Assembly: GCA_965113315.1 (NCBI GenBank)
Contig: OZ220368.1
From: Podarcis vaucheri
Lineage: Eukaryota
Strand: one strand, 5' to 3'
DNA length: 64,000 nucleotides
Positions 1 to 64,000 of the stretch are shown one piece after another (within the stretch, counting starts at the first letter, position 1; each line of letters begins with the position of its first letter). The position numbers were made by a program, and so were the translations under genes. The notes beneath the pieces are model-generated. The model was given only the letters and a program-made list of their open reading frames with translations, had not been told where the DNA came from and searched no databases.

Positions 1-291
1 GTCTCCGTGTTTAATGGCCTCAGCGGGTGGAGAGCGCAGCACTAGCTGTGAAAATGACAAAAATCAATAGCTAATCCAGTGCACTCAGTCAACCTTTTCA
101 AAGCCTCATCTGTATTGATTTCCAAGTGCTGCTCTTCTTGTCCCTTGACGTAATCAGCCTGTTTGCTCAGCAGACTCTCTTGCTCTTGTTCCCTAGTCAT
201 TTTCTCTCTCTTTCCTCATACTTAAACATAGACTACTTAAAACTTGTTCACTTGCCCCTGCACCCCAAAAGATAGGCAGAAGATACCAATA

Positions 292-507
292 GAGTGGTAC
301 CTTGGGTTAAGAACTTAATTCGTTCTGGAGGTCCGTTCTTAACCTGAAAGTTTCTTAACCACTTTAGCTAAAGGGGCGTCCCGCTGCCACCATGCCACCG
401 CCACGCGTTTTCTGTTCTCAATCTGAAGCAAAGTTCTTAACCCGAGGTACTATTTCAGGGTTAGCGGAGTCTGTAACCTGAAGCATCTGTAACCTGAGGT
501 ACCACTG
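292..507. mobile_element. Tc1/mariner (Tigger/pogo-like) MITE
   Basis: TIRs (c/g)AGTGGTACCT.GGGTTA ... TAACCTGAGGTACCACTG flanked by TA; same family at 14424, 45000, 45323, 54857, 61044. Confidence 0.85.
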
Positions 508-580
508 TATAGGGAACAGATTGGAATTAGACAGAGGCTGCAATGTTATTAAATACAGCAGACCCTCGGGTTATGTTACC

Positions 581-1345
581 TTGTTGTTGTTGTTTAGTCA
601 TTTAGTCGTGTCCGACTCTTCATGACCCCATGGACCAGAGCACGCCAGGCACTCCTGTCTTCCACTGCCTCCCGCAGTTTGGTCAGATTCATGTTTGTAG
701 CTTCGAGAACACTGTCCAACCATCACGTCCTCTGTCGTCCCCTTCTTCTTGTGCCCTCAATCTTTCCCAACATCAGGGTCTTTTCCAGGGAGTCTTCTCT
801 TCTCAGGAGGTGGCCAAAGTATTGGAGCCTCAGCTTCAGGATCTGTCCTTCCAGTGAGCACTCAGGGGTGATTTCCTTAAGAATGGCTAGGTTTGATCTT
901 CTTGCAGTCCATGGGACTTTCAAGAGTCTCCTCCAGCACCATAATTCAAAAGCATCAATTATTTGGCAATCAGTCTACTGGGAAATCACTACTGGGAAAT
1001 CCATAGCTTTAACTATACGGACCTTTGTTGGCAAGGTGATGTCTCTGCTTTGTACGATGCTGTTTAGGTTTGTCATTGCTTTTCTCCCCAGAAGCAAGCG
1101 TCTTTTGATTTCATGACTGCTGTCACCATCTGCAGTGATCATGGAGTGCAATAAAGTAAAATCTCTCACTGCCTCCATTTCTTCCCCTTCTATTTGCCAG
1201 GAGGTGATAGGACCAGTGGCCATGATCTTCGTTTTTTTTATGTTGAGCTTCAGCCCATATTTTGCACTCTCCTCTTTCACCCTCATTAAGAGGTTCTTAA
1301 TTCCTCCTCACTTTCTGCCATCAAAGTTGTGTCATCTGCATACTT
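581..1345 (-). mobile_element. BovB (RTE) LINE, 5'-truncated 3' portion with degraded RT
   Basis: (CAA)n tail at 581-595; YADD at 1331-1342 on minus; ORFs 975-1286 (GLKLNIKKTKIM...EIKRRLLLGRKAM) and 723-923 (LRLQYFGHLLRREDSLEK) match the RTE/BovB C-terminus. Confidence 0.95.
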
Positions 1346-1570
1346 GGTCACAATTGTTTGTAGCACACACACATTCAGGAGAACACCTCAGCTGGCTCAT
1401 TAACATTTTGAGAACTGGAGAAGCAAGTTTTGGTTGTGTATCTGCTTTTTAACAAGGAAAATAGCATCATGTTCTTTGTTGAAAATATGGCCTCTGGTGG
1501 GATTTTTTATTTTATTTTTTGTCCTCAGGAGAAGCTATTTTTTATTGTGCAAGTCTCAGAGGACTATAAC

Positions 1571-1623
1571 TTGGGAATCATTGTGATTACTGTATAGTTA
1601 CCAGTAATCACAATGATTCCCAA
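1571..1623. repeat. Perfect 22-bp inverted repeat, 9-nt spacer
   Basis: TTGGGAATCATTGTGATTACTG (1571-1592) / CAGTAATCACAATGATTCCCAA (1602-1623). Confidence 0.9.
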
Positions 1624-2341
1624 TGATCCTTCAGGGGAGCTCTTCATACATTTTGTTTCCTAGGCTAGGGGTATGATGCATATCTAAATACAGATATTGC
1701 TTATCACTGTTGTTTTCAATGGAATATACATTCCGACGTGATTTGCCATCCACATTCTGACACAACTAATCATTGGCCTGAGAGGCTTAAATGCACTCAT
1801 ACAGGGGAAATGGAGATAATATTTTGCTTTTATTTAATGGCTATAGCACAAAGTGGAACTTTCTTAGGTTGTTTGAGTGCTCAGAGAGCTGAGTTTGATA
1901 ATTAAGTATCTTATCTGATAAATGGCAGCCTCGCGATCCCAATAATGAGAGATGAAATGAAATGTTACTTGCTTTGACAGACAAAATGTGTTTATGAGTC
2001 CCAAGTCACATTTAAGCAGCCTGGGGCAGGCGGGCGGGGGAAACCGTTACTGCAAATTAGAGTTTCATATTCCCCTCATTTGAACAATACTAAACTAACT
2101 TGAAGCTAGAAATGAACAAGTCTTTAAATAGTATGAGCCTGTGAATACTTAACAACTGTGGCTTACAGCAATCTCAACGTGACCAATGAGAGACCACCAT
2201 TAATATGGCAATTCCCACAGATGGGGACGTAAAGAGATATTCTTGGTGGCCACTTCCAAGCTCCAGAGTTATATTCCCAAAACTTATCAATCTCTTGGAT
2301 ATAATGTAAGATGCTGAACTTGTTAAGTAGCTCCCAACTAG

Positions 2342-2696
2342 TGTCAGGGGTTGGTCAGAATTGGATGCCAGAAACTGGGCTGACTCTGAAGATGAAGGAA
2401 TGAAGTCACAGACAGAGCAGCCTCTGACAGAGGAAGAAGGGAAGGATTTGCCCCCCCCCCACATTCCCAGCAGTGGGAGTGGAAGACAGGAGTGCTTGGC
2501 GTGCTCTGGTCCATGGGGTCACGAAGAGTCGGACACGACTAAACAACCAAGCAACAACAACAAATGGGGGAGAAGGGTGACTCCTCAGCTGGAAAGCTTA
2601 GTAAGGATGTGAACTGCCTCGTAAACTTCATCTCCCAGAAATCTTTGTGCTCAAAGTTTCCAGAAATAGCCTTTCTGATATATTGAAAGCCTGCCA
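2342..2696 (+). mobile_element. Degraded LTR-like element (TGTCAG start), interrupted by a BovB 3' fragment
   Basis: Starts TGTCAGG; acidic Trp-containing frame like the solo LTRs at 25653 and 33901; 3' end and TSD uncertain. Confidence 0.4.
2478..2563 (+). mobile_element. BovB extreme 3' fragment
   Basis: GGTCCATGGGGTCACGAAGAGTCGGACACGACTAAAC plus (CAA)n tail. Confidence 0.85.
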
Positions 2697-2712
2697 CCTT
2701 TTTTGCACCCAC

Positions 2713-2780
2713 TAATAATACTAATACTAATACTAAAACTAATAATAATAATGATAATAATAATAATAATAATAATATAA
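2713..2780. repeat. (AAT)n-type microsatellite
   Basis: Imperfect TAA/AAT tandem run. Confidence 0.85.
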
Positions 2781-2875
2781 TACATTTATTGTCAATGTAC
2801 AACTTGTGTACAATGAAATTAACCAAACCTCCCTCCCTCATCGTTGCTAATGCATCGTTGCTAATGCTGGAAGTA

Positions 2876-3066
2876 GGGAATGCACTCCACAGCTCAGGAG
2901 TGCAGCATGTGGTCATCATGGTTCCAGGTTCAAGCCCTGGCATCTCCAGGTAGGGCTAGCAGGGTCCCATGTCTGAAATCCTGGAGAGTCACTGCCAGTC
3001 AGTTTAGATGATACAGAGTATAGATTAATGGTCTGACTCAGTGTTTGGTAGCTTCCGATGTTCCTG
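2876..3066 (+). mobile_element. tRNA-derived SINE (Squam3-like), old copy
   Basis: AGCTCAG...GGTTCAAGCCC A/B boxes followed by GGCATCTCCAGGTAGGGCT...CCTGGAGAG.CACTGCCAGTCAG body. Confidence 0.75.
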
Positions 3067-5083
3067 TGTCCTCCTACTTTACAGAAGACAATCCATTATC
3101 TGAAGGGCTTTGAGAGGACAGACCTTTGTGGAAGTTCTCTATTTGAAGGGCTACTCAGTCCAAGTCCAGTTTAAAGATAAAGAACCACAAGAAAGGAGAG
3201 CAGGAAGGGCTTTGTAATTGCCCATCAATTGTTAGCACATGGGCAGCAAGCAAAGCCGGCACTCAGGACACCAGGGCACAGTCTTATCCACCATAGTAAG
3301 AGGTATTTCTATTTAAACATTTTGTTCTTGATTCCCCAACATTTAAGTTGCCTATGTGAAAATCACTTGGTGAATAGGCTCGTCTACCTCTATTTTAATA
3401 TAATTTAAGATATGTGAGGAAAGAGGGGCTATCCCAATTGTAAAAACAGAAAACTTTATAAGGACCTAGGTCCTGCTGCGTGGCCAGCAATTTTTGCTAA
3501 ATTATTAAGGTTGAATCTTTAATGAAATCACAAGCCTATTTGCTTCATAAATGTTGCATGGCATTTTGAGAGAGAGGGATCTTACAAAATTTCCAAAATG
3601 GAATTTAGTGCTCAAATAATGTTAGAAATCTTTGGCATGAGAAATCTGGTGTCAGCACAGGAGATTGGGTTGGGTGACATTTAAGTAGGCTTTTCCCCCA
3701 GCCACATAATCGTAATGAATTTCCCGATACAGCGTTGTGCCATACAAACCCAGGGAATTCATCACACTAGAAGTTCATGGCAAAATTAATTCACAAATCA
3801 AACTTGGGCAGCACTTTCTTTGACAAATATGCATATTTGAATTCACATCAGGCAAACTGATGAGACCTGTTGAATTTGAAATTGGCTGTGAACATTAGTT
3901 CAGCATCAATCAATGAAAGAAGTTCTCTTCACAAACTCCATTCTATTAGGCACAAAAATGTTATTCCTGCCACCAGTGCCTATGTCCTGGTACTGTTGCT
4001 TCATTCAATAGTGAGAAAATGGCTGCCCTGTACCCTGACAATGGGATCATTTCTTTCACTCTCTGGACCTTGGGATCCTCATCCTGGCTGTACCAGCCCT
4101 TCTCTTCCCTATTGGCTGGCTGTGAATTTGGTTGTGCCTACACATGAAGCATAATGATCCTCTCCCCACCAAACCTTTGGAGTATTACCTGAGTGCCATT
4201 GTGCCTATCTTGTCACTGTTCTCTTCATAGGAGAATTGCTGTGGTGTTAAGAACTCATAAGGATAATGAACAAGTCCCATATATGTATAATATAGAAAAC
4301 AGAAACTTTGTTACCAACACATCTAACTGAAGCCCAAAGCTTATTCCACCAAGAGATACCTAGGACTCAGCTATACAGCTGCAAATAAAATGTTTTAAGT
4401 GTGTTTTAAGTGCAATATACAATGTGGCACTAGCTGGCGATGGTGAGCCTTATGGAAAATTCAATGTATTTTTAAAAACGCTTTTAAAAAAGCATTTTCA
4501 GAATGGTTTTTATATGTGTGTAGATTCCATCCTAGTTTTGAGCTGCATTTGTTTGGTTAGAGCTTTGCCAAATCAGTCGTGAGCACAACCTCTGGGCCGA
4601 ATAGGTTCTGATGCCATCACTCCTTGGTCCACTTTTGAATACCTGGCTAGCTTATCAACACTTCTACTCTGCCACGCTCTAAATGCCTTCTTCCTGTTGC
4701 TCTTGCCTACCTCTGCTTACTTTGATTCCTATGTATTCTGGCCACTGTGATTTATTGCTGCTGCTGTAGTCCATTTAGATGCTTTTATTTATTATTTTTC
4801 TGAACTGGTCTTTGACCGTAATAATAAATTACTATTACTTATTTATTATTTGTTACTCTGATATGTATGGACTTGGGTATTATTAATGTACTGTTGTATT
4901 TGATTGTTGATAGGGGCCTTGCAGGCGCCATTGAGTCTGAAATGTGGGGCACAAATATTCAATTAAATAACTCTCGGGATCTGCACTGATTCTCACACTC
5001 CTAGAGGGAAGGAGCTGCAGCTCAGTGGTACAATGTCTGTTTTGCATGTGGATGATCCCAGGTTCAATCCCCAGCATCTCCAG

Positions 5084-5315
5084 GTAGGCCTGGGAAAAGA
5101 ACTTCCTGTCTAAAATCCTGGAGAACCACTACCAGTCAATGTGGACAATACAACGTAGACATTGGCTGGCCCAATGATTTGACCTGGTGTAAGACAGATT
5201 CCTGTCTTACACCAGGTCAAATCATTGGGCCAGCCAATGTCTACGTTGTATTGTCCACATTGACTGGTAGTGGTTCTCCAGGATTTTAGACAGGAAGTTC
5301 TTTTCCCAGGCCTAC
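5084..5315. repeat. Perfect 114-bp inverted repeat with 4-nt loop
   Basis: Arm 5084-5197 is the reverse complement of 5202-5315; loop ATTC. Confidence 0.97.
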
Positions 5316-5683
5316 GGAGGGACGCGGGTGGCGCTGTGGGCTAAAGCCTCAGCGCCTAGGGCTTGCCGATCGAAAGGTCGGCGGTTCGAATCCCCGCGGC
5401 GGGGTGCGCTCCCGCTGCTCGGTCCCAGCGCCTGCCCACCTAGCAGTTCGAAAGCACCCCCGGGGGCAAGTAGATAAATAGGTACCGCTTACCAGCGGGA
5501 AGGTAAACGGCGTTCCGTGTGCTGCGCTGGCTCGCCAGAGCAGCGTTATCACGCTGGCCACGTGACCCGGAAGTGTCTGCGGACAGCGCTGGCCCCCGGC
5601 CAATAGATGTGAGATGGGCGCACAAACCCCAGAGTCTGGCAAGACTGGCCCGTTCGGGCAGGGGTACCTTTACCTTTACCTTT
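5316..5683 (+). mobile_element. Sauria SINE, full length, young
   Basis: GGGACGCGGGTGGCGCTGTGGG head, GGTTCGAATCC B-box, (ACCTTT)n tail, CpGs intact; TSD TAAGACAGATTCCT at 5190-5203 and 5683-5696. Confidence 0.95.
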
Positions 5684-5846
5684 AAGACAGATTCCTATGT
5701 ACCTGTTCCATGTCTGGAACTATCCCTATTTGTCCTGCCTCAACCTGTGTCCCTGCTGTTTGTTTTCTACTCATTCTTGACCCTCAGTAGTGATATACTT
5801 TGGAGATCCTGATTCTCTGGAGGCCTCATCTTACCTTGAAGCACTG

Positions 5847-6800
5847 TGCCTTGGCTCCCACCACAACAGAGGCTCTTACTTGACAATAAGGAAAAAAACT
5901 TCTATTGAGGCAGAGGAAAGGTATAGGCTCAGCAACAGGGAGTGATACTGTCACAGCAGGCTAAGAAGCAGGAAAAGTGAGACTAGGTGGGCTAGAAGCA
6001 GAGGTCCAAGTTTGAGGAGTCCAAGATCAGGGCAAGAAACTCTGAACAACAGGGAAGCAACAGAGCTGTCCCAGAGGAATGGCCCCAACTTTTCAAAGGT
6101 GAGGCAAGGTGATCTCACTCGTGGGACTCCTGTGCCTTGCAATACTGTTGAGAGTGCAGGCATGCACTATGTTGGGGAGGATGGGTCTGTTTCCTGTCAC
6201 AGGAGCGCCACCAAGTCCTGGGTGACCAAGTTGTGCCCTCCCCTTCCCAGGGGTGGATTCTGGGCACTGGGCCAAGAAAGCACCATCTCCAAGCCTGGTA
6301 CGTGAGGCACTGGGCTTTGGGAAGGAGGTGTGAGGCTCTGGTAGGGTCCTAGAGTCCTTCCACCTCCTTCCCAAAGCCTGGTAAGTGTTTTCCCAGCTTG
6401 GGAAAGAGGCGGGCTCTGGGACTCTGTCAGGGTCTCTGCCTGTTTTCCAAAGCCTGGCACCTCGTGTAGCAGGATTTGGGAAGGCAGCAAGAGGGCTGGG
6501 GGCAAAATTTGACCTCACACAGGGCATCTCACACCATAGTACCTACGTCTGCCACTGCCCTTCTGGCTCCTGTTCCTCCACCACCAACAGTTAGTTGACA
6601 CCCTCCCCTCATTCCACTGAGGCTCTCCTCCTCCCAGGAGGGAAGTGAGGAGGCAGAACTCCAGCTTCTGCATCCAGAGAAGCTGTATCCTAGGAGAGAG
6701 AAGCACCCATTTTATCCAGCCTCTGTTCCTTGCCCCCCCCCCATTGCATGCTTCTCTTCTCCCTCCTCATCCATCTCTGCCTGCGTTGGGACTCATGGCA
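5847..6800 (-). mobile_element. Solo LTR (about 954 bp)
   Basis: TGCC...GGCA termini with perfect 5-bp TSD CACTG (5842-5846, 6801-6805); orientation tentative. Confidence 0.7.
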
Positions 6801-9800
6801 CACTGCTGAAAATAAACTGCCTGATAATATCCACAGAGAATACAGATTTCTGGTTGAATTGGGATGGGTTGGGGACACAGGGCCCACGATGAATCTCCCT
6901 GCCCCCCTCCACCAGCCAAGACATCAATCACCACAGTCACTCAGTCATAAAAATGTCTAGCCTCTATGCTTTGGCAGTCTAAACAAACCCTAATGGAATT
7001 TGTTACTCTACACTATATAAGCAGAGCAATTGCTAATTGCTTTCCCCACACGTTCATTAAACATTTAACCAGCATTTCCACATACAAATGGCATATAACA
7101 AGGTAGCTTTTGCAAGATCATTTTGTATATAGTTTCCGAAGACGCTAATTGATGTTTAATGGTTTTGTAATTGATCTCTGTCATATCGTACCAAGGGGGG
7201 GAGAATGTTAGAACATATTATAGCAAAATGAGAATTGGTACACTTTAATGTAATATTAACAACATAACCAAGATACACATTTACCACAGTGACATAAAAC
7301 TGAGATAACTTAGAGAGGAAAAAGATTGGCAGTCTGGGAAAAAAATATCTAAAACTTTTTTCATTTATTTGTTGAATTGCCAGTAACATTATAGAATGAC
7401 AGTTATAACCAATGGCTGTGAGAGGTACCCACAAAATTAAACCTCTCAGTGTGGACCATGTGTTCTATTTTAAGTTTCATCCTGATATGAAGCAGTGATA
7501 CGTTTGATAAGTAAAGAATATCCTTGCTGTACTGTCAAGGTGATACAAAACGGCTCTCTGTGGCGGTAGATGGTCCACTCACACTTGGAAGTCATTTCTT
7601 GATTCTGTAGTCAACAATTGATGTATGTGGCATGAATGTCAACTGGCTATATGGTTTTGCAACACTAGAGGGAGAAAAGTTTCAGTGTTTCCTGACCTTG
7701 GGTTGTGAGGGACTACCATCTAGATTTGAAGCAGTCAAGTCCTGGGTGAGCTAGCTTTTATGTTATTAGTGGTAGCACCTGCTATCAATGCATTGTGAGG
7801 ATTTCTTTGGAAGCTTTCAGGAAGGCAGAGCAGGTTAAGACCTGGAATTAGGGAATGCTCCCTAATATTAATAGAGGCACATGAATGGCAGTCTACTTAT
7901 TAGGAGTGATGTGTCAGGACATATGTGTTTGGGCCTAGCATCCAAAGAAACCAAAATTTTCATTTTTTTCCTCACAAGCTCAACCCCAAGCAAGCAGGAG
8001 GGAGTCCCCTCAAAGAGATAAACATGCCACAAATGATGCTGGACTACAATTCCCATCATCCCTGGCCTCTGTCCATGCAGACTGGGGTTGATAGAAATGG
8101 TAGTGCAATAACATCTCAGTGGTGCCACGTTGCTACTTTTGTGCCACATTGTCTATTACCAGGGAACCAATCCCTCTGTGCTCATGACTAAAAAGGGCCA
8201 ACATTAGAAAAGAATATAGGAAGGTCTTATATTTGTCTGGTCAGTATAATGACTAGGAGTATCATTAGCCAATCTGGCTAGGAGGAAGAAGCAAGGAAGT
8301 CTGAAAGAAGAAGGGCATCACACTTTAGCACAATCTTCCTACTCACTTGATTGTGGCCTTTTGTGTCATTTTTACCTAAAGTATGTCTAGCCTAGCATAT
8401 TCAGAGACCATCAGAGAGGCTCAGAGGGAAAACTCCACAGGAATCTAATAAGCTGTTTGGCCCTATGTCTGCTAGATAGCTTTGAAGATTCCTATTGGAG
8501 CCCCCATCCAGTTAGAAAGGAAACGTGAACCACAGCAACTTTAACAGGGACTACAATTGCCTAGTGGTTGATTGTGAAAATGTCTATTCCCTCAGCAACC
8601 CTGCAAAAAGACTTTCTCTGATCTGCAAAGCCTTCAACTCGCTTATTTAAAGATCCCACATTTGTACTAACAAATCCCAACTAAAGAGTCATATAGGTAT
8701 AAATACTTCTATTTCATATGTTATTTGGCCAAAACTTAGTTATGCATTTGTGTGGTGAGCGACACCTGTACACCAAACACCACCTATGTAAAAATCCATG
8801 CTGTTTTATTCTGTTTTGAAGGCTTAACAAGAACTTCAGCATCCTTTCCTCTTTCCATTTTTAGTTGTTATCAATGTTCTTTTCAGAGTTGTCATCTAAA
8901 CTACCAGCATTCTTTATTTATCCTCATCAAGCCATCTTCTGAGCCATTTAATGACTAGACTCCCAATATCGAACTGTTCTCTCATTATGTCATCTTCCTC
9001 CCTGTGTAAATTATTACTTGGCAATGGCTCTTTTCTCACTCTGTGGCATTTGGTTTCTGAACTAAACTTTCAGAACAAGTCTGGGTCTTTAAGATCAGAA
9101 GTCAGATAGAATGTCAAGACAATAAGTCTGCTGAGGATCTGCAATTTTATTGTTTTTCCTCCATTGTTTATTTTAAAGGATGCAATCAAAATGAAGACAA
9201 ATGTGCCTGGAAAAAAAAAAGCTGCCTTGAAATTTCATACCTTTTTAAAAAGGTTATTTGAATAGCATGGAAATTGCTTATAGGAAGGACTTTGAACTAT
9301 GCCACATTGAGGATGGATTCAAAGTTTTTGAATCATGGCTTTTTTCCCATACTGGAACACTTTAGCATTACTGGGTCTTTGCTAAACACAACCATCCATA
9401 AGTGGAATTAAAAGAGGGGTTCCACACCATACTTAATATTGCAGGATTTGCTCTTCAGAGGCAAACAATAAGATCATTTACAGATTACCATTTTTTTCTG
9501 ACAAGATGCCTGGAATGATGGGCATTGTGTTGTGCAGACACAACTGAGCAACAGAAAATTGTGGGTGTTCTTAGGCAGAATGTGATGCAGTCTGGGAAAA
9601 TTGCTTATTTCACTGCAGCAAAGGCCAAGATAATTTGTTTTCTGTATACGTGGTTCTTCCCACAACTTGTGGTGTTCCCAAAACTCACGATTACCTGCTT
9701 TGGGGAAATGAATTTGCTCACCATGTAATTAATACTTGGAAGTAATACAGACTGAAGATTATTTGCTAAAAATTGTTCTACAGCTTGGGATGAAATATGA

Positions 9801-10885
9801 CCTTCCTAATGTTAATTTGCACTATGGCTATGTGCACACCATGCATTTAAAGCACTTGACTTACCCCAAGGAATCCTGGGGACTGTAGCTCCTTAAGGAT
9901 GCTAGGCATTCTAGCTCACTGAAGGGTCAAGCACAGTTCCCAGGTTTCTGTGGGGGAAGCAATGTGATTTAAATATACAGTGTGTATGCAGCTGATACTA
10001 ATTTGGTTTAAAACCTCACTCATCTGAGGGCCAAGTCCTAGACACCAATCATGATGGCTGGTTGCCATCATACAATAACCCTCACTTGTGAGTCTCCTCA
10101 CATGTAAACAAATACATGAAAGGGGAGGGGGGTTCTTCCAGGCTCCTGTCTCCTCACATCTAGTGAGTCACCTTTTACCTTTTGCAGCCCTCGTGAGTTT
10201 GAGAGGAGAGGAAACTTCTCTACTTGCAGAACCTCTAGGTGCAGTTTTGAACTCAGATTGTGCCATGCAAAGAGACTGAATTGCTAAATATTCATACCTA
10301 CCCACCCGCACCCCAAGAGAGAAACTGACTGGCCTGTCACCCAGAAATGATATCACAAAGTGGCATCACTAGGCCAGCGTAGACTGGAACCGAATTACAT
10401 AGCAGTGCTATGATAGGTTTTGCTGGAAGAAGACATGGGGTGGCATGAGGAGACATGGGAAGGTATTCAGGTAGGTTTTACTCGGAGCGGACACCTCAAA
10501 ATGAATGGACCTAACTTACTCATGTACAGGCATTTCTACTCTGTGTGAAACTGATTGACTACTACCTCAAAAGATAGAGAGGAGGGCAGAGTGCAGAAGG
10601 GAGGAAAGCTGAGAGGGAAGAAATGTCACAAAGTCAAAAAGACTGAGGGCACTTCTAGACTGTCATTGTTTTCAGGTGGGATTCATTGCATCCCAGCAAA
10701 TTCAGACTACACAATTAAAGCTCTTGCAAAACAAGCCTTCTTCAGAAAAAGACAAGTCCTTTTTGCCATATGGAAAGTGACCAGAATATGCATTGGAATG
10801 TGTTGCTTTGATTCAACAATGTGTAACGACCCCACAAATCAGGATTAATATGCATTAAATAGCTGAAATTGTCTAAGCTCTAAGC

Positions 10886-11021
10886 CAGGCTTCCTCAACC
10901 TCGGCCCTCTAGATGTTTTTGGCCTACAACTCCCATGATCCCTAGCTAGCAGGACCAGTGGTCAGGGATGATGGGAATTGTAGTCTCGAAACATCTGGAG
11001 GGCCGAGGATGAAGAAGCCTG
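10886..11021. mobile_element. hAT MITE
   Basis: Near-palindromic, TIR CAGGCTTC.TCA.CCTCGGCCCT; 8-bp TSD CTCTAAGC/CTCTATGC. Confidence 0.85.
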
Positions 11022-11093
11022 CTCTATGCAAATAAGTCAGGCTGAAAGTGACCACAGAGAGTGAGTAGGGAGAGAAAAGTAGAAGGTCACTTA

Positions 11094-11400
11094 GGGCTTA
11101 TCCACACTTAACTTTTGACCCACTCTTTCCAGGTACAGGTCCATGCTTTAAAGCTCTGTGTCTGAGTGCCTCCCTTTCCCCCCCTCTGGAGCTCTTCCAG
11201 CAAAAACCCATTCTTTAAAGCTGAATTGGAGCAAATGGCTATTTGGGTTTTCCATGGATTACCATTACTATTCAGCTTTAAAGAGTAAATTTTCACAGAG
11301 AAGGATACAAAGCCAAAAGGGGGGGGGCACTCAGACACAGAGCTTCAAAGCATGGACCATGCCTGGAAAGTGCAGAGGAAAGATAAGTGTGGATAAGCCC
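11094..11400. mobile_element. PIF/Harbinger MITE
   Basis: TIR GGGCTTATCCACACTTA, extended inverted arms, TTA TSD on both sides; related partial copy starts at 58241. Confidence 0.85.
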
Positions 11401-12386
11401 TTACTTGGTCTATTGAGAACATTAGGTTTCATTTTCAAGTAGGCATGCATAGGATTGGGTACAAATCAGGAACAAGAAGGAAGGTCTGTATTTTTTCTCT
11501 TTACCCTTTTAGCAAGTTACTGGTTCAAATTAATTAGCTCTTCTCTGTGAATTCCTAATTTCTAAGGGTCCTTAAAAGATTGTTCTGGCATTTCCCAGTG
11601 TTAATTGGGTTCTGTTTCAATTGCAACAAAATAAATATTTGGCCCTCCAGTATGGAAAAAGAAAACACCTGAGATCCTTGTGTGAACAAATTTTCATCCT
11701 TCAAAGTCCTTGTCTAAACAGACACAGGAAACAAAGGATCAATAGGAATACCAGACTAGGCAGAATAACAGAAGGACCTTGTTTCTTTCAGTATTTCCAG
11801 GTATGCTTATCAATGCCTTTCTTAATGATAGGTTTGTGTCATTTGCGTAGCAGCTGATAATGAATGCCCCTGCATTCAGAATAATAGTTGGAGCAGGGAA
11901 GATTTTACTCTTCTTAAAAGTTGGTTTCATTTTTCTTAAGATAGAACTGGTTAGATTCTGTTCTAAAAGTTATTACCTTATCTGCTCTGAGTCACTATAG
12001 GGAAGGCTTTAAAAAATCCAAATAAATTCATGTAACATTCTGCTAAGACACCACTGGCAATGAACCTGACATTTTCCTTTGTAGGGACAATCATGTAGTT
12101 GCTGCATAATAACCATGTCACTTTTCCCCCTTTTCTTTTGCAGCATATTTTTTCAAGGTAAAAAGGCATACTGAGCTAGTAGACAATTTCCAGTAAAGGA
12201 AAGATTTGTTAGTCTTAATTCAAGCAATTTCATTCTATTGTTGTCTTAGATTTTACAATGTAGATTATTATCTTTCTCTCTCTTTCTTGCATGCTGCTGT
12301 CATTTTATTGATTCAGGTCTGTTGAAGCCAATAAGTTTCATCCCATCATTAATAGTTTGGAGTAGCTAGCACCTCTTTTTTCAAGT

Positions 12387-12654
12387 CAAATCCTGAAGCT
12401 GAGACTCCAATACTTTGGCCACCTCATGAGAAGAGAAGAGAAGACTCCCTGGAAAAGACCCTGATGTTGGGAAAGATGGAGGGCACAAGGAGAAGGGGAT
12501 GACAGAGGACGAGATGGTTGGACAGTGTTCTCGAAGCTACCAGCATGAGTTTGACCAAACTACGGGAGGCAGAGGGAGACAGGAGTGCCTGGCGTGCTCT
12601 GATCCATGGGGTCACGAAGAGTTGGACATGACTAAACGACTAAATAACAACAAC
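12387..12654 (+). mobile_element. BovB 3' fragment
   Basis: ATCCTGAAGCTGAGACTCCAATACTTTGGCCACCTCATG...GGGGTCACGAAGAGT, (CAA)n tail. Confidence 0.92.
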
Positions 12655-13063
12655 ATCAATATTTTACTACTTATTAAAACTCCCATGGTTTTTCTTGAAA
12701 TTCCTTAGCTGTTGCACCAGGAAGAACTTTGCTTTGAATTTCACTTTTGGTTACATTTCAGTGGCAACTCAAGTTGACTTGATGGCTAACTCGCTTTTGT
12801 TTAGGGAATTCATTGTTTATAGCCTCACTTGCCCTATTAGTGAAGTGAATGTCATGCATACAAACATGTTATACATACCTGCCAAGTGCCCCAGAAAAAA
12901 ACTCGGACATCCTGCTTTGTTGTGTGAGATTGCGGTGGCCTTTTTAGGTGCCACACTCTCACTCCCAAAAAACGTGACTCACCCAGGTGTACACCCCAGA
13001 AGTTGCACGTCCTGTTTTTCGGGTGTGAAAAAAGTTGAAATGTATGGTTGTATACCAAAATTT

Positions 13064-13795
13064 GGGACGCAGGTGGCACTGTGGCCTAAACCACTGAGCC
13101 TAGGGCTTGCCGATCGGAAGGTCGGCGGTTTGAATTCCCGCGATGGGGTGAGCTCCCATTGCTTGGTCCCTGCTCCTGTCAACCTAGCAGTTCGAAAGCA
13201 CATCAAAGTGCAAGTAGATAAATAGGTACCGCTCTGGCGGGAAGGTAAACGGCGTTTCCATGCACTGCTCTGGTTTTGCAAGAAGCGGCTTAGTCATGCT
13301 GGCTACTGTCTGCGGACAAATGTCGGCTCCCTCAGCCAGTAAAGCGAGATGAGCGCCGCAACCCCAGAGTCGTTCACGACTGGACTTAACTGTCTTTTTT
13401 TTTTTTAGAAGTTTTTATTGGATTTTACAAAGTATAGAAGAAATGCAAAGACAGGAGCAAGAAAAAAAAATAGAAGCACAAATACATACTACAAAATACA
13501 ACAACACACACATTAAGCACAAAAGATACAAAATACATACGTTAAAAACTAATAACAAAAAGAAAAGCACATATAAGAAAAAACACAAAAATTCCTTCTT
13601 TCTTAATTTTAGATCTTAAATTCACATATTCTCCTGACTTAAAGGATCCTACAGAGAGTCTGTGCTCCAGACCCTGATTGGTACTAGCTAATTTTGGTAT
13701 AAAAGGTAAAGGCAAAGGACCCCTGACAGTTAAGTCCAGTCCACGACTTAACTTTCAGGGGTCTTAACTTTCAGGGGTCCTTTGCCTTTACCTTT
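13064..13795 (+). mobile_element. Sauria SINE interrupted by a poly(A) retroelement and an inverted duplication
   Basis: Head at 13064, tail ends 13795; TSD TATACCAAAATT at 13051-13062 and 13796-13807. Confidence 0.92.
13395..13638 (-). mobile_element. Poly(A)-tailed retroelement 3' UTR fragment (L1/Tx1-like or retrocopy)
   Basis: T12 run at 13395-13406, minus-strand AATAAA just inside, U-rich body on minus. Confidence 0.7.
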
Positions 13796-13858
13796 TATAC
13801 CAAAATTAGCTAGTACCAATCAGGGTCTGGAGCACAGACTCTCTGTAGGATCCTTTAA
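13639..13858. repeat. 96-bp inverted repeat (1 mismatch), 28-nt spacer
   Basis: 13639-13734 is the reverse complement of 13763-13858; spacer holds a 16-bp tandem duplication CTTAACTTTCAGGGGT. Confidence 0.93.
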
Positions 13859-14423
13859 ATATTTTGTGTGTGATTTAAGGTATTGCAAGGAGAGAGTTTG
13901 GTCATGAAGAATGTGCATCTGAGGGTGTTTCCTCCCATAGAAGACCCACCCAAGTCAATTCCTATGGCTTTCTTTTTCTTTTTGCAGATCCCATATTAAA
14001 AAAGGAACAGAAAAGAAAAGAAAAGGAGGGTCTTTAAGTTTCTTCATGTCAGTCATTTGCTCTTCAGCAATCTTCCATAGTAAAATTGTGTCTTGCTGCT
14101 GCAGCACTGTAGCACTCATTGGACAGCCTTGTAGTCCCAAATGGTGTACTGTTGCATTTTCTGGATTCATTCAGGAAGATCTTTTGTAAAAGCTGGTCCA
14201 AGAGTGATGCAAAACCAAAGAGCCATCATTAATGCTATCGGTGTACCATTCCTGTTTTTATAGGGTTCAGTAAATGTGATCCCTGCTCAATTATTAATGA
14301 GCTGTCTCACTGAACTGAAGAAAGAGTAGGGGGGGGGGAACAGGACCAGTTTTGCTGCTGAAAACCAGTTGTCTATAGAGTCTAGGCTGAACCTACTTCA
14401 CATATTGTGCTGTCTACACTGTA

Positions 14424-14664
14424 CAGTGGAACCTTGGGCTATGTACCATCCTCCTTACGAATGCTTCAGGTTACGAGCGCCGCTAATCGGAAAGTAGGTG
14501 CTCCTGGTAGCGAACTTTGCTCCAGGATGCGAGCAGAAGTCGTGCGCTGGTGGTGCGGCAGCAGCGGAGGCCCCATTACTGAAAGAGCACCTCAGGTTAA
14601 GAACGGGTTCAGGTTAAGAACGGACCTCCAGAATGAATTAAGTTCGTAACTGGAGGTATCACTG
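14424..14664. mobile_element. Tc1/mariner (Tigger-like) MITE
   Basis: TA-CAGTGGAACCT ... AGGTATCACTG-TA. Confidence 0.85.
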
Positions 14665-15429
14665 TATATGCATTTCCATGTAGGGAAAGCAACAATCAGG
14701 GGCACTAGTTAAATGCCCCTATTACAACCAAACTGCAATTGATAGGACACATTGAGTGGACATGCTTCACTTGTTTCATGGTGCTGCTGGTGCTACTTTG
14801 ATGTCTTCTTGCACCTCTGCAGCACCATGTATCTCTAGGCCCAGGTTGCAGTTTATTTTTAAATCTAGTGTGAATTCATCTGAGAGCTTGAGTTAGAAGA
14901 CACACAAGTCAAAACATCTCATGATAATTGTTTCCAGAAGCCGCATCAGCAGCTTGATTGACGTATTTCTCATCAATAAGTTGGGCATGTTTACTTCTGT
15001 GTACCAAGCATTTTTGCATAAGTGGAAAAGGCACCTTCTCGGGGATGATGGAAAAGTATTTTGGAAATGAGTGAGGTCAGGAATTACAGAAATCATCCAG
15101 CCATTACCACCTAAGGCCAACCCTCTTCTGAATTTTGGTTTGGCATCAGGCTCTCCTCCCTTTCTTCCTTTTTTTCAAGTTTACCAAGTTGTGATGGGGG
15201 AAAGAAGGGGAGGACAAAACAACGGCTGAGAAGACTTTTTAAATCATTCAACTCTGCAATGAAAGCTTCTGAGCATGTTTAGAATCTGTGCTGCTGATGT
15301 GATCTCAGGGAAGACCAATTTTCAGCTCATTATTCATTGACCAAAGACTTGTTCATATGTTACACCAAACACATGTACAAACTGTCCGTACGCATGTACA
15401 CATGTTTGTGTGAAAGCATGTTCACTATT

Positions 15430-15722
15430 CAGCTCAGATGCTGAGATCTAGCTCCAAGGGCCTTCTGGAAGTTCCCTCACTGCAAGAAGTGAGATTACCG
15501 GGAACCAGGCAGAGGGCCTTATCAGTAGTGGCACCCACCTTGTGGAACACCCTCCCTTCAAATGTCAAGGAAATAATATACAACCTTTAGAAGACATCTG
15601 AAGGCTGTCCTGTATCAGAAAGTTTTTAATGTTCAATGTTTTGTTATGTTTGTATATATGCTGGAAGCTGCCCAGAGTGGTTGGATTAACCCAGTCAGAT
15701 GGGGTACAAATAATAAAATTAT
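15430..15722 (+). mobile_element. L2 LINE 3' fragment
   Basis: Homologous, in opposite orientation, to 16490-16790; RAxSVVAPxLWNxLP-type C-terminal motif and AT-rich tail. Confidence 0.8.
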
Positions 15723-16436
15723 TTTGGGGGTGATGACACTTGTTGAATTGTGCAACTGAGCTATTGTGCACACAGGTACATGCACTACATACCCAATGAT
15801 TATTAGATTTGAATAACTATCGGTGTGTACAGCTCAGCATGGGCACACTGATTTTATGCTAATTGATTTTAACATGGAAGTGGCCATATAAGCGATGTTA
15901 GAAGAATTTGCTAAAGTCAGGAGAGGCAAGCTAACCCAAGGATGATGGACAATGGGCAGCTCTTCTATAGTAATTAATAGGATTGTGAAAGCTGCATAAG
16001 ATGTTTCATAGTGCAATACTCTGCATATCTACTCAGAAGCACCATTGATTTTATTGGGGCTTTCTCCCAAATAAATGGCTAGAGAATTGTAGCCTCCGTC
16101 ATCTTTTTTTATTTTTCATACCAGGTAAATTAATGAACCTATCTACCAGAGGTTCTTGTAATCCTTTTGCCAGCCTCTCAGAAAAGAAATGTCAAGCACT
16201 GCAGCAACTTGATTTTCTGTTCTAACAATTAGAGTATATCACAGGCCACACAACAAGATCAATACCTGTCTGGTAAACTGTTAATAAGTGACAGCAAAAG
16301 ACTGAATGTCTATAAAGAAATAACTTCTTTAAATGCCATTTTTGAAGAAACCAGAGCCACCATATTTATTTATTTACTTATAATTTACTCAATGTATAAT
16401 TAAACCATGCATATCTCATCTATCTTGAATCAGATA

Positions 16437-16456
16437 TAATAATAATAATAATAATA

Positions 16457-16492
<36 letters not shown>

Positions 16493-16822
16493 TTATTTAT
16501 ACGCCGCCCATCTGGCTGGGTTTCCCCAGCCACTCTGGGTGGCTTCCAACTGAATATTAAAAACAATACAGCATCAGACATTAAAAACTTTCCTGAACAG
16601 GGCCACCTTCAGTTGTTTTTTAAAAGTAAAATAGTTGTTTATTGCCTTGAAATCTGCTGGGAGGACGTTCCACAAGGTGGGCGCCACTACCGAGAAGGCC
16701 CTCTGCCTGGTTCCCTGTAACCTTACTTCTTGCAGCGAGGGAACCGCCAGAAGGCCCTTGGAGCTAGATCTCAGTGTCTGCGCTGGATGATGGGGATGGA
16801 GGCGCTCCTTTAGGTATACAGG
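16437..16822 (-). mobile_element. L2 LINE 3' fragment with (AAT)n tail
   Basis: ORF 16574-16834 has YLKERL...TLRSS...RAFSVVAPTLWNVLP...FKKQLK, an L2 ORF2 C-terminus. Confidence 0.88.
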
Positions 16823-16859
16823 TATATATTGCAAAACATTGGCTGCCAGTTTGTTTTCA

Positions 16860-17430
16860 GGCTCAGTTCAAGGTACTCAGTGTTTAAACCTTTTGGCCTC
16901 CCAAATTGGAAAAACCATTTCCTCCCCCAAAGTCCATGTCACAGGTTAATATTGTCAGAGTGAGGATCTTTTGGAAGTTCTCCACCCTAGATGGAGGTGG
17001 CATCCCGGGAGAGGGCATTCTCTGTAGAAGCCCTTAAGCTATGGAATTCCCTCTCTGCAAAGGTGTATCTGGCATCTTCATTCTGAAGTTTTCATCAGAT
17101 ACTGAAGGCACACCTCTTTGCCCTGGCCTTTGACATGTGAGATGCAAATTTTAAGACAACACAGATCAGAAATAACTTTGTATGCCCATCTCTACTCTCA
17201 AGAAGAATGTGTATACCTAATGCATTATGAATCTTAGGCACCTGCTGCTGATGCAACCTTTTTGCTTTTGCACATTTTAGCGGTATTACTGTTTGTGTCT
17301 ATGCCTGTTGCTATTGTTTCAGAATTACTGTTTGCCGAGAGTGGTTTTTATTCCTGCTTATTATTTATGTTGTGTTTTACATTTTTGGTAAAAAGCAGGG
17401 AATAAATATTTTAAATAAACAAATAAATAA
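16860..17430 (+). mobile_element. Older L2 3' fragment
   Basis: GAGAGGGCATTCTCTGT...CTATGGAATTCCCT...CTGAAGGCACACCTCTTT motif and AAAT tail. Confidence 0.6.
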
Positions 17431-19007
17431 ATATGCACAGGAAACCCATTGCCAACTGTGGCAGATGGAACTCTTTGAGTACATGGGGCACTTTCCCTTG
17501 TCATTGCACCATTTGCTACCATATAGCTAGATGGCAGCCCACGTGTTCATTCTTTCTGGATCTGGTCATACCGCATGCACAGACTGTCCACTTCTGTCTT
17601 TGCATCCAAATTTGTTGCATTCCCAATGGTGAGAAAGATGCCCTATGTTTCTTCCACATTCATAGCAGCCAAACCTCTGTCTCAGGAAATGCAGGTGCTC
17701 AGTGTCATCTATGGCACTGGCCAAATGTGTTCATGACCAATGGCTCACATCACACTCATTTCTTCCAGCTGTTCTGTCATAGCGATTTATATAGGAAGGC
17801 AAACTCAGGAAATATTCCTGATTGCAAGGTGGGGGCCAGCGGGCACTGAACATGTATTTTTGGTGTTGGAGACCTGCAGTTTGTCTTTCTCTGCCTTCTG
17901 GAAAAATGTGTATACCTCATTTATTTGCCTTTTCAACTTCATTGGCTCTCTTGATTGGCTATTACTAGGCAATAGCCAAATGCTTTTTTTTTTTAAGAAG
18001 AAAAAAAGAGAAAAGAACGGGCTGATCATAGCAATGGTAGCCAAGGTTTCCTCTGCATATTTTTTTACAATTTATTCCTCTTGTTTTACAGCCAGGCTTC
18101 TGCTAGCGCTTGGACTGGTTCAATACACTCTACTAAATGTTCATTGTATCTGCCACCTTCTTATCCTATTTCAGTAGAAAGAAATCAATGGGAATTGATT
18201 TTGAAATGTCCAGCCTTATCAGGTATTGACTGAGAAGATAGTACTGTGTATGGATTTTAACAAAGCCTAGAATGCGGGAAATGACAACCTAGGACTAAAA
18301 GGATGGTTGGATTCTCGCTTATTTTACAAGTTTATCCCTCTCATTGCCCCTGGCCCTTGGATAGTGCCAATTCCCTCTTGATGGCTCTCCACTAAAGCCG
18401 GATTCTAGTGGAATATTACATGGGCTGGAGGAAAAAGCAGTTGCACTTGGAAATACAAACGGTGCCAGCAAATGCTATTTCAGCAATTATCCATGTTTAG
18501 CAATTATGCTAATGTTGATTCTCAAAAGGCTGTTATTTGCTCAGCATGTTCTTCATACATTATCTCTGTACCTGTCTAACCCTGTATTTTCACATGCACT
18601 ATTACAGGTTGTTTGTCAAGTTAAGTGATGTTTTCAGTAGGGAGTGTTGTCAAGGCACTGTTGGTTTTGCAGGATTCCTAGTCCCACCCACCCTACTTTG
18701 CAAATCCTACACAGTTTCTGCCATGAACAGAAAATTGCAGAAGCCTTAAAGGGGAGAGGAACAAATCTCACCGTGTTCACAAAAGCTCTTTTTGTTCCCT
18801 GAAAGGAGTAGTGAGGGCTTTGGTTTAGAATACAAAGGTGGCCAACTAGCTAGTGGGTTCTTTGATGCCATGTTTAACAGGAAGATGGCTATTCAGAGCC
18901 ATTCAAATACTAATTTAAGATACTCTGGAAGTTTGTAAACCAAACAGTATCAAATATTTTAAAGAAATAAGGACAGATAAATAAAATATGTCAGAATATG
19001 GAGGAAG

Positions 19008-19520
<513 letters not shown>

Positions 19521-20039
19521 GGACTAAACTCTCCATAGGCTGGAGTCACTTCACCTTGCAGATAGGCAAGAAATCGTTTTAGTAGTTCAAAAAAATATAT
19601 GTCATTGCTGTGACCACCTTTCTCCTTCCTTGCTTGCTTCTGTGATTTGGCTCAGGGGAAGAGAAGTACTCATAGGGATGGAAGGTATCCAATTCTAAAT
19701 GCTTTTAGCAGAGCACATTGCATGTGTGTAGTGCACACTGGGAAGGGGGATCAGCTTGCTGGAGAGGAATGGGCAGATGGCAATTTGGAATTCTTCACGG
19801 AGGTTTGATTTGTTAATGCTAAATCAATTGGGAACAAGGCTTACGTTCTCCATGCTTCCACCACTGAGCAGCATCTTGTCTGCATCCTTGAAGATAGCTT
19901 TGTTTTAGATGCTGTTCAGATAAATCAGGATTCTAAGGCTGCCAGTTTGCTGTGAAAGAGCGCACAGTTTAGGAGATATGAAATCCTGCCCAAAACCTCC
20001 ACTACAGGGCTCCTCCTTTAGAATGTTTCTTTCGTGGAT

Positions 20040-20440
20040 TGGGATGGGCGAATCTGACAACTGTGGCTTCTCTCTGTGTCTCAGTTTTTTTAAAAAATCT
20101 TCAGTGTGATTCACCATATTTATGTATCACTTTGTTTTTTTGTGTTTTTTTTAAAGGTCCTCGTGAAAGTTCATCAGCATTTCGGTATGCAAGTCTGCCT
20201 AATAGACACATTTTTGCAAAGTAATTCTCCTTAATAGATGTTATTTTCAACAATATCTGCATTTTTACACACTCTTCACCCTTGTATATACATTTTTGTG
20301 CACACTATTTGCACTGCACTGAAAAATTCAGAGAAATCAAAGAATGGCTGTGTTTTGGATTGCATACTGTTTCACAAGTTGCAGATTAGGTAAGTCCCTA
20401 TTTAAATGTGAACACGATCAGACTTCAACCCCAACCCTAC
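20040..20440. mobile_element. Non-autonomous DNA transposon (AGGGATGGG-type termini), old
   Basis: Similar to 42176-42940, about 30920-31110 (reverse) and about 48990-49182; shared GAATGGCTGTGTTT...TTTAAATGTGAAC block. Confidence 0.6.
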
Positions 20441-21180
20441 CTACCTATAGGTGGTTCATCTTGCTAAATCCCCATATCCAGCCCCCAGGGCAGTGTGAAC
20501 TGTTTCCCCTATAGAACAGAGATTTCAAGAATAATGCTGAAGAGGCATGCCCCAATGGCATATTTGGAGTGAAAGAGACTGGATCCATGCACCCCCTCTT
20601 TTTCCCATTCCTCCCAACAGAATATTGTGACTGCATGCATATGCACTACTGAGCATCTAGGTCTATGGAATGGGTCCAAATCTTTCAGCTGTGACATGCT
20701 ATTTACTATGCGTACTGTCTGGGCAATTCATCTTTAGCATAGGTAATTCATTCCCTCTGGCCGCTATACTTTGCCTTCAAAATTCAGTCAGAACTCAGCT
20801 CCACATTACATTCTTTAATCTTAGAATATTCAGCTTTACCTACAAGCACAGAGCATAATGCACAACATTAAATTTAGTTGGGCATTTCAGGCAATATCAG
20901 ATGATGTCATTCCACTGGTGGAAGGACCTTTGAACTGGCAGAGGAAATCGTTAACACAGGCAGAGGGGAGGCATTTCCCCCCAAGTCCCCATCCCCATGG
21001 AATCCCCCTGTGTACACCCCCCAACAAAGTGCAGGACCCACCAGACCAGTGTGTAATATTGCTTGTGAGGTGTAGGGAGCAACACCAGAAAAGGGAGTTG
21101 TCAGAAAAAGAAAACACACACACACACACACACCTTCTTCCATTTTAACAGATACCTCCACTGGATTAAAAGCTTTTGCA

Positions 21181-21990
21181 TGTTCAGACCCAGAAACCTC
21201 CCCCCTAAATAAATTCACACTTGACTCAAATTTGGTTTTTGGTTTTAGGCAGAATTTAGGCCACAGCTTTATTGATTACAGAAAGTGAATGGTTGCATAG
21301 GCTGTGGTTCGACTAGCTCCCTGCCATGCAGGTACTGTAGTGCTGACCCAGGGTTCCAGCATAGGTCAGCCAAGGGTGAACACCTAGATAAGCAGAAAGC
21401 CGGGGACAGGCTATCTCCACCACCCAAATGTCCCCCTGGACTCAAGCATGGGCACAACCTCCTCTCAGGGGTTTACCAAGCTATCGAGTCCCTGGATTCC
21501 TTTAATGGAATACCCTTCACATAGGGATGGTGAGTGCGTTCTCCCATCCCTATCACCTGAATCAGAGCCTATCCGCAACCTTACAAGTTGTGAAGATTTG
21601 CTACGCGGCAGGCGAAACCCAAATGGCAATAGCCAATCAGCCAAGTGGGGAAAATCCTGCCGTGCCCCTGTCCCAACGACAGGTGACACATGAAAGCATA
21701 GCAAGGTCAAGCGCAAAGCCCTAAAAGTAGGGAGAGGTGTGTGTGTGGGGGTGTTCTGAATGTACGCGCCGAAAGAGGAAGCTCTGGGTCATGTGCATGG
21801 GTATAAATAGGTCCCTTGAAGCGTTTGGACTGTGTCCCATTGGCCAGATTGCACCCAGCTACGAGGGACCTACCAATCAGGTGTTGTGGCTGACCAATCG
21901 TACCCACCCACAACACAGGGTGTCGGTGTCTAGGTCTCACCACAATACATGCCCTCTTTAAGGGAGGACCCGATTTCCCAGAGAAGAGCA
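21181..21990 (-). mobile_element. Solo LTR (about 810 bp)
   Basis: TGTTC...GAGCA termini, 5-bp TSD TTGCA/TTGGA; CCAAT cluster about 21840-21900, TATA-like box about 21803-21810, minus-strand AATAAA about 21268-21273. Confidence 0.75.
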
Positions 21991-24900
21991 TTGGATATCA
22001 GCCTTTGCTTGGAAATACTGGTAAATAAGTAACTAAAACTTTCTCACAACTGCATACAATTATAAAGAATGCTAGCAATTTTCATTGTAACTTTGGCCAT
22101 TAGCAGAAAGTAAATGTGCTTCCCTTCTGTTTATGGTGTACTAAAAAACTTTAAAAAAAGAAAAGAAAATCAACGCATTAAACAACTTTTTCATATATAT
22201 ATATATAAAACCAACCTACAGTGACAATAAAGATGAAACTAAACTAAGTTCTAAAAGCAGGAAGGCTGCATGTAGGGTGACACGAATATAGGATACAACT
22301 AGTGTGAGGGCTATCTATCTCAATAACTCATGCCAGAAGTGAGAGATTAAAGCCTATCCAGGAAAATCAAATATTTTGGCCATAGAATGCTGTGATATTG
22401 CTACGAGAACCTTCACAAAGAAGTATTCATCTTCAAACGCTAAAGCCAAGCAAAGTCCGATGTGGACTGATTTGGCAACTCTTGGCTTTGAGGGGAGTAA
22501 CTGAGCTCTAATTGTGTCCTCCTTTAAATGGCTACATTAAATGGCTCCTATTGAAAGGTGGCTCTTTCCACCCATGTCACGTCCTTTAATGGACAAACTG
22601 TTCTTTATTGAAGTTGGCTTTTCCTTTTCTCATTGGAACGGCTGCATCAAAGCTCTTTTCTAATATGCTGTCCCATTTCCGAGCAGCTTAGTGTTTGGCA
22701 CTTATTTCTTGCTGTTGCCTTTTGCAAGTTCCTCATCAATTAAAGTTTTGGAGATATTTTTCTTTTAAATCAAGACAGAGCCATGATATTTAACTAAACA
22801 ATGATGAAAGTGTCAGTAAAAGCACATTAAGGAATGGTGCTAAAGGCATTTTCAACTGTGACTATAAGGACTGCACTGAATGTTCTCCTATTGAAAGTAT
22901 TCTTTTAGTCTTGGTCTCTTTCATTATTTCTCCTCTCTGTTATGGATTAGCATCATTCCTCCACTTCTCATTATTGCATCTTCTTCCTGATAGGCATCAT
23001 GGCTCATCCCAGACAATTCTTTTAATGGATGCCTGATTATATATTGTACCTTCTGTATGTTTATTTCTTGTTTTGTAATTTGCTGTAAGACTTTCACTAA
23101 ACTAAGAAATTGGGAATCACAAGTGAACAGGGTGATGTCATGATTTGGGATGTCACAGAATTCCAACAGAAAAGAATAAGTGTGCAAAAAAAAATTCAGT
23201 TCATGCATTTGTTCATTGTCAGGAATGGATCGTGAAAATGGAGGTTGCATTTGTTGCCAGTAGATTCACCCCCACCGCCACCCTCACAGATATGCAATTA
23301 ATAGCATTAATGAAGCTTGATTAGCTGTTTATTTTAACATGGTTACTAATCTGGCATTTGCATTCTGTAGACTATAATGGCAGAGAAAAGATAAATACAA
23401 TTTACATATTCTTCAACTCCTCCTGTCATGATGAGGTGATGATGGTTGTTGATTGTACCCTTTGCTATATTCTAACTTCTTGTTGTGCGTGCTATGATGC
23501 TCCACGCATTTACTTGGATATAAGCTCCACTGAAACCGACTTCTGAGTAAATATGTGCACCACACCTTTTGAGAACCACTGCCTTAACTGGATGTAAACC
23601 CCACTGAATTCTATGGCATCTATTTCTGAGTAGAGAAGGCTTGCAAATTATACATTTGTACTCCCCCCCAAAAAAAAACCTGTGAGAAATTTGCTCAGTC
23701 CTCGCCCCCTGTCATCTGTAGCTGTGTCAAACATCATTAGCACCCTGAAGGCATGAGGCACAACTGAAATTAGTCAATATCTGCTCCTTCTTGTCTTCTG
23801 TGTATAGGATTGAGGCTGCAATCCTTAACTCCTTACCTGAAAGTAAGCCCAATTGAATTCAATGGGTCTCGCCTCTGAGTAGACATATTTACGCTTGCAG
23901 CCTGTGCTACTACTACCATTCTCCTCCAACTGTCCAAGTGTGCTGGGCATCTTGATGGGTCATTAGCTACTTCATTTACTTCAAAAATGCAATTCTAAAA
24001 CACAGAAGAAGCAGGAAACACTTTAACATGAAATCAGGTGCCGATAACAACAAAAAGCATGTACCATTCCGAGCATAGGGAAACATGAGTTGAATAATGG
24101 TGTGTTTTGCAGAAACTGAATTACAGCACAAAGGAATCAGCTCTTCATCAGGCAAATGCATGACAGAATGGACATTGCTAACTTCATCCCCAGTGCATAG
24201 AAAAATAACCACATAGGACCTCCCTACATGACTTCTGCGCGTGCATTTCGCTGGGTTACAAACAGTTCAGATTCTATATGCAGACATTTGTATACACATA
24301 AGCTCTGAGATCAGAGATAAGCGTCATCCCACTATTTTCTTCATTCTTAATGTGACAGAGGTAGCATATTAATAGAATTACAGTGTTTGACTTGCAAAGG
24401 TTTCATGTTGAGCTGCTGCTAGGGTCTCTGAGCTAGGTTTTCTTTTTTTGCAAGTGGCTTCTGGCTGATCCATATGGAATCAGATGATTTGTGGCCTGTT
24501 CTTGCATGAGGCCTAAGTATCCTATCATTAGGTTTGTAAAATAATGTTTGCTATGTTGTGTTTCAGCTCTGGGTGCTTTCCTTTGCCTTCCTGCTACCTG
24601 AATTAGCATCCCTGCTGCCATTCAGCAGGAAATGTGGGGCTTGTGTAAAGAGGGAAAGATGACTCCAGTGCTATATGTGTGAGGATTAGAGTTTGCTGTT
24701 AATAGCTTTGAGCTCAAAGCAGCTTGAGAATGGAGGGGGAGATCTGATTCAAAGAAGAAAAATGATAATTTGGGCCTGGAGGGAATTGGGGAGAGCCTTG
24801 GCCAAATTGGAAATTACCTTTTGGTGCTCTTACGCTGTAATCCCTGCAACTCCAATTATAGCAGAAAGATAAACTGTTTGACGGTGTCTTACAGCACCCT

Positions 24901-25602
24901 GCCTTGTACACGACTTAATCCATCCAATAAGTCTTAATGAAATCATTATTCTTATGACGTCTAATTATAGTTTCTTGGGCCTCTAAGCACAGTGGAGTAT
25001 AAAGGATGGTATTGAATTCACTTCTAAATGGGGAATAAAAGAGCAGACTGAAGCTCAGCTCCTACAATGCTTCTGAGGCGCTTTCTGCGTCGTTGCATTT
25101 AATTCAGCAGGAAGATTTGATGCGAAGCACATATCAGGGGTTGGCGATAGGGAGCTGGCTTGGGTTATGAGGCAAAGTCGATCGCTACATTGGGCTGGAG
25201 CTATTTCAGCTCTTACAGATGACAGGCTGTGCATGTTGTTTTTTTCTCCATGGCCTTCCTAATCAATTATCAGTCATCCAAGACAGAGATGATTAGTAAC
25301 TTCACACTGGCTGGGAGAGGCATCCAATAAAACTTCATTTGGAAAAAGAAATAAAAAGAAAAAAGAAATAAAGAGTTTCATTTTCCATTGCACAGGTCTA
25401 TGATTGCAAGAGAACTAGCCACATGCCATTCTTAACACTCCTGGGGAGTTGGAGCATATTTGGCTTATTCCCATTTGCTACTTTCAGTTGCCAAAGATGC
25501 AAAGTATGAAGACTCAAGTAGAGTACCTACTAACACCCACCCACCCATTGCTGCTCTTCACTGGTTGGCCATACCAGGAATATCAGTAGACACAGCCCCT
25601 AT

Positions 25603-25603
<1 letters not shown>

Positions 25604-25648
<45 letters not shown>
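25604..25648. repeat. (CT)n microsatellite
   Basis: About 22 CT units. Confidence 0.95.
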
Positions 25649-25650
<2 letters not shown>

Positions 25651-25652
25651 GA

Positions 25653-26153
25653 TGTCAGGATGCTGTCAGCGGCTCCCAGCTGGTTGCCTAGGAAAGCATA
25701 AAGACAAGGAAAAGTTTCTTGCAGTCCCTTTTCATTTCAATCTTTATAGAGCGAGGCTGTAGAACCCAGCCTCTTGGATAATGGTATTGTCCTGAGTGAC
25801 TCTCCACCCCCCGTCTCTCCCACTTCCTCATTCCTCATTCTCAACATCTCTTCTATGGGTGCTGCTACATGCCCTTTGTCTTTGAGCTCTTTGCTCTCCT
25901 ACTTTTAAGGCTCACCAGGCTCTGGGAGATAGAGGATCTGGAATGCTTTCTAATAACAACGTGTCAGCTGGCTGTTGTTCCGGCTCTCCCATGATTACCT
26001 ATGACTTCCCAACTTTCCCCCTCCTCTGCCTCTGAGCTGCAACCTCCCTCAAACCCCTGTTGTAAATCTATACTGTCTTCCTCTTCCTCCTCCCTGGAAG
26101 GGTCAGGATGGGGAGGCAGTTTCCACCATTCCTCCTCTGCCCAGTCTCTGACA
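25653..26153 (-). mobile_element. Solo LTR (about 501 bp), Gypsy-like
   Basis: TGTCAG...CTGACA termini, 5-bp TSD CCTGA/CCTGG; homologous to 33901-34405. Confidence 0.78.
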
Positions 26154-28719
26154 CCTGGTGTTCACAAGGTCTAGCAGCCTTGTATGCATGCTTGAACATG
26201 AAGGTGAGGCTGCACAAAAATGGCACAGTTTGGATTTTCACTGGTCTTGTAAAGAGTGTTCATTAAGACCATAAGAAGAGCCAGTGGATCAGGCCAGTGG
26301 CCCATTTAGCCCATAAGCCAAGCAAATGCCCATGGGAAGGCCACCACCAGAACTCTCCTCTCCTGCAATTTCCAACAACTGATATTCAGAGTGAAGCTGC
26401 CTTTGACAATGGATATTTGTTTATTTGTTTGTTTAATAGCTTAAACATGTATAATTCATATTTTCATAAAATATATTAGGGTATTATACAAAATATAATT
26501 AAATCAGAAAAACTATCTATAAACATGAAATTAAAAATATCAATTAAACATCAGTAGTTATTGGTTGGTTTAAACGGCAATTTGTTTTGCTGATTCGTAC
26601 AACTATGATGACTAATGTCACATCTCTAAGATATTTCATATTTATATTATATTAGAATCACAGAGATGGAAGGGGCCTTCAAAGGCTTCGAGTCCAACTC
26701 CCTGCCGCTGTTGGAAAATCTACTACTACAGCAACTATTTATTGTAATAGATTTTTTAAAGCGTCCAAAATGCCGTATGGAGTTGAAACAGGTGTCTTGA
26801 TGAAGCAAATTGTCTGGACTTGTTTCATTTTGACTTCTGGCTTCAGTTTGGCTCCCAAATAGCTTTGGTCCTCCTGATCAATGACCAATAGGAGATGGGG
26901 AAAGAGTTTACAGACTTTCTCTTCAAGGAAAGATGAAGGGGAGTCTATTGATGAGCTTACTGGAGTGACTGATCAAGGAGAAGTGGGGCTGCTCACTGGA
27001 CAGCCAGATATTGGTGCTTGCAGGATCCCAACATTCAGCCACCCTAAAAGATGTCTGTAAATCCAGAACCTGAGTTCAGTGTCTCACCTTACCTCTTGGA
27101 AAGGGATGCAATGAAGCCGGTGCTGCAAGCACTTGATACGGGGAAGGATTGCACACTTGAAAACAGTTGATAAGGGACAAAGTTCAGGATCTATCAAGGA
27201 TTCTTGAAGGAACCCGCTTTTCTGGGAACTCAGGTCCCCCCCCCCTACACAAACCAGTGGAGACATGTACATATGTCTTAATTGGTTTGCACAAAAGAAC
27301 ATATGAAGAGCTTGCTGGATCATGTCAGTGGCCCGTCTAGTCCAGCATTCAGGAAAAAAAAAGCTTGCAGCTTTGAAGACACCTGGAAGAGGTTATGCAC
27401 AAACCAGCCAAGAACCCTGTTGCCCCAAGAGTCCTTGCCAGGAGGTGAGATTCAACACACACATACCATTTCTTCATAATATTTCATGGGGGGACACAAA
27501 GATTCAGGTTTTCTGTAAAGAGGTTCTGCTTCAGGCCAAGGTGAAGTGGGTCTCTGCCACAGCACTGTAGTGGCGCATGAGCCAAATCTTGATTTTGGTG
27601 CATACGTCTTGTGTTGAACTTTAATGCAAGTCTGTAGAAAATGCATATGATACAAAGGACATGTTCAAGACATAAACCCATGATTGTAGTGAAAAGCTAT
27701 CCCAGGCTTCAAAATCATTACAATCTCAAAGTGCGTAGCAGCCTTTCTTGACACGGCTTTCAGCTCCTTCTTTCATGTAAGCATCAAATTCTCCACTTCC
27801 ATGTGCAAAGAGCTCCTCTGCTGCATAGCCTTTTGTTTCTGACTTATCTGTCCTTACTCAGAAACTGACATTTAGACAGATGATTCCTCAAGGCCGTCTA
27901 AATCAGAGAATTAATGCCCATGGATAGTCTTGAGTGATAGAAGGCCCAGTCTCTGAAAGCTGTCAGGAGTGTGCAGGGAAAACTTTCTTAGGGTATCAAA
28001 GGTTTTCTCTGATGCTTCTGCTGCTAGCCATGACCTTATCAGAAAAATTGCTAATGGTTTGATGATTGCATTTTATTTCAAAGGCATTCATTTATCTCCT
28101 TCTGCCTTCTAGCCAGTTGGCACCTAATATCTGTTTTGGGAGGCTCTGTCATTTACTGTTGACTAAATGCTGCAATCGTGGTTTCTGGTTTTCAGAAGAC
28201 ATGGAAGACCACCATCATGCTCCAAAACAAGACTGAGAAGTCCTTTCATCTTTGCAGAGAAGAAGATATAGGCTGTTCATGTGTCCAAGGACAGTCCAGC
28301 ATTTGAAGATGACCTTTATTTGAAGGGCTGCCCATTTTACAGAAAAGGAGCCCCGAGAAGGGAGAGGACAGGCCTTGCTGGCACCTGGGCAGCAGACTGA
28401 GCAGAAACACAAATCATCATAGTCTGTGCAGTGTATTTCTGTTTAAAGCCATTATTCCCAAATTTGCCTCTTTATGTATAAATTTGTGCATGCAAATATG
28501 TGTTCTCTTTTGTCCACTGTTTTAGTCACCCTATAAGAGGCCACTCTATGGAGGTAGCTATAGAATATGGACAGGGAACAAGTGGCACTCTAGATATTTT
28601 TGGACTGCAACTCCCATCACCCCCATCCAGCATGGTCAGCGACCAAGGATTCTGGGAGTTGTAGCCCAACAACACATCACAGTTTCCTCATTTGTATACT
28701 GCAATTCCTCCAAGCCAGC

Positions 28720-29143
28720 GGAGCCAACTTGGGCCCCAGGATATGATGAAATCACATGCAAACCCATCCCACCGGCCTTGGAATCTGAATTCCAGTGCCA
28801 CCAAAAGTTAGGTGCTGAGACCATACAAGAGCTCAGAAAGCATCTCCGAGGTCTTGTGAGGCCTCAGAGATGCTTTCCAAGGTCTTGCGAGACCTCGGAC
28901 CTGACCTCTGGTGGCACCGGAAGTTGGTTTCCGAGGTCTCGTGAGGCCTTGAGCGGCATCTTTGAGGTCTTGTGAGGCCTTGAACAGAATCTCTGAGGTC
29001 TCGTGAGACCTCAGACATGAGTTCCGGTGCTTCCTGAGGCACCGGAAATTGCATTGGGGGCCCTATGGTGTGGGTGCTGAGCACCCACAACAAAATTGTT
29101 GTTGGTATTCGGGCACCCAGAGCCCCTTACATTTGGTGCCCCT
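28720..29143. mobile_element. Non-autonomous DNA transposon-like element with internal palindrome array
   Basis: Ends TGGTGCCCCTG; GCACCCAC...AAA subterminal motifs also near 36940-37100; five GAGGTCTYGYGAGRCCTY units; left boundary uncertain. Confidence 0.55.
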
Positions 29144-29178
29144 GCTCCAAGCTATTTAACCTTACCTCAACCCTTTGT

Positions 29179-29532
29179 GGGACGCGGGTGGCGCTGTGGG
29201 TAAAACCTCAGTGCCTAGGACTTGCCGATCGCATGGTCGGCGGTTCGAATCCCCACGGTGGGGTGAGCTCCTGTCTTTCGGTCCCAGCTCCTGCCCACCT
29301 AGCAGTTCAAAAGCACCCCTAAGTGCAAGTAGATAAATAGGTACCGCATTATATTGGGAAGGTAAACGGCGCTTCCGTGTGCTGCACTGGTGCTGGCTCG
29401 CCAGAGCAGCTTCGTCACGTTGGCCACGTGATCCGGAAGTGTCTGCCGGCCTCTTAAGTGAGATGAGCGCACAACCCTAGAGTCAGACACGACTGGCCCG
29501 TACGGGCAGGGGTATCTTTACCTTTACCTTTA
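29179..29532 (+). mobile_element. Sauria SINE, full length
   Basis: Head, B-box, (ACCTTT)n tail; TSD CAACCCTTTGT at 29168-29178 and 29533-29543. Confidence 0.95.
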
Positions 29533-32500
29533 CAACCCTTTGTAGCAGGGTTAGGGTGAGAGACTTTGACTTGCCTCAGGCCCTCAAGTGAACCACATCA
29601 GTTAATAACATTTTTAAAAAGCAGCAAAACATATCTGTACATGGAGCTCTGGGAAGGAAAAGGGCCGCTTGATAGAATCCCCTGCAATTCACAGATCATA
29701 GTTAAAGAATCCCTGACAGATGGCCATCCTACCTCTGTTAAAAAAACTTCCAACGTAACTGAAACAGTCGAACAATTTTCTTACCTCAGTCAGCCAGTCA
29801 GTCGCAAGCATCTTTATATGCATTATACAATGGGATCTTTTTGAGGACATGTATTTATAGTGAGCTCATACATACTTTTGCTTTCTAGTCTATGCTGTCC
29901 CAGTCTGTGTATGAGCACTCCACACACGCCACCGCTTTCCCCAGAAAAACCCTCACTTTAGTGCTGATTCGGAATAAACAGCAACTCGGGTTTTTCGCGA
30001 ATTGCTGTTTGCTCTGATTTGAACATAAAGAACAAGTTTTTGTGGGGAAAGCACAGAGGCAAAAAAAAATAAGACGAAGTGCTCAGACATGGACTATGAA
30101 AGCATAGATTTGTGCCTAGAAACATGGCACAGAAGGATGTCTGGATGAGCCCTGTGTTCACATGTCCCAGACTATGGTCTTAAAGAACATAAGGCAAACA
30201 CCTTACTGAAGTTAAGGAGGTTTGGATCTGGTCAGTGTCCAGATGGGTGATTGGTTGGGAAGCCTCATTGGCTTCCATATTAGAAGAAAGTAGAGTATAA
30301 ATGCAAGAAAATAATGAGGAAAATAACGAAATGCAAGAAAGTGACGAAGCTTCAGGATTGTGTGTGAATCTGAAGCTTTTGTCTTTACAAAGTGATAGGA
30401 GACACATAGATTTTCACTTTCCCAGCATTCTGTAAAATTGTTATGATCTTTATCTGCCTCAGAATATTGCTGGGAGAAGTGATTAATTAATTGCTTGTAA
30501 ATCACTTTGAAGATGAAAAATGTTTCCAGTGCACAGTATTGCATGTTATGATTCAGCCCTAACATGTCACCAAGGCTCCCTTTCATGGCTGAATAATTTC
30601 TCTGTGTTAATTGAAATACTTGAGACCCACGGAATACAGATTGCACCACTTCCCATCACAACCTCTCTACTCCTGTCTTACAGATGGCTCTGTGTCATTA
30701 TCTGTGTCTTACCAAACTGAAATTGTCAGAAAGAATGATGAAATCTACAGCCCTAATTACATTTTGCAGGGAAGCAAGTTCTACTAAAATCAGTGTGATT
30801 ACTTTCAAGAAAGAGTCAAATGATAATGTTTCAGGGAAAGTGGGGATGAGCTTCCTAACTTTCCACGTACCAGATCCAGGGTATTCCATGTTTGGTACTG
30901 ACAGCAGAGTTCATTGAAGTGAAATAGTATTTTTGCATCCAAAAATGTGTATATCAGAAGAAATTCACAACAAAATGCTGACAAACTTTCATGAAGATTT
31001 TAAATAATAATAATCACAAACTGATGTGGAAATGTGGAGAACTGAACTTAAATTTGAGAAAAATAAGAAATGGAGAGGAAAAAAACATTGACAAATTCAC
31101 CTATCCCTTCTCTCAGGTAAGTGGCAGAAACGAACTATGGGGAGCATGCTCAGTTTGTTCACACTGGGCATGAAGCCTTGGGGGCGCTGCCAGGAATGGC
31201 ACAACTATGATTTAGAATGGAATGCAAGAGGCAGAGGCTCGCCAAATTTTGGCATTGCACAGGGTGCTGCTGAGGGTTGAGATGCCAAGGTCCATCACTT
31301 GATGGCAGCTTCACAGAGTGATCTTAAAGGGAAGAAGGAGACAGAGACAACATTGAATGAAACAACATTCCCTATGCCCTGCTAGGTTCATGCTCATGGG
31401 ACAGAAGTGAGGGTGACACAGTTGCCTACCACTTTCATGCCTTTCTGTGCCTTTTCCTCTTGCTTTTAGGGGTGTCTCATGGGATTCTGAAGGCCCTGGA
31501 TCCTTTGGATCCATGCCTTCTTCCTCAGATCTGCCCCTGGCATGCCATACCAATGGAGCAGTTCCAGCATTGGGGAGGAAAGTTGTCAGGAGCCTTACAG
31601 GGTCAGACCTCACTTTCTGATGGTGTAACTCTCCTGGGACGCTCTGGGAAACCTACCATAGCTTTCATGGAAATGCTGAAATTAGGACTGTGATTCATTC
31701 CATCATAGAAAGTCAGCATCAGTTGAGGGAGGGTCCCCTAGATTATTGTTCCAAGCCTGGCCTCTGGACAACACCATTTCTTAACTGGATTGTTCCCCAA
31801 ATGTCTTATCTCTCCTTCTTTACTCATTCAATAAATGTTTACTGTCTACCTAAGACTAAGAGATACATTTAATCTTCCATGACACCTGTAGGTCTCCTAT
31901 TACTCCTTTATTAGAGCAACTAGAATGGTTTTCCAGGCCATGGTTTTAGGGGTTCAATTTATATTTTTAGCACTGTTAGTTGAAGTGCTTCACACTTGGG
32001 CTCCTTTCTCAGATGTGATGTTTAATTCATGTTTATGTGCCTTCTCATCTCCATCCTTTCTTGCTAACTGATTTACTGTCAGCATCATCCTTTGTGTCTT
32101 CTCTGCACAGCAGAGTTATGTAAAGGAGCTTGGCTTCCCCGCCCTTCACTTAACACTAACCTAATTCAAGAGCTGTCCCAGTTTTTAAAGTGTGGTGAGA
32201 TGGCACCCTCAGCAACTTCTGAGAAGGGCAATCGCTGTAGTGGCACCATCTCTCCACGGATCCTGCTTGAAGGTGGCCGGACCTGGTAAGGCTGGCAGTG
32301 GCAGGAGGCTTGCTAAAAGCAACTGACAAGCTAGCTGGTGATTTCATCAGTGGGTGATGCCTAGAAAAAGGAAAATATAATTTAAAGGGTGGGTGGGTTA
32401 TATAGGCAGCTGGTGGACTGGAAAGAAGCTATGTGATGGAGAGGTCATAGGTGACTTGAGATGCTTCCTGGCTATTGTTTGAAGCAAAAGCTACAGATTG

Positions 32501-33900
32501 GGATTAATGGCTGCATATCTGAAGCTTAGCCCATGCCTTTGAGGGTCCTCATATCCTGGCAGTGGTAGCGTCGACATAACACTGATTTTGGGCAAAAACA
32601 CAATGGGACTCTCCTGTCGTCTGGTGCCTGTCTTGGATGACACTGAAACATGTTCCACAGAGCTGTGTATTGGTTTTGGGGCAGCGGGTGGCTGCAAAGA
32701 GCAGGAAAGTGACTGTTTTGTCAGATGTTTATGTAAGCTTGTTGTACACACCAAGTTAGCAATCCTTGAAGAGCATCTGGCTCAGCTAATGCATCTTCAT
32801 AAGAATGGTCAACAAGTTATACCACTGGCACATGAAATAGCAATATCAGTGAACAATTCTGTAATAATATTCCTAGCGTGATCCAAGAGAGAACCGTGAT
32901 TACAGATGGTTGGTTTATACCCTTTACATGAGGATGCATATCACTAACTTATTTTAACTCATCTAATGTAAGTATAAATATTGTCATTATCCATAAAATT
33001 AATCTTTTGTTTGAGGCAGAAAGGACAGAGAAAGAGAGGAGGCAAAAAAGAAGAGATCCAATTAAAAGATAGGGCACGTTCTGTATCTGACTTCTTATGC
33101 AATCATCTATTACCAAACATCTGTCACTCACAGTTTAACTTGCTGTATCCTTTGATTCTATTTTAAAAGTGCTGAATGGATAAAAAACCCCTCTATCTAA
33201 CAGTTTACTTATCAAAGTGAAAGGAACTGCACTGCACACATCATAGGGCTATGTCAAAGGTTCTCTATCTGAGCTGCTGCTTCTCCCTCTATCTGATCCA
33301 AATGTGGCTGTGAATTCCCATGGCAGGTGTGTATGAGCAGCGATGGATTTGGATGCAGACAAAAGCTAACACTTGTGCCGGGCAAGATGGAAACACTGAT
33401 GGTCGGTGGTCTGACTTTGCTGGCATCACACTCCCCCCTATAGACCTGATGTGAAGTCCAGAGGACTCTTAGATATTAGACTGGGTGCCTAGGTACCTGA
33501 TTTGCAAGCTATATATAATTTCTATTTATCTAATAAATTTCCTAGGCACCATTCAACATGTTATATTTCCCCATGACAGCTTACAGCATTGAAAGCAATT
33601 TTAAACCATATTTAAAAATGTTATGGGTTAGTGTGGGAACATGGATCCCAGAGAGCTCTGGGTACCAGATTTTCCTCTCTAGAGTCTTGGGTGTTTGAAG
33701 AGGAAGGTGGTTTCCTACCCTTACCTGAAATTAAACAAATTGTGGTGGAGGCAGAATGCACCTCAGCATTCAGGAAGCGCATGTTTGCTGACTGGCCAAC
33801 CTTTACAAAGCACCCATAAAATCCATCTTTTGCTATGGTAGTCTGCACCTAAGAAGGAAGGTCTGCTTTGACCTGGGTGAGTCGGTTGTGTTTCCACTAT

Positions 33901-34405
33901 TGTCAGAGACTAGTACTGCTTTGATGAGGAAAGGTGGGAGCCTCCCCCACCCTGCTCCTGATCAGGATTCTGTAGCTGCCCAGGAGCAGTGGAGCAGTAT
34001 AGATTTGGAACAGTGGTTTGCAGAGGGGCATAGTTCTGAAGACAAAAGTTGGGATGAACTGCAAAGTGAAGAAGAACTGGAAGAGAGAGAGCTAATAGAC
34101 TCTCTCCCGTTGGAAAGTGTTCAGCCTATCAGTCCAAGGTCACGTACAGATAAGGTGGCAGATAAGGTGGCTACACAAAAAAGCACAGTGGTTGCAAGAT
34201 CAGGTTGCAAGATGCAGAAGAGACTAGGGGGGAAGTGGGTGGAAATCTTAATTGGGAACACCTTCATTCCCAGAATGGGTGCTTCGTTCTTTTGCTGTGA
34301 TCATTAAAGACTCTTTAAATGGGAAGTGATTCCTTTCGCTTTGTCCTGCTTATCTACGGGCAAAGAGGTGGAGGGGGGAGGAAGCCAAGGCCCCAAAGCC
34401 TGACA
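33901..34405 (+). mobile_element. Solo LTR (about 505 bp), Gypsy-like
   Basis: TGTCAG...CTGACA termini, TSD ACTAT/ATTAT, ATTAAA near 34303; homologous to 25653-26153. Confidence 0.78.
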
Positions 34406-35490
34406 ATTATGGGAACCCAGGCTTGCATGTTCAAGCAAGCTGAGTTGCATCGCTGCCTTCTGCTAAATCCATGGATTGCTGCCTCTTTCACTGTAAATCA
34501 CTGCTCCCACTTGTAAATTTAAAGTAAACAAAGGAGCATTGCATTCCTTCTAGGAGTGTTAAGCCTACAAATCACCTAAATGCCAATTTCCCCCTCCCTA
34601 CCATAGCTAACCCAGAAGTTCCAATGGCCTAAGGATCCCGACAGAGAAGCCCAAAATATATGTTAATCCTTTTTTCCACCAGTCAGCGGGAAAGCAGAAT
34701 AAACATGCATTTTCAGAAGCCATTTCTCAGACATTTAGGACAAATTCTTCCTGACTGGCACCATTTGAAAACTTTCGAACACCTGGTCACTGCCAGGAAG
34801 ACAGGATTTGTAGTCTTTGTCTTCGTTTTAATTGTTAAGCCCAACTGGAGCATGAAAGATTATGCCTTTAATTTTACCCACTAGGAATCTTTTAGACACC
34901 AAAGAGTCCTCATTTCCCTCCCTCACTTCTCTCCTCCTTCTCCCCTTCTCTATTTCATTCTGTCACTACAGAAATACCCCCAACTAGGGGTTATCGGAGA
35001 ATTCCAACAAAACTGAAATGGAAGCAGAAATTGTTCATGTTCACTTATTCATCCCTTGTCTGGAAGAGAAATCAGTCCAGCAAACATGATTGGTATTTGC
35101 AATTGTTCCTTACAGTCCACAAAATTTATGTACCTGATTACATTTGCCACCATTTGCATTGCATTTCCTTTACAGTGAAACGAATGGGGTAACTTAATGA
35201 CAATGCAATTTCATAATTTTATGCAATTAATTACTTAAATTATGCAAGTTACATAACTTTTCCCATTGTGCATTGTGAGACAAATAATGTCATTTTGGGC
35301 AGAAAATGAAGTACAGCAGAATGTGACAAATGTGATACTTTCTTACAGCAAGGTGGTCATACACATGAGGTCCATGTGGCCCTTGGCAACACTTGACACC
35401 CTCCTCCCAAAGCCTAGGTAGTGCTTTCCCACCTTTTGGGAAGAGGTGAGAGGGCACTAGAACATTGACAGCCTTGCACATCCTTCCCAA

Positions 35491-35914
35491 AGAATCATAG
35501 AATCATAGAGTTGGAAGAGACCACAAGGGCCATCGAGTCCAACCCCCTGCCAAGCAGGAAACACCACCAGAGCACTCCTGACATATGGTTGTCAAGCCTC
35601 TGCTTAAAGACCTCCAAAGTAGGAGACTCCACCACACTCCTTGGCAGCAAATTCCACTGTCGAACAGCTCTTACTGTCAGGAAGTTCTTCCTAATGTTTA
35701 GGTGGAATCTTCTTTCTTGTAGTTTGGATCCATTGCTCCGTGTCCGCTTCTCTGGAGCAGCAGAAAACAACCTTTCTCCCTCCTCTATGTGACACCCTTT
35801 TATATATTTGAACATGGCTATCATATCACCCCTTAACCTCCTCTTCTCCAGGCTAAACATGCCCAGCTCCCTTAGCCGTTCCTCATAAGGCATCGTTTCC
35901 AGGCCTTTGACCAT
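35491..35914 (-). mobile_element. CR1 LINE 3' end, young
   Basis: (ATTCTATG)n tail; open frame [32 protein letters not shown]...[10 protein letters not shown]...FKQRLD is the CR1 ORF2 C-terminus. Confidence 0.95.
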
Positions 35915-38446
35915 GGTGCCTCACTTAGACAGCTTTGGGAAGGCAGCATGAGGGCTGAGGAGGGTGTCAAATTTTGTGCTTGTGCCCCCACCCCCTTCCC
36001 CTGCATGACAAGGCAGTGCGCAGCTCATGGATTCCATGTCAAAATTCTCTTGTGGCCCACTTGGTATGAAAAGTCAGGCTGCCCTGCCTTAGGGTGCTTA
36101 ATTCTGAGGTGTGTTCAGGTCTCAGTGTCAAAAGGTTCCCGGAAGGAGTGTTGGGATTGCATGTGAGAACTGAATACTTGTGTGCAAATTGCACACTTCC
36201 TAACACCTTCCTTACTGATACCAGCAGCCCATTCCAGATATGGCAGCCAGACACTCACACATAGCTACTATGAAAGCAACACTGCTCAGGATACTGCTTA
36301 CAAAATGTTATTTCTCAGGAGTCTCTTCTGAAGGAATGATTGATTCCAATTTTGCTCATCCTCTCATCGCATTAGATGGTAAACATTAGGCTTTTTTTTT
36401 TTTTTTGCTACTGCGACAATGACATCCTCTTACTCACATGCCAGAGCCCTGGTGGCTATAATTCTCCTACTCCAGTCATCAATCAGTCTGTTATTACTGC
36501 AGCAAATAGCCCATTTGTCAACATCTAATGCTGCCCAAAATCAGGACATGATGGATTATTCTTCAATTAAAAAAACAGAGTCAGATTGCATCAGGATTAG
36601 ATCAGAAAAGCCAGAACGTCGTGCCAGACTGTGATAACAGCCCTAATCCAGTAGTATCTTTAACATTTGAGATACAGATTGGTGTGTGACTGGGAACTCT
36701 GGTGTGATTGTTCTTCCCTTGCTATTCATGTTCAGATTGGTTTCCGATTGACCTAACTGGGTAAGTCCCTGGAACCCCTGGAATTTTGCATTGGTCAGAG
36801 ATTGGGGTGGCATGCAACAATATTCATCCACAGCCCCCATATTTGTTCTCACTCTCCATTGCCTTCACTTGCCTTCTGGGATGATGCCATAATAACATGA
36901 ATGAATCTGATTGGCTGTGCAGCATTGTGATTTCACCCTGCATAGGTGCTAACTCCCTGGGGCCCTGGCTGCCCAGGCACCCACAAAATTCCCCATGAAG
37001 GGGCCAGGCACCCACAAATTTGGGTGCCAGGGCCATGCACGTTGCATGGCACCCATGGCCCCTGGGCATCCACAGTCATGGGGCCCAGTTGGCAGTCCTG
37101 TCACCCTGTGTACTAAATATATATATATATGATCCCTGACTGATGCTATCCAGGAAGCACAACCAGTCGGGGTGTGGAGGGGACAGATAGTACAGAAGCA
37201 GAAACCAGCTGATACAATGATGCTAAACAGACTTTAAATGCGGGAAAGGGGATGCGAAACATTCACACTATCTGGGGAAATTTGGGAACATTTCTACTGC
37301 AGAAAAATGATTGTTTTTTAAACTTAAAAATCAAAGCTGAGAAAACATTTGGCAGGTACAGCTTTAGTTAAAATCTGCTTGAACCACAGCTTCACACAAA
37401 GAGTTTATGTGCTGAGTGGCAGCCATGTATTTTGCATTCTTGGCAGCAACTGTGCACTACCAGCATATCATTTGAATCTGGCCTTTTTAATAACAATAAT
37501 ATTGAAAACCGACACCGGCTTTGCAAAACGCTTTGCGAATCTATGTATGATTTCTTATTAGGCATCATTATTTATTACTTCCCCACTGCCCTCGCCGTCT
37601 TAATTCTCATTTCTCACCATTTGTTTTCTGCATATTAGTCACAGCATTCCAATAGGCTCGACGTCTGTACAATAGAACTTAATTAGGTATAGTGTCTCTA
37701 TAGAATTAAATAAGAGCCCGCAAACAAGAGGGTATGATGCAAATTATAGAAAAGCACAATATACAGAATAAATCAAAGCACCGAGTTGCAAAGCCATTAA
37801 GAGAAAGAGAGATGGGAGCAGGAGGGAGGGAAATTAAGCACCATAGTCAGGGGAGAAAAGATTTGTCGTAAGATGAGAGATGAAAAAGTTATGCAGCCAG
37901 GAAGGGGGGGGGGTTGCAAAACTGAAGAGCAGGAAGAACTCTTTAGTTAAATGGTATTTCTAATTAATCCCATGATGGTATCGGGGAACTGATTGTATAA
38001 TTTTTTTGCTACCCACTGTCTTATAAACGTTCTTTCTGTAGAGAAAAAGTACACTCTCAGCATTCAAATGGTTGGAGGTCTGGCATAAAAAAAATTCCTT
38101 TACATGCTTGATTTTCTATTATCAGAAGTTTCAGAAGAACATTTGAAAAAGGTTCTTCAAAAGGCATGCTTGTTTTTGGGGGGTTTTTTGTGTGTGGGCA
38201 CTCTCTTAAAGTTAGGCATTCATCAGACCTAGGGAGCCATGGTCAAATGATACCAGTCACTGGCATTTAGGATCTCCCTCTGCATCTTTCCCATGTTGTT
38301 ATTTCATATCTATAGATAACAAAGGATCCAGAACACCAAAAGCGCGCTGCCGCAACTCACAAAAGGAGAGCATTGTGAGTCCTTTCACTTTTCTCTTGTT
38401 TATTTCATATGAGCTTCTCTATTTTTTCTTGCATACATTAACACGG

Positions 38447-38478
38447 TTTAAGAGCCTCGTGCTCTACCAACTGAGCAG
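38447..38478 (-). other. tRNA-Lys(CTT)-like 5' half fragment (SINE head or pseudogene)
   Basis: Minus strand GCTCAGTTGGTAGAGCACGAGGCTCTTAA; no T-arm or 3' half. Confidence 0.5.
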
Positions 38479-38949
38479 TACCACCTGCTAACCACCGCTG
38501 GCCCTGAGTAACACAATCTGCTCTTGAGTTTCTTAACCAAATGACACAAAGACAACATGCCACTTGTTAATAGAGATATAACATTAAACGGAATGGGTTA
38601 AATTCAAAGTAGCACTAAGGAAATCATTCCATCCATGCAAACATTTCTGCTTGTCTGGTGGGATGATCTCCCCTTGTTCCCTCCATGAGCTGCTCTGGAG
38701 GTAGTTCTGATACCACCACCCCGAAGGCAATTTGGGGTTGGGGCACATGGGTGGGGAGAGGACTTGTTCTTCTGGCTATCACTAGCGCAACTACTTACTT
38801 TTTTTTCTTTTGGTGTACTCATAGGGCCAAAAGAAGGAGGAGTCACAATCTCCATTTCCTTCTTTCCATATCCATTGCTGCTTCACACTGAATCCAAGTC
38901 ATTTTCCATGAGAACATCCATCCATCCATATCCCACATCTCCTCCAAGG

Positions 38950-39135
38950 AGCTCAAGGTGGCATGCATGGTCCCCTGTCTCCTCATTTATTCCTTCTTGC
39001 AACACTGTGAGGTAAGTTAGGATGAGACAGAGTGACTTCCCCAAGGTCACCTAGTGTGTTTGATGTTTGAGCAGGGACTTAACCCTGGTCTCCCAAGTCT
39101 AAGCCCAGCACTCTAACCACTACACCTCAGTGGCT
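38950..39135 (-). mobile_element. MIR/CORE-type SINE, old
   Basis: GTGACTT.CCCAAGGTCAC core and CTAACCACTACACC reversed tRNA head. Confidence 0.75.
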
Positions 39136-40661
39136 TTTCAGCTCGGGCTGTATTAATATTTACCCCCTTATTCTTCTCATGAGAAAGCACTCTTGTTAAA
39201 GGTAGTCCAAATAGTATCACCATGCTACCACATCCCTTTTTAAAAGTAGTATCTGAGATTTGCTATTTTGCATTCTTAACCTTACAGGGAATCTTTGCAA
39301 TACTATTTTACCATGTGAAAATAGTGGGGAGGGTAATCTGTATGTGCATGTGGCTTTTTACCTTCAAAATATTGTGTGAATTGGACCTTCTCTGCACCTC
39401 GCCAAGCCTGAGAGATTCTTCTGCTTCATTATATACTTTCCCCCTGGCTGTGCAGGTGAGTCGCTTCTGCTTTTGTTTATTTTGCCCTCATACTCATTTA
39501 AGGGTCGCATCACATCTCCGATCAACGCTGACATGCGCCCTTTTTCCAGTCCGAACAAATGTACTGTTTCTGCCAGGAGCCACTTGCCTGCTTTGCTAGG
39601 AGATGTGGGAACTTTTATCTCTCTCCTCTGCTAGAGGAAGAAGTAAATCAGAGCAAGCTGACAGCTTTGTCTCTTCAGTATGTTATCCATGGGCAAGAGG
39701 ATGCCTCCCTTGAGATCCCATTAGGTGTACTGTCTCCACCACTAAACTTTCAACAAGCACACTCACTAAGACCTGCATGTCAAAGAGAGTCCGCCAGTTA
39801 ATGATCGCTGGGAGTTCACTTTCTCCTTTCTCACTTCCTCCAATTTTGCTTTCCTCCACTTTATTAAAAAGTGAATCTGCGTAGCATTAGCAAAGCTTCA
39901 TCTCTCAAAGCAAGCAGAATGATTTCAGTTAAATGCATGCATGCCCCAAATACCTGACTCTTGCTTCCGGTACAGTGCAGGATCTCTGCCCAGTCAGCTA
40001 CTCAACAATAAGCAAGAGGATGAGCAGCGTACCCTTGTGTGCCTGTGCTCTGCTAACAAAGAGAAGGAGAGGAAGCGGTCCTGGGAGAGGGTGGGAGGGG
40101 TCTGGTTTACAGTGAATGACAGACAGAGCAAACTTTCATTACGCCCATGTATTTTCCCAGATGCCTAAAACACACCAGTCACAAATGCAGGGGAAGGAAG
40201 CCTGGCAGCCATGTATTTCACCCCTTCCCTTCTGCATCCATGGCTGACACCCTTTGGAAGTTAAAAGAGATTGAGGAGCATTCTCTGGAGACCGCAGGAG
40301 GGGAGAGGGCTGTTGTGGTCAAATCCTACTTGCTGGTTTCCCACAGGATGTTCATAGTTCAGCCGCTGTGAAAACAGGATGCTGGACTTGATGGGCTGTT
40401 GGTCTGATTCAGCAGGCTCTTCTTAGGAATATTCCAAAGTGCTGCATGAGCACTGCAAAAATAGGATGGATGTGAAGTGTTGATTCCCTGGGAACTCTGG
40501 AACATAGGCAGGTGTGAAAACTCTTCTTCATTAAAGGCCCCACCTTGTGCATATTTACTCAAAAACTCAGTGGACTTACTCCCAAGTAAGTGTGAACAGG
40601 CAACTCCCTGTTTGTGCGCAAATGGGGAGCTACCTATATAGAGTTGTAGCCAAATGCTGTT

Positions 40662-41237
40662 GTCTTTGTCCATGGAGTTTTCTTGGCAGGGATACTGGAG
40701 TGGCTTGCCAGTTCCTCCTCCAGGTGGATCACGTTTGGTCAAAACTCTCCACTATGACCTGTTCATCTTGGGTGCCCTGCTCGGCATAGTTCATAGCTTC
40801 TCTGAGTTATTCAAGCCCCTTCGCCATGGCAAGGAAGTGATCCATGAATGGGAAGCTGAAGAATTGATGCTTTTGAATTATGGTGCTGGAGGAGACTCTT
40901 GAGAGTCCCATGGACTGCAAGAAGATCAAACCTCTCCATTCTGAAGGAAATCAGCCCTGAGTGCTCACTGGGAGGACAGATCCTGAAGCTGAGGCTCCAA
41001 TACTTTGGCCACCTCATGAGAAGAGAAGACTCCCTGGAAAAGACCCTGATGTTGGGAAATATGGAGGGCACAAGGAGAAGGGGATGACAGAGGACGAGAT
41101 GGTTGGATAGTGTTCTCGAAGCTACCAGCATGAGTTTGACCAAACTGTGGGAGGCAGTGGAAGACAGAAGTGCCTGGCGTGCTCTGGTCCATGGGGTCAC
41201 AAAGAGTCGGACACGACTAAACGACTAAACAACAACA
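40662..41237 (+). mobile_element. BovB insertion with inverted 5' segment
   Basis: About 40857-41237 is the BovB 3' end on plus; 40662-40851 resembles BovB 5'-region sequence on minus (CCACTCCAGTATCCCTGCCAAGAAAACTCCATGGA); 14-bp TSD AGCCAAATGCTGTT at 40648-40661 and 41238-41251. Confidence 0.88.
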
Positions 41238-41325
41238 AGCCAAATGCTGTTTTTGATCAAAAGCCGGAAATAGGTGTTGAACTCCAAATATTAAATACTC
41301 TAAAAACACACACACACAGGAATAT

Positions 41326-41547
41326 GTACTGCTGTGGCGGGAAGGTAAACATTGTTTCCGTGCGCTCTGGTTTCTGTCATGGTGTTCCATTGCGCCAGAA
41401 GCAGTTTAGTGCTGCTGGCCACATGACCCAGAAAGCTATCTGTGGACAAACGCTGGCTCCCTTGGCCTGAAAGCGAGAAGAGCGCCACAACCCTGTAGTC
41501 ACCTTTGACTGAACTTAACCGTCCAGGGGTCCTTTACCTTACCTTTT
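41326..41547 (+). mobile_element. Sauria SINE, 5'-truncated
   Basis: GGCGGGAAGGTAAAC...CAGGGGTCCTTTACCTT. Confidence 0.88.
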
Positions 41548-42552
41548 AATAGTATAGTAACATGTATGGTATGGATTTGGCCTAAGAAAGACAGCTAGGA
41601 GTTGCATGGTAAAACCGTGGAAAACTTTGTTTTCCTTAAGGTTTTCTATTTACTGTCATAGAAAGATTAAGCATTATAGCAGGCCCGTCCCTGGAAAAGC
41701 AGGTGTGAAGTCTTAAATCTCCCCAGATGCAGTGCCCTTTAGGCTGCAATGTAATACTGAATTGCCCTCCGAGTGCTCATTAAAGTGAAGGCCAGTCAAT
41801 AACCAAGGGGGACTGAAGTCACAAATCCATGCCTCAGCCTCTGGGGGAAACAAGCCACAATAAGGGAAGAATCAATTGTCCACAGCCTCTCCATCTCCCA
41901 TTGAGGCTGAGCTCCAGTGTCACTTCTTCCCCGTCCTCTCTTTCCCTATAAATAAGTGGGGCACCCAAACTCTCAAAATGTTAGCTCTGCGGCTGTTTGC
42001 TGAGAGATTTACTGGCTACATAGCACTGGTAAATCAGGGGAAACAGAAGACATGTGGAGACGAGATGCATATAAACAAGGAAAGTGTCAGCAAAGAAGCC
42101 TCACTGTCTCGCTCTGGCTCTTTCCATAGGCTGTCCAGCTGCCTAAATAAGGTGTGAACAATTTCTAAGTGAGCAGGGATGGGAAAATCTGTCAGTTTCA
42201 GTCTCCCCCCTCAAAAAAACCCCTTAAATTCAGTTCTCCACATTTCTACAGCAATTTGTGATTTATTTATTTTTTAAAAAAATCCTCATGAAAATTTGTC
42301 AGTATTTTAGTGAGGATTTATCCCAATACACAGATTTTTGGATGCAGCTTTGACATACAATTTGCAAGCACTTCCGTATGCTGTCTTTATGAACATTTGC
42401 ATTTATATGCAGACTTTAACCTAATATGATGCACATTTTTGTTCACATTTCTTGGCTGGAGAAGTGCATTGCAAAATTTGGCCAAGTGTGGATTTTGAAG
42501 AATGGCTGTGTTTCAGTTCCTGTATTGTTTCAGATCAGAAAGTGCAAATTAA

Positions 42553-42908
42553 GGATGCGGGTGGCACTGTGGGTTAAACCACAGAGCCTAGGACTTGCCA
42601 ATCAGAAGGCCGGTGGTTCGAATCCTTGCGATGGGGTGAGCTCCCACTCCTCGGTTCCTGCTCCTGCCAACCTAGCAGTTTGAAAGCATGTCAGAGTGCA
42701 AGTAGATAAATAGGTACCGCTCCGGCGGTAACGTAAATGGCATTTCCGTGCACTGCTCTGATTCGCCAGTAGCGGATTGATCATGCTGGCCACATGACCC
42801 GGAAGCTGTACAGCGGCTCCATCAGCCAATAGAGCGAGATGAGCACCGTAACCCCAGAGTCGCCCATGACTGGACCTAATGGTCAGGGGTCCCTTTACCT
42901 TTACCTTT
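42553..42908 (+). mobile_element. Sauria SINE nested in a DNA-transposon relic (42176-42940)
   Basis: Head, B-box, (ACCTTT)n tail; no clear TSD. Confidence 0.92.
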
Positions 42909-44859
42909 AAATGTGAACTGAATCAAATTTCTTCCTCATGCCGAGGCATGAGCAGCATACAACAGAAGCAGAGAGGAAGCATAAAAGGGAAGCTAAGAGA
43001 AAGGAGGGCAAAAAGAAAAGTGGTAGAGAATGAGAGTATTTATTTATTTAGCCAAATTTATATACCGCTTACTCAACAGAAAGCCTCTCAGCGGATTACA
43101 AAAAGCCGCCTAAAGTATTAGCAGGTTTTTTTAATTGAATCTAAAAAACACATTGAAAACGGATTGACTTTGAGTGATCAACGAAAGACGAGGAGGAGAA
43201 TTGACGAATATGTACCCTTTCTGAAGAAAACGGACTGCTTTTGGGGAAAATACAGGGATGCCATCCCCCAGTGTAGAGCAGAGCCATGCCTGCCTGTTGC
43301 AATAAACACACTGCCTTGAAAAAGTGCGCTTAAAAGGAAATTGATTGCTCCTATTGTGAAGAAAAAGCAGCTGTAGACCCCATTCCACACTAGTTTCCTG
43401 CTGAAAGTTACCCGCCTTGTTGGAATATATTCCTAAATGGGCTTGTCTGCTGTACCAAGCACCTTTGTAGAACAAATTGCTGGGGGGTGGGGGCGAGGAT
43501 TTTTCAGTAGAAACTGCCATCAGCCCCTGCTCTGGATTGGAAGCATATTTCAGATGGAAGTCCCAAAGATGCTTTTTTTAAAAAACTAAAAGCAACCAGT
43601 TTAAATACACTGTGTTAAAGTGTGTTTATTGCAAGGAGGCATGAAGTTTGATCCTAGTCCAGATGCACTGTGCCCCATATAAAATCATCTATGAATAGCC
43701 GGTTTACATCCATTTTCTCAGATATGATTTGCAGAATTAGACCACAATTTGGCCAGAATGAAGTACTTTGACTTCCCGATGATTTTAGTGGGAGAGATAA
43801 GGATGTGCTTCAACTTATTCCCACTGAAATCAATGGAACAAAAAAGTGCTTAACTTCAGCTGGATTGTGTCCTTGTTTTGCATGCTTCAAGCATCCAGTT
43901 TTCTTGGGTGAAAAAATGTACGGTACCCTAGGTGCACTTTTCATTGTGCGATCTCCACACTGAATCTCTAGACCTGCAGGGTAATCCTTGTGGGACATTG
44001 TCACAAATCGTCTCTACTATGGCAGTGCCCAGTTTCAGCCAGTTAATCTTACTGTTTTCCTTCTGGAAACAAAAAGAACGACCTGGAACATGAAATATCC
44101 CAGAAATGCATTGATTTTTGTTCTATGGGTAGGTTTATTATCTTAGTCCACGCTAGCAGATTGGGGGACTAAAATACCACATCATTTTTCCACAGAAAAA
44201 TGGTCAGGGTAGGGTCAAGAAGCCATGTGTTGGCACACACCATATAATATTGTCTGGGGACAAAGAACAGTTGCCTTGCAGGTTTCTTAACGGCATGAGA
44301 AACATACACACACCCCAAAAAGTTAATGTTGGTGTTCAGTTTAAGTAAAGTTTTTTTCTAGAAAGTTTGCAGTATTACCACAACATTTTTACTTTAAAAT
44401 ATAATTTCTGTTGTTTGTAACTGGGGCAAAAGCCCTCTTTTTCCATGTCTCAGTCAGAGAATGTCACTGTGAAAAAAGTTTCAACAAGTATGCTTTATAT
44501 GTGGTGAGGTAGTCCCTGAAGAGAACTACTTCAGGCTGTGCTCAAGGGAAAATGTTCACTCCTTGTTTTAATGTAATCACTATTTAGGATTCTGGTGTGG
44601 AACTGCGTACTATCAAATTCAATAACCAGGCATGGTCATGACAAGCAGTTCCTTGCAAGGTGCTGGAAACAGCATCGTTTTTGAACAGAACACACATATA
44701 TACATTATGACATCGGCATGCAGAGTAGATGAGAATGGAGGCCCGTTCCTTAGCAAGCTGGTGCCTATATTCATTTCAGCAGCAGATTCTCAATCAACCA
44801 TGGCATCCTTCCGCAGCGGTTGTCTGAGTTGAGGGTGGATGGCACCTCTTTGCCTTGGC

Positions 44860-44995
44860 TTGGGTCATTTACAGAAGGGGATGCTTGGGGAGTACTCTTC
44901 AGCCCTGTGGAGCCTTCAATGTGGAGTTCCTCAGGGTTTGATTTTATCCCCCATACTGTTTAATATCTACATGAAACAGCTGGATGGAGTTTTGG
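44860..44995 (+). mobile_element. L2/CR1-group reverse transcriptase fragment
   Basis: CGVPQGLILSPILFNIYMKQL (RT motif B). Confidence 0.75.
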
Positions 44996-44999
44996 AGTA

Positions 45000-45564
45000 C
45001 AGTGGTAACTTGGGTTACATACGCTTCAGGTTACATACGCTTCAGGTTACACACTCCGCTAACCCAGAAATAGTGCTTCAGGTTAAGAACTTTGCTTCAG
45101 GATAAGAACAGAAATCGGGTTCCGGCGGCGCGGCAGCAGCAGGAGGCCCCATTAGCTAAAGTGGTGCTTCAGGTTAAGAACAGTTTCCATGGCTGTTTAA
45201 AGTGGCACAATGCTGCTTTAATCGCTTAGTGCAGATGGAGTCATAGAAGGGGGATTTGGAGAACCCATGAAGTGTGAACCAAGTAAATAACCATTCTGTA
45301 GTATCCTAGTGTGAACTTAGTACAGCGGTACCTCGGGTTACATATGCTTCAGGTTACATATGCTTCAAGTTACAGACTTCGCTAACCCAGAAATAGTGCT
45401 TCAGGTTAAGAACTTTGCTTCAGGATAAGAACAGAGATTGGGTTCTGGCGGCGCAGCAGCAGCAGGAGGCCCCATTACCTAAAGTGGTGCTTCAGGTTAA
45501 GATCAGTTTCAGGTTAAGAACAGACCTCCGGAAAGAATTAAGTACTTAACCCGAGGTACCACTG
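45000..45564. mobile_element. Composite Tigger-like MITE with captured 209-bp tract
   Basis: Outer TIRs with TA at 45000 and 45564; 45180-45388 matches 60901-61109; internal TIR at 45323. Confidence 0.88.
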
Positions 45565-46677
45565 TACGTTGCCCACAATATACCGATGACACACAGCTCT
45601 ACTTCTCCTTGACATACGCAAGCGTGGCTGTGAATGAACTGGGCTTTTCATCTTTTTTGTCATTGTGATCTTGGCTGCTGGTGCACACTTTTTTTTTTTA
45701 CCTGCAGCACTCCAGAGTGAGAGCAAGCATTGCCCTCACTCTAGTTAACACTAGAGTGAGTAACACTAGAGTTACTCTAATTTTCCTACTCATATTGAAA
45801 TATTGCCTCTCAATGAGGCCAAACTTAGATTCAAAACATGTTTCGGGGTATGCATACCCCCAGAAAAAAGTACTGTGCATACAATTTTCCTTTGATGACA
45901 CCATTTTTGTTGTTGTCGTATTCAGAAACGGGCTATTGAATACAAAACAGAAAATATGAAGTTCTGGAGACTTCCAGAGAAAGACCTTCTGTCTGAGACC
46001 TGCTACCACTAATCACAGGCGTTGAACCAGGGAGACCATGGGACTAACGGAGTATAAAGCAATTTCTTATTTTTGGACAGGGTAGAGATTAGAGACAGAT
46101 GGCTTGAGATGAGACCTCGTCTGTATGACCTCCTTACAGCCTGAAATATCACTGGTTCAAACAAAGAAAAGAGCAAACACATATATAAATAAGAGCCTGC
46201 GGAAGGCTAAGGACAAGGCAGCCGAGTGACTCACTCTCCATGCTCCAGGGGATTACAGGAGATGGGTTACTTTAGTCAGGCAAAGTCTTTTGTTTCAACT
46301 TAATGTAGTGTAAAAGGTTTGGATTTATTCTAACAGTATTAAAGGCATGTCCTGGACCCCTCTTAGGCTGTGACTGGGGAGCCCACACATTTGCGTCATT
46401 TGTAAATCCTTTTGGGATTTGCGGGGGCCTGGCTGCGGCATATATTTTACATATACCATTTAAAATAAATAACCTAGCATCCTATTGGGTAGCTTAATGT
46501 GCTGCACTGACCACACTGGCAATGCTTTGATTCTTGGTCAGCAGGGAAACTGAATAACCCTATATCTCACAGCTTCTGGATGCAGTGTGGCCAGTAATGT
46601 TAGCAGCCATCACGTCTGTAGAATGTGGGATATAATCCACTGGGAGCAGTCAAATACAACATTCCTTGTTTTGCTAG

Positions 46678-46931
46678 AAGAAGAAGAAGAAGAGTTTGGA
46701 TTTGATATCCCGCCTTTCACTCCCTTTAAGGAGTCTCAAAGCGGCTAACATTCTCCTTTCCCTTCCTCCCCCACAACAAACACTCTGTGAGGTGAGTGGG
46801 GCTGAGAGACTTCAAAGAAGTGTGACTGGCCCAAGGTCACCCAGCAGCTGCATGTGGAGGAGCGGAGACGCGAACCCGGTTTCCCAGATTACGAGACTAC
46901 CACTCTTAACCACTACACCACACTGGCTCTC
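46678..46931 (-). mobile_element. CORE-type tRNA SINE (Squam2-like), young, (TTC)n tail
   Basis: Minus head GAGAGCCAGTGTGGTGTAGTGGTTAAGAG, core GGGTGACCTTGGGCCAGTCAC; TSD TTTTGCTAG(A) at 46669 and 46943. Confidence 0.88.
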
Positions 46932-47316
46932 AGTGTGGATTCTTTTGCTAGAGTGGACATGCAAGGAAATGTTTGGTCCAGCCAGTCGAAACCTCCTGTT
47001 CCTCCTGGCCTAGAGCATCCTTCCTTGCATGTGACTAGTGGGTGAGCGTGACCTTTCCAGACCTGATAAAAGGCCAAGGCATGCTGCTACTCTTTCTTTC
47101 CCATCTTCCTTTCGTCCTGCGAACTTCCCAGACTGCTAACTGCATTCACTAGGTCAACCCACATATGGGATAAATCTGTTTGTATATGCTTGTAACTTTA
47201 AGCCTTAAGCCTGCCTTCAGGGATCACACTATGCTCTGCCTGATCATGAGTAAACTTCCTTTTTGTTGCTTATGAATAAGACGGCGGTGTCTTTATTCTT
47301 TTAGGAGGAATTCAAG

Positions 47317-47673
47317 GGGATGTTGGTGGCACTGGGGTTAACCCACAGAGCCTAGGACTTGCCGATCAGAAGGTCAGCAGTTCGAATCCTCGCAATGGGG
47401 TGAGCTCCTGTTGCTTGGTCCCTGCTCCTGTCAACCTAGCAGTTCGAAAGCACGTCAAAGTGCAAGTAGATAAATAGGTACCGCTCCGGCAGGAAGGTAA
47501 ATGGCGTTTCCGTGCACTGCTGTGGTTTGCCAGAAGTGGCTTAGTCATGCTGCCCATGTGACCCGGAAGCTGTACGCCGGCTCCCTCGGCCAATAAAGCA
47601 AGATGAGCGCCGCAACCCCAGAATCGGTCACGACTGGACCTAACGGTCAGGGGTCCCTTTACCTTTACCTTTA
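47317..47673 (+). mobile_element. Sauria SINE, full length
   Basis: Head, B-box, tail; TSD CAAGGGG. Confidence 0.93.
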
Positions 47674-49416
47674 CAAGGGGTTTTACCACATTTCAATTTG
47701 GACAAGCCAGATTGAATTGCTTATTGTCTTAAGAAACTCACACAAGTTTGCAACTAGCTTTCTGCTGTGTAAAGGGGAATGCACTCTGCTAAGTAAAGGA
47801 ACTTGCTAGCGCAAGTTAGGAAGGATATTAATAAACAATATATCCTCTCCTGCCACCTGAACATTCCCACATAGAATAATATTGCCTTGTGTTCAATGAA
47901 ATGCCTCACTATGGATTGGGAGAATGAAATGTGTCATGCACAGAGCACAGAACTTGGAATTTTCTTATTTTAAAAATTACATTGATTGAAATTTATTAAA
48001 GATACATGTCGCGAAGTTCAGTTCATAAAATTGGGGAAACAATGAGACAAATAGATAAAGTAACTGGAAAAAAACCAATAGTAATTTTTGAAGCAAGAAT
48101 AGTGGGCCATCACTATCAGTACCGTGCAAGAAATAATATAGGTTTGGCACGACTGTTTCCAGTTCCCACCTGTAATCCCAACCCATAGGTGTGTTAATAA
48201 TAGCCCAACATCTCTTAAAGAACAGCAGGAGAATAGAAAGGGAAGCTCCTGAACATGTCAGCATTGAGTTTCAGCCACATGCCTAATTCAAATCTTCTCT
48301 GTCATTTACTCATCAGGAGTGGTGAGAGTGAAACATCAGGCTGCGGCATGACAGCTCCAGGTGGAAGATTATTCTGCAGTTTAATCACTTCCTGACAGCA
48401 TCAGTTGCTCCTTCATCTGCATCTATTAACCTTTATTTCTTCCGTTCAGGACTGGATATGTACACCTCATGTCCATGAGTTAGCCGCACAACTTCAGACT
48501 CATGTATCTGACAAAGGAGTCTAGGCTCTGAAAATTCTACTTAAAATAAGAAAGAGCAATTTTCCACGTTGGTTGGAAATCACCAACATATTTGGACAGT
48601 TTTAGGTGAATCAGATTATTGGTCTATTGAGTTCAAGGCTCTGACTGGCAGCAGCTCTCAAGGCCTGCCAGCTCAGGTTCTTATCACCAAGAATTGATCC
48701 TGGGACCTTATTTATGCAAAGGATGTGCTCTACCACTGAACTGTAACCCACACACAGGTAAAATTAGGGTAAAAAAATATGATTACAGGAGTTAGTGGGA
48801 TACTGAATTTATTTATATGTATTTATATGTAGAATTTCAAAGTGCTAAGTAGCTATTCACCAATTCCCTGTAGCTATCATGACGTTTTCCTACAGCCGAC
48901 TTATTTTCAGACTACATATTCTTCTGTATTATCATCTATTATTCTTTTGTAAAAATAAAACTACTCAGAAACTTCAACTATAATATAATGCATTTTATGT
49001 GTTATTTTTCTGCACATCTTATCCTAATTATGCATATATATATATTTTACACCCTAGCTGGAGAACAGCACTGAAATAGTTGGAGAAATGAAATATTTCA
49101 GTTCGCATATTGTTTTGGAAAGTGGAAATTCGGTAGGTCCAACTTTGAATGTGACGTACTTTGACTTTCTCCCCCATTCCTAATGTGATTCATAGATCAA
49201 ATATTTTAAATGATCAGTATTTTCTGACTTGTTTGGTCTTGTTCTTGAAATTTGTGGATTCTCTTCCCTAAGCCATGCCCTCATTCAACGATAAGGAGAT
49301 TTCTGCCAAAATCTTCATAGATGCAGGACTCTGATGAGTGTGCATTGGGGGGAGGGGGACTGGAATCTGACTTGGGAGAGGGGAACAGTGATTTGTGGGG
49401 ACCTATATCAGCCAGG

Positions 49417-49773
49417 GGGATGCGGGTGGTGCTGTGGGTTAAACCACAGAGCCTAGGACTTGCTGATCAGAAGGTCGGCGGTTCAAATCCCAGTGACGGG
49501 GTGAGCTCCTGTTGCTCGGTCCCAGCTCCTGCCAACCTAGCAGTTTGAAAGCATGTCAAAGTGCAAGTAGATAAATAGGTACCGCTCCGGTGGGAAGGTA
49601 AACGACATTTCCGTGCACTGCTCTGGTTCACCAGAAGCAGCTTAGTCATGCTGGCCACATGACCTGGAAGCTGTACACTGGCTCCCTTGGCCAATAAAGC
49701 GAGATGAGCACCGCAACCCCAGAGTCAGTCACGACTGGACCTAATGGTCAGGGGTCCCTTTACCTTTACCTTT
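49417..49773 (+). mobile_element. Sauria SINE, full length
   Basis: TSD TATATCAGCCAGGG at 49404-49417 and 49773-49786. Confidence 0.95.
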
Positions 49774-50778
49774 ATATCAGCCAGGGTGGCACACTTGAGG
49801 GGTGAGAGGAAGAGGAGAAAGAGGCAGGTCAGGCAAGTGAACCGCCAGGTGCTTCCCCAACGTCTTCTGCACCACTATATCCCAGAACAAGGAGAGGATT
49901 GAAGAGGGAAGAGCAGAGACAGATTTCATGCAGGCATAGTCTCTGGCTGTGTGCATGCAGCCTGGCAGGGGAAGGTACATAAACTGGTGGGGGGAGCATG
50001 GTCCCCGGTTGCTGCAGCTGTTCCCTGGAGTGCAGACCAGTCAGTAGCTGCCTGGACACTTGACTGGTTTGCATGGGTATTCAGAGCCATAGAAATTACT
50101 GTGTCTGCCTTTGAGAATGAAAAGTTAACTCTATGCCACATGGATTCCTTTGGCTGGGGAACACTTGTGACAATGTATTTGCATGAAGGGGGAACTGCAG
50201 ATGTTCACAAGAGATTTCATGCTGACCAGATCCAGATAGGCCACGGTCCAAATTTCACGGCCTATATATATCCTGCTTCAGCACTTCCAGATCCTGAAGT
50301 CTAGACATAACAGCAACCAAGGAGAAGCAGGGCAAATATCTGCCTGAAGAGATGCTAAGGCAACATTTCATGCAGAATATTCTTTGAGCTTTGGAATTGT
50401 CAGCACGATTCTTCTCCATTTACAGGGCTGCCATAATTCCCACAATTTGTTTGATGAATTATAACTGATGTAACTTGACAAATTTTAGGGAAGATGATGG
50501 ATAAGCAGCCATTCTTTTTGGCTGTTGCTCCTTCTTTTCTCTCCAGTTTGGTTGCCGATAGTTCGAGCACATCCCCCAAGGGCTGGCCCCTTGTAACTAG
50601 CCTTCTTCTCATGGTAGTCTGGGCAATTAGTTTTTAAAGTAAGGCATCTTGACATCTGGAGCCCCACACTAATTAAGTTGATGTTTTCATGCTGAGATAT
50701 TGAGGTGGGGGTGGCTATCAGCTTCATCCAAAATATCTGACTCATGCAACTTGCCTTCTGTCACTTTGCAGTAGTCTT

Positions 50779-50910
50779 AGGTAAAAAAGGTAAAGGACTC
50801 CTGGACAGTTAAGTCCAGTCAAGGGCAGCTATGGGGTGTGGCACTCATCTTGCTTTCAGGCCAAGAGAGCCAGCATTTGTCGACAGCCAGCTTTCCGGGT
50901 CATGTAGCAG
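50779..50910 (-). mobile_element. Sauria SINE 3' fragment
   Basis: AAAGGTAAAGGAC.CCTGGACAGTTAAGTCCAGTC reversed tail. Confidence 0.82.
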
Positions 50911-50981
50911 CAGCCTAATCTCAAATTACTTCATTTGTTGCCATTGGTTTACTCATCCAAACTGCATTTAATTCCAGCATA

Positions 50982-51335
50982 CAGTGGTGCCCCGCAAGAC
51001 GAATGCCTCGCAATACGAAAAACTTGCTAGATGAAAGGGTTTTGCGGTTTTTTAGCTGCTTCGCAAGACGAATTTCCCTATGGGCTTGCTTCGCAAGACG
51101 AAAACGTCTTGCGTTTTATGCAAGTTTGTTTCCTTTTTCTTAACACTGTTAATACAGTTGCGACTTGACTTCGAGGAGCAACTCATAGAACGCGGTGTGG
51201 TAGCCTTTTTTGAGGTTTTTGGCTTTTTTTGAAGCTTTTCCAAAACTTTTCCGACACCGTGCTTCGCAAGAGAAAAAATTCGCTAGACGAAAAAACTCGC
51301 AGAACGAATTAATTTCGTCTTGCGAGGCACCACTG
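50982..51335. mobile_element. Tc1/mariner (Tigger-like) MITE, second family
   Basis: TA-CAGTGGTGCC.CGCAAGACGAA ... TTCGTCTTGCGAGGCACCACTG-TA; internal CTTCGCAAGACG repeats. Confidence 0.88.
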
Positions 51336-52173
51336 TAAATGTATTTCCTATGAAGTAAATTAGAAGATATTCCATAATCACATGAAGCAATGTATTTGTC
51401 CAAATGCTGGTCTTTATATGATCACTTATTAGACTATGTGATTGTAGCTGGTGCCATGGTGGTGCTCTTAGACTGCTACGGGTCACAGGGGTTTGAGGTT
51501 TGCAAAGGTATTCTGCCTAAGCCAGGAAAAGGTAGCCTGTGGCTATCCAGATTGTCAGTGGACTCCAGATCCCATCATCCCTGGCCACTGGCCATGCTGG
51601 CTGGGGTTGATGGGAGCTGGTGTGCAACAATATTGGAAGACTACAGGTTCTCATCCTTGGTCTAACCTTTGGTTGGTGAGTTTACCTAAGCTTCAACAGA
51701 CAAGCTCAGGGATTACACAGTGTCCTTGCTCTCACGGTTGAGGTTCTTTCCTGAACAGCATGCCTTGAGCCGGTGCTCAAAGACCAGTCAGTTCCACGAT
51801 GCCTTACAAAGTATTTTGATGGGCAGTTGAAAACTCACTTACTATACAGTAACACTTTCTGGGCCAGATAATTTCTTGAAGAAATTACACTTGATTTGCA
51901 ATGCATTACAAGCAGGACAAATTCATATTCCAACCAGGAAATTAGAACCTTTGATGGCATCACTACTGAAGCTTTCATTTTTCCAATTGGAACAGGAGAC
52001 ACTCACTATTCTAAGTACAGAAATGTCATATGTTTCATGGGGGTCTACTTAGAAGGATCTGTGCCAAAAGGGACCACTAATAATTAATGACAGAATAGGC
52101 TTGTATTCAGATACACATGCTTGAACATAATGTGATAGTATCAGCATTAGAACAATGTCTCAGAAAGTACATA

Positions 52174-52428
52174 CAGTGGTACTTCTAGATGCGAACGGGA
52201 TCTGTTCCGGAGCCCTGTTTGCATCTAGAAGCAAACGTAACCAGCGACGGCACATCTGCGCACACACGTGTCGCTTTCTGCCGCTTCTGCGCGTGACATC
52301 ATTTTGATCGTCTGTGTATGTGCAAGCAGCGAACACGTTACAGTAATGGAGTGCGTTACTTCCGGGTTGCCACGGAGCACAACTCGAATGTGCTCATCCT
52401 GAAGCACATTCAACCCGAGGTATGACTG
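52174..52428. mobile_element. Tc1/mariner (Tigger-like) MITE, third family
   Basis: TA-CAGTGGTAC ... GAGGTATGACTG-TA. Confidence 0.78.
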
Positions 52429-52996
52429 TACTCAGTCTGATATCAGTGGAACAATACTACCTACCAGAAAAAGAAAAAGAAAAACATTCCCAGGCAACAG
52501 AATCCCCCCTGCCCCCACCACTAAACATTTGACCATTCAAAATCACTTTTCCCCACTAGTCCTTTCAGATCACAGACCTGATCACAGACCTGAAAGGGCT
52601 AGCAATCACTGATCTAACACCACAGGTAGATTTTTAATGTCATCCAATGTCAGTTTATATATCACTTTCAGTGAAGTCAGTTCATATTTTCAGCTCTGTA
52701 CCACTGAGAAGGGATTGGGGATGCATCCACCTGGGCATGGTGCCAAAGCAGATACAATGCATTTGATCTCCACAAATCAATTCAGGGATCAGGGCAGGGT
52801 TGCACACTGCTGGATTCCCACTCGCCCTCTGGATTCACATATGAAGTGATCTGATGACTGCCTATCTGCCTTGTTGTTTTTCAGTATAAATTTAAGCCCC
52901 TTGCAAGCAGCTAGCTCCTGCTGCCATGTGCATTGAATTTAATGTAACATCCCATTCTAGGAGCGATGGGCCTTGCTGATGTGCTGTCGACTCTCA

Positions 52997-53160
52997 GGGG
53001 AAAGGACTGTAGCTCAGTGGCTGAGCACCTGCTTTTGCATGCAGAAGGTCCCAGGTTCAACCTATGGTATCTTCAGGTAGGGTTGGTTGAGACCCCTGCC
53101 TGAAACCCTGGAGAGGTGCTGCCAGCTAGATGGACCATTGGGTCTGACTCATCTATGTGT
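52997..53160 (+). mobile_element. tRNA-derived SINE (Squam3-like)
   Basis: GTAGCTCAGTGG...TTTGCATGCAGAAGGTCCCAGGTTCAA...CCTGCCTGAAACCCTGGAGAG. Confidence 0.82.
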
Positions 53161-54856
53161 TTTATGTACATTTACTGACTTTATGTCCAATTCACTTTAT
53201 AGTCTCTGGGGAAATCAAATGTCTCATACATAAAATTACCCCTGAGAGGGATGGTACATCTGTTGGAAAAAAATTGTAAAGTGTTCACCCTAACTGGGGT
53301 TCCTCAAAGGAACACCAATAGACATGAGCTTTAAGTTAAAAGTTAGGCCTTGGTTAATATAAACGTACATAGAGTGAGCCTCTTAAAATATCAAAAGGAG
53401 GCTGCACATTGACCTTGTCAGGTATCATCTTCAATACACGTCCAACTACACAGGCAATTACTGCTTAACCAATCAGACAATTATAGCAAAAATAGTTGCA
53501 ACCCCTTGAAAGCATTCTAAACCAATCAGAAACCAGTCAAGAGCCATCACTCCTAGACAGACTTGCTATATTGGTTTCAATGTGCATGATGGCAAGAGAA
53601 GGGGTGTAGCCCTCAGACCATATTGTAAGTGCTCACAACTCAGATATTTTGTCAGTGCTTGTGTGTAATTTTAAGGATGTATATGGAAGTGTTATTAAAA
53701 AACCATGATGAACCTGCCTGGTCTGGATTTGGACATTGGGTGATCACTAGTGCTGAACAATCAATCACTGTACAAACCATATTACCAATGATCCCTTTGA
53801 TCAAAGTATCCCACCCCCCACCACCATGTATATATGATCTTTGTATTCCTGCTTTGTTTCACACTAAGTCAGATTTTCCCCAAGAACAATAAATCAGGAA
53901 ATATTGAAGTCATTTTGTAAAAATGACTTTAGCTGAAACAAGTTTTTGTAAGGTGGCAAGGAATTGGAGTGTTTTTCATTAAGTTTGCATGAAAGGATGA
54001 GCAAAAGCTGCATATTTAATATTAAGGACTTTCCACCAGCAGCACATATTCAAGTTCATCACAATAGCAGTAGTAATAAATAAAGAGGTAAATCATCTGC
54101 TGATGGGAGTCAAGTGCTGAGCAAGAAAGGATATTTTGTATGATTACAGCTGGCATTTTAACCTGGGGGGGGTGAAATCTTTGTTTTTCCACTACCTTTC
54201 TAAAACTGGTATTTTGGCTTCGTTATTTTTATTTTATTTTTAAAATCCTCTTTTTTCTGAAGGGAAGGTATAAAAAGAAGGGCAGGGGATTTTTCTAGGA
54301 TTTTAGGTCCTAAAATCATATTTTCGTTTGCTTAGGTTTTCTTTTATATCTCTGTTCCTTCATTGCAAGGTATTGGAGGGTAACAAATTATTTTACGAAA
54401 GGACGAGAGTTTGAGTTTCCAGTCTGACATTTAAATTGGAATTCACATTTGATGGCATGAAGAAAATTTAAATGCATGTCATCAATGCGGCACTATAAAG
54501 AAGATTTCTTAAAAGCTTTCACTTCCTTTCTGTTTGCCGTTACATGTGCCCAGAGAGAGCTTTGATTCATACGAGCCATTGTAAATAAGCATCAATTGTT
54601 GGTTCTTCCCTTGTCTGAAAAGCATCTGCCTTTGTATGATAAAACCTATTGTGGATGCTACTACATGTGACTACTGTAAGGTACTCAGAGGTCCTAGAAT
54701 TTTTAAAATAGGAAGTAGATACAAACATATACCACACAAAATGGCAGGATTTAAAATCATCGTATGAGGGGTGCATATGGTCAAATATTATTGTGAAATG
54801 TATCATTCTAGTACAATACTTGCACTTTTTTAGCCTGTGAAATAAAAATCAGAGTA

Positions 54857-55057
54857 CAGTGGTACCTTGGGTTACATACGCTTCAGGTTACATACTCCGC
54901 TAACCCAGAAATAGTGCTTCAGGTTAAGAACTTTGCTTCAAGGTGAGAACAGAAATCGGGCTGCGGCAGCAGCGGGAGGCCCCATTAGCTAAAGTGGTGC
55001 TTCAGGTTAAGAACGGACCTCCGGAACAAATTAAGTACTTAACCCGAGGTACCACTG
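54857..55057. mobile_element. Tc1/mariner (Tigger-like) MITE
   Basis: TA-CAGTGGTACCTTGGGTTA ... TAACCCGAGGTACCACTG-TA. Confidence 0.9.
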
Positions 55058-55623
55058 TACTCAATGTGGCGATCACACAGGGTCCCCGGACATTTCACCG
55101 TCTATTGATCCCTGTGCCACCACTTTATTTCTCGCTGCCACCACCCAGGCCCTACCTGGGACAACACTGAGTCCAGTCAGGGTTAAATTGAAACATAAAC
55201 TTTTGTTTATTTATTGCAGTTTAACAAGCGTGTGGTTTCATCAACAGTATCAGTCAATTACATTCATGGAGTGCCTATCCAGACCCATAACTTTCACTAC
55301 CTGTTCTCACTCACTAAACCACCAACTTGCTCGAGGGCTGGGAGCCTCCTGTATATACAGAGGTTCCCTATGTGGCTTAATTCAGGTTCTAAATTGTGCA
55401 GGAAGTCTCCATATGTGCAGGCTTCAGACTAATGCCCCACAAGTTAGAGGTAAACAGGAAGGGGGTGGCGCTTCCTCTGCTAGTCTTTCTGCACTTTCTG
55501 CTCACTAATAGGTCTTAAGCATGCAGAACACCTGCATAGGGCTTTATTCTGGTTCCAGGTAATAGATCAATGAGTTATAGTGGTCTTTCTGGGCCATCCA
55601 GCCTAACCCAGTACAAGATACTG

Positions 55624-55874
55624 CAGGGGTCAGCAACCTTTTTCAGCCATGGGCTGGACCACCATCCTTCAGACCATGTGGTGGGCTGGGCTATATTTTT
55701 TTTTGGGGGGGTGAACAAATTCCTACGCCCCACAAATAATCCAGAGATGCATTTTAAATGGAAGGACACATTCTACTCAGGTAAAAACATGCTGATTCCC
55801 AGACCATCCGCAGGCTGGATTGAGGAGGTGATTGGGCCGCATCCGGCCCCCAGGCCTTAGGTTGCCTACCCCTG
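55624..55874. mobile_element. hAT MITE
   Basis: TIR CAGGGGTCAGCAACCT / AGGTTGCCTACCCCTG with GGGCCG subterminal motifs. Confidence 0.82.
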
Positions 55875-55979
55875 GGTTGTGGTTTTTATTTTGATTATGT
55901 ATTTTGTGGTTTTATATTTTGATTTTATTCTGTGAACCGTCCTGAGACCTCTGGATATAGGTGGTGTATAAATTCAACA

Positions 55980-56000
55980 AAGAAGAAGAAGAAGAAGAAG

Positions 56001-56029
<29 letters not shown>
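55980..56029. repeat. (GAA)n microsatellite at an L2-like 3' tail
   Basis: About 16 GAA units following TGTGAACCG.CCTGAG...TATAAAT. Confidence 0.9.
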
Positions 56030-56031
<2 letters not shown>

Positions 56032-57429
56032 TAGCAGATGGCTGTCCAACCTTTGCTTGGAGACTTACAGCAAGAAAGAGCCCAGGTCCCTTATAGGTAA
56101 CTGGATTCATTGTCAAACTGCTCTTACTGTTATAAAGTTTCTCTAATCTTCAAACCAAAACTGAACCTTCCTGTAACTTAAGGCCTTTAGATCCAGCTCT
56201 TTCTTCTAGGGCACCAAAGAAACAGTTTCCTTTGCTTGTTAGTGACATAATACAAAAGGCATGCTGGAATCAAGAACGTCTGTTTGTAACTTTGTGCAAA
56301 TGAAACAGAAAAATCATTCTCAAGAAAACCTTATCTCCCAACCTCATTGCAAATAAAAAATAAAAAAATTCAATCCATTGTATCAAACTGCTACTAATAA
56401 TTGCGAGCAAGTGCATGAAAAGTTATTTTTAAAGCCTTCAGTATTCTAGCACGTCAACAGAGCTGTGACAAGCTTACATAGAAAGCAGAGTGGGAAAACA
56501 GGGCACAGCACAACCTATTAAGCAGCATTCATGAGCATCTCAACATTTCGCTTTGACTTTGTTTGCCTGGATGTGGCCAGGAGACCAAAAGGAAAATGTC
56601 AAAGAGGTCCAAAGCCACCTCTGAAACCCAAATATCAATGAAATTTACTTTGCGGGGGATTGTTGCATGCAGTCTTGAATTTGTCCTCCAAAATGCCATG
56701 CGTATGCGGTGTAGACGTCTTACTGCCATCAGTGACAAAAAGGAAAACACTGCAGTTTGATACAACAAATAAGCTGGCTAAATTCATAGTGTCAAATAGC
56801 ACTATGACTGTTCAGTATTCTGGAGCTTGAACAAGGAATCTCATGGTCTGGTGCTTGGACATGGCTTGGCAATCTGCTTGAAAGGGACAAAGCCTCACTT
56901 TTATTTATTTGTCAGTTGCAGAGAGAAATAGGGTGTGCAAAGTGAACCCTGCAACTGGCAGGTTGTATTAAGACTCTAGATTGGCTAGATAGTATGAAGC
57001 TTCTGGAATGGCTAGAGCCACATTCACAACATACATTTAAAGCACTAAAAGGCCACTTAAAATACTTGTGGTTTCCCCCAAATAATTCTGGAAGCTGTAG
57101 TTTGGTAAGGGTGCTGAGAGTTGTGCCCAGAGCTACAGTTCCTAGAGTTGTTTAACTAACCAAATGCCTAAATATAAACATCTTTATAAGGTGCCTAAAA
57201 CCCATCTAGGTTGGCAAAAAGCAAAATTGTGAGAGAAGTATATTCTGCAATGAGGGTGGGTTACTATAGAGAATGCTCTATAAAGTAATTGTTTCAGGCC
57301 CACTGTATTTAAAGAAAGAAGAAAAGCAGGGGCTGCACATCAGGTAAATGAAAATCAGAAGATGAGGAAGCTGCAATCTAACTATTAAACAATATGGGAA
57401 CATGTATGCAACCCTGGCAAACACCACTA

Positions 57430-57605
57430 AAGGTAAAGGTAAAGGTACCCCTGCCCGAACGGGCCAGTCTTGACAGGCTCTGGGGTTTGTGCGCCCATCT
57501 CACATCTATTGGCCGGGGGCCAGCGCTGTCCGGAGACACTTTCGGGTCACGTGGCCAGCGTGACAAAGCTGCATCTAGCGAGCCAGCGCAGCACACGGAA
57601 CGCCG
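57430..57605 (-). mobile_element. Sauria SINE, 5'-truncated
   Basis: Reversed (ACCTTT)n tail; TSD GGCAAACACCACTA at 57416-57429 and 57606-57619. Confidence 0.93.
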
Positions 57606-60600
57606 GGCAAACACCACTAGGAGCTACCTATTGATAAATTAAGACAAAGCAAGCTCTCATCAGTAGACAAAAGGCACAATTAGCTCATAATCTATCCCTT
57701 GGAAATGAAGGCAAATTTCAAATCAATGAAAGCAGCAAACATACCAGGGATGGCCCAGGAGTCAAATGTAGCTGGCCCTCCAGGCATCTCTTATGTGGAC
57801 CTCTGAACTCACCTGAGATCACACATCCTCTCCACCCACACCTGCTACTGACTCTGCTTCGCATCCTCCAGTGTTTTCGACCTAGCTGGATCGGTCCTTG
57901 AACTCTCATAATGATTTTTACTAGCCTGGATGGAGGATAGATAGGGGTATTTGTGTGTGAGCATGCAGAAAATAACCTCCTGTAAAAAGGCAAAATTTGC
58001 ATTTGTTGCTCTGCCAGTTTTGCCTCTAAGCCCACCCACCAATGGCATGTGGTCCTTGGTAGGTCGCTCAGAACGGAATGCAGTCCTCTGGATGAAAAAT
58101 GGTTCTTCATCCCTGATACAGACCATTAGCAAAGCATCTCATATATCTCTCAGCTAAATGACCTAAAGCAAAGCAAGGGTCAAGTACCGAGCTACCTACC
58201 TGTCAGCTCATCCTTGACTCCACTTTCAGCCACAGTCTAAGGGCTTAACCACACTTACCTTTTGCCTTGCTCTTTCCAGGCACAGACCCACATTTAAAAG
58301 CTCGGTGTCTGATTGTTGCTGTTGCTTTTGCCCCGGAGCTTTCCCTGCAAAAACCCGTTCTTTGGAGCTCAATTGAAGCAAAGATCAACTTGAGTCAATA
58401 ATTTGGAATAATCACAGAGGGTTTGAGTAACAGCTCCCCCTATCTTTTCTAAATGGCATCCCCAGTGGTGTTGTATATCTCCTGTGCCTCCTTGCCTATG
58501 TACAGCCCAAATGGCTCACTGTTGTTGACCCCGAGGGCTGCAGCTGAGAGGAAAATGGAAAAACTTTATCTGTGATCATATTGCATTAAGAAGCATAGAT
58601 ACCATGCTGATTCTATTTTGAAGACATGCCGGCACCGATCTTCCAATCCCTATTCTTTGAACTCCCATTGCTTCTTAACTTTTCATCTGGGCTGTATCGT
58701 CTAAAACATTGCAACAGATGCTGTTGCCTTAAGAAGATTAGCATTCTTAACTGTGTAAAACTAACAGCTGTGAATGATTCAGGAAGTTGACATGAGTGAA
58801 AGTTTCTGAATTCTACTCAAAGGCTGCAAGCAGATTTACCTGGGAGTAAACCCCACTGAACACTGCGGCACTTACTTTCAAGTAAGCACCCAGAGGACTG
58901 GGTTATCAGCTTGTTTTTTCTTAGATAGAAGAAATGGTTCTATCTGGCCCTAATGAGAGGCCCAGTGATAATCCTGGCATAAAACAGCATGACTGAAGAG
59001 ATCTGTAAGAGAGGCTAGACAAATTCAGATATCAACAAATCTCCATCATTGAGACCCACACTGTTAGAATGAAAACATTAGAAAGTGTGCAGAAGCCCTT
59101 TGCAAATGACAGAGAGTTGTTTTAGAAAAAGCACACACACAGTTTAGTCTTTCTGTTTTTCCCAGTCGACCTAGGAGCCCAGCTAGGGGTAGTTTTTTTC
59201 TGGACCGTTTCACCCGTCCCTACATGATGATATAAAAACCAGCGCTTCACTGAACTTCCTAATAGCCAGGGCATATTTCCTATGCAACCCCAGTGCTCTC
59301 TCTCACCATGTGTGTCCTCCCAAACAGTGTGACACAACATATTGTAAAAAGAAAATGGTAATTAGAAGGAACATTTGAGCAGGGGAACTTGCCTGGAAAA
59401 ATGCTTTAGTTAAATGAACCAACAAAGATTGTTTTAATCTGTTAAACACACAGAGAGATCTATTCATCCTCTGCTTTTTTAAACAAAGCAAAAAAATACA
59501 CAAAAGGATTTACTTCTAGGGCAAGGGAGAAGTAAGGGCGTATTAGCCTCCTCACTACTGTCTCTACCAAACCTTTCAGGGGTCACATTAATACCATATA
59601 TTTAAAGCACTATCATACCATTTTAACAGTCATAGCTTCCTCCAAAGAACTCTGGGAGCTGTAGTTTATTATAGGTGCTGAGAGTTGTTAGGAGACCCCA
59701 TATTCTCCTTCCAGAGTTACAATTCCTACAGTTCCCTTTGAAGAGGGATTGGTTGTTAAACCATCAAGAGAATTGTAGCTCTGTTTGCATCACCACCACT
59801 TTGGGATAGCATGGCCACCATTTTGCATGCTGCACAACAGTTGTTATATTTTAATAAATATAGCCTGTTTACCCACATTCCTGTTGTCTAGAGTCCTGTT
59901 ACGTTGGCAATGAGCTATAGCACCATTAAGCAAATAAGAAACAGAAGCTTCTTAGTAACTCAAATATTTGTGACGTGCATAACACAAATTGGCAAGGCAA
60001 TGACCGCATGTGATCCAACATTGTCCTTTGCATATGTAACAGCACTCAGATTTTCATTGTGATAATGATAGTTCAAAATTGCAGGCAAGAAGTTAATCCT
60101 CACTTTTGCATTCTTTAATGGAAGATTTCAGATCCGAACAGGATTCTGCAGCCTGCTTCTGCTTATAAAAGCATTTCCTTTTTCCTTTTTCCTCCTTTCC
60201 CCCTTTTAACGTTGACGGCTGATGACAGCTACTCATGCTTGGAAGCCAAACTCCTTTCCACTGGTGTAGTGAAATGGGTGCTGATGCAGCAGCCCCCTTC
60301 TCAGAAGAGCTGTTCATTATACGCAGAGAACCCGCTTTGATTTTGAGGTTCAGTCAGCCTGCCAGCAAAGCTGTTGGACTATATCTAACAGGTCCCTCCT
60401 CCCGGAGAATGTGAAGTGCTGTGCTCAAAGAAGGCTGAAGTGCTCCAAGTATTGCAACTATTTTACTAAACTGGGAACATGCCCAAACGCCATTGTTTAG
60501 AATCTCAGTTCTGCTGCTTAATGTGAATAAGACCCATCTGTGCCGCTGAATGAACTGGAATTTCTGCTGTACTTCTTCCAGCCTCTGCACTGGAAATTCT

Positions 60601-61043
60601 GTTGGTCCTGGCTTTATCTGGACAGGTTGGAAGGCTGTGGCTCTATTGCAGATTATCTGTGTTCCACACAGCAAGGTTTCAGGTCCAATTCCAGGTAGGG
60701 AAGGGAGTCCTGCCTGGAAACCACAGCCAGTCAGTATGGAGAAAATTGAGCTATGCCACATTCACACTGTGCATGGAAAGCCCTGTGATGCTACCACTGG
60801 AGAAGAGGGGTTGACTGTTAAACCACTCTGGAAATTGTATCTCTAGGAAGGGAAATGGACGCTCTAGGAAGGGAACCCTTCTCAGCAACCATAACAAACT
60901 ACAGTTTCCATGGCTGTTTAAAGTGGCACAATGCTGCTTTAATTGCTTAGTGCAGATGGGGTCATAGAAGGGGGATTTGGAGAACCCATGAAGTGTGAAC
61001 CAAGCAAATAACCATTCCATAGTATCCTAGTGTGAACTTAGTA

Positions 61044-61285
61044 CAGTGGTACCTTGGGTTACATATGCTTCAGGTTACATACGTTTCAAGTTACAGACTT
61101 CGCTAACCCGGAAGGATTACTTTGGGTTAAGAACTTTGCTTGCGGATGAGAACAGAAATCGTGCTCTGGTGGCGCAGTGGCAGCAGGAGGCCCCATTAGT
61201 TAAAGTGGTGCTTCAGGTTAAGAACAGTTTCAGATTAAGAACGGACCTCTGGAACAAATTAAGTACTTAACCCAAGGTACCACTG
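61044..61285. mobile_element. Tc1/mariner (Tigger-like) MITE
   Basis: TA-CAGTGGTACCTTGGGTTA ... TAACCCAAGGTACCACTG-TA. Confidence 0.9.
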
Positions 61286-62545
61286 TACTAGATAGAAAAC
61301 TGTATTATACTGAGCCAGAGCACTGATCTAGGTTCCTATGAAGAAGCAGCAGTGGCAAGGGTAATCACCAAGTAGCATGGTAGGTTGGTAATAAGGAAAA
61401 TAGGAAGCAGGGGTAGGTTCTCTGCCATTCATGGGAAAGAGGGCATATAAGCAGAACTAAATGAAAGCTGAAAGCATAGACCCAGTAAGAATGGAAATAG
61501 GGTAGTGTGAAGCTTTGACTAGGCTCAAGATTGCTTGTTAGGGAGGATGGAAGCAAGGTTCAGAGGGGAAGGATGAAAGTATGTTGCAGGTGTGAGGTAT
61601 GGCTGAGCCCCATCTAGGATTTCTACATTTTTATGGCTGGTCCAAAATTTGGACACCAACCTGATGAGATTTCCAATTCCAGATGCTTGAGAAATTTGAT
61701 TTTTCTTGTTGAATTCCTATGCAAAAAAAGTATTGATCCACAGCTCTCAGTCTAGTATGCACATCAGAACTTAGCTACCCAACAGATGGGGCACAGCTTC
61801 AAATGTGGCACAGTTCCCACAGCTTAAAAATATATATTTTTAATGAGTTTAAATGTGTATTTTGAGAGTTATATAGGTATTGTGCATTTTTCATTAAAAA
61901 AACAAACGCCAGATTAATGCTGCAATGAAATACAATGGAATACAATGGTGAGCACATCAAAAGGGCTTGAACGTCCCCTCCCCCTCCTTTCACAGGGCCA
62001 TTCATCTTCCATAAAAGTGAGAAGAGCATTGTCAGAGACGTTCTTGGAAGAGCGGGGCAAATTTCAACAGATATGAGATGGCAAAGCGTTGCATCTGACA
62101 TTCTTTTTTTTAAAAAAATGTTTAAGATTTCCTGCTACCAAGAATGCCACTGATAACAGTGTTACATCAGCATGTGGAACCGTTCTATTGTGCTGTTCTC
62201 AGGAAGAAATGCCAGCAGATTGTTGTCAATTGGCCACTGAAACTTATAACATTGTTTTAAAAGAAAGACTCATGCTGCTTTCTCTGCCTACTATGGTATG
62301 TGCCTCCTGCTAAAAAATGTTAGAAATTAATCCTAATTCCACCCCCTTTAAAAAAATGCTGAATAAAGCTGGGCTGAACACACTCCCCACTGACAAAGCC
62401 TAGCAGAGTCAGCAACCACTTTCTGTGCCAACTGAAAACTTTTTTATACTTCCAGGCCTGTGCAGGCTGTTAAGAATACATCTTTCCACATTTCTGTCTG
62501 TTTTTAACTTTATGGCTTTATGTTTTTATTACTATAAACTGCATA

Positions 62546-62547
<2 letters not shown>

Positions 62548-62594
<47 letters not shown>
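62548..62594. repeat. (AT)n microsatellite abutting the Penelope end
   Basis: About 23 AT units. Confidence 0.95.
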
Positions 62595-62597
<3 letters not shown>

Positions 62598-62677
62598 CTT
62601 TCGTAGATTTTCACGGGTACAGGAATGCAGGTTTTGGTGTCTTCGGGTGTCTTCCCGTGTAAGAGTCGGGGTGTCTG

Positions 62678-62717
62678 TGCGACGTTTCGACGAGGTCTCA
62701 CTCGTCATCTTCAGGCT
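62678..62717 (-). ncRNA. Minimal hammerhead ribozyme motif in the Penelope terminal repeat
   Basis: Minus RNA: GC-CUGAAGA-U-GACGAG-ugagac-CUCGUC-GAAA-C-GUC-GC; core boxes, 6-bp helix II, GUC site; helix I only about 2 bp. Confidence 0.7.
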
Positions 62718-63514
62718 GGTGCTTTCGGCTTCTTGTTACTGGAACAGAGCAGAGTCTGGTGTTTGAGTTCCTATAAATACTGTTGAGGGGTGTGGTGTAT
62801 AGCCTCCAACGTTCTGGGCAGAGAGGAAGTTCCTAGATTAGTGTGCCTTTTCTTCTTTTGTTCCTTAATTACTTGAGGGATATCTTGGGTGATTTCATGA
62901 GTGATATTCTGAATATCACTGGGTGGGTCATTAAGTGTAGATTAGTTGCTAAAGCTTTCGTGTCTTGACCTCTTGAGCTTGTGAAGAGTTTTTCTGAGAA
63001 GATGGCTGTGCTGCATTTAGTTGTGCTCTGGCTTGGCTTCGTGTATAGGGGCGAGCTATGGTTTTGTGCCTTGTGCCAGCCAGATCTGTGTAGGGATTGC
63101 AGGGGGGTGCAGCATCCGGAGGTGCCACTATAGTTTGGCTACTGGATGGAGTCTGTAATATGTCTGTGGAGAGGGTCTGGGTTTGGGTCTGGTATGGTTG
63201 ATTGGTGACGGCGTTCTGTGTGCCTCTGGTTCTGGTGTCGGTTTTTGTGGGGAGGGCTAATTTCCAGATGTCTGGCAGGCGGGACGTGTCGTCACGCTTG
63301 TTCATGTTGTGAGGGTGTTTCTCTATCTCGATGGCTTCCATGATTATTCTCTTGTGGTGATGTTCCATGTTAAAGAGCAATTTGGAATCTGCAAAATTAA
63401 TTTCGTGTCCTGTTTCTTTCATGTGTTGGAAAAGAGAGGAAGTTTTTTCTTCTTTTTTGACGGCATTCTTGTGTTCTGCGATACGTGCATTTATTCGTCT
63501 GTTTGTTTGTCCAA

Positions 63515-64000
63515 AAAGAAACACCCCCCAAAAACCAAGACACAGAAGAAAACAATGGCATGGCCCTCCTTCCTTATATCAAGGGCACTACAGACAAAAT
63601 CAGCAAAATCCTCCATAAACACAATATCAAAACAGCCTTCTGCACCAACCAAAAAATAGCCAATATCCTCAGAAACCCAAAAGACAAAATCCAGCTGGAA
63701 AACCAAGGGGTCTATGAAATACCCTGCAAAGTCTGCCCAGCCACGTACATTGGACAAACAAACAGACGAATAAATGCACGTATCGCAGAACACAAGAATG
63801 CCGTCAAAAAAGAAGAAAAAACTTCCTCTCTTTCCAACACATGAAAGAAACAGGACACGAAATTAATTTTGCAGATTCCAAATTGCTCTTTAACATGGAA
63901 CATCACCACAAGAGAATAATCATGGAAGCCATCGAGATAGAGAAACACCCTCACAACATGAACAAGCGTGACGACACGTCCCGCCTGCCAGACATCTGGA
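63515..64000 (+). pseudogene. Penelope ORF fragment: RT thumb/linker plus GIY-YIG endonuclease (frameshift near 63832)
   Basis: LPYIKGTTDKISKIL...GVYEIPCKVCPATYIGQTNRRINARIAEH; the left arm continues H...HEINF...EAIEIEKH...MNKRD. Confidence 0.88.

Follow-up and report, generated by a model that had tools for sequence, protein, structure and literature searches.

Among human L1 insertions, Mendez-Dorantes and colleagues describe cases with an inverted genomic duplication on the reciprocal end, found in an induced clone and in a tumour (bioRxiv 10.1101/2024.12.14.628481). In these cases the duplication is preserved and the inversion point has a small hairpin with 2-bp homology; the model put forward for them holds that the reciprocal 3' end self-anneals, primes synthesis and is then ligated to the primary (cDNA) end (10.1101/2024.12.14.628481). 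For insertions made with the R2 protein in human cells (PRINT), 'snap-back' 5' junctions have been reported that contain reverse-complemented cDNA or nearby target sequence (PMC11371274, PMC11331408). Among the activities of the L1 protein ORF2p are hairpin extension, synthesis on DNA templates, untemplated base addition and template switching (PMC10830420). Pol theta starts stem-loop synthesis from two terminal base pairs (PMC11292364), and fold-back inversions in yeast, 2 to ~150 bp long with a median homology of 2 bp, need Pol delta and end-joining (PMC11724301). To date, evidence for the resolution of insertion intermediates by fold-back has come from engineered human cells and from tumours; for SINE insertions, and for germline or evolutionary data, our literature search found nothing specific on fold-back inverted flanks, and junctions of inverted, palindromic or hairpin type go unmentioned in a 2026 survey of where Sauria SINEs insert. 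Sauria SINEs finish in (ACCTTT)n, as described by Nakatsuka and Ohshima, and their target-site duplications open with the T of a TA located about one helical turn 3' of a short T-run, the 'Tn-TA' signature (PMC13295347).

The locus described here occupies positions 5003-5716 of the window, by which we mean the whole 64,000-nt stretch of Podarcis vaucheri DNA that was analyzed (contig OZ220368.1). Read from left to right between 4800 and 5900, the sequence consists of an older SINE, a 14-mer, an inverted copy of the flank, the trinucleotide GGA, a Sauria SINE, a second copy of the 14-mer and the rest of the older SINE (Table 1). The two arms of the palindrome (5084-5197 and 5202-5315) are exact reverse complements at 114 of 114 positions around a 4-nt loop, ATTC (5198-5201); direct reading, a repeat search and a script agree on this, confirming the perfect 114-bp inverted repeat reported in the original prediction. 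Complementarity ends abruptly at the outer ends of the arms, where the first three outward positions are all mismatched. A perfect inverted repeat of 114 nt cannot have arisen by chance in 64 kb, and as a single strand the region is predicted to fold with -154 kcal/mol (z = -32 relative to shuffled sequences). The 14-mer, TAAGACAGATTCCT, is present at 5190-5203 and 5683-5696 (14/14 identical, with no extension on either side); the first T of the right copy is ambiguous with the last T of the SINE tail. Because the left copy of the 14-mer spans the palindrome centre, the new sequence is limited to the 112 nt at 5204-5315. The predicted order of flank, target-site duplication, inverted flank of ~112 nt, SINE and target-site duplication is thereby upheld, together with its coordinates.

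The script counted no N in the 64-kb window, and there are no gaps near the locus. The region looks non-coding. Of twelve ORFs of ≥130 aa, ten were searched against Pfam, which returned no credible domain and no intact reverse-transcriptase ORF, and exact look-up of ten ORFs on or around the locus found none of them in the protein collection. A locus-specific 24-mer and a 23-nt Sauria core had 0 matches in the metagenome collection, and the Sauria core also had 0 matches in the prokaryote-genome and viral collections. In the older SINE, the tRNA-like head matched by Rfam (5011-5082) stops two bases short of the outer arm edge at 5084; this closeness may reflect an influence on the point at which synthesis or resection stopped, or may be coincidence.

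Table 1. Features of the SINE insertion and its flanking palindrome (positions in the 64-kb window).
Feature	Position	Strand	Evidence
Older tRNA-derived SINE head, not duplicated	5003-5083	+	Rfam tRNA-like match, 24.1 bits, under gathering score
Left arm, original target DNA (older SINE body), template	5084-5197	+	114/114 against 5202-5315; colinear with paralogues
Bov-B endonuclease target signature, TTT (5178-5180) and TA (5190-5191)	5178-5191	+	Sequence reading against PMC13295347
Left target-site duplication TAAGACAGATTCCT, includes the fold-back point	5190-5203	+	Perfect 14-nt repeat
Hairpin loop ATTC	5198-5201	+	Repeat search, script, folding
New inverted copy of 5084-5195, 112 nt	5204-5315	+	Script; without counterpart in the paralogous older SINE
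Right arm proper; its first two bases, CT, are part of the duplication	5202-5315	+	Script
GGA filler separating the SINE from the inverted copy	5316-5318	+	Copy alignment, junction reading
Full-length young Sauria-type SINE	5319-5682	+	Alignment to five full-length copies and one 5'-truncated copy
SINE tail (ACCTTT)3	5666-5683	+	Direct reading
Right target-site duplication	5683-5696	+	Perfect 14-nt repeat of 5190-5203
Older SINE tail, continued; once directly 3' of a single 14-mer	5697-5716	+	Paralogue alignment across the virtual junction

The inserted element agrees with Sauria SINEs in its tail, its target and its dispersal: it ends in three ACCTTT units (5666-5683), the TA that opens its duplication (5190-5191) follows a TTT (5178-5180) at a distance of ~10 nt, and seven copies of the SINE are scattered over the 64 kb. 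The six full-length copies share a 23-nt core without any difference (6/6). Relative to the five other full-length copies in the window, the focal SINE is 76-82% identical over the full length, beginning with the first consensus position. Its nearest relative within the window, with 95.5% identity, is a 5'-truncated copy at 57430-57605 (- strand); this copy is a product of the same recently active lineage and has an ordinary junction, with a perfect 14-nt duplication (TAGTGGTGTTTGCC) abutting the element. Duplications are readable at three copies other than the focal one (29179, 49417 and 57605); they are 11-14 nt long and abut the element, and those at 49417 and 57605 start with TA. Since all three lie directly against their elements, the extra 112+3 nt at the focal locus are the exception. 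The other SINE copies open with GGGACGCGGG or GGGATGCGGG immediately 3' of the duplication, and with these as the first bases of the family the focal element starts at ~5319 and the preceding GGA is filler. The SINE that had been placed at 5316-5683 is both full length and young, as stated, with bases 5316-5318 assigned to the filler.

A B-box-like motif, GGTTCGAATCC, can be recognized by eye at ~5387-5397 in the focal SINE; within 5316-5400 neither the Rfam tRNA model (E≤1) nor ARAGORN gave a match or call. The focal SINE contains 35 CpG dinucleotides, with an observed/expected ratio of 0.92 (0.46-0.82 in the older copies and 0.27 in the window). From its high CpG content, perfect duplication and perfect arms, the insertion looks recent, although the perfect arms alone cannot date the event, since gene conversion could preserve the identity of the arms.

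The target of the insertion was an older tRNA-derived SINE, diverged copies of which (~72% identity) are present at 2905-3026 and 52990-53114. We constructed a virtual empty site by deleting 5204-5696 with a script and aligned it to the paralogue at ~3027-3071. The virtual site aligns unbroken through the junction (for the right flank alone, the alignment score of 21 was reached in 5 of 1000 shuffles), whereas in the sequence as assembled only a trivial 7-mer aligned with the paralogue. At the other end, the alignment with the older SINE is continuous over 5083/5084. Because the left arm is colinear with the paralogous copies of the older SINE, we take the left arm as the original and the right arm as the copy; elsewhere in the 64-kb window the arm sequence does not recur. 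To judge from these alignments, the older SINE family would have no palindrome of its own, with the paralogue serving as a proxy for the empty site and not as a substitute for it.

Functional readings of the hairpin were considered and rejected. The Rfam matches to microRNA families over 5153-5244 are all far under their gathering scores and reflect the hairpin shape only, so that a microRNA gene is not indicated. A Pol III cassette for hairpin RNA, driven from the head of the older SINE, is not supported: A- and B-box-like motifs are present, but a TTTT run (5040-5043) in that head, 5' of the palindrome, is a probable Pol III terminator, making read-through from the old SINE promoter unlikely.

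The sequence itself shows how the locus is organized, exactly where its parts begin and end, that the target motif is canonical and that the pre-insertion site was continuous, and with these points in hand we consider it likely that a single retrotransposition event made the whole structure, the upstream target 3' end having folded back and copied itself. In such an event, the Bov-B endonuclease would nick the bottom strand within the older SINE at TTT-N9-T^A (5189/5190), and the SINE RNA would be reverse-transcribed from this nick; we assign the cDNA-priming nick to the bottom strand at 5189/5190 because the SINE tail adjoins the right duplication. A top-strand cut 12-14 nt downstream would leave an upstream ('reciprocal') end with the 3' overhang ...GACAGATTC(CT). 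This end would then fold back, with CT pairing on AG across ATTC, or with no pairing if the cut fell 1-2 nt earlier, and a polymerase would extend it by 112 nt on its own strand, a step that would need the bottom strand to be either resected from its 5' end beforehand or displaced. Candidates for this synthesis are host Pol theta, Pol delta, another polymerase and the Bov-B reverse transcriptase. In the last step, the new end and the 5' end of the full-length SINE copy would be connected through the GGA filler, without microhomology; the lack of homology at the GGA junction suggests end-joining as opposed to annealing. We infer the order of these steps, the polymerase, the exact position of the nick (0-2 nt of pairing) and the joining route.

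Several features of the locus bear on this scheme. The start of the inverted copy coincides exactly with the point at which the upstream 3' overhang would fold, and its end lies 0-3 nt from the SINE 5' end. When the fold-back product is extended on the sequence, the observed duplication, its complement and the complement of the flank are all reproduced. The one-event reading and the call of the duplication are strengthened by the Bov-B/Sauria signature, by the uninterrupted paralogue and by the ordinary junctions elsewhere in the window. Every structural consequence of a snap-back with self-primed copying of the upstream flank, as originally proposed, is found at the locus, and we regard that model as supported. 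The pairing on which it had drawn is also present, with AG (5196-5197) facing CT (5202-5203) across ATTC at the palindrome centre. The extent of pairing at the fold-back point could be 0, 1 or 2 nt, as CT may itself have been copied, and the AG/CT microhomology carries no statistical weight because simple arithmetic gives a dinucleotide of this kind in ~40% of random 14-nt overhangs. Against the model stands the length of the tract: 112 nt is long beside most templated fold-back insertions, which in yeast are mostly <34 bp (PMC11724301). The evidence for fold-back at a SINE also comes from a single locus. We further considered whether the filler could be continued fold-back synthesis, since the complement of 5078-5081 is GGAG and would match GGA(G); this would entail an unexplained skip of 2 nt, and we treat the match as chance.

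With the human L1 cases, the lizard locus shares a preserved duplication, inverted upstream DNA between the duplication and the element, 2-bp pairing and a small hairpin. A single duplication (5190-5203 = 5683-5696) encloses both the element and the inverted copy; the inverted tract begins right after 5203, contiguous with the 3' end of the upstream duplication; and a short microhomology, AG/CT, flanks the small loop ATTC. The human cases are somatic insertions of the L1 clade made by autonomous or reporter elements, whereas the lizard insertion involves a non-autonomous SINE and the machinery of Bov-B, of the RTE clade, presumably in the germline. The R2 snap-back junctions are alike in that reverse-complemented sequence separates the element, at its 5' end, from the upstream target, also after full-length cDNA synthesis. 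They differ in that the primer there is taken to be the cDNA 3' end, while the lizard geometry points to the 3' end of the upstream target; R2, moreover, is site-specific for rDNA and its data come from human cells. Twin priming likewise uses the upstream target 3' end as a primer and yields an inversion within one duplication (PMC2912911), but there the second primer acts on the element RNA and it is element sequence that becomes inverted. No element sequence is inverted at the lizard locus, where the inverted tract is target DNA and the SINE is intact, colinear and full length, and the distinction from twin priming drawn in the original prediction therefore stands.

Fold-back insertions made during break repair resemble the lizard case in their self-annealing over ~2 bp, extension and capture with little or no homology, and they reach lengths of up to ~150 bp. 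Their tracts are mostly ~5-34 bp, however, and arise at breaks made by nucleases or damage, while the lizard break is attributed to a retrotransposon endonuclease. Pairing over 2 bp would be compatible with a Pol theta snap-back, although 112 nt is long for that class. The novelty implied in the original prediction was too strong, since the same outcome is known for human L1 (10.1101/2024.12.14.628481) and snap-back junctions are known for R2 (PMC11371274). The class of mechanism is already known from these two systems; what is new is the SINE, the RTE/Bov-B clade, the host and, presumably, the germline setting.

The same product sequence would result if the folded end, after a fill-in of 6-8 nt, were ligated to the bottom-strand 5' end at the nick and the hairpin so closed were later nicked on the former bottom strand, 114 nt from the tip. 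In that case the bottom strand, flipped over, would form the right arm, which would resemble a very long P-nucleotide tract and would not be a product of new synthesis. This route fits the arms and repeats equally well, requires few nucleotides to be synthesized and no long strand displacement, and the bottom strand at the outer arm edge, ...CCTAC^CTGG, loosely resembles ...CTTA^CACC at the primary site. This likeness to the endonuclease motif is weak, however, and there is no T-run ~10 nt off on that strand. P nucleotides in V(D)J recombination arise by off-centre opening of hairpin coding ends, comprise a few nucleotides and depend on RAG and Artemis; they too are palindromes from a hairpin resolved off its tip, a comparison that applies only to this closed variant, and opening of a hairpin as far as 114 nt from its tip is not expected of any known nuclease. 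The precedents favour primed synthesis (10.1101/2024.12.14.628481; PMC11724301). We regard the closed intermediate as unlikely. Long-read data can contain fold-back chimeras, and a chimeric read or a mis-join could have placed an inverted flank in the consensus; the presence of other palindromes in the window might be seen as pointing the same way. These palindromes nevertheless have a biological logic of their own (element tails at 13639-13858 and, where the window ends, a GIY-YIG element), the sequence nearby is free of gaps and N, and an artefact would have no reason to begin exactly at the 3' end of the duplication, stop ≤3 nt from the SINE and then resume colinearly. An artefact of sequencing or assembly is thus quite unlikely.

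The order of steps is not readable from the sequence alone, and fold-back inversions are known at ordinary breaks (PMC11724301), so that an ordinary SINE insertion could have been followed by a later break, or a template switch in replication, that inverted 112 nt of flank at the junction of duplication and SINE. Both junctions would then coincide by chance, for which we estimate roughly 1 in 10^3 or less per junction within the locus, and all parts of the structure look equally young; we consider such a pair of events very unlikely. A snap-back or template jump of the cDNA 3' end, with reverse transcriptase copying nearby target DNA, is documented for the R2 protein in human cells (PMC11371274, PMC11331408). 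At the lizard locus, if the cDNA took the upstream bottom strand as its template, synthesis would stop at the nick (5189/5190), and because the template ends there, the bases complementary to 5190-5197 and the loop would not be made. An intact left duplication followed by its own complement is not produced in this way, while fold-back of the top strand explains every base. The contiguity of the inverted tract with the end of the duplication points to priming by the reciprocal end, and we find the cDNA route highly improbable here. It is hardly conceivable that the SINE inserted into or beside a palindrome that already existed, or a fold-back or MITE-type transposon: the 14 nt 3' of the SINE tail match the palindrome centre and not the sequence beside the SINE 5' end; the arms, which have no second copy in the window, derive locally from a diverged older SINE, and the paralogue of that SINE lacks the palindrome; and the hallmarks of a MITE are missing, as the arms match only themselves in the window and no duplication surrounds 5084-5315.

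A second palindrome, 8.5 kb away at 13639-13858, was found in the inverted-repeat scan. Here, 63 nt of unique flank (13639-13701) are matched at 63 of 63 positions by an inverted copy (13796-13858). The inner arms (13702-13737 and 13760-13795) are 3' tails of Bov-B/Sauria type arranged head to head, with two mismatches; the centre measures 22 nt and there is a 16-nt tandem duplication at 13748-13779. The junction of flank and tail reads ...ACCTTT|TATACC, again with a TA start, and no target-site duplication was found around 13639-13858. In the simplest reading, which we offer as a lead, an abortive target-primed cDNA of ~40 nt snapped back at its 3' end and copied first the cDNA and then 63 nt of the primer-side flank. 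A break within an older element with fold-back repair would look similar. This palindrome fits the R2 snap-back class better than the focal locus does. The two structures may represent the two kinds of fold-back, of the upstream target end at the focal locus and of the cDNA end at 13639-13858. At 50786-50840 (- strand), an element tail AAAAGGTAAAGGA... is followed by ...CAGTTAAGTCCAGTC; this tail and those at 13639-13858 share ...TTAAGTCCAGTC, which is lacking from the Sauria consensus tail in the window. The sequence at 50786-50840 may be the 3' end of a Bov-B LINE or a second SINE subfamily.

The lizard locus indicates that a fold-back outcome can persist in an assembled animal genome, presumably via the germline, and that this outcome also occurs with the RTE/Bov-B clade of LINEs acting on a SINE. 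An insertion resolved by fold-back yields a long perfect palindrome in one step. Palindromes of such size can extrude cruciforms, stall replication, and be fragile or short-lived; if transcribed, the palindrome would give perfect double-stranded RNA. With its exact boundaries, canonical motif and recent age, the locus provides a good template for genome-wide searches. Because there are two such structures in 64 kb, we tentatively raise the possibility, itself doubtful, that Bov-B-driven intermediates in this squamate lineage are often resolved by fold-back at either broken end. The germline would then steadily gain perfect palindromes of at least 100 bp through the activity of SINEs and LINEs. 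The frequency of such insertions in squamates, and their spectra of arm length, loop and microhomology, would inform how the second half of target-primed integration is completed.

Further inverted repeats occur in the window. The sequence at 63263-64000 contains an inverted repeat with 84 nt at 100% and 195 nt at 94% identity and arms 235-348 nt apart; inside it lies a fragment of a GIY-YIG endonuclease (Pfam PF01541, 23.3 bits) with a frameshift after 63838. The structure is probably an inverted arrangement of a Penelope-like element that the window end interrupts. At 6301-6466 there is an imperfect hairpin with arms of ~17 nt (CTTTGGGAAGGAGGTG / CCACCTCCTTCCCAAAG) and recurring ...AAGCCTGG... 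motifs; it has several sub-threshold matches to microRNA families, and Tandem Repeats Finder reports no array. Two short inverted-repeat pairs, at 11138-11358 (37-nt arms with 95% identity, 147 nt apart) and at 45307-45580 (34-nt arms with 79% identity, 206 nt apart), may be MITE-like elements.

What the first reader, a model, noticed from the sequence alone, without database searches (positions are those of the whole stretch)
13375..13858. Second, independent fold-back of target DNA at the 5' junction of a poly(A) retroelement
Seen: a minus-strand poly(A) element (13395-13638) sits in a Sauria SINE 3' end. At its 5' side is a 96-bp inverted copy (13639-13734) of the adjoining flank, covering the SINE tail, the SINE's TSD and unique DNA. 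Then come a degenerate target duplication (CACGAC[TGGAC]TTAACT(G/T)TC) and a 16-bp tandem stutter. Inference: same geometry as at 5084 but a different tail type (poly(A), not ACCTTT), so the snap-back may come from host repair (e.g. Pol theta-type templated synthesis) rather than one RT. Two such events within 9 kb suggest it is common in this lineage.
Basis: partly seen in the sequence, partly recalled or inferred. Interest (0 to 1): 0.78.

Follow-up and report, generated by a model that had tools for sequence, protein, structure and literature searches.

The report
L1 insertion with folded-back flank copy
A short piece of an L1 jumping gene sits beside a perfect 103-base backwards copy of the DNA it landed in, likely made when the cut chromosome end folded back and copied itself; the same accident is already described in human cells, and it is rare in this reptile genome.

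Summary
The structure is real. A 246-nt, 5'-truncated, young L1-clade LINE (13395-13640, minus strand) sits in a Sauria-type SINE. Between its 5' end and its 20-nt target duplication lies a 103-nt copy (13639-13741) that is a 103/103 reverse complement of the rebuilt empty site, running across the first nick. It joins the L1 through 2 nt of microhomology. The right target copy carries a 5-nt deletion, a G>T and a 16-nt duplication, all at the palindrome centre. Best reading: the free 3' overhang folded back, primed itself, was extended and unfolded, then joined to the cDNA; the centre was revised afterwards. This outcome is published for human L1 in a cell clone and a tumour. The polymerase (host or ORF2p) is not determined; Pol theta is not shown. 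'Common in this lineage' is not supported: 0 of 184 SINE and 0 of 36 true L1 5' junctions outside the window carry such a copy. The scan noted similar flank copies at Penelope-type insertions in three earlier findings from other genomes (unchecked). New member of a known kind.

The parts
13051..13062 (+). left copy of the host SINE's 12-nt target duplication (begins TA)
   Evidence: family D7; right copy at 13796-13807
13064..13394 (+). host Sauria-type SINE, 5' body up to the L1 first-strand nick (older element, at most 91% to siblings)
   Evidence: left-flank contigs of four runs from three organisms run into its 5' end
13375..13394 (+). left, intact copy of the 20-nt L1 target duplication
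13395..13640 (-). 5'-truncated L1-clade LINE, 3' UTR only: A12 tail (13395-13406), AATAAA (13414-13419)
   Evidence: 40 matches listed, self included; ORF2 C-terminus of sibling L008 matches human L1 ORF2p, E 8.8e-26; 1 private substitution in 232 columns against 12 siblings
13639..13640 (.). 2-nt microhomology shared by the L1 5' end and the inverted arm
   Evidence: all 29 sibling alignments begin at these two bases
13639..13741 (-). 103-nt inverted copy of the pre-insertion target: 17 nt of the target duplication, SINE tail, SINE target duplication and flank
   Evidence: 103/103 to the rebuilt empty site
13742..13744 (.). 3-nt loop of the inferred fold-back (end of the top-strand overhang)
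   Evidence: sequence; role inferred
13742..13756 (+). right copy of the L1 target duplication, with a 5-nt deletion between GAC repeats and G>T at 13754
   Evidence: centre read identically in run X15
13747..13778 (+). 16-nt tandem duplication, both units with the T (13754, 13770)
   Evidence: family D6
13773..13858 (+). template arm beyond the first nick: SINE tail, SINE target duplication (13796-13807) and flank; 86/86 complementary to 13639-13724

Best explanation
A young, truncated L1 copy is joined to a perfect 103-nt reversed copy of its own target DNA, likely made when the free 3' end of the cut target folded back and was extended by a host repair polymerase before being joined to the L1 cDNA. 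Steps: (1) inferred: L1 ORF2p nicked the + strand after 13394, primed on the poly(A) and made about 246 nt of cDNA; a second nick 20 nt away left a 20-nt 3' overhang on the other end. (2) inferred: that overhang turned back around a 3-4-nt loop with only 0-2 bp of pairing and was extended for 103 nt, through 17 nt of itself and 86 nt of flank that had been resected or was displaced. (3) shown as sequence, inferred as process: the new 3' end was released and joined to the cDNA end through 2 nt of microhomology, and fill-in gave a 103-bp palindrome with a 3-nt spacer. (4) inferred: the palindrome centre was then altered on the original arm only, first G>T, then a 5-nt deletion and a 16-nt duplication, leaving a 28-nt imperfect centre. 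It is an insertion scar with no sign of function. Odds about 0.85 for the fold-back geometry and about 0.55 for the whole statement with a host polymerase.
For: The copy crosses the first nick without a break and matches the rebuilt empty site 103/103, so its template was continuous there: in cis only the un-nicked strand qualifies. It starts 3 nt from the end of the target duplication and ends exactly at the L1 5' end. A 20-nt duplication without a TTTT/AA target is normal for this L1 family: many siblings show 15-22-nt duplications with varied first bases. The event at 5084 has the same build with a different element: 114/114, 4-nt loop, 1-bp priming. Human L1 gave the same outcome in a cell clone and a tumour, with 2-bp hairpin priming, and the authors ascribe it to remodelling of the reciprocal break end (10.1101/2024.12.14.628481 passages on Fig. 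4D-E; PMC11702581 supplement legend S9C). A templated direct-plus-inverted local copy between 26-nt repeats, with no retroelement sequence seen, lies about 73 kb upstream. Purified ORF2p was tested with primers of 5-10 nt and a 7-bp hairpin, more pairing than is on offer here (PMC10830420 passages). The three centre changes fall within about 25 of some 225 comparable nt in an insertion with 1 private substitution in 232 columns (post hoc p about 0.001-0.01).
Against: The overhang forms no stable 3' hairpin by itself (-1.6 kcal/mol, last 7 nt unpaired), so priming needs an enzyme or an added base; this is assumed. No sequence feature names the polymerase; ORF2p has DNA-templated synthesis, non-templated addition and template switching. 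No empty allele or unrevised intermediate was read directly: organism A's contig begins at the arm with two unmatched letters and three differences inside it, which fits an empty or older allele but does not prove one. The L1/arm joint was not bridged by a listed contig. Whether the centre changes came during or after integration cannot be told from one allele.
Confidence: 0.55

Rival explanations
1. Same fold-back, but L1 ORF2p itself (and the Bov-B-type RT at 5084) adds a base, extends the hairpin with strand displacement and then jumps to the cDNA.
For: ORF2p is an efficient DNA polymerase on DNA templates, adds non-templated bases, switches templates and extends short RNA hairpins (PMC10830420 passages). 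One extra G at the loop here could be such an added base. R2 insertions show snap-back junctions, mostly onto cDNA and less often onto nearby target DNA (PMC11371274 passages).
Against: Primers tested were 5 nt or more; here 0-2 bp. A similar templated scar without retroelement cargo lies nearby. Strand displacement was not mentioned in that paper's main text (0 occurrences).
Confidence: 0.25
2. The cDNA 3' end switched template, through the 2-nt microhomology, onto an intact copy of the target (sister chromatid or homologue), copied 103 nt back towards the cut and was then end-joined to the overhang.
For: 2-nt microhomology at the L1/arm joint. Extra 5' nucleotides of zebrafish LINE inserts often come from the flanks (PMC4245944 results passages).
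Against: The copy stops 3 nt from the end of the target duplication here and 4 nt from it at 5084; a hairpin explains this, an outside template does not. The in-cis + strand is broken at the nick and could not template the whole copy.
Confidence: 0.1
3. The L1 inserted normally, and a later, unrelated break at its 5' junction produced the inverted duplication and the centre changes together.
For: The centre changes show that the site was reworked after the arm was copied; private palindromes without a retroelement occur in the sample.
Against: The arm sits exactly between the target duplication and the L1 5' end with nothing lost from the flank; the insertion is young; the arm keeps the ancestral G and the 5 nt that the right copy has lost.
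Confidence: 0.07
4. Assembly or library artefact (fold-back chimera).
For: Palindromes are prone to such artefacts (recalled); the L1/arm joint was not bridged by a listed contig.
Against: A contig of run X15 spans the asymmetric centre with 0 differences, and its next contig begins at 13771, just past the base where the two arms differ. A chimera would copy the right arm as it is now, not the ancestral G and the missing 5 nt.
Confidence: 0.03

Closest known systems
L1 insertion with inverted duplication of genomic DNA on the reciprocal end (10.1101/2024.12.14.628481, Fig. 4D-E; earlier version PMC11702581, Fig. S9C)
   Same: L1 with poly(A) and target duplication; small hairpin with minimal pairing at the reciprocal 3' end; inverted duplication of flank joined to the cDNA end. 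The coordinates printed for the cell-clone case suggest a tract near 126 nt (my subtraction), close to 103 and 114 nt here.
   Different: Those are two somatic human cases; this one is in a reptile genome assembly, presumably inherited, made by a non-mammalian L1 with loose target choice, and its palindrome centre carries three further changes.
R2 (PRINT) 'snap-back' 5' junctions (PMC11371274)
   Same: Reverse-complement sequence of nearby DNA added before the 5' junction forms.
   Different: There the cDNA 3' end is taken as the primer and the template is mostly the cDNA; here the copy crosses the first nick and begins at the end of the target duplication, which points to the target's own overhang as primer.
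Flank-derived 5' extra nucleotides of zebrafish LINE inserts (PMC4245944)
   Same: Extra sequence between target duplication and element 5' end that comes from the flank; annealing-type join.
   Different: The passages read describe no 100-nt perfect inverted copy.
Twin-primed 5' inversion of L1 (model recalled; described in PMC11702581 passages)
   Same: The reciprocal 3' overhang primes DNA synthesis and an inversion results.
   Different: Twin priming copies element RNA; here no L1 sequence is inverted, only target DNA is copied.

Membership tests
L1-clade LINE | ORF2 related to L1 ORF2p, with C-terminal CCHC-type region | tested here: met
   Sibling L008, 453 aa, matches human L1 ORF2p residues 801-1224, E 8.8e-26; no Pfam family at E 0.1. 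The focal copy holds 3' UTR only and is tied to L008 by 91% DNA identity.
L1-clade LINE | 3' poly(A) after a polyadenylation signal | tested here: met
   AATAAA at 13414-13419 and A12 at 13395-13406 on the minus strand
L1-clade LINE | Target duplication of roughly 10-20 nt, frequent 5' truncation | tested here: met
   20 nt here; mostly 15-22 nt in siblings, most of them truncated within 1.5 kb
L1-clade LINE | Mammalian TTTT/AA endonuclease site | tested here: not met
   Nick lies in CTGTC/AGGGG; siblings' duplications also begin with varied bases, so this is a family trait, not a sign of endonuclease-independent entry. It marks mammalian L1, not the clade.
L1 insertion with reciprocal-end inverted duplication | Inverted copy of target DNA between target duplication and element 5' end | tested here: met
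   103/103
L1 insertion with reciprocal-end inverted duplication | Small hairpin with minimal microhomology at the inversion point | tested here: inconclusive
   3-nt loop with no pairing, or a 4-nt loop with 2 bp followed by realignment; read from the sequence; no stable fold predicted
L1 insertion with reciprocal-end inverted duplication | Arose in the same event as the insertion | not testable with these tools
   No clean empty allele or intermediate allele was read
Twin-primed 5' inversion | Inverted segment is element sequence | tested here: not met
   The inverted segment is target DNA; sibling alignments stop at 13640
Polymerase theta-mediated end joining scar | Microhomology at the joint and templated insertion from the flank | tested here: met
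   2-nt microhomology, 3-nt repeat at the deletion, templated arm; these marks are not specific to Pol theta (recalled)
Polymerase theta-mediated end joining scar | Genetic dependence on POLQ | not testable with these tools
   Needs a knockout assay
Sauria SINE (host element) | (ACCTTT)n tail and target duplication starting with TA | tested here: met
features as described in PMC13295347 passages.

The most novel reading that the evidence does not exclude
Self-primed fold-back of the reciprocal end is an element-independent host step that copies a set length of about 100-125 nt (103 and 114 nt here with two different retroelement types, about 126 nt in the human clone) and seeds perfect palindromes in vertebrate germlines; these are then quickly disarmed by mutations aimed at their centre, and this young locus has caught three such steps in a row.
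Probability: 0.25. Interest if true: 0.55.

Novelty: new member of a known kind. Interest (0 to 1): 0.3.

Why it matters
Modestly. It shows that an outcome known from two somatic human L1 cases can also persist in a reptile genome, for both an L1 and a SINE carried by another LINE clade. Because the arm is a frozen copy of the target at the moment of insertion, it records the order of later changes at the palindrome centre, which makes such loci natural material for asking how new palindromes are stabilised. It is rare (95% upper bound near 1.3% of junctions in my sample) and shows no sign of function.

Tried and rejected
Commonness: rejected on 0 of 184 SINE junctions and 0 of 36 true L1 junctions outside the window. 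Of 69 L1 loci examined, 41 had a resolved upstream boundary (the focal copy and 40 others) and 28 ran past the 1.5-kb flank and were not scored; 4 of the 40 were dropped as not being true 5' junctions (L009, L176 abut a DNA transposon; L014, L015 are an internally deleted duplicate pair). The long copies stay untested. SINE hits scoring 15 or more outside the window were a head-to-head SINE pair (L132, twice), MITEs in or beside a SINE (L054, L207) and an inverted SINE part (L300). Local hotspot: 200 kb beside the window held 10 short-spacer inverted repeats, 2 private, neither beside a retroelement, and only 5 SINEs with tails: weak test, no support. General scan of 1.77 Mb: 99 inverted repeats, 74 with a centre shared by another locus, 25 private; none outside the window was a flank fold-back at a LINE or SINE 5' end by eye. 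That filter also set aside the 5084 event, so it can miss fold-backs whose flank is itself a repeat; the junction scan did find 5084. L049 looked like a fold-back at an L1 3' end, but its target duplication shows that the inverted repeat was there first. Twin priming: rejected, the inverted part is not L1. Functional RNA: one Rfam match, mir-548 at 55 bits against a gathering score of 90, taken as a generic hairpin match. Gene context: 58 stop-to-stop frames listed in 6000-22000, not followed up. Orthologous empty allele: runs X2 and X6 did not cover most of the right flank and X1 was suggestive only; a second laying of reads gave no result, so the question stays open. Literature: 8 answered searches listed no report of this structure in a reptile; subscription papers are mostly not in the library. 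No paper on palindrome centre revision was read; that idea is recalled.

Full report
What is there. On the + strand a Sauria-type SINE starts at 13064, bounded by a 12-nt target duplication at 13051-13062 and 13796-13807. It is split after 13394 by a minus-strand element with an A12 tail and AATAAA (13395-13640). A search of the own genome listed 40 matches, self included. Longer siblings carry an ORF2 end; that of L008 (453 aa) matches human L1 ORF2p with E 8.8e-26, though no Pfam family scored. The insert is therefore a 5'-truncated L1-clade LINE. It is young: 1 private substitution in 232 columns against 12 siblings, 6 differences in 233 to the nearest. The SINE is older (at most 91% to siblings), and left-flank contigs of four runs from three organisms run into its 5' end. 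The genome is a Sauria-SINE-bearing reptile, likely a lizard; this is inferred from the SINE and from earlier scan notes.

The inverted copy. The stretch 13639-13741 is 103 nt, longer than the 96 reported. Joining 13378-13394 to 13773-13858 rebuilds the empty site, and the stretch is its exact reverse complement, 103 of 103. The copy therefore runs unbroken across the first nick. All 29 sibling alignments begin at 13639-13640, so these two bases fit both L1 and arm: a 2-nt microhomology. After a 3-nt loop (13742-13744) comes the right copy of the 20-nt L1 target duplication, which lacks 5 nt between two GAC repeats, has T for G at 13754, and lies in a 16-nt tandem duplication whose two units both carry the T. 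The outer 86 bp of the arms have no mismatch. A contig of run X15 spans 13714-13796 without a difference, so the odd centre is not peculiar to the assembly; X15 may be the same individual, and no listed contig bridged the L1/arm joint. A contig of organism A starts at 13771 with two unmatched letters and has three substitutions inside the arm, which fits an empty or older allele without proving one.

How it likely formed. L1 primes on the nicked + strand; the second nick leaves a 20-nt 3' overhang on the other end. A copy that crosses the first nick needs a template that is whole there, and in cis that is only the strand bearing the overhang. The copy starts 3 nt from the overhang's end. The simplest path is that the overhang turned back, was extended for 103 nt, was released, and was joined to the cDNA by 2 nt of pairing. 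The overhang has no stable 3' hairpin (-1.6 kcal/mol, last 7 nt free), so priming would rest on 0-2 bp, an added base or a realignment; this step is inferred. The event at 5084 is built the same way: 114 of 114, 4-nt loop, 1-bp priming, 13-nt duplication, joined to a full-length young SINE. The arm kept the ancestral G and the 5 nt, so the centre changes came after it was copied, and G>T came before the duplication. Three changes within about 25 of some 225 comparable nt is unlikely by chance (post hoc p about 0.001-0.01). They turn a 3-nt spacer into a 28-nt imperfect centre and weaken the predicted fold from -129 to -117 kcal/mol. This resembles centre revision of long palindromes (recalled; one search gave no paper that I read on it). 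Whether it happened during fill-in or later is open.

Which enzyme. Not determined. For a host step: two element types give one geometry; a templated scar with direct and inverted local copies between 26-nt repeats, without retroelement sequence, lies about 73 kb upstream; and the human cases are ascribed to remodelling of the break end. For the element's own enzyme: ORF2p copies DNA templates, adds untemplated bases, switches templates and extends RNA hairpins, though it was tested with 5 or more paired bases. Two tail types do not separate the two, since both reverse transcriptases could share the activity. Pol theta is possible, but a 103-nt error-free tract is long for it (recalled); a Pol delta-dependent route to inverted duplications in yeast appears in the reference list of that preprint (title only).

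How common. I scored 5' junctions for an inverted flank copy. L1: 69 loci, 41 resolved, 40 besides the focal one, 36 of them true junctions, 0 positive. SINE: 242 pieces, 191 with tail and flanks, 7 in the window and 184 outside; the only flank fold-back was the window's own 5084 event. Matches scoring 30 or more: 2 of 191 at 5' ends (5084 and a MITE), 0 of 191 at 3' ends, 3 of 1500 random positions. For 0 of about 220-225 the 95% upper bound is near 1.3% (for n = 225); for L1 alone it is only about 7-8%. A general scan of 1.77 Mb and of 200 kb beside the window added none. The searches favour copies close to my queries, and old arms under about 20 nt could be missed. Two events in 9 kb are best put down to the window having been picked for them; a local cause is not excluded.

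What is known. The 2026 version of the preprint 10.1101/2024.12.14.628481 describes an inverted duplication of genomic DNA on the reciprocal end of an L1 insertion in one cell clone and one tumour, with 2-bp hairpin priming (passages; section 6). Its 2024 version PMC11702581 gives the same in Fig. S9C (passages; supplement legend passages). R2 snap-back junctions are related but mostly cDNA-primed (PMC11371274, passages). Flank-derived extra nucleotides are known for zebrafish LINEs (PMC4245944, parts 2 and 3 of 5). PMC13295347 (passages) describes Sauria SINE and Bov-B insertion signatures; the words invert, inversion and palindrome do not occur in its main text. PMC10830420 was read as passages. 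Eight answered searches listed no reptile example. The scan itself noted inverted flank copies at Penelope-type insertions in three findings from other genomes (unchecked).

Verdict. Real, cleanly readable, a new member of a known kind. Confidence about 0.85 in the fold-back geometry, 0.55 in the full statement with a host polymerase. Interest 0.3; the residual interest lies in the similar tract lengths and the clustered changes at the centre.

Noticed in passing
window 5084-5697: Second fold-back: 114/114 arms, 4-nt loop, 13-nt target duplication, joined to a full-length young SINE (99% to siblings); centre unrevised.
   Followed up: yes
L303 7008-7413 (G000:C25, about 73 kb upstream of the window): A 26-nt direct repeat encloses a 41-nt inverted and an 81-nt direct copy of DNA about 250 nt upstream, with no retroelement sequence seen: a templated-insertion scar.
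   Followed up: partly
L024 1984-2191, L300 8695-8843, L005 2595-2693: Sauria-type SINEs whose 5' part is inverted with an overlap, resembling twin priming in a SINE not carried by L1.
   Followed up: partly
window 63263-64000: Nested inverted arms (195 nt, 94%; 84 nt, 100%) of element sequence that looks Penelope-like by recall; related perfect palindromes in L070, L096, L261, L266, L295.
   Followed up: no
L049 5762-5894: Private inverted repeat directly beside an L1 poly(A) end; a 13-nt target duplication at 5882 and 7735 shows that the L1 landed in a repeat that was already there.
   Followed up: yes
window 1571-1623; L042 7595-7659; L109 2790-2877 and 5981-6091; L199 2485-2640: Private short-spacer palindromes (arms 22-50 nt) with no neighbouring repeat found in the sample.
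   Followed up: no
L001-L030, L183-L200: This L1 family shows target duplications of mostly 15-22 nt with no clear TTTT/AA preference; one more copy (L194) also landed in a SINE 3' end.
   Followed up: partly
window 13818-14327: The right flank is covered in runs X15 and X1 but almost not in X2 and X6; absence in contigs proves nothing, but a deletion polymorphism beside the palindrome is possible.
   Followed up: no
window 15427-16788: 150-nt inverted arms, 87%, 1062 nt apart; looks like a DNA transposon with terminal inverted repeats.
   Followed up: no

What the first reader, a model, noticed from the sequence alone, without database searches (positions are those of the whole stretch)
45000..45564. 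MITE that captured a 209-bp tract from 15.7 kb downstream (60901-61109) by a two-step template switch
Seen: 45180-45388 closely matches 60901-61109. Entry is at an 8-nt microhomology, ACAGTTTC. The tract carries about 140 bp of non-MITE flank plus the start of the 61044 MITE. The MITE at 45323 is chimeric: its first about 65 nt share variants with 61044 (TTCAAGTTACAGACTTCG), then after TAACCC it carries the variants of the 45000 copy (AGAAATAGTGCTTCAGG, GGATAAG). Inference: synthesis-dependent repair invaded a nearby paralog and returned by homology. The result is a TIR-bounded composite able in principle to move host DNA, like a Pack-type element.
Basis: partly seen in the sequence, partly recalled or inferred. 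Interest (0 to 1): 0.7.

Follow-up and report, generated by a model that had tools for sequence, protein, structure and literature searches.

The report
Transposon copy patched from its neighbour
One small DNA transposon copy carries about 200 bases copied from beside a related copy 15.7 kb away and a doubled middle, most likely the scar of a single DNA-repair accident; it occurs once in the genome and is an ordinary kind of event.

Summary
45000-45564 sits in one TA site inside a decayed LINE (17 of 24 LINE paralogs read straight across the site). It is MITE A positions 1-188, then 135 bp of flank plus the head of paralog C (61044), then A-type positions ~62-242 again. The head marker shared by B (45323) and C occurs 8 times against 24,001 for the family consensus. 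The body marker shared by A and B occurs in 70 of 24,200 copies. The switch lies in a 9-bp block, 45380-45388. The junction is unique and the tract has only two near-identical copies, so the composite has not spread. Direction is donor to recipient. A 16-kb repeat-mediated duplication followed by a 15.7-kb deletion gives the same sequence and is not excluded. It works like published repair-mediated duplications and single-copy Pack-TIRs, but fails screening filters of both. No gene was found in the captured DNA. Low interest.

The parts
44797..44997 (+). Decayed LINE reverse-transcriptase fragment, left of the insertion
   Evidence: Aligns with LINE paralogs that continue into 45567+; a related copy's open frame hits Pfam RVT_1 at 6e-32
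44998..44999 (.). Left TA of the target-site duplication
   Evidence: Sequence; paralogs hold a single TA here
45000..45187 (+). MITE A, family positions 1-188, rare subtype; left TIR has 2 mismatches in 17
45180..45187 (+). 8-nt microhomology junction ACAGTTTC, shared with 60901-60908
   Evidence: junction 22-mer unique in the genome at up to 1 mismatch
45188..45322 (+). Captured flank, 135 bp, copy of 60909-61043: end of an older repeat (~55 bp), low-copy DNA, and the donor's TA
45323..45379 (+). Head of chimeric MITE B (positions 1-57), copied from paralog C
   Evidence: Shared rare variants at 46 and 57: 8 versus 24,001 genome-wide; lacks the subtype marker at 53 that 9 of 10 A-subtype copies carry
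45380..45388 (+). Homologous switch interval (positions 58-66), identical in A, B and C
45389..45564 (+). Body of B (positions 67-242), A subtype; repeats A positions 67-188; intact right TIR
   Evidence: 70 of 24,200 copies carry the marker, A and B among them; B-A 6 of 122 differences versus B-C 20 of 122
45565..45566 (.). Right TA of the target-site duplication
45567..45650 (+). Continuation of the same decayed LINE, right of the insertion
60800..60965 (+). Older repeat at the donor with a 20-bp deletion that 4 of 4 aligned paralogs lack; it runs on upstream of 60901 only in the donor
60901..61109 (+). Donor tract
61044..61285 (+). MITE C, complete, TA-flanked, different subtype; donor of the head

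Best explanation
The locus is one MITE insertion (A) that carries a 323-bp gain made of DNA copied from beside and inside paralog C plus a second copy of its own middle, most likely from a single repair event with two template switches. Shown: one TA site, the mosaic order A(1-188), donor flank, C head, A-type body, the direction of copying, and single copy number. Inferred: a broken end within A, being extended leftwards on an intact sister copy (collapsed fork, or gap repair after a break or excision), switched to C by homology at positions 58-66, ran through C's head and 135 bp of flank, and was then joined to a strand ending at A position 188 by the 8-nt microhomology. No transposase step is needed after A inserted.
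For: Single TA site: 17 of 24 LINE paralogs span it. Head from C: 8 versus 24,001. Body from the A subtype: 70 of 24,200; 0 of 37 randomly sampled copies carry all four body markers. One switch explains 19 of 20 non-CpG sites, p 0.004. B's tail shares 0 of C's 4 derived changes, while its head shares 3 of C's 5 private changes (leaving out subtype site 53). Both junctions lie within ~200 bp at the donor and ~125 bp at the recipient, as one event predicts. An unguided landing upstream of a same-strand paralog has about 0.6% chance, which favours homology first. The order sister copying, homologous template switch, end joining was observed in mouse ES cells, with microhomology or added bases at the final join (PMC5104497, abstract and passages). 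Repeat-initiated BIR followed by MMBIR is the published model for PLP1/MECP2 rearrangements (PMC4888836, passages).
Against: The final sequence is identical under either order of the switches and under duplication-then-deletion. Only 9 bp of perfect identity lie at the switch (A and C differ at 24 of 188 sites), which is short for Rad51 invasion. A's body has no private change, so B's body is tied to A's subtype and position, not to A's own mutations. The 0.6% figure ignores that only events able to return survive. No relative with an uninterrupted A was shown, and no contig crossing the junction was listed in any of 8 runs laid (lists were cut).
Confidence: 0.5

Rival explanations
1. Two separate events. 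Unequal recombination or a template switch between direct repeats A and C made a 16-kb tandem duplication with a C-head/A-body chimera at its junction. A later deletion between the two ACAGTTTC octamers removed 15.7 kb of one copy and left the 323-bp remnant.
For: Gives the observed sequence base for base (worked out). Chimeric repeats at junctions are the signature of Alu/Alu-mediated rearrangements (PMC6071635, passages). An 8-nt microhomology suits a deletion junction.
Against: The deletion must start inside A and end within ~200 bp of the duplication boundary, removing 98% of one copy. No selective reason was found: 0 of 112 open frames tested in the window hit Pfam, though short exons would be missed.
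Confidence: 0.25
2. One reading: synthesis through A stalled at position 188, jumped 15.7 kb forward by the 8-nt microhomology, copied ~200 bp and returned to A by homology (FoSTeS/MMBIR).
For: Same product. The microhomology is longer than chance (0.033%). Switches over 7-32 kb with 4-15 bp microhomology are reported in E. coli (PMC4888836, passage).
Against: The octamer occurs at 6 places on the window's + strand; choosing the one just upstream of a paralog is a coincidence of about 0.6% unless return is required for survival.
Confidence: 0.13
3. The flank and the whole of C (388 bp) were copied into A, replacing its right end; later gene conversion from A, 323 bp away, overwrote B's middle.
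For: BLAST aligns 45180-45567 to 60901-61288 as one block at 91%. Positions 158-242 hold no site where A can be compared informatively beyond 157.
Against: B's tail shares 0 of C's 4 derived changes at 191, 207, 213, 231, three of them at CpG sites. It needs two events.
Confidence: 0.09
4. Independent insertions of two MITEs, a standard composite family, or an assembly error.
For: The family has at least 24,000 copies and close neighbours are common: 11 pairs within 700 bp among 152 sampled hits.
Against: Single TA site; unique junction; both rare markers; 9 differences in 209 bases from the donor exclude a collapsed or doubled assembly; run X5 of another organism label holds two versions of the tract, one of the recipient type.
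Confidence: 0.03

Closest known systems
Repair-mediated duplications (Pace et al. 2009, PMC2671141; abstract, passages, sections 6 and 21 read)
   Same: Short insertion inside a TE, found at one other place, donor on the same chromosome, microhomology at a junction; size near their mean of 162 bp (proximal) or median of 204 bp (distant).
   Different: Donor 15.7 kb away (824 of their 1,136 were within 5 kb). The TE halves overlap by 122-131 bp, outside their +/-30 bp filter. One junction is homologous and makes a chimeric repeat.
Single-copy Pack-TIRs formed by gap filling (Tan et al. 2021, PMC8277862; abstract, passages, sections 7, 8 and 14 read; supplements not seen)
   Same: TIR-bounded, one TSD, single copy, cis donor, microhomology, TcMariner superfamily, no transposition after capture.
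   Different: The donor abuts a TIR element of the same family, which their pipeline excludes (TE within 100 bp). The TE gains 122-131 bp where theirs lose a median 4.6%. An internal full TIR is carried along.
Alu/Alu-mediated rearrangement with a chimeric repeat (Song et al. 2018, PMC6071635; passages read)
   Same: A hybrid of two directly oriented, diverged repeats with a short identical block at the switch.
   Different: Repeats are DNA-transposon MITEs; a second, microhomology junction cancels nearly all of the 16-kb copy-number change.
[quoted passage not shown] 2016, PMC5104497; abstract and passages read)
   Same: Sister copying, homologous template switch, then end joining, giving a complex breakpoint with an ectopic insert.
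   Different: Experimental reporter in mouse cells; their homologous-switch clone ended with one added base, and the ectopic template was a plasmid.

Membership tests
pogo/Tigger-type MITE (host element) | Short non-coding element with TIRs and TA duplication | tested here: met
   242 bp, 17-bp TIR in the sampled consensus; TA duplicated relative to LINE paralogs
pogo/Tigger-type MITE (host element) | TIRs shared with a DDE_1 transposase element | tested here: met
   L192: ~2.95-kb TA-flanked element with near-matching TIRs at both ends, right 76 bp 80% like the MITE, 541-aa frame from ATG. Only 1 of 20 loci examined showed both ends matching; whether it is the actual partner is untested
Single-copy Pack-TIR (Tan 2021) | Both TIRs of one element flank a 100-5,000 bp internal sequence | tested here: met
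Single-copy Pack-TIR (Tan 2021) | Unique parental copy at 90% identity or more | tested here: met
   One hit at 96%, next at 76%
Single-copy Pack-TIR (Tan 2021) | No TE within 100 bp of the parental copy | tested here: not met
   Donor flank abuts MITE C and starts inside an older repeat; criterion from section 14
Single-copy Pack-TIR (Tan 2021) | Orthologous TE without the capture in outgroups | tested here: inconclusive
   Contigs of 8 runs break at the MITE; X2, X11 and X18 list only a donor-type tract, X5 and X1 list two versions
Multicopy Pack-TIR / Pack-MULE-like mobilised element | Several copies with distinct TSDs | tested here: not met
   1 junction match in 1.61 Gb; 2 near-identical tract copies
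Multicopy Pack-TIR / Pack-MULE-like mobilised element | Cargo holds gene sequence | tested here: inconclusive
   First ~55 bp are older repeat; 0 of 112 window frames of 75 aa or more hit Pfam; transcription not tested
Repair-mediated duplication (Pace 2009) | Insert of 50 bp or more with one donor more than 50 bp away, no poly(A) or new TSD | tested here: met
Repair-mediated duplication (Pace 2009) | TE halves resume within +/-30 bp of the consensus position | tested here: not met
   A ends at 188 and resumes at 58-67; criterion from section 21
FoSTeS/MMBIR-type single replicative event | Both junctions formed in one event | not testable with these tools
   Needs a de novo event or the absence of intermediates in populations

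The most novel reading that the evidence does not exclude
High-copy MITE families routinely capture the flanks of neighbouring copies by entering them through homology and leaving by microhomology. Such paralog-guided captures are removed by the filters of both published screens, so they would be an uncounted class of TIR-bounded composites, in a genome that still holds open pogo-type transposase frames with similar TIRs.
Probability: 0.2. Interest if true: 0.55.

Novelty: new variant of a known kind. Interest (0 to 1): 0.24.

Why it matters
As a single locus it matters little: an old, single-copy, apparently non-coding repair scar. Its value is as a clean worked example. Rare subtype markers let each piece be assigned to its parent, and the old LINE gives the empty site. 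It also shows a blind spot: captures whose donor sits beside a same-family element are discarded by the published Pack-TIR and repair-mediated-duplication screens. If a genome-wide count showed many, rates of repeat-guided local duplication would be underestimated.

Tried and rejected
High-copy composite family: rejected. Two independent insertions: rejected by the single TA site and both rare markers. Retrotransposed insert: no poly(A) tail or new TSD in the sequence. A contig joint 44977-45585 in runs X1, X4 and X5 first looked like an empty-site allele; with only 21 letters on its short side and both flanks being LINE, it is read as a LINE paralog and not used as ortholog evidence. Contig depth right of the composite was similar to depth left of it in 4 of 4 runs; contig depth is no copy number, so this is not counted against the 16-kb intermediate. 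Runs X4, X13 and X14 do not cover the tract (holes prove nothing). No contig crossing 45187/45188 was listed in 8 runs; the lists were cut. Gene context: 0 of 112 frames hit Pfam. Among 152 sampled family hits, 11 close pairs were looked at by eye: 8 neighbours and 3 copies split by unrelated inserts, none with this architecture; the sample is small and biased to best hits. Earlier scan findings: none returned. Paper searches gave no report of this architecture in a MITE; the library lacks most subscription papers. A family name for the MITE was not found; my impression that it is a lizard element is recalled and comes from no call.

Full report
Names used: A = 45000-45187, B = 45323-45564, C = 61044-61285; positions are those of the 242-bp MITE family. 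The window is G000:C25:80352001-80416000 in a 1.61-Gb genome.

Observation. The tract 45180-45322 matches 60901-61043 at 138 of 143 bases, ungapped, and the match begins at the octamer ACAGTTTC. B's positions 1-66 differ from C at 4 of 66 and from A at 8 of 66; positions 67-188 differ from A at 6 of 122 and from C at 20 of 122. One switch explains 21 of 24 informative sites (permutation p 0.006) and 19 of 20 non-CpG sites (p 0.004); the exceptions are position 41 and CpG sites 124 and 133.

Are the shared variants diagnostic? They could have been mere family consensus, so I counted them. The 25-mer with B's variants at 46 and 57 occurs 8 times in the genome, B among them, against 24,001 for the majority form; C carries both variants but misses the pattern by its own change at 41. 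The body motif with 105A, 119G and 121T occurs 70 times against 24,200 for the widened motif, and A and B are two of the 70. In 600 kb of arbitrarily chosen stretches, 0 of 37 copies had all four body markers. Nine of 10 A-subtype copies also carry 53C, which B's head lacks. So B is a true chimera. One limit: A's body has no private change against its subtype consensus, so B's body is tied to A by rare subtype and position only.

One insertion site. The left flank of A and the right flank of B are two halves of one decayed LINE. Of 24 paralogs fetched with the left flank alone, 17 align straight across the site with a single TA; the other 7 end at or near it. A related copy's frame hits Pfam RVT_1. 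The composite therefore fills one TA site with TA duplicated. Relative to a plain 242-bp MITE it has gained 323 bp: 135 bp of flank, about 60 bp of C's head, and a second copy of A positions ~62-188.

Direction and cargo. At the donor, an older repeat runs on for about 90 bp upstream of 60901; at the recipient it is cut at the octamer. Both carry a 20-bp deletion absent from 4 of 4 aligned paralogs. Copying went from 60901 to 45180. The first ~55 bp of the cargo are this older repeat, so 'host DNA' is generous. None of 112 mostly unmasked frames of 75 aa or more in the window hit Pfam; short exons would be missed.

Copy number. The tract has two near-identical copies (100%, 96%), then a 76% match 98 kb upstream and ~50-bp old-repeat matches (40 scored of 59 candidates). 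The junction 22-mer has one match at up to 1 mismatch. The composite has not spread. Its left TIR has 2 mismatches in 17, its right TIR is intact, and B has its own left TIR with 1 mismatch and its own TA. The genome holds at least 150 DDE_1 matches, many with long open frames; 1 of 20 loci examined, L192, has near-matching TIRs at both ends and a 541-aa frame. This places the MITE in the pogo/Tigger group and keeps mobilisation possible in principle, nothing more.

Relatives. Twenty of 24 listed public runs hold the left flank, under six organism labels; I laid 8. Run X5 (organism D) has two contigs over 45193-45325, one donor-like and one with recipient-type bases at 45223, 45239, 45297 and 45298; X1 (organism A) has two versions at 45297-45298. 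X2 and X18 show one donor-type contig that runs on 86 letters beyond the octamer, X11 one donor-type contig, and X4, X13 and X14 do not cover the tract. No contig across the junction was listed, and the lists were cut. This hints that the composite is old and shared with at least one other lineage, but X5's second version could be a donor allele. The duplicated parts differ at 15 of 331 bases, while subtype copies differ from their consensus at 6-9 of 242, so the event is probably not much younger than the subtype's spread (inference).

Mechanism. Any model must double A ~62-188, which a plain two-ended SDSA cannot do without a second intact copy (inference). A single event with two switches does so. 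The order cannot be read from the product. An unguided microhomology jump lands within 200 bp upstream of a same-strand family head about 0.6% of the time (34 heads in 600 kb), whereas entry by homology explains the donor and leaves the microhomology for a local final join ~125 bp from the first switch. That order has experimental precedent (PMC5104497, abstract and passages) and matches the BIR-then-MMBIR model (PMC4888836, passages). Recombination between A and C giving a 16-kb tandem duplication, then a 15.7-kb deletion between the two octamers, yields the same sequence (0.25); it needs a deletion that removes 98% of one copy. Copying of all of C with later conversion is weakened because B's tail shares 0 of C's 4 derived changes (0.09).

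Comparison. Pace et al. found 1,136 inserts in human TEs with a single donor, 824 within 5 kb (PMC2671141, sections 6 and 21). Tan et al. found 370 Pack-TIRs in 100 animal genomes, about two per 10,000 TIR elements, nearly all single-copy, with a cis bias and microhomology in 67.6% (PMC8277862, sections 7, 8, 14; supplements not seen and may list comparable cases). With 24,000 or more copies in this family, a few such captures are expected. This one works like them but fails the +/-30 bp filter of the first and the 'no TE within 100 bp of the donor' filter of the second, so I do not file it as a member of either set. Its chimeric junction is that of Alu/Alu-type rearrangements (PMC6071635, passages). 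Six paper searches gave no report of this exact architecture in a MITE.

Verdict. Real, well resolved, single-copy and without sign of function or movement. A variant of known repair-mediated capture. Interest 0.24.

Noticed in passing
window 62547-63514 and 63750-64000, continuing into L066:1-740: A very young element of about 2.2 kb with ~970-bp inverted arms 98.7% identical; 98-99% matches in at least five other fetched loci, with rearranged copies in L061. Looks like a recently active foldback-type element.
   Followed up: partly
L070:4863-5080 (98 kb upstream of the donor): A 76% match to the donor's older repeat that continues ~60 bp into the low-copy flank; possibly an older short local duplication of the same spot.
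   Followed up: partly
L207:720-1120 (G000:C1): MITE head, then ~110 bp of other sequence, then a full MITE copy: a similar outline to this finding; donor and chimerism not tested.
   Followed up: partly
L208:630-943 (G000:C10): MITE positions 1-73 followed directly by a full copy at the internal TA: self-nesting or partial tandem duplication.
   Followed up: partly
window 45066-45187 versus 45389-45510: B's body has 6 private changes and A's body has 0 against the subtype consensus; three are CpG decay. A weak, uncorrected hint of error-prone synthesis in the newly made copy.
   Followed up: partly
L192:323-3275: A ~2.95-kb TA-flanked pogo/Tigger-type element with TIRs close to the MITE's and a 541-aa open frame; many other DDE_1 copies have frames of 575 or 631 aa and some pairs are 98% alike.
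   Followed up: partly
window 290-509, 14421-14666, 54853-55061: Three more copies of the MITE family or its older relatives, 77-85% like the sampled consensus.
   Followed up: no
L135:2572-3004: A MITE copy split by a 186-bp AT-rich insert with an A tail and an ~18-bp duplication, like a truncated LINE insertion.
   Followed up: no
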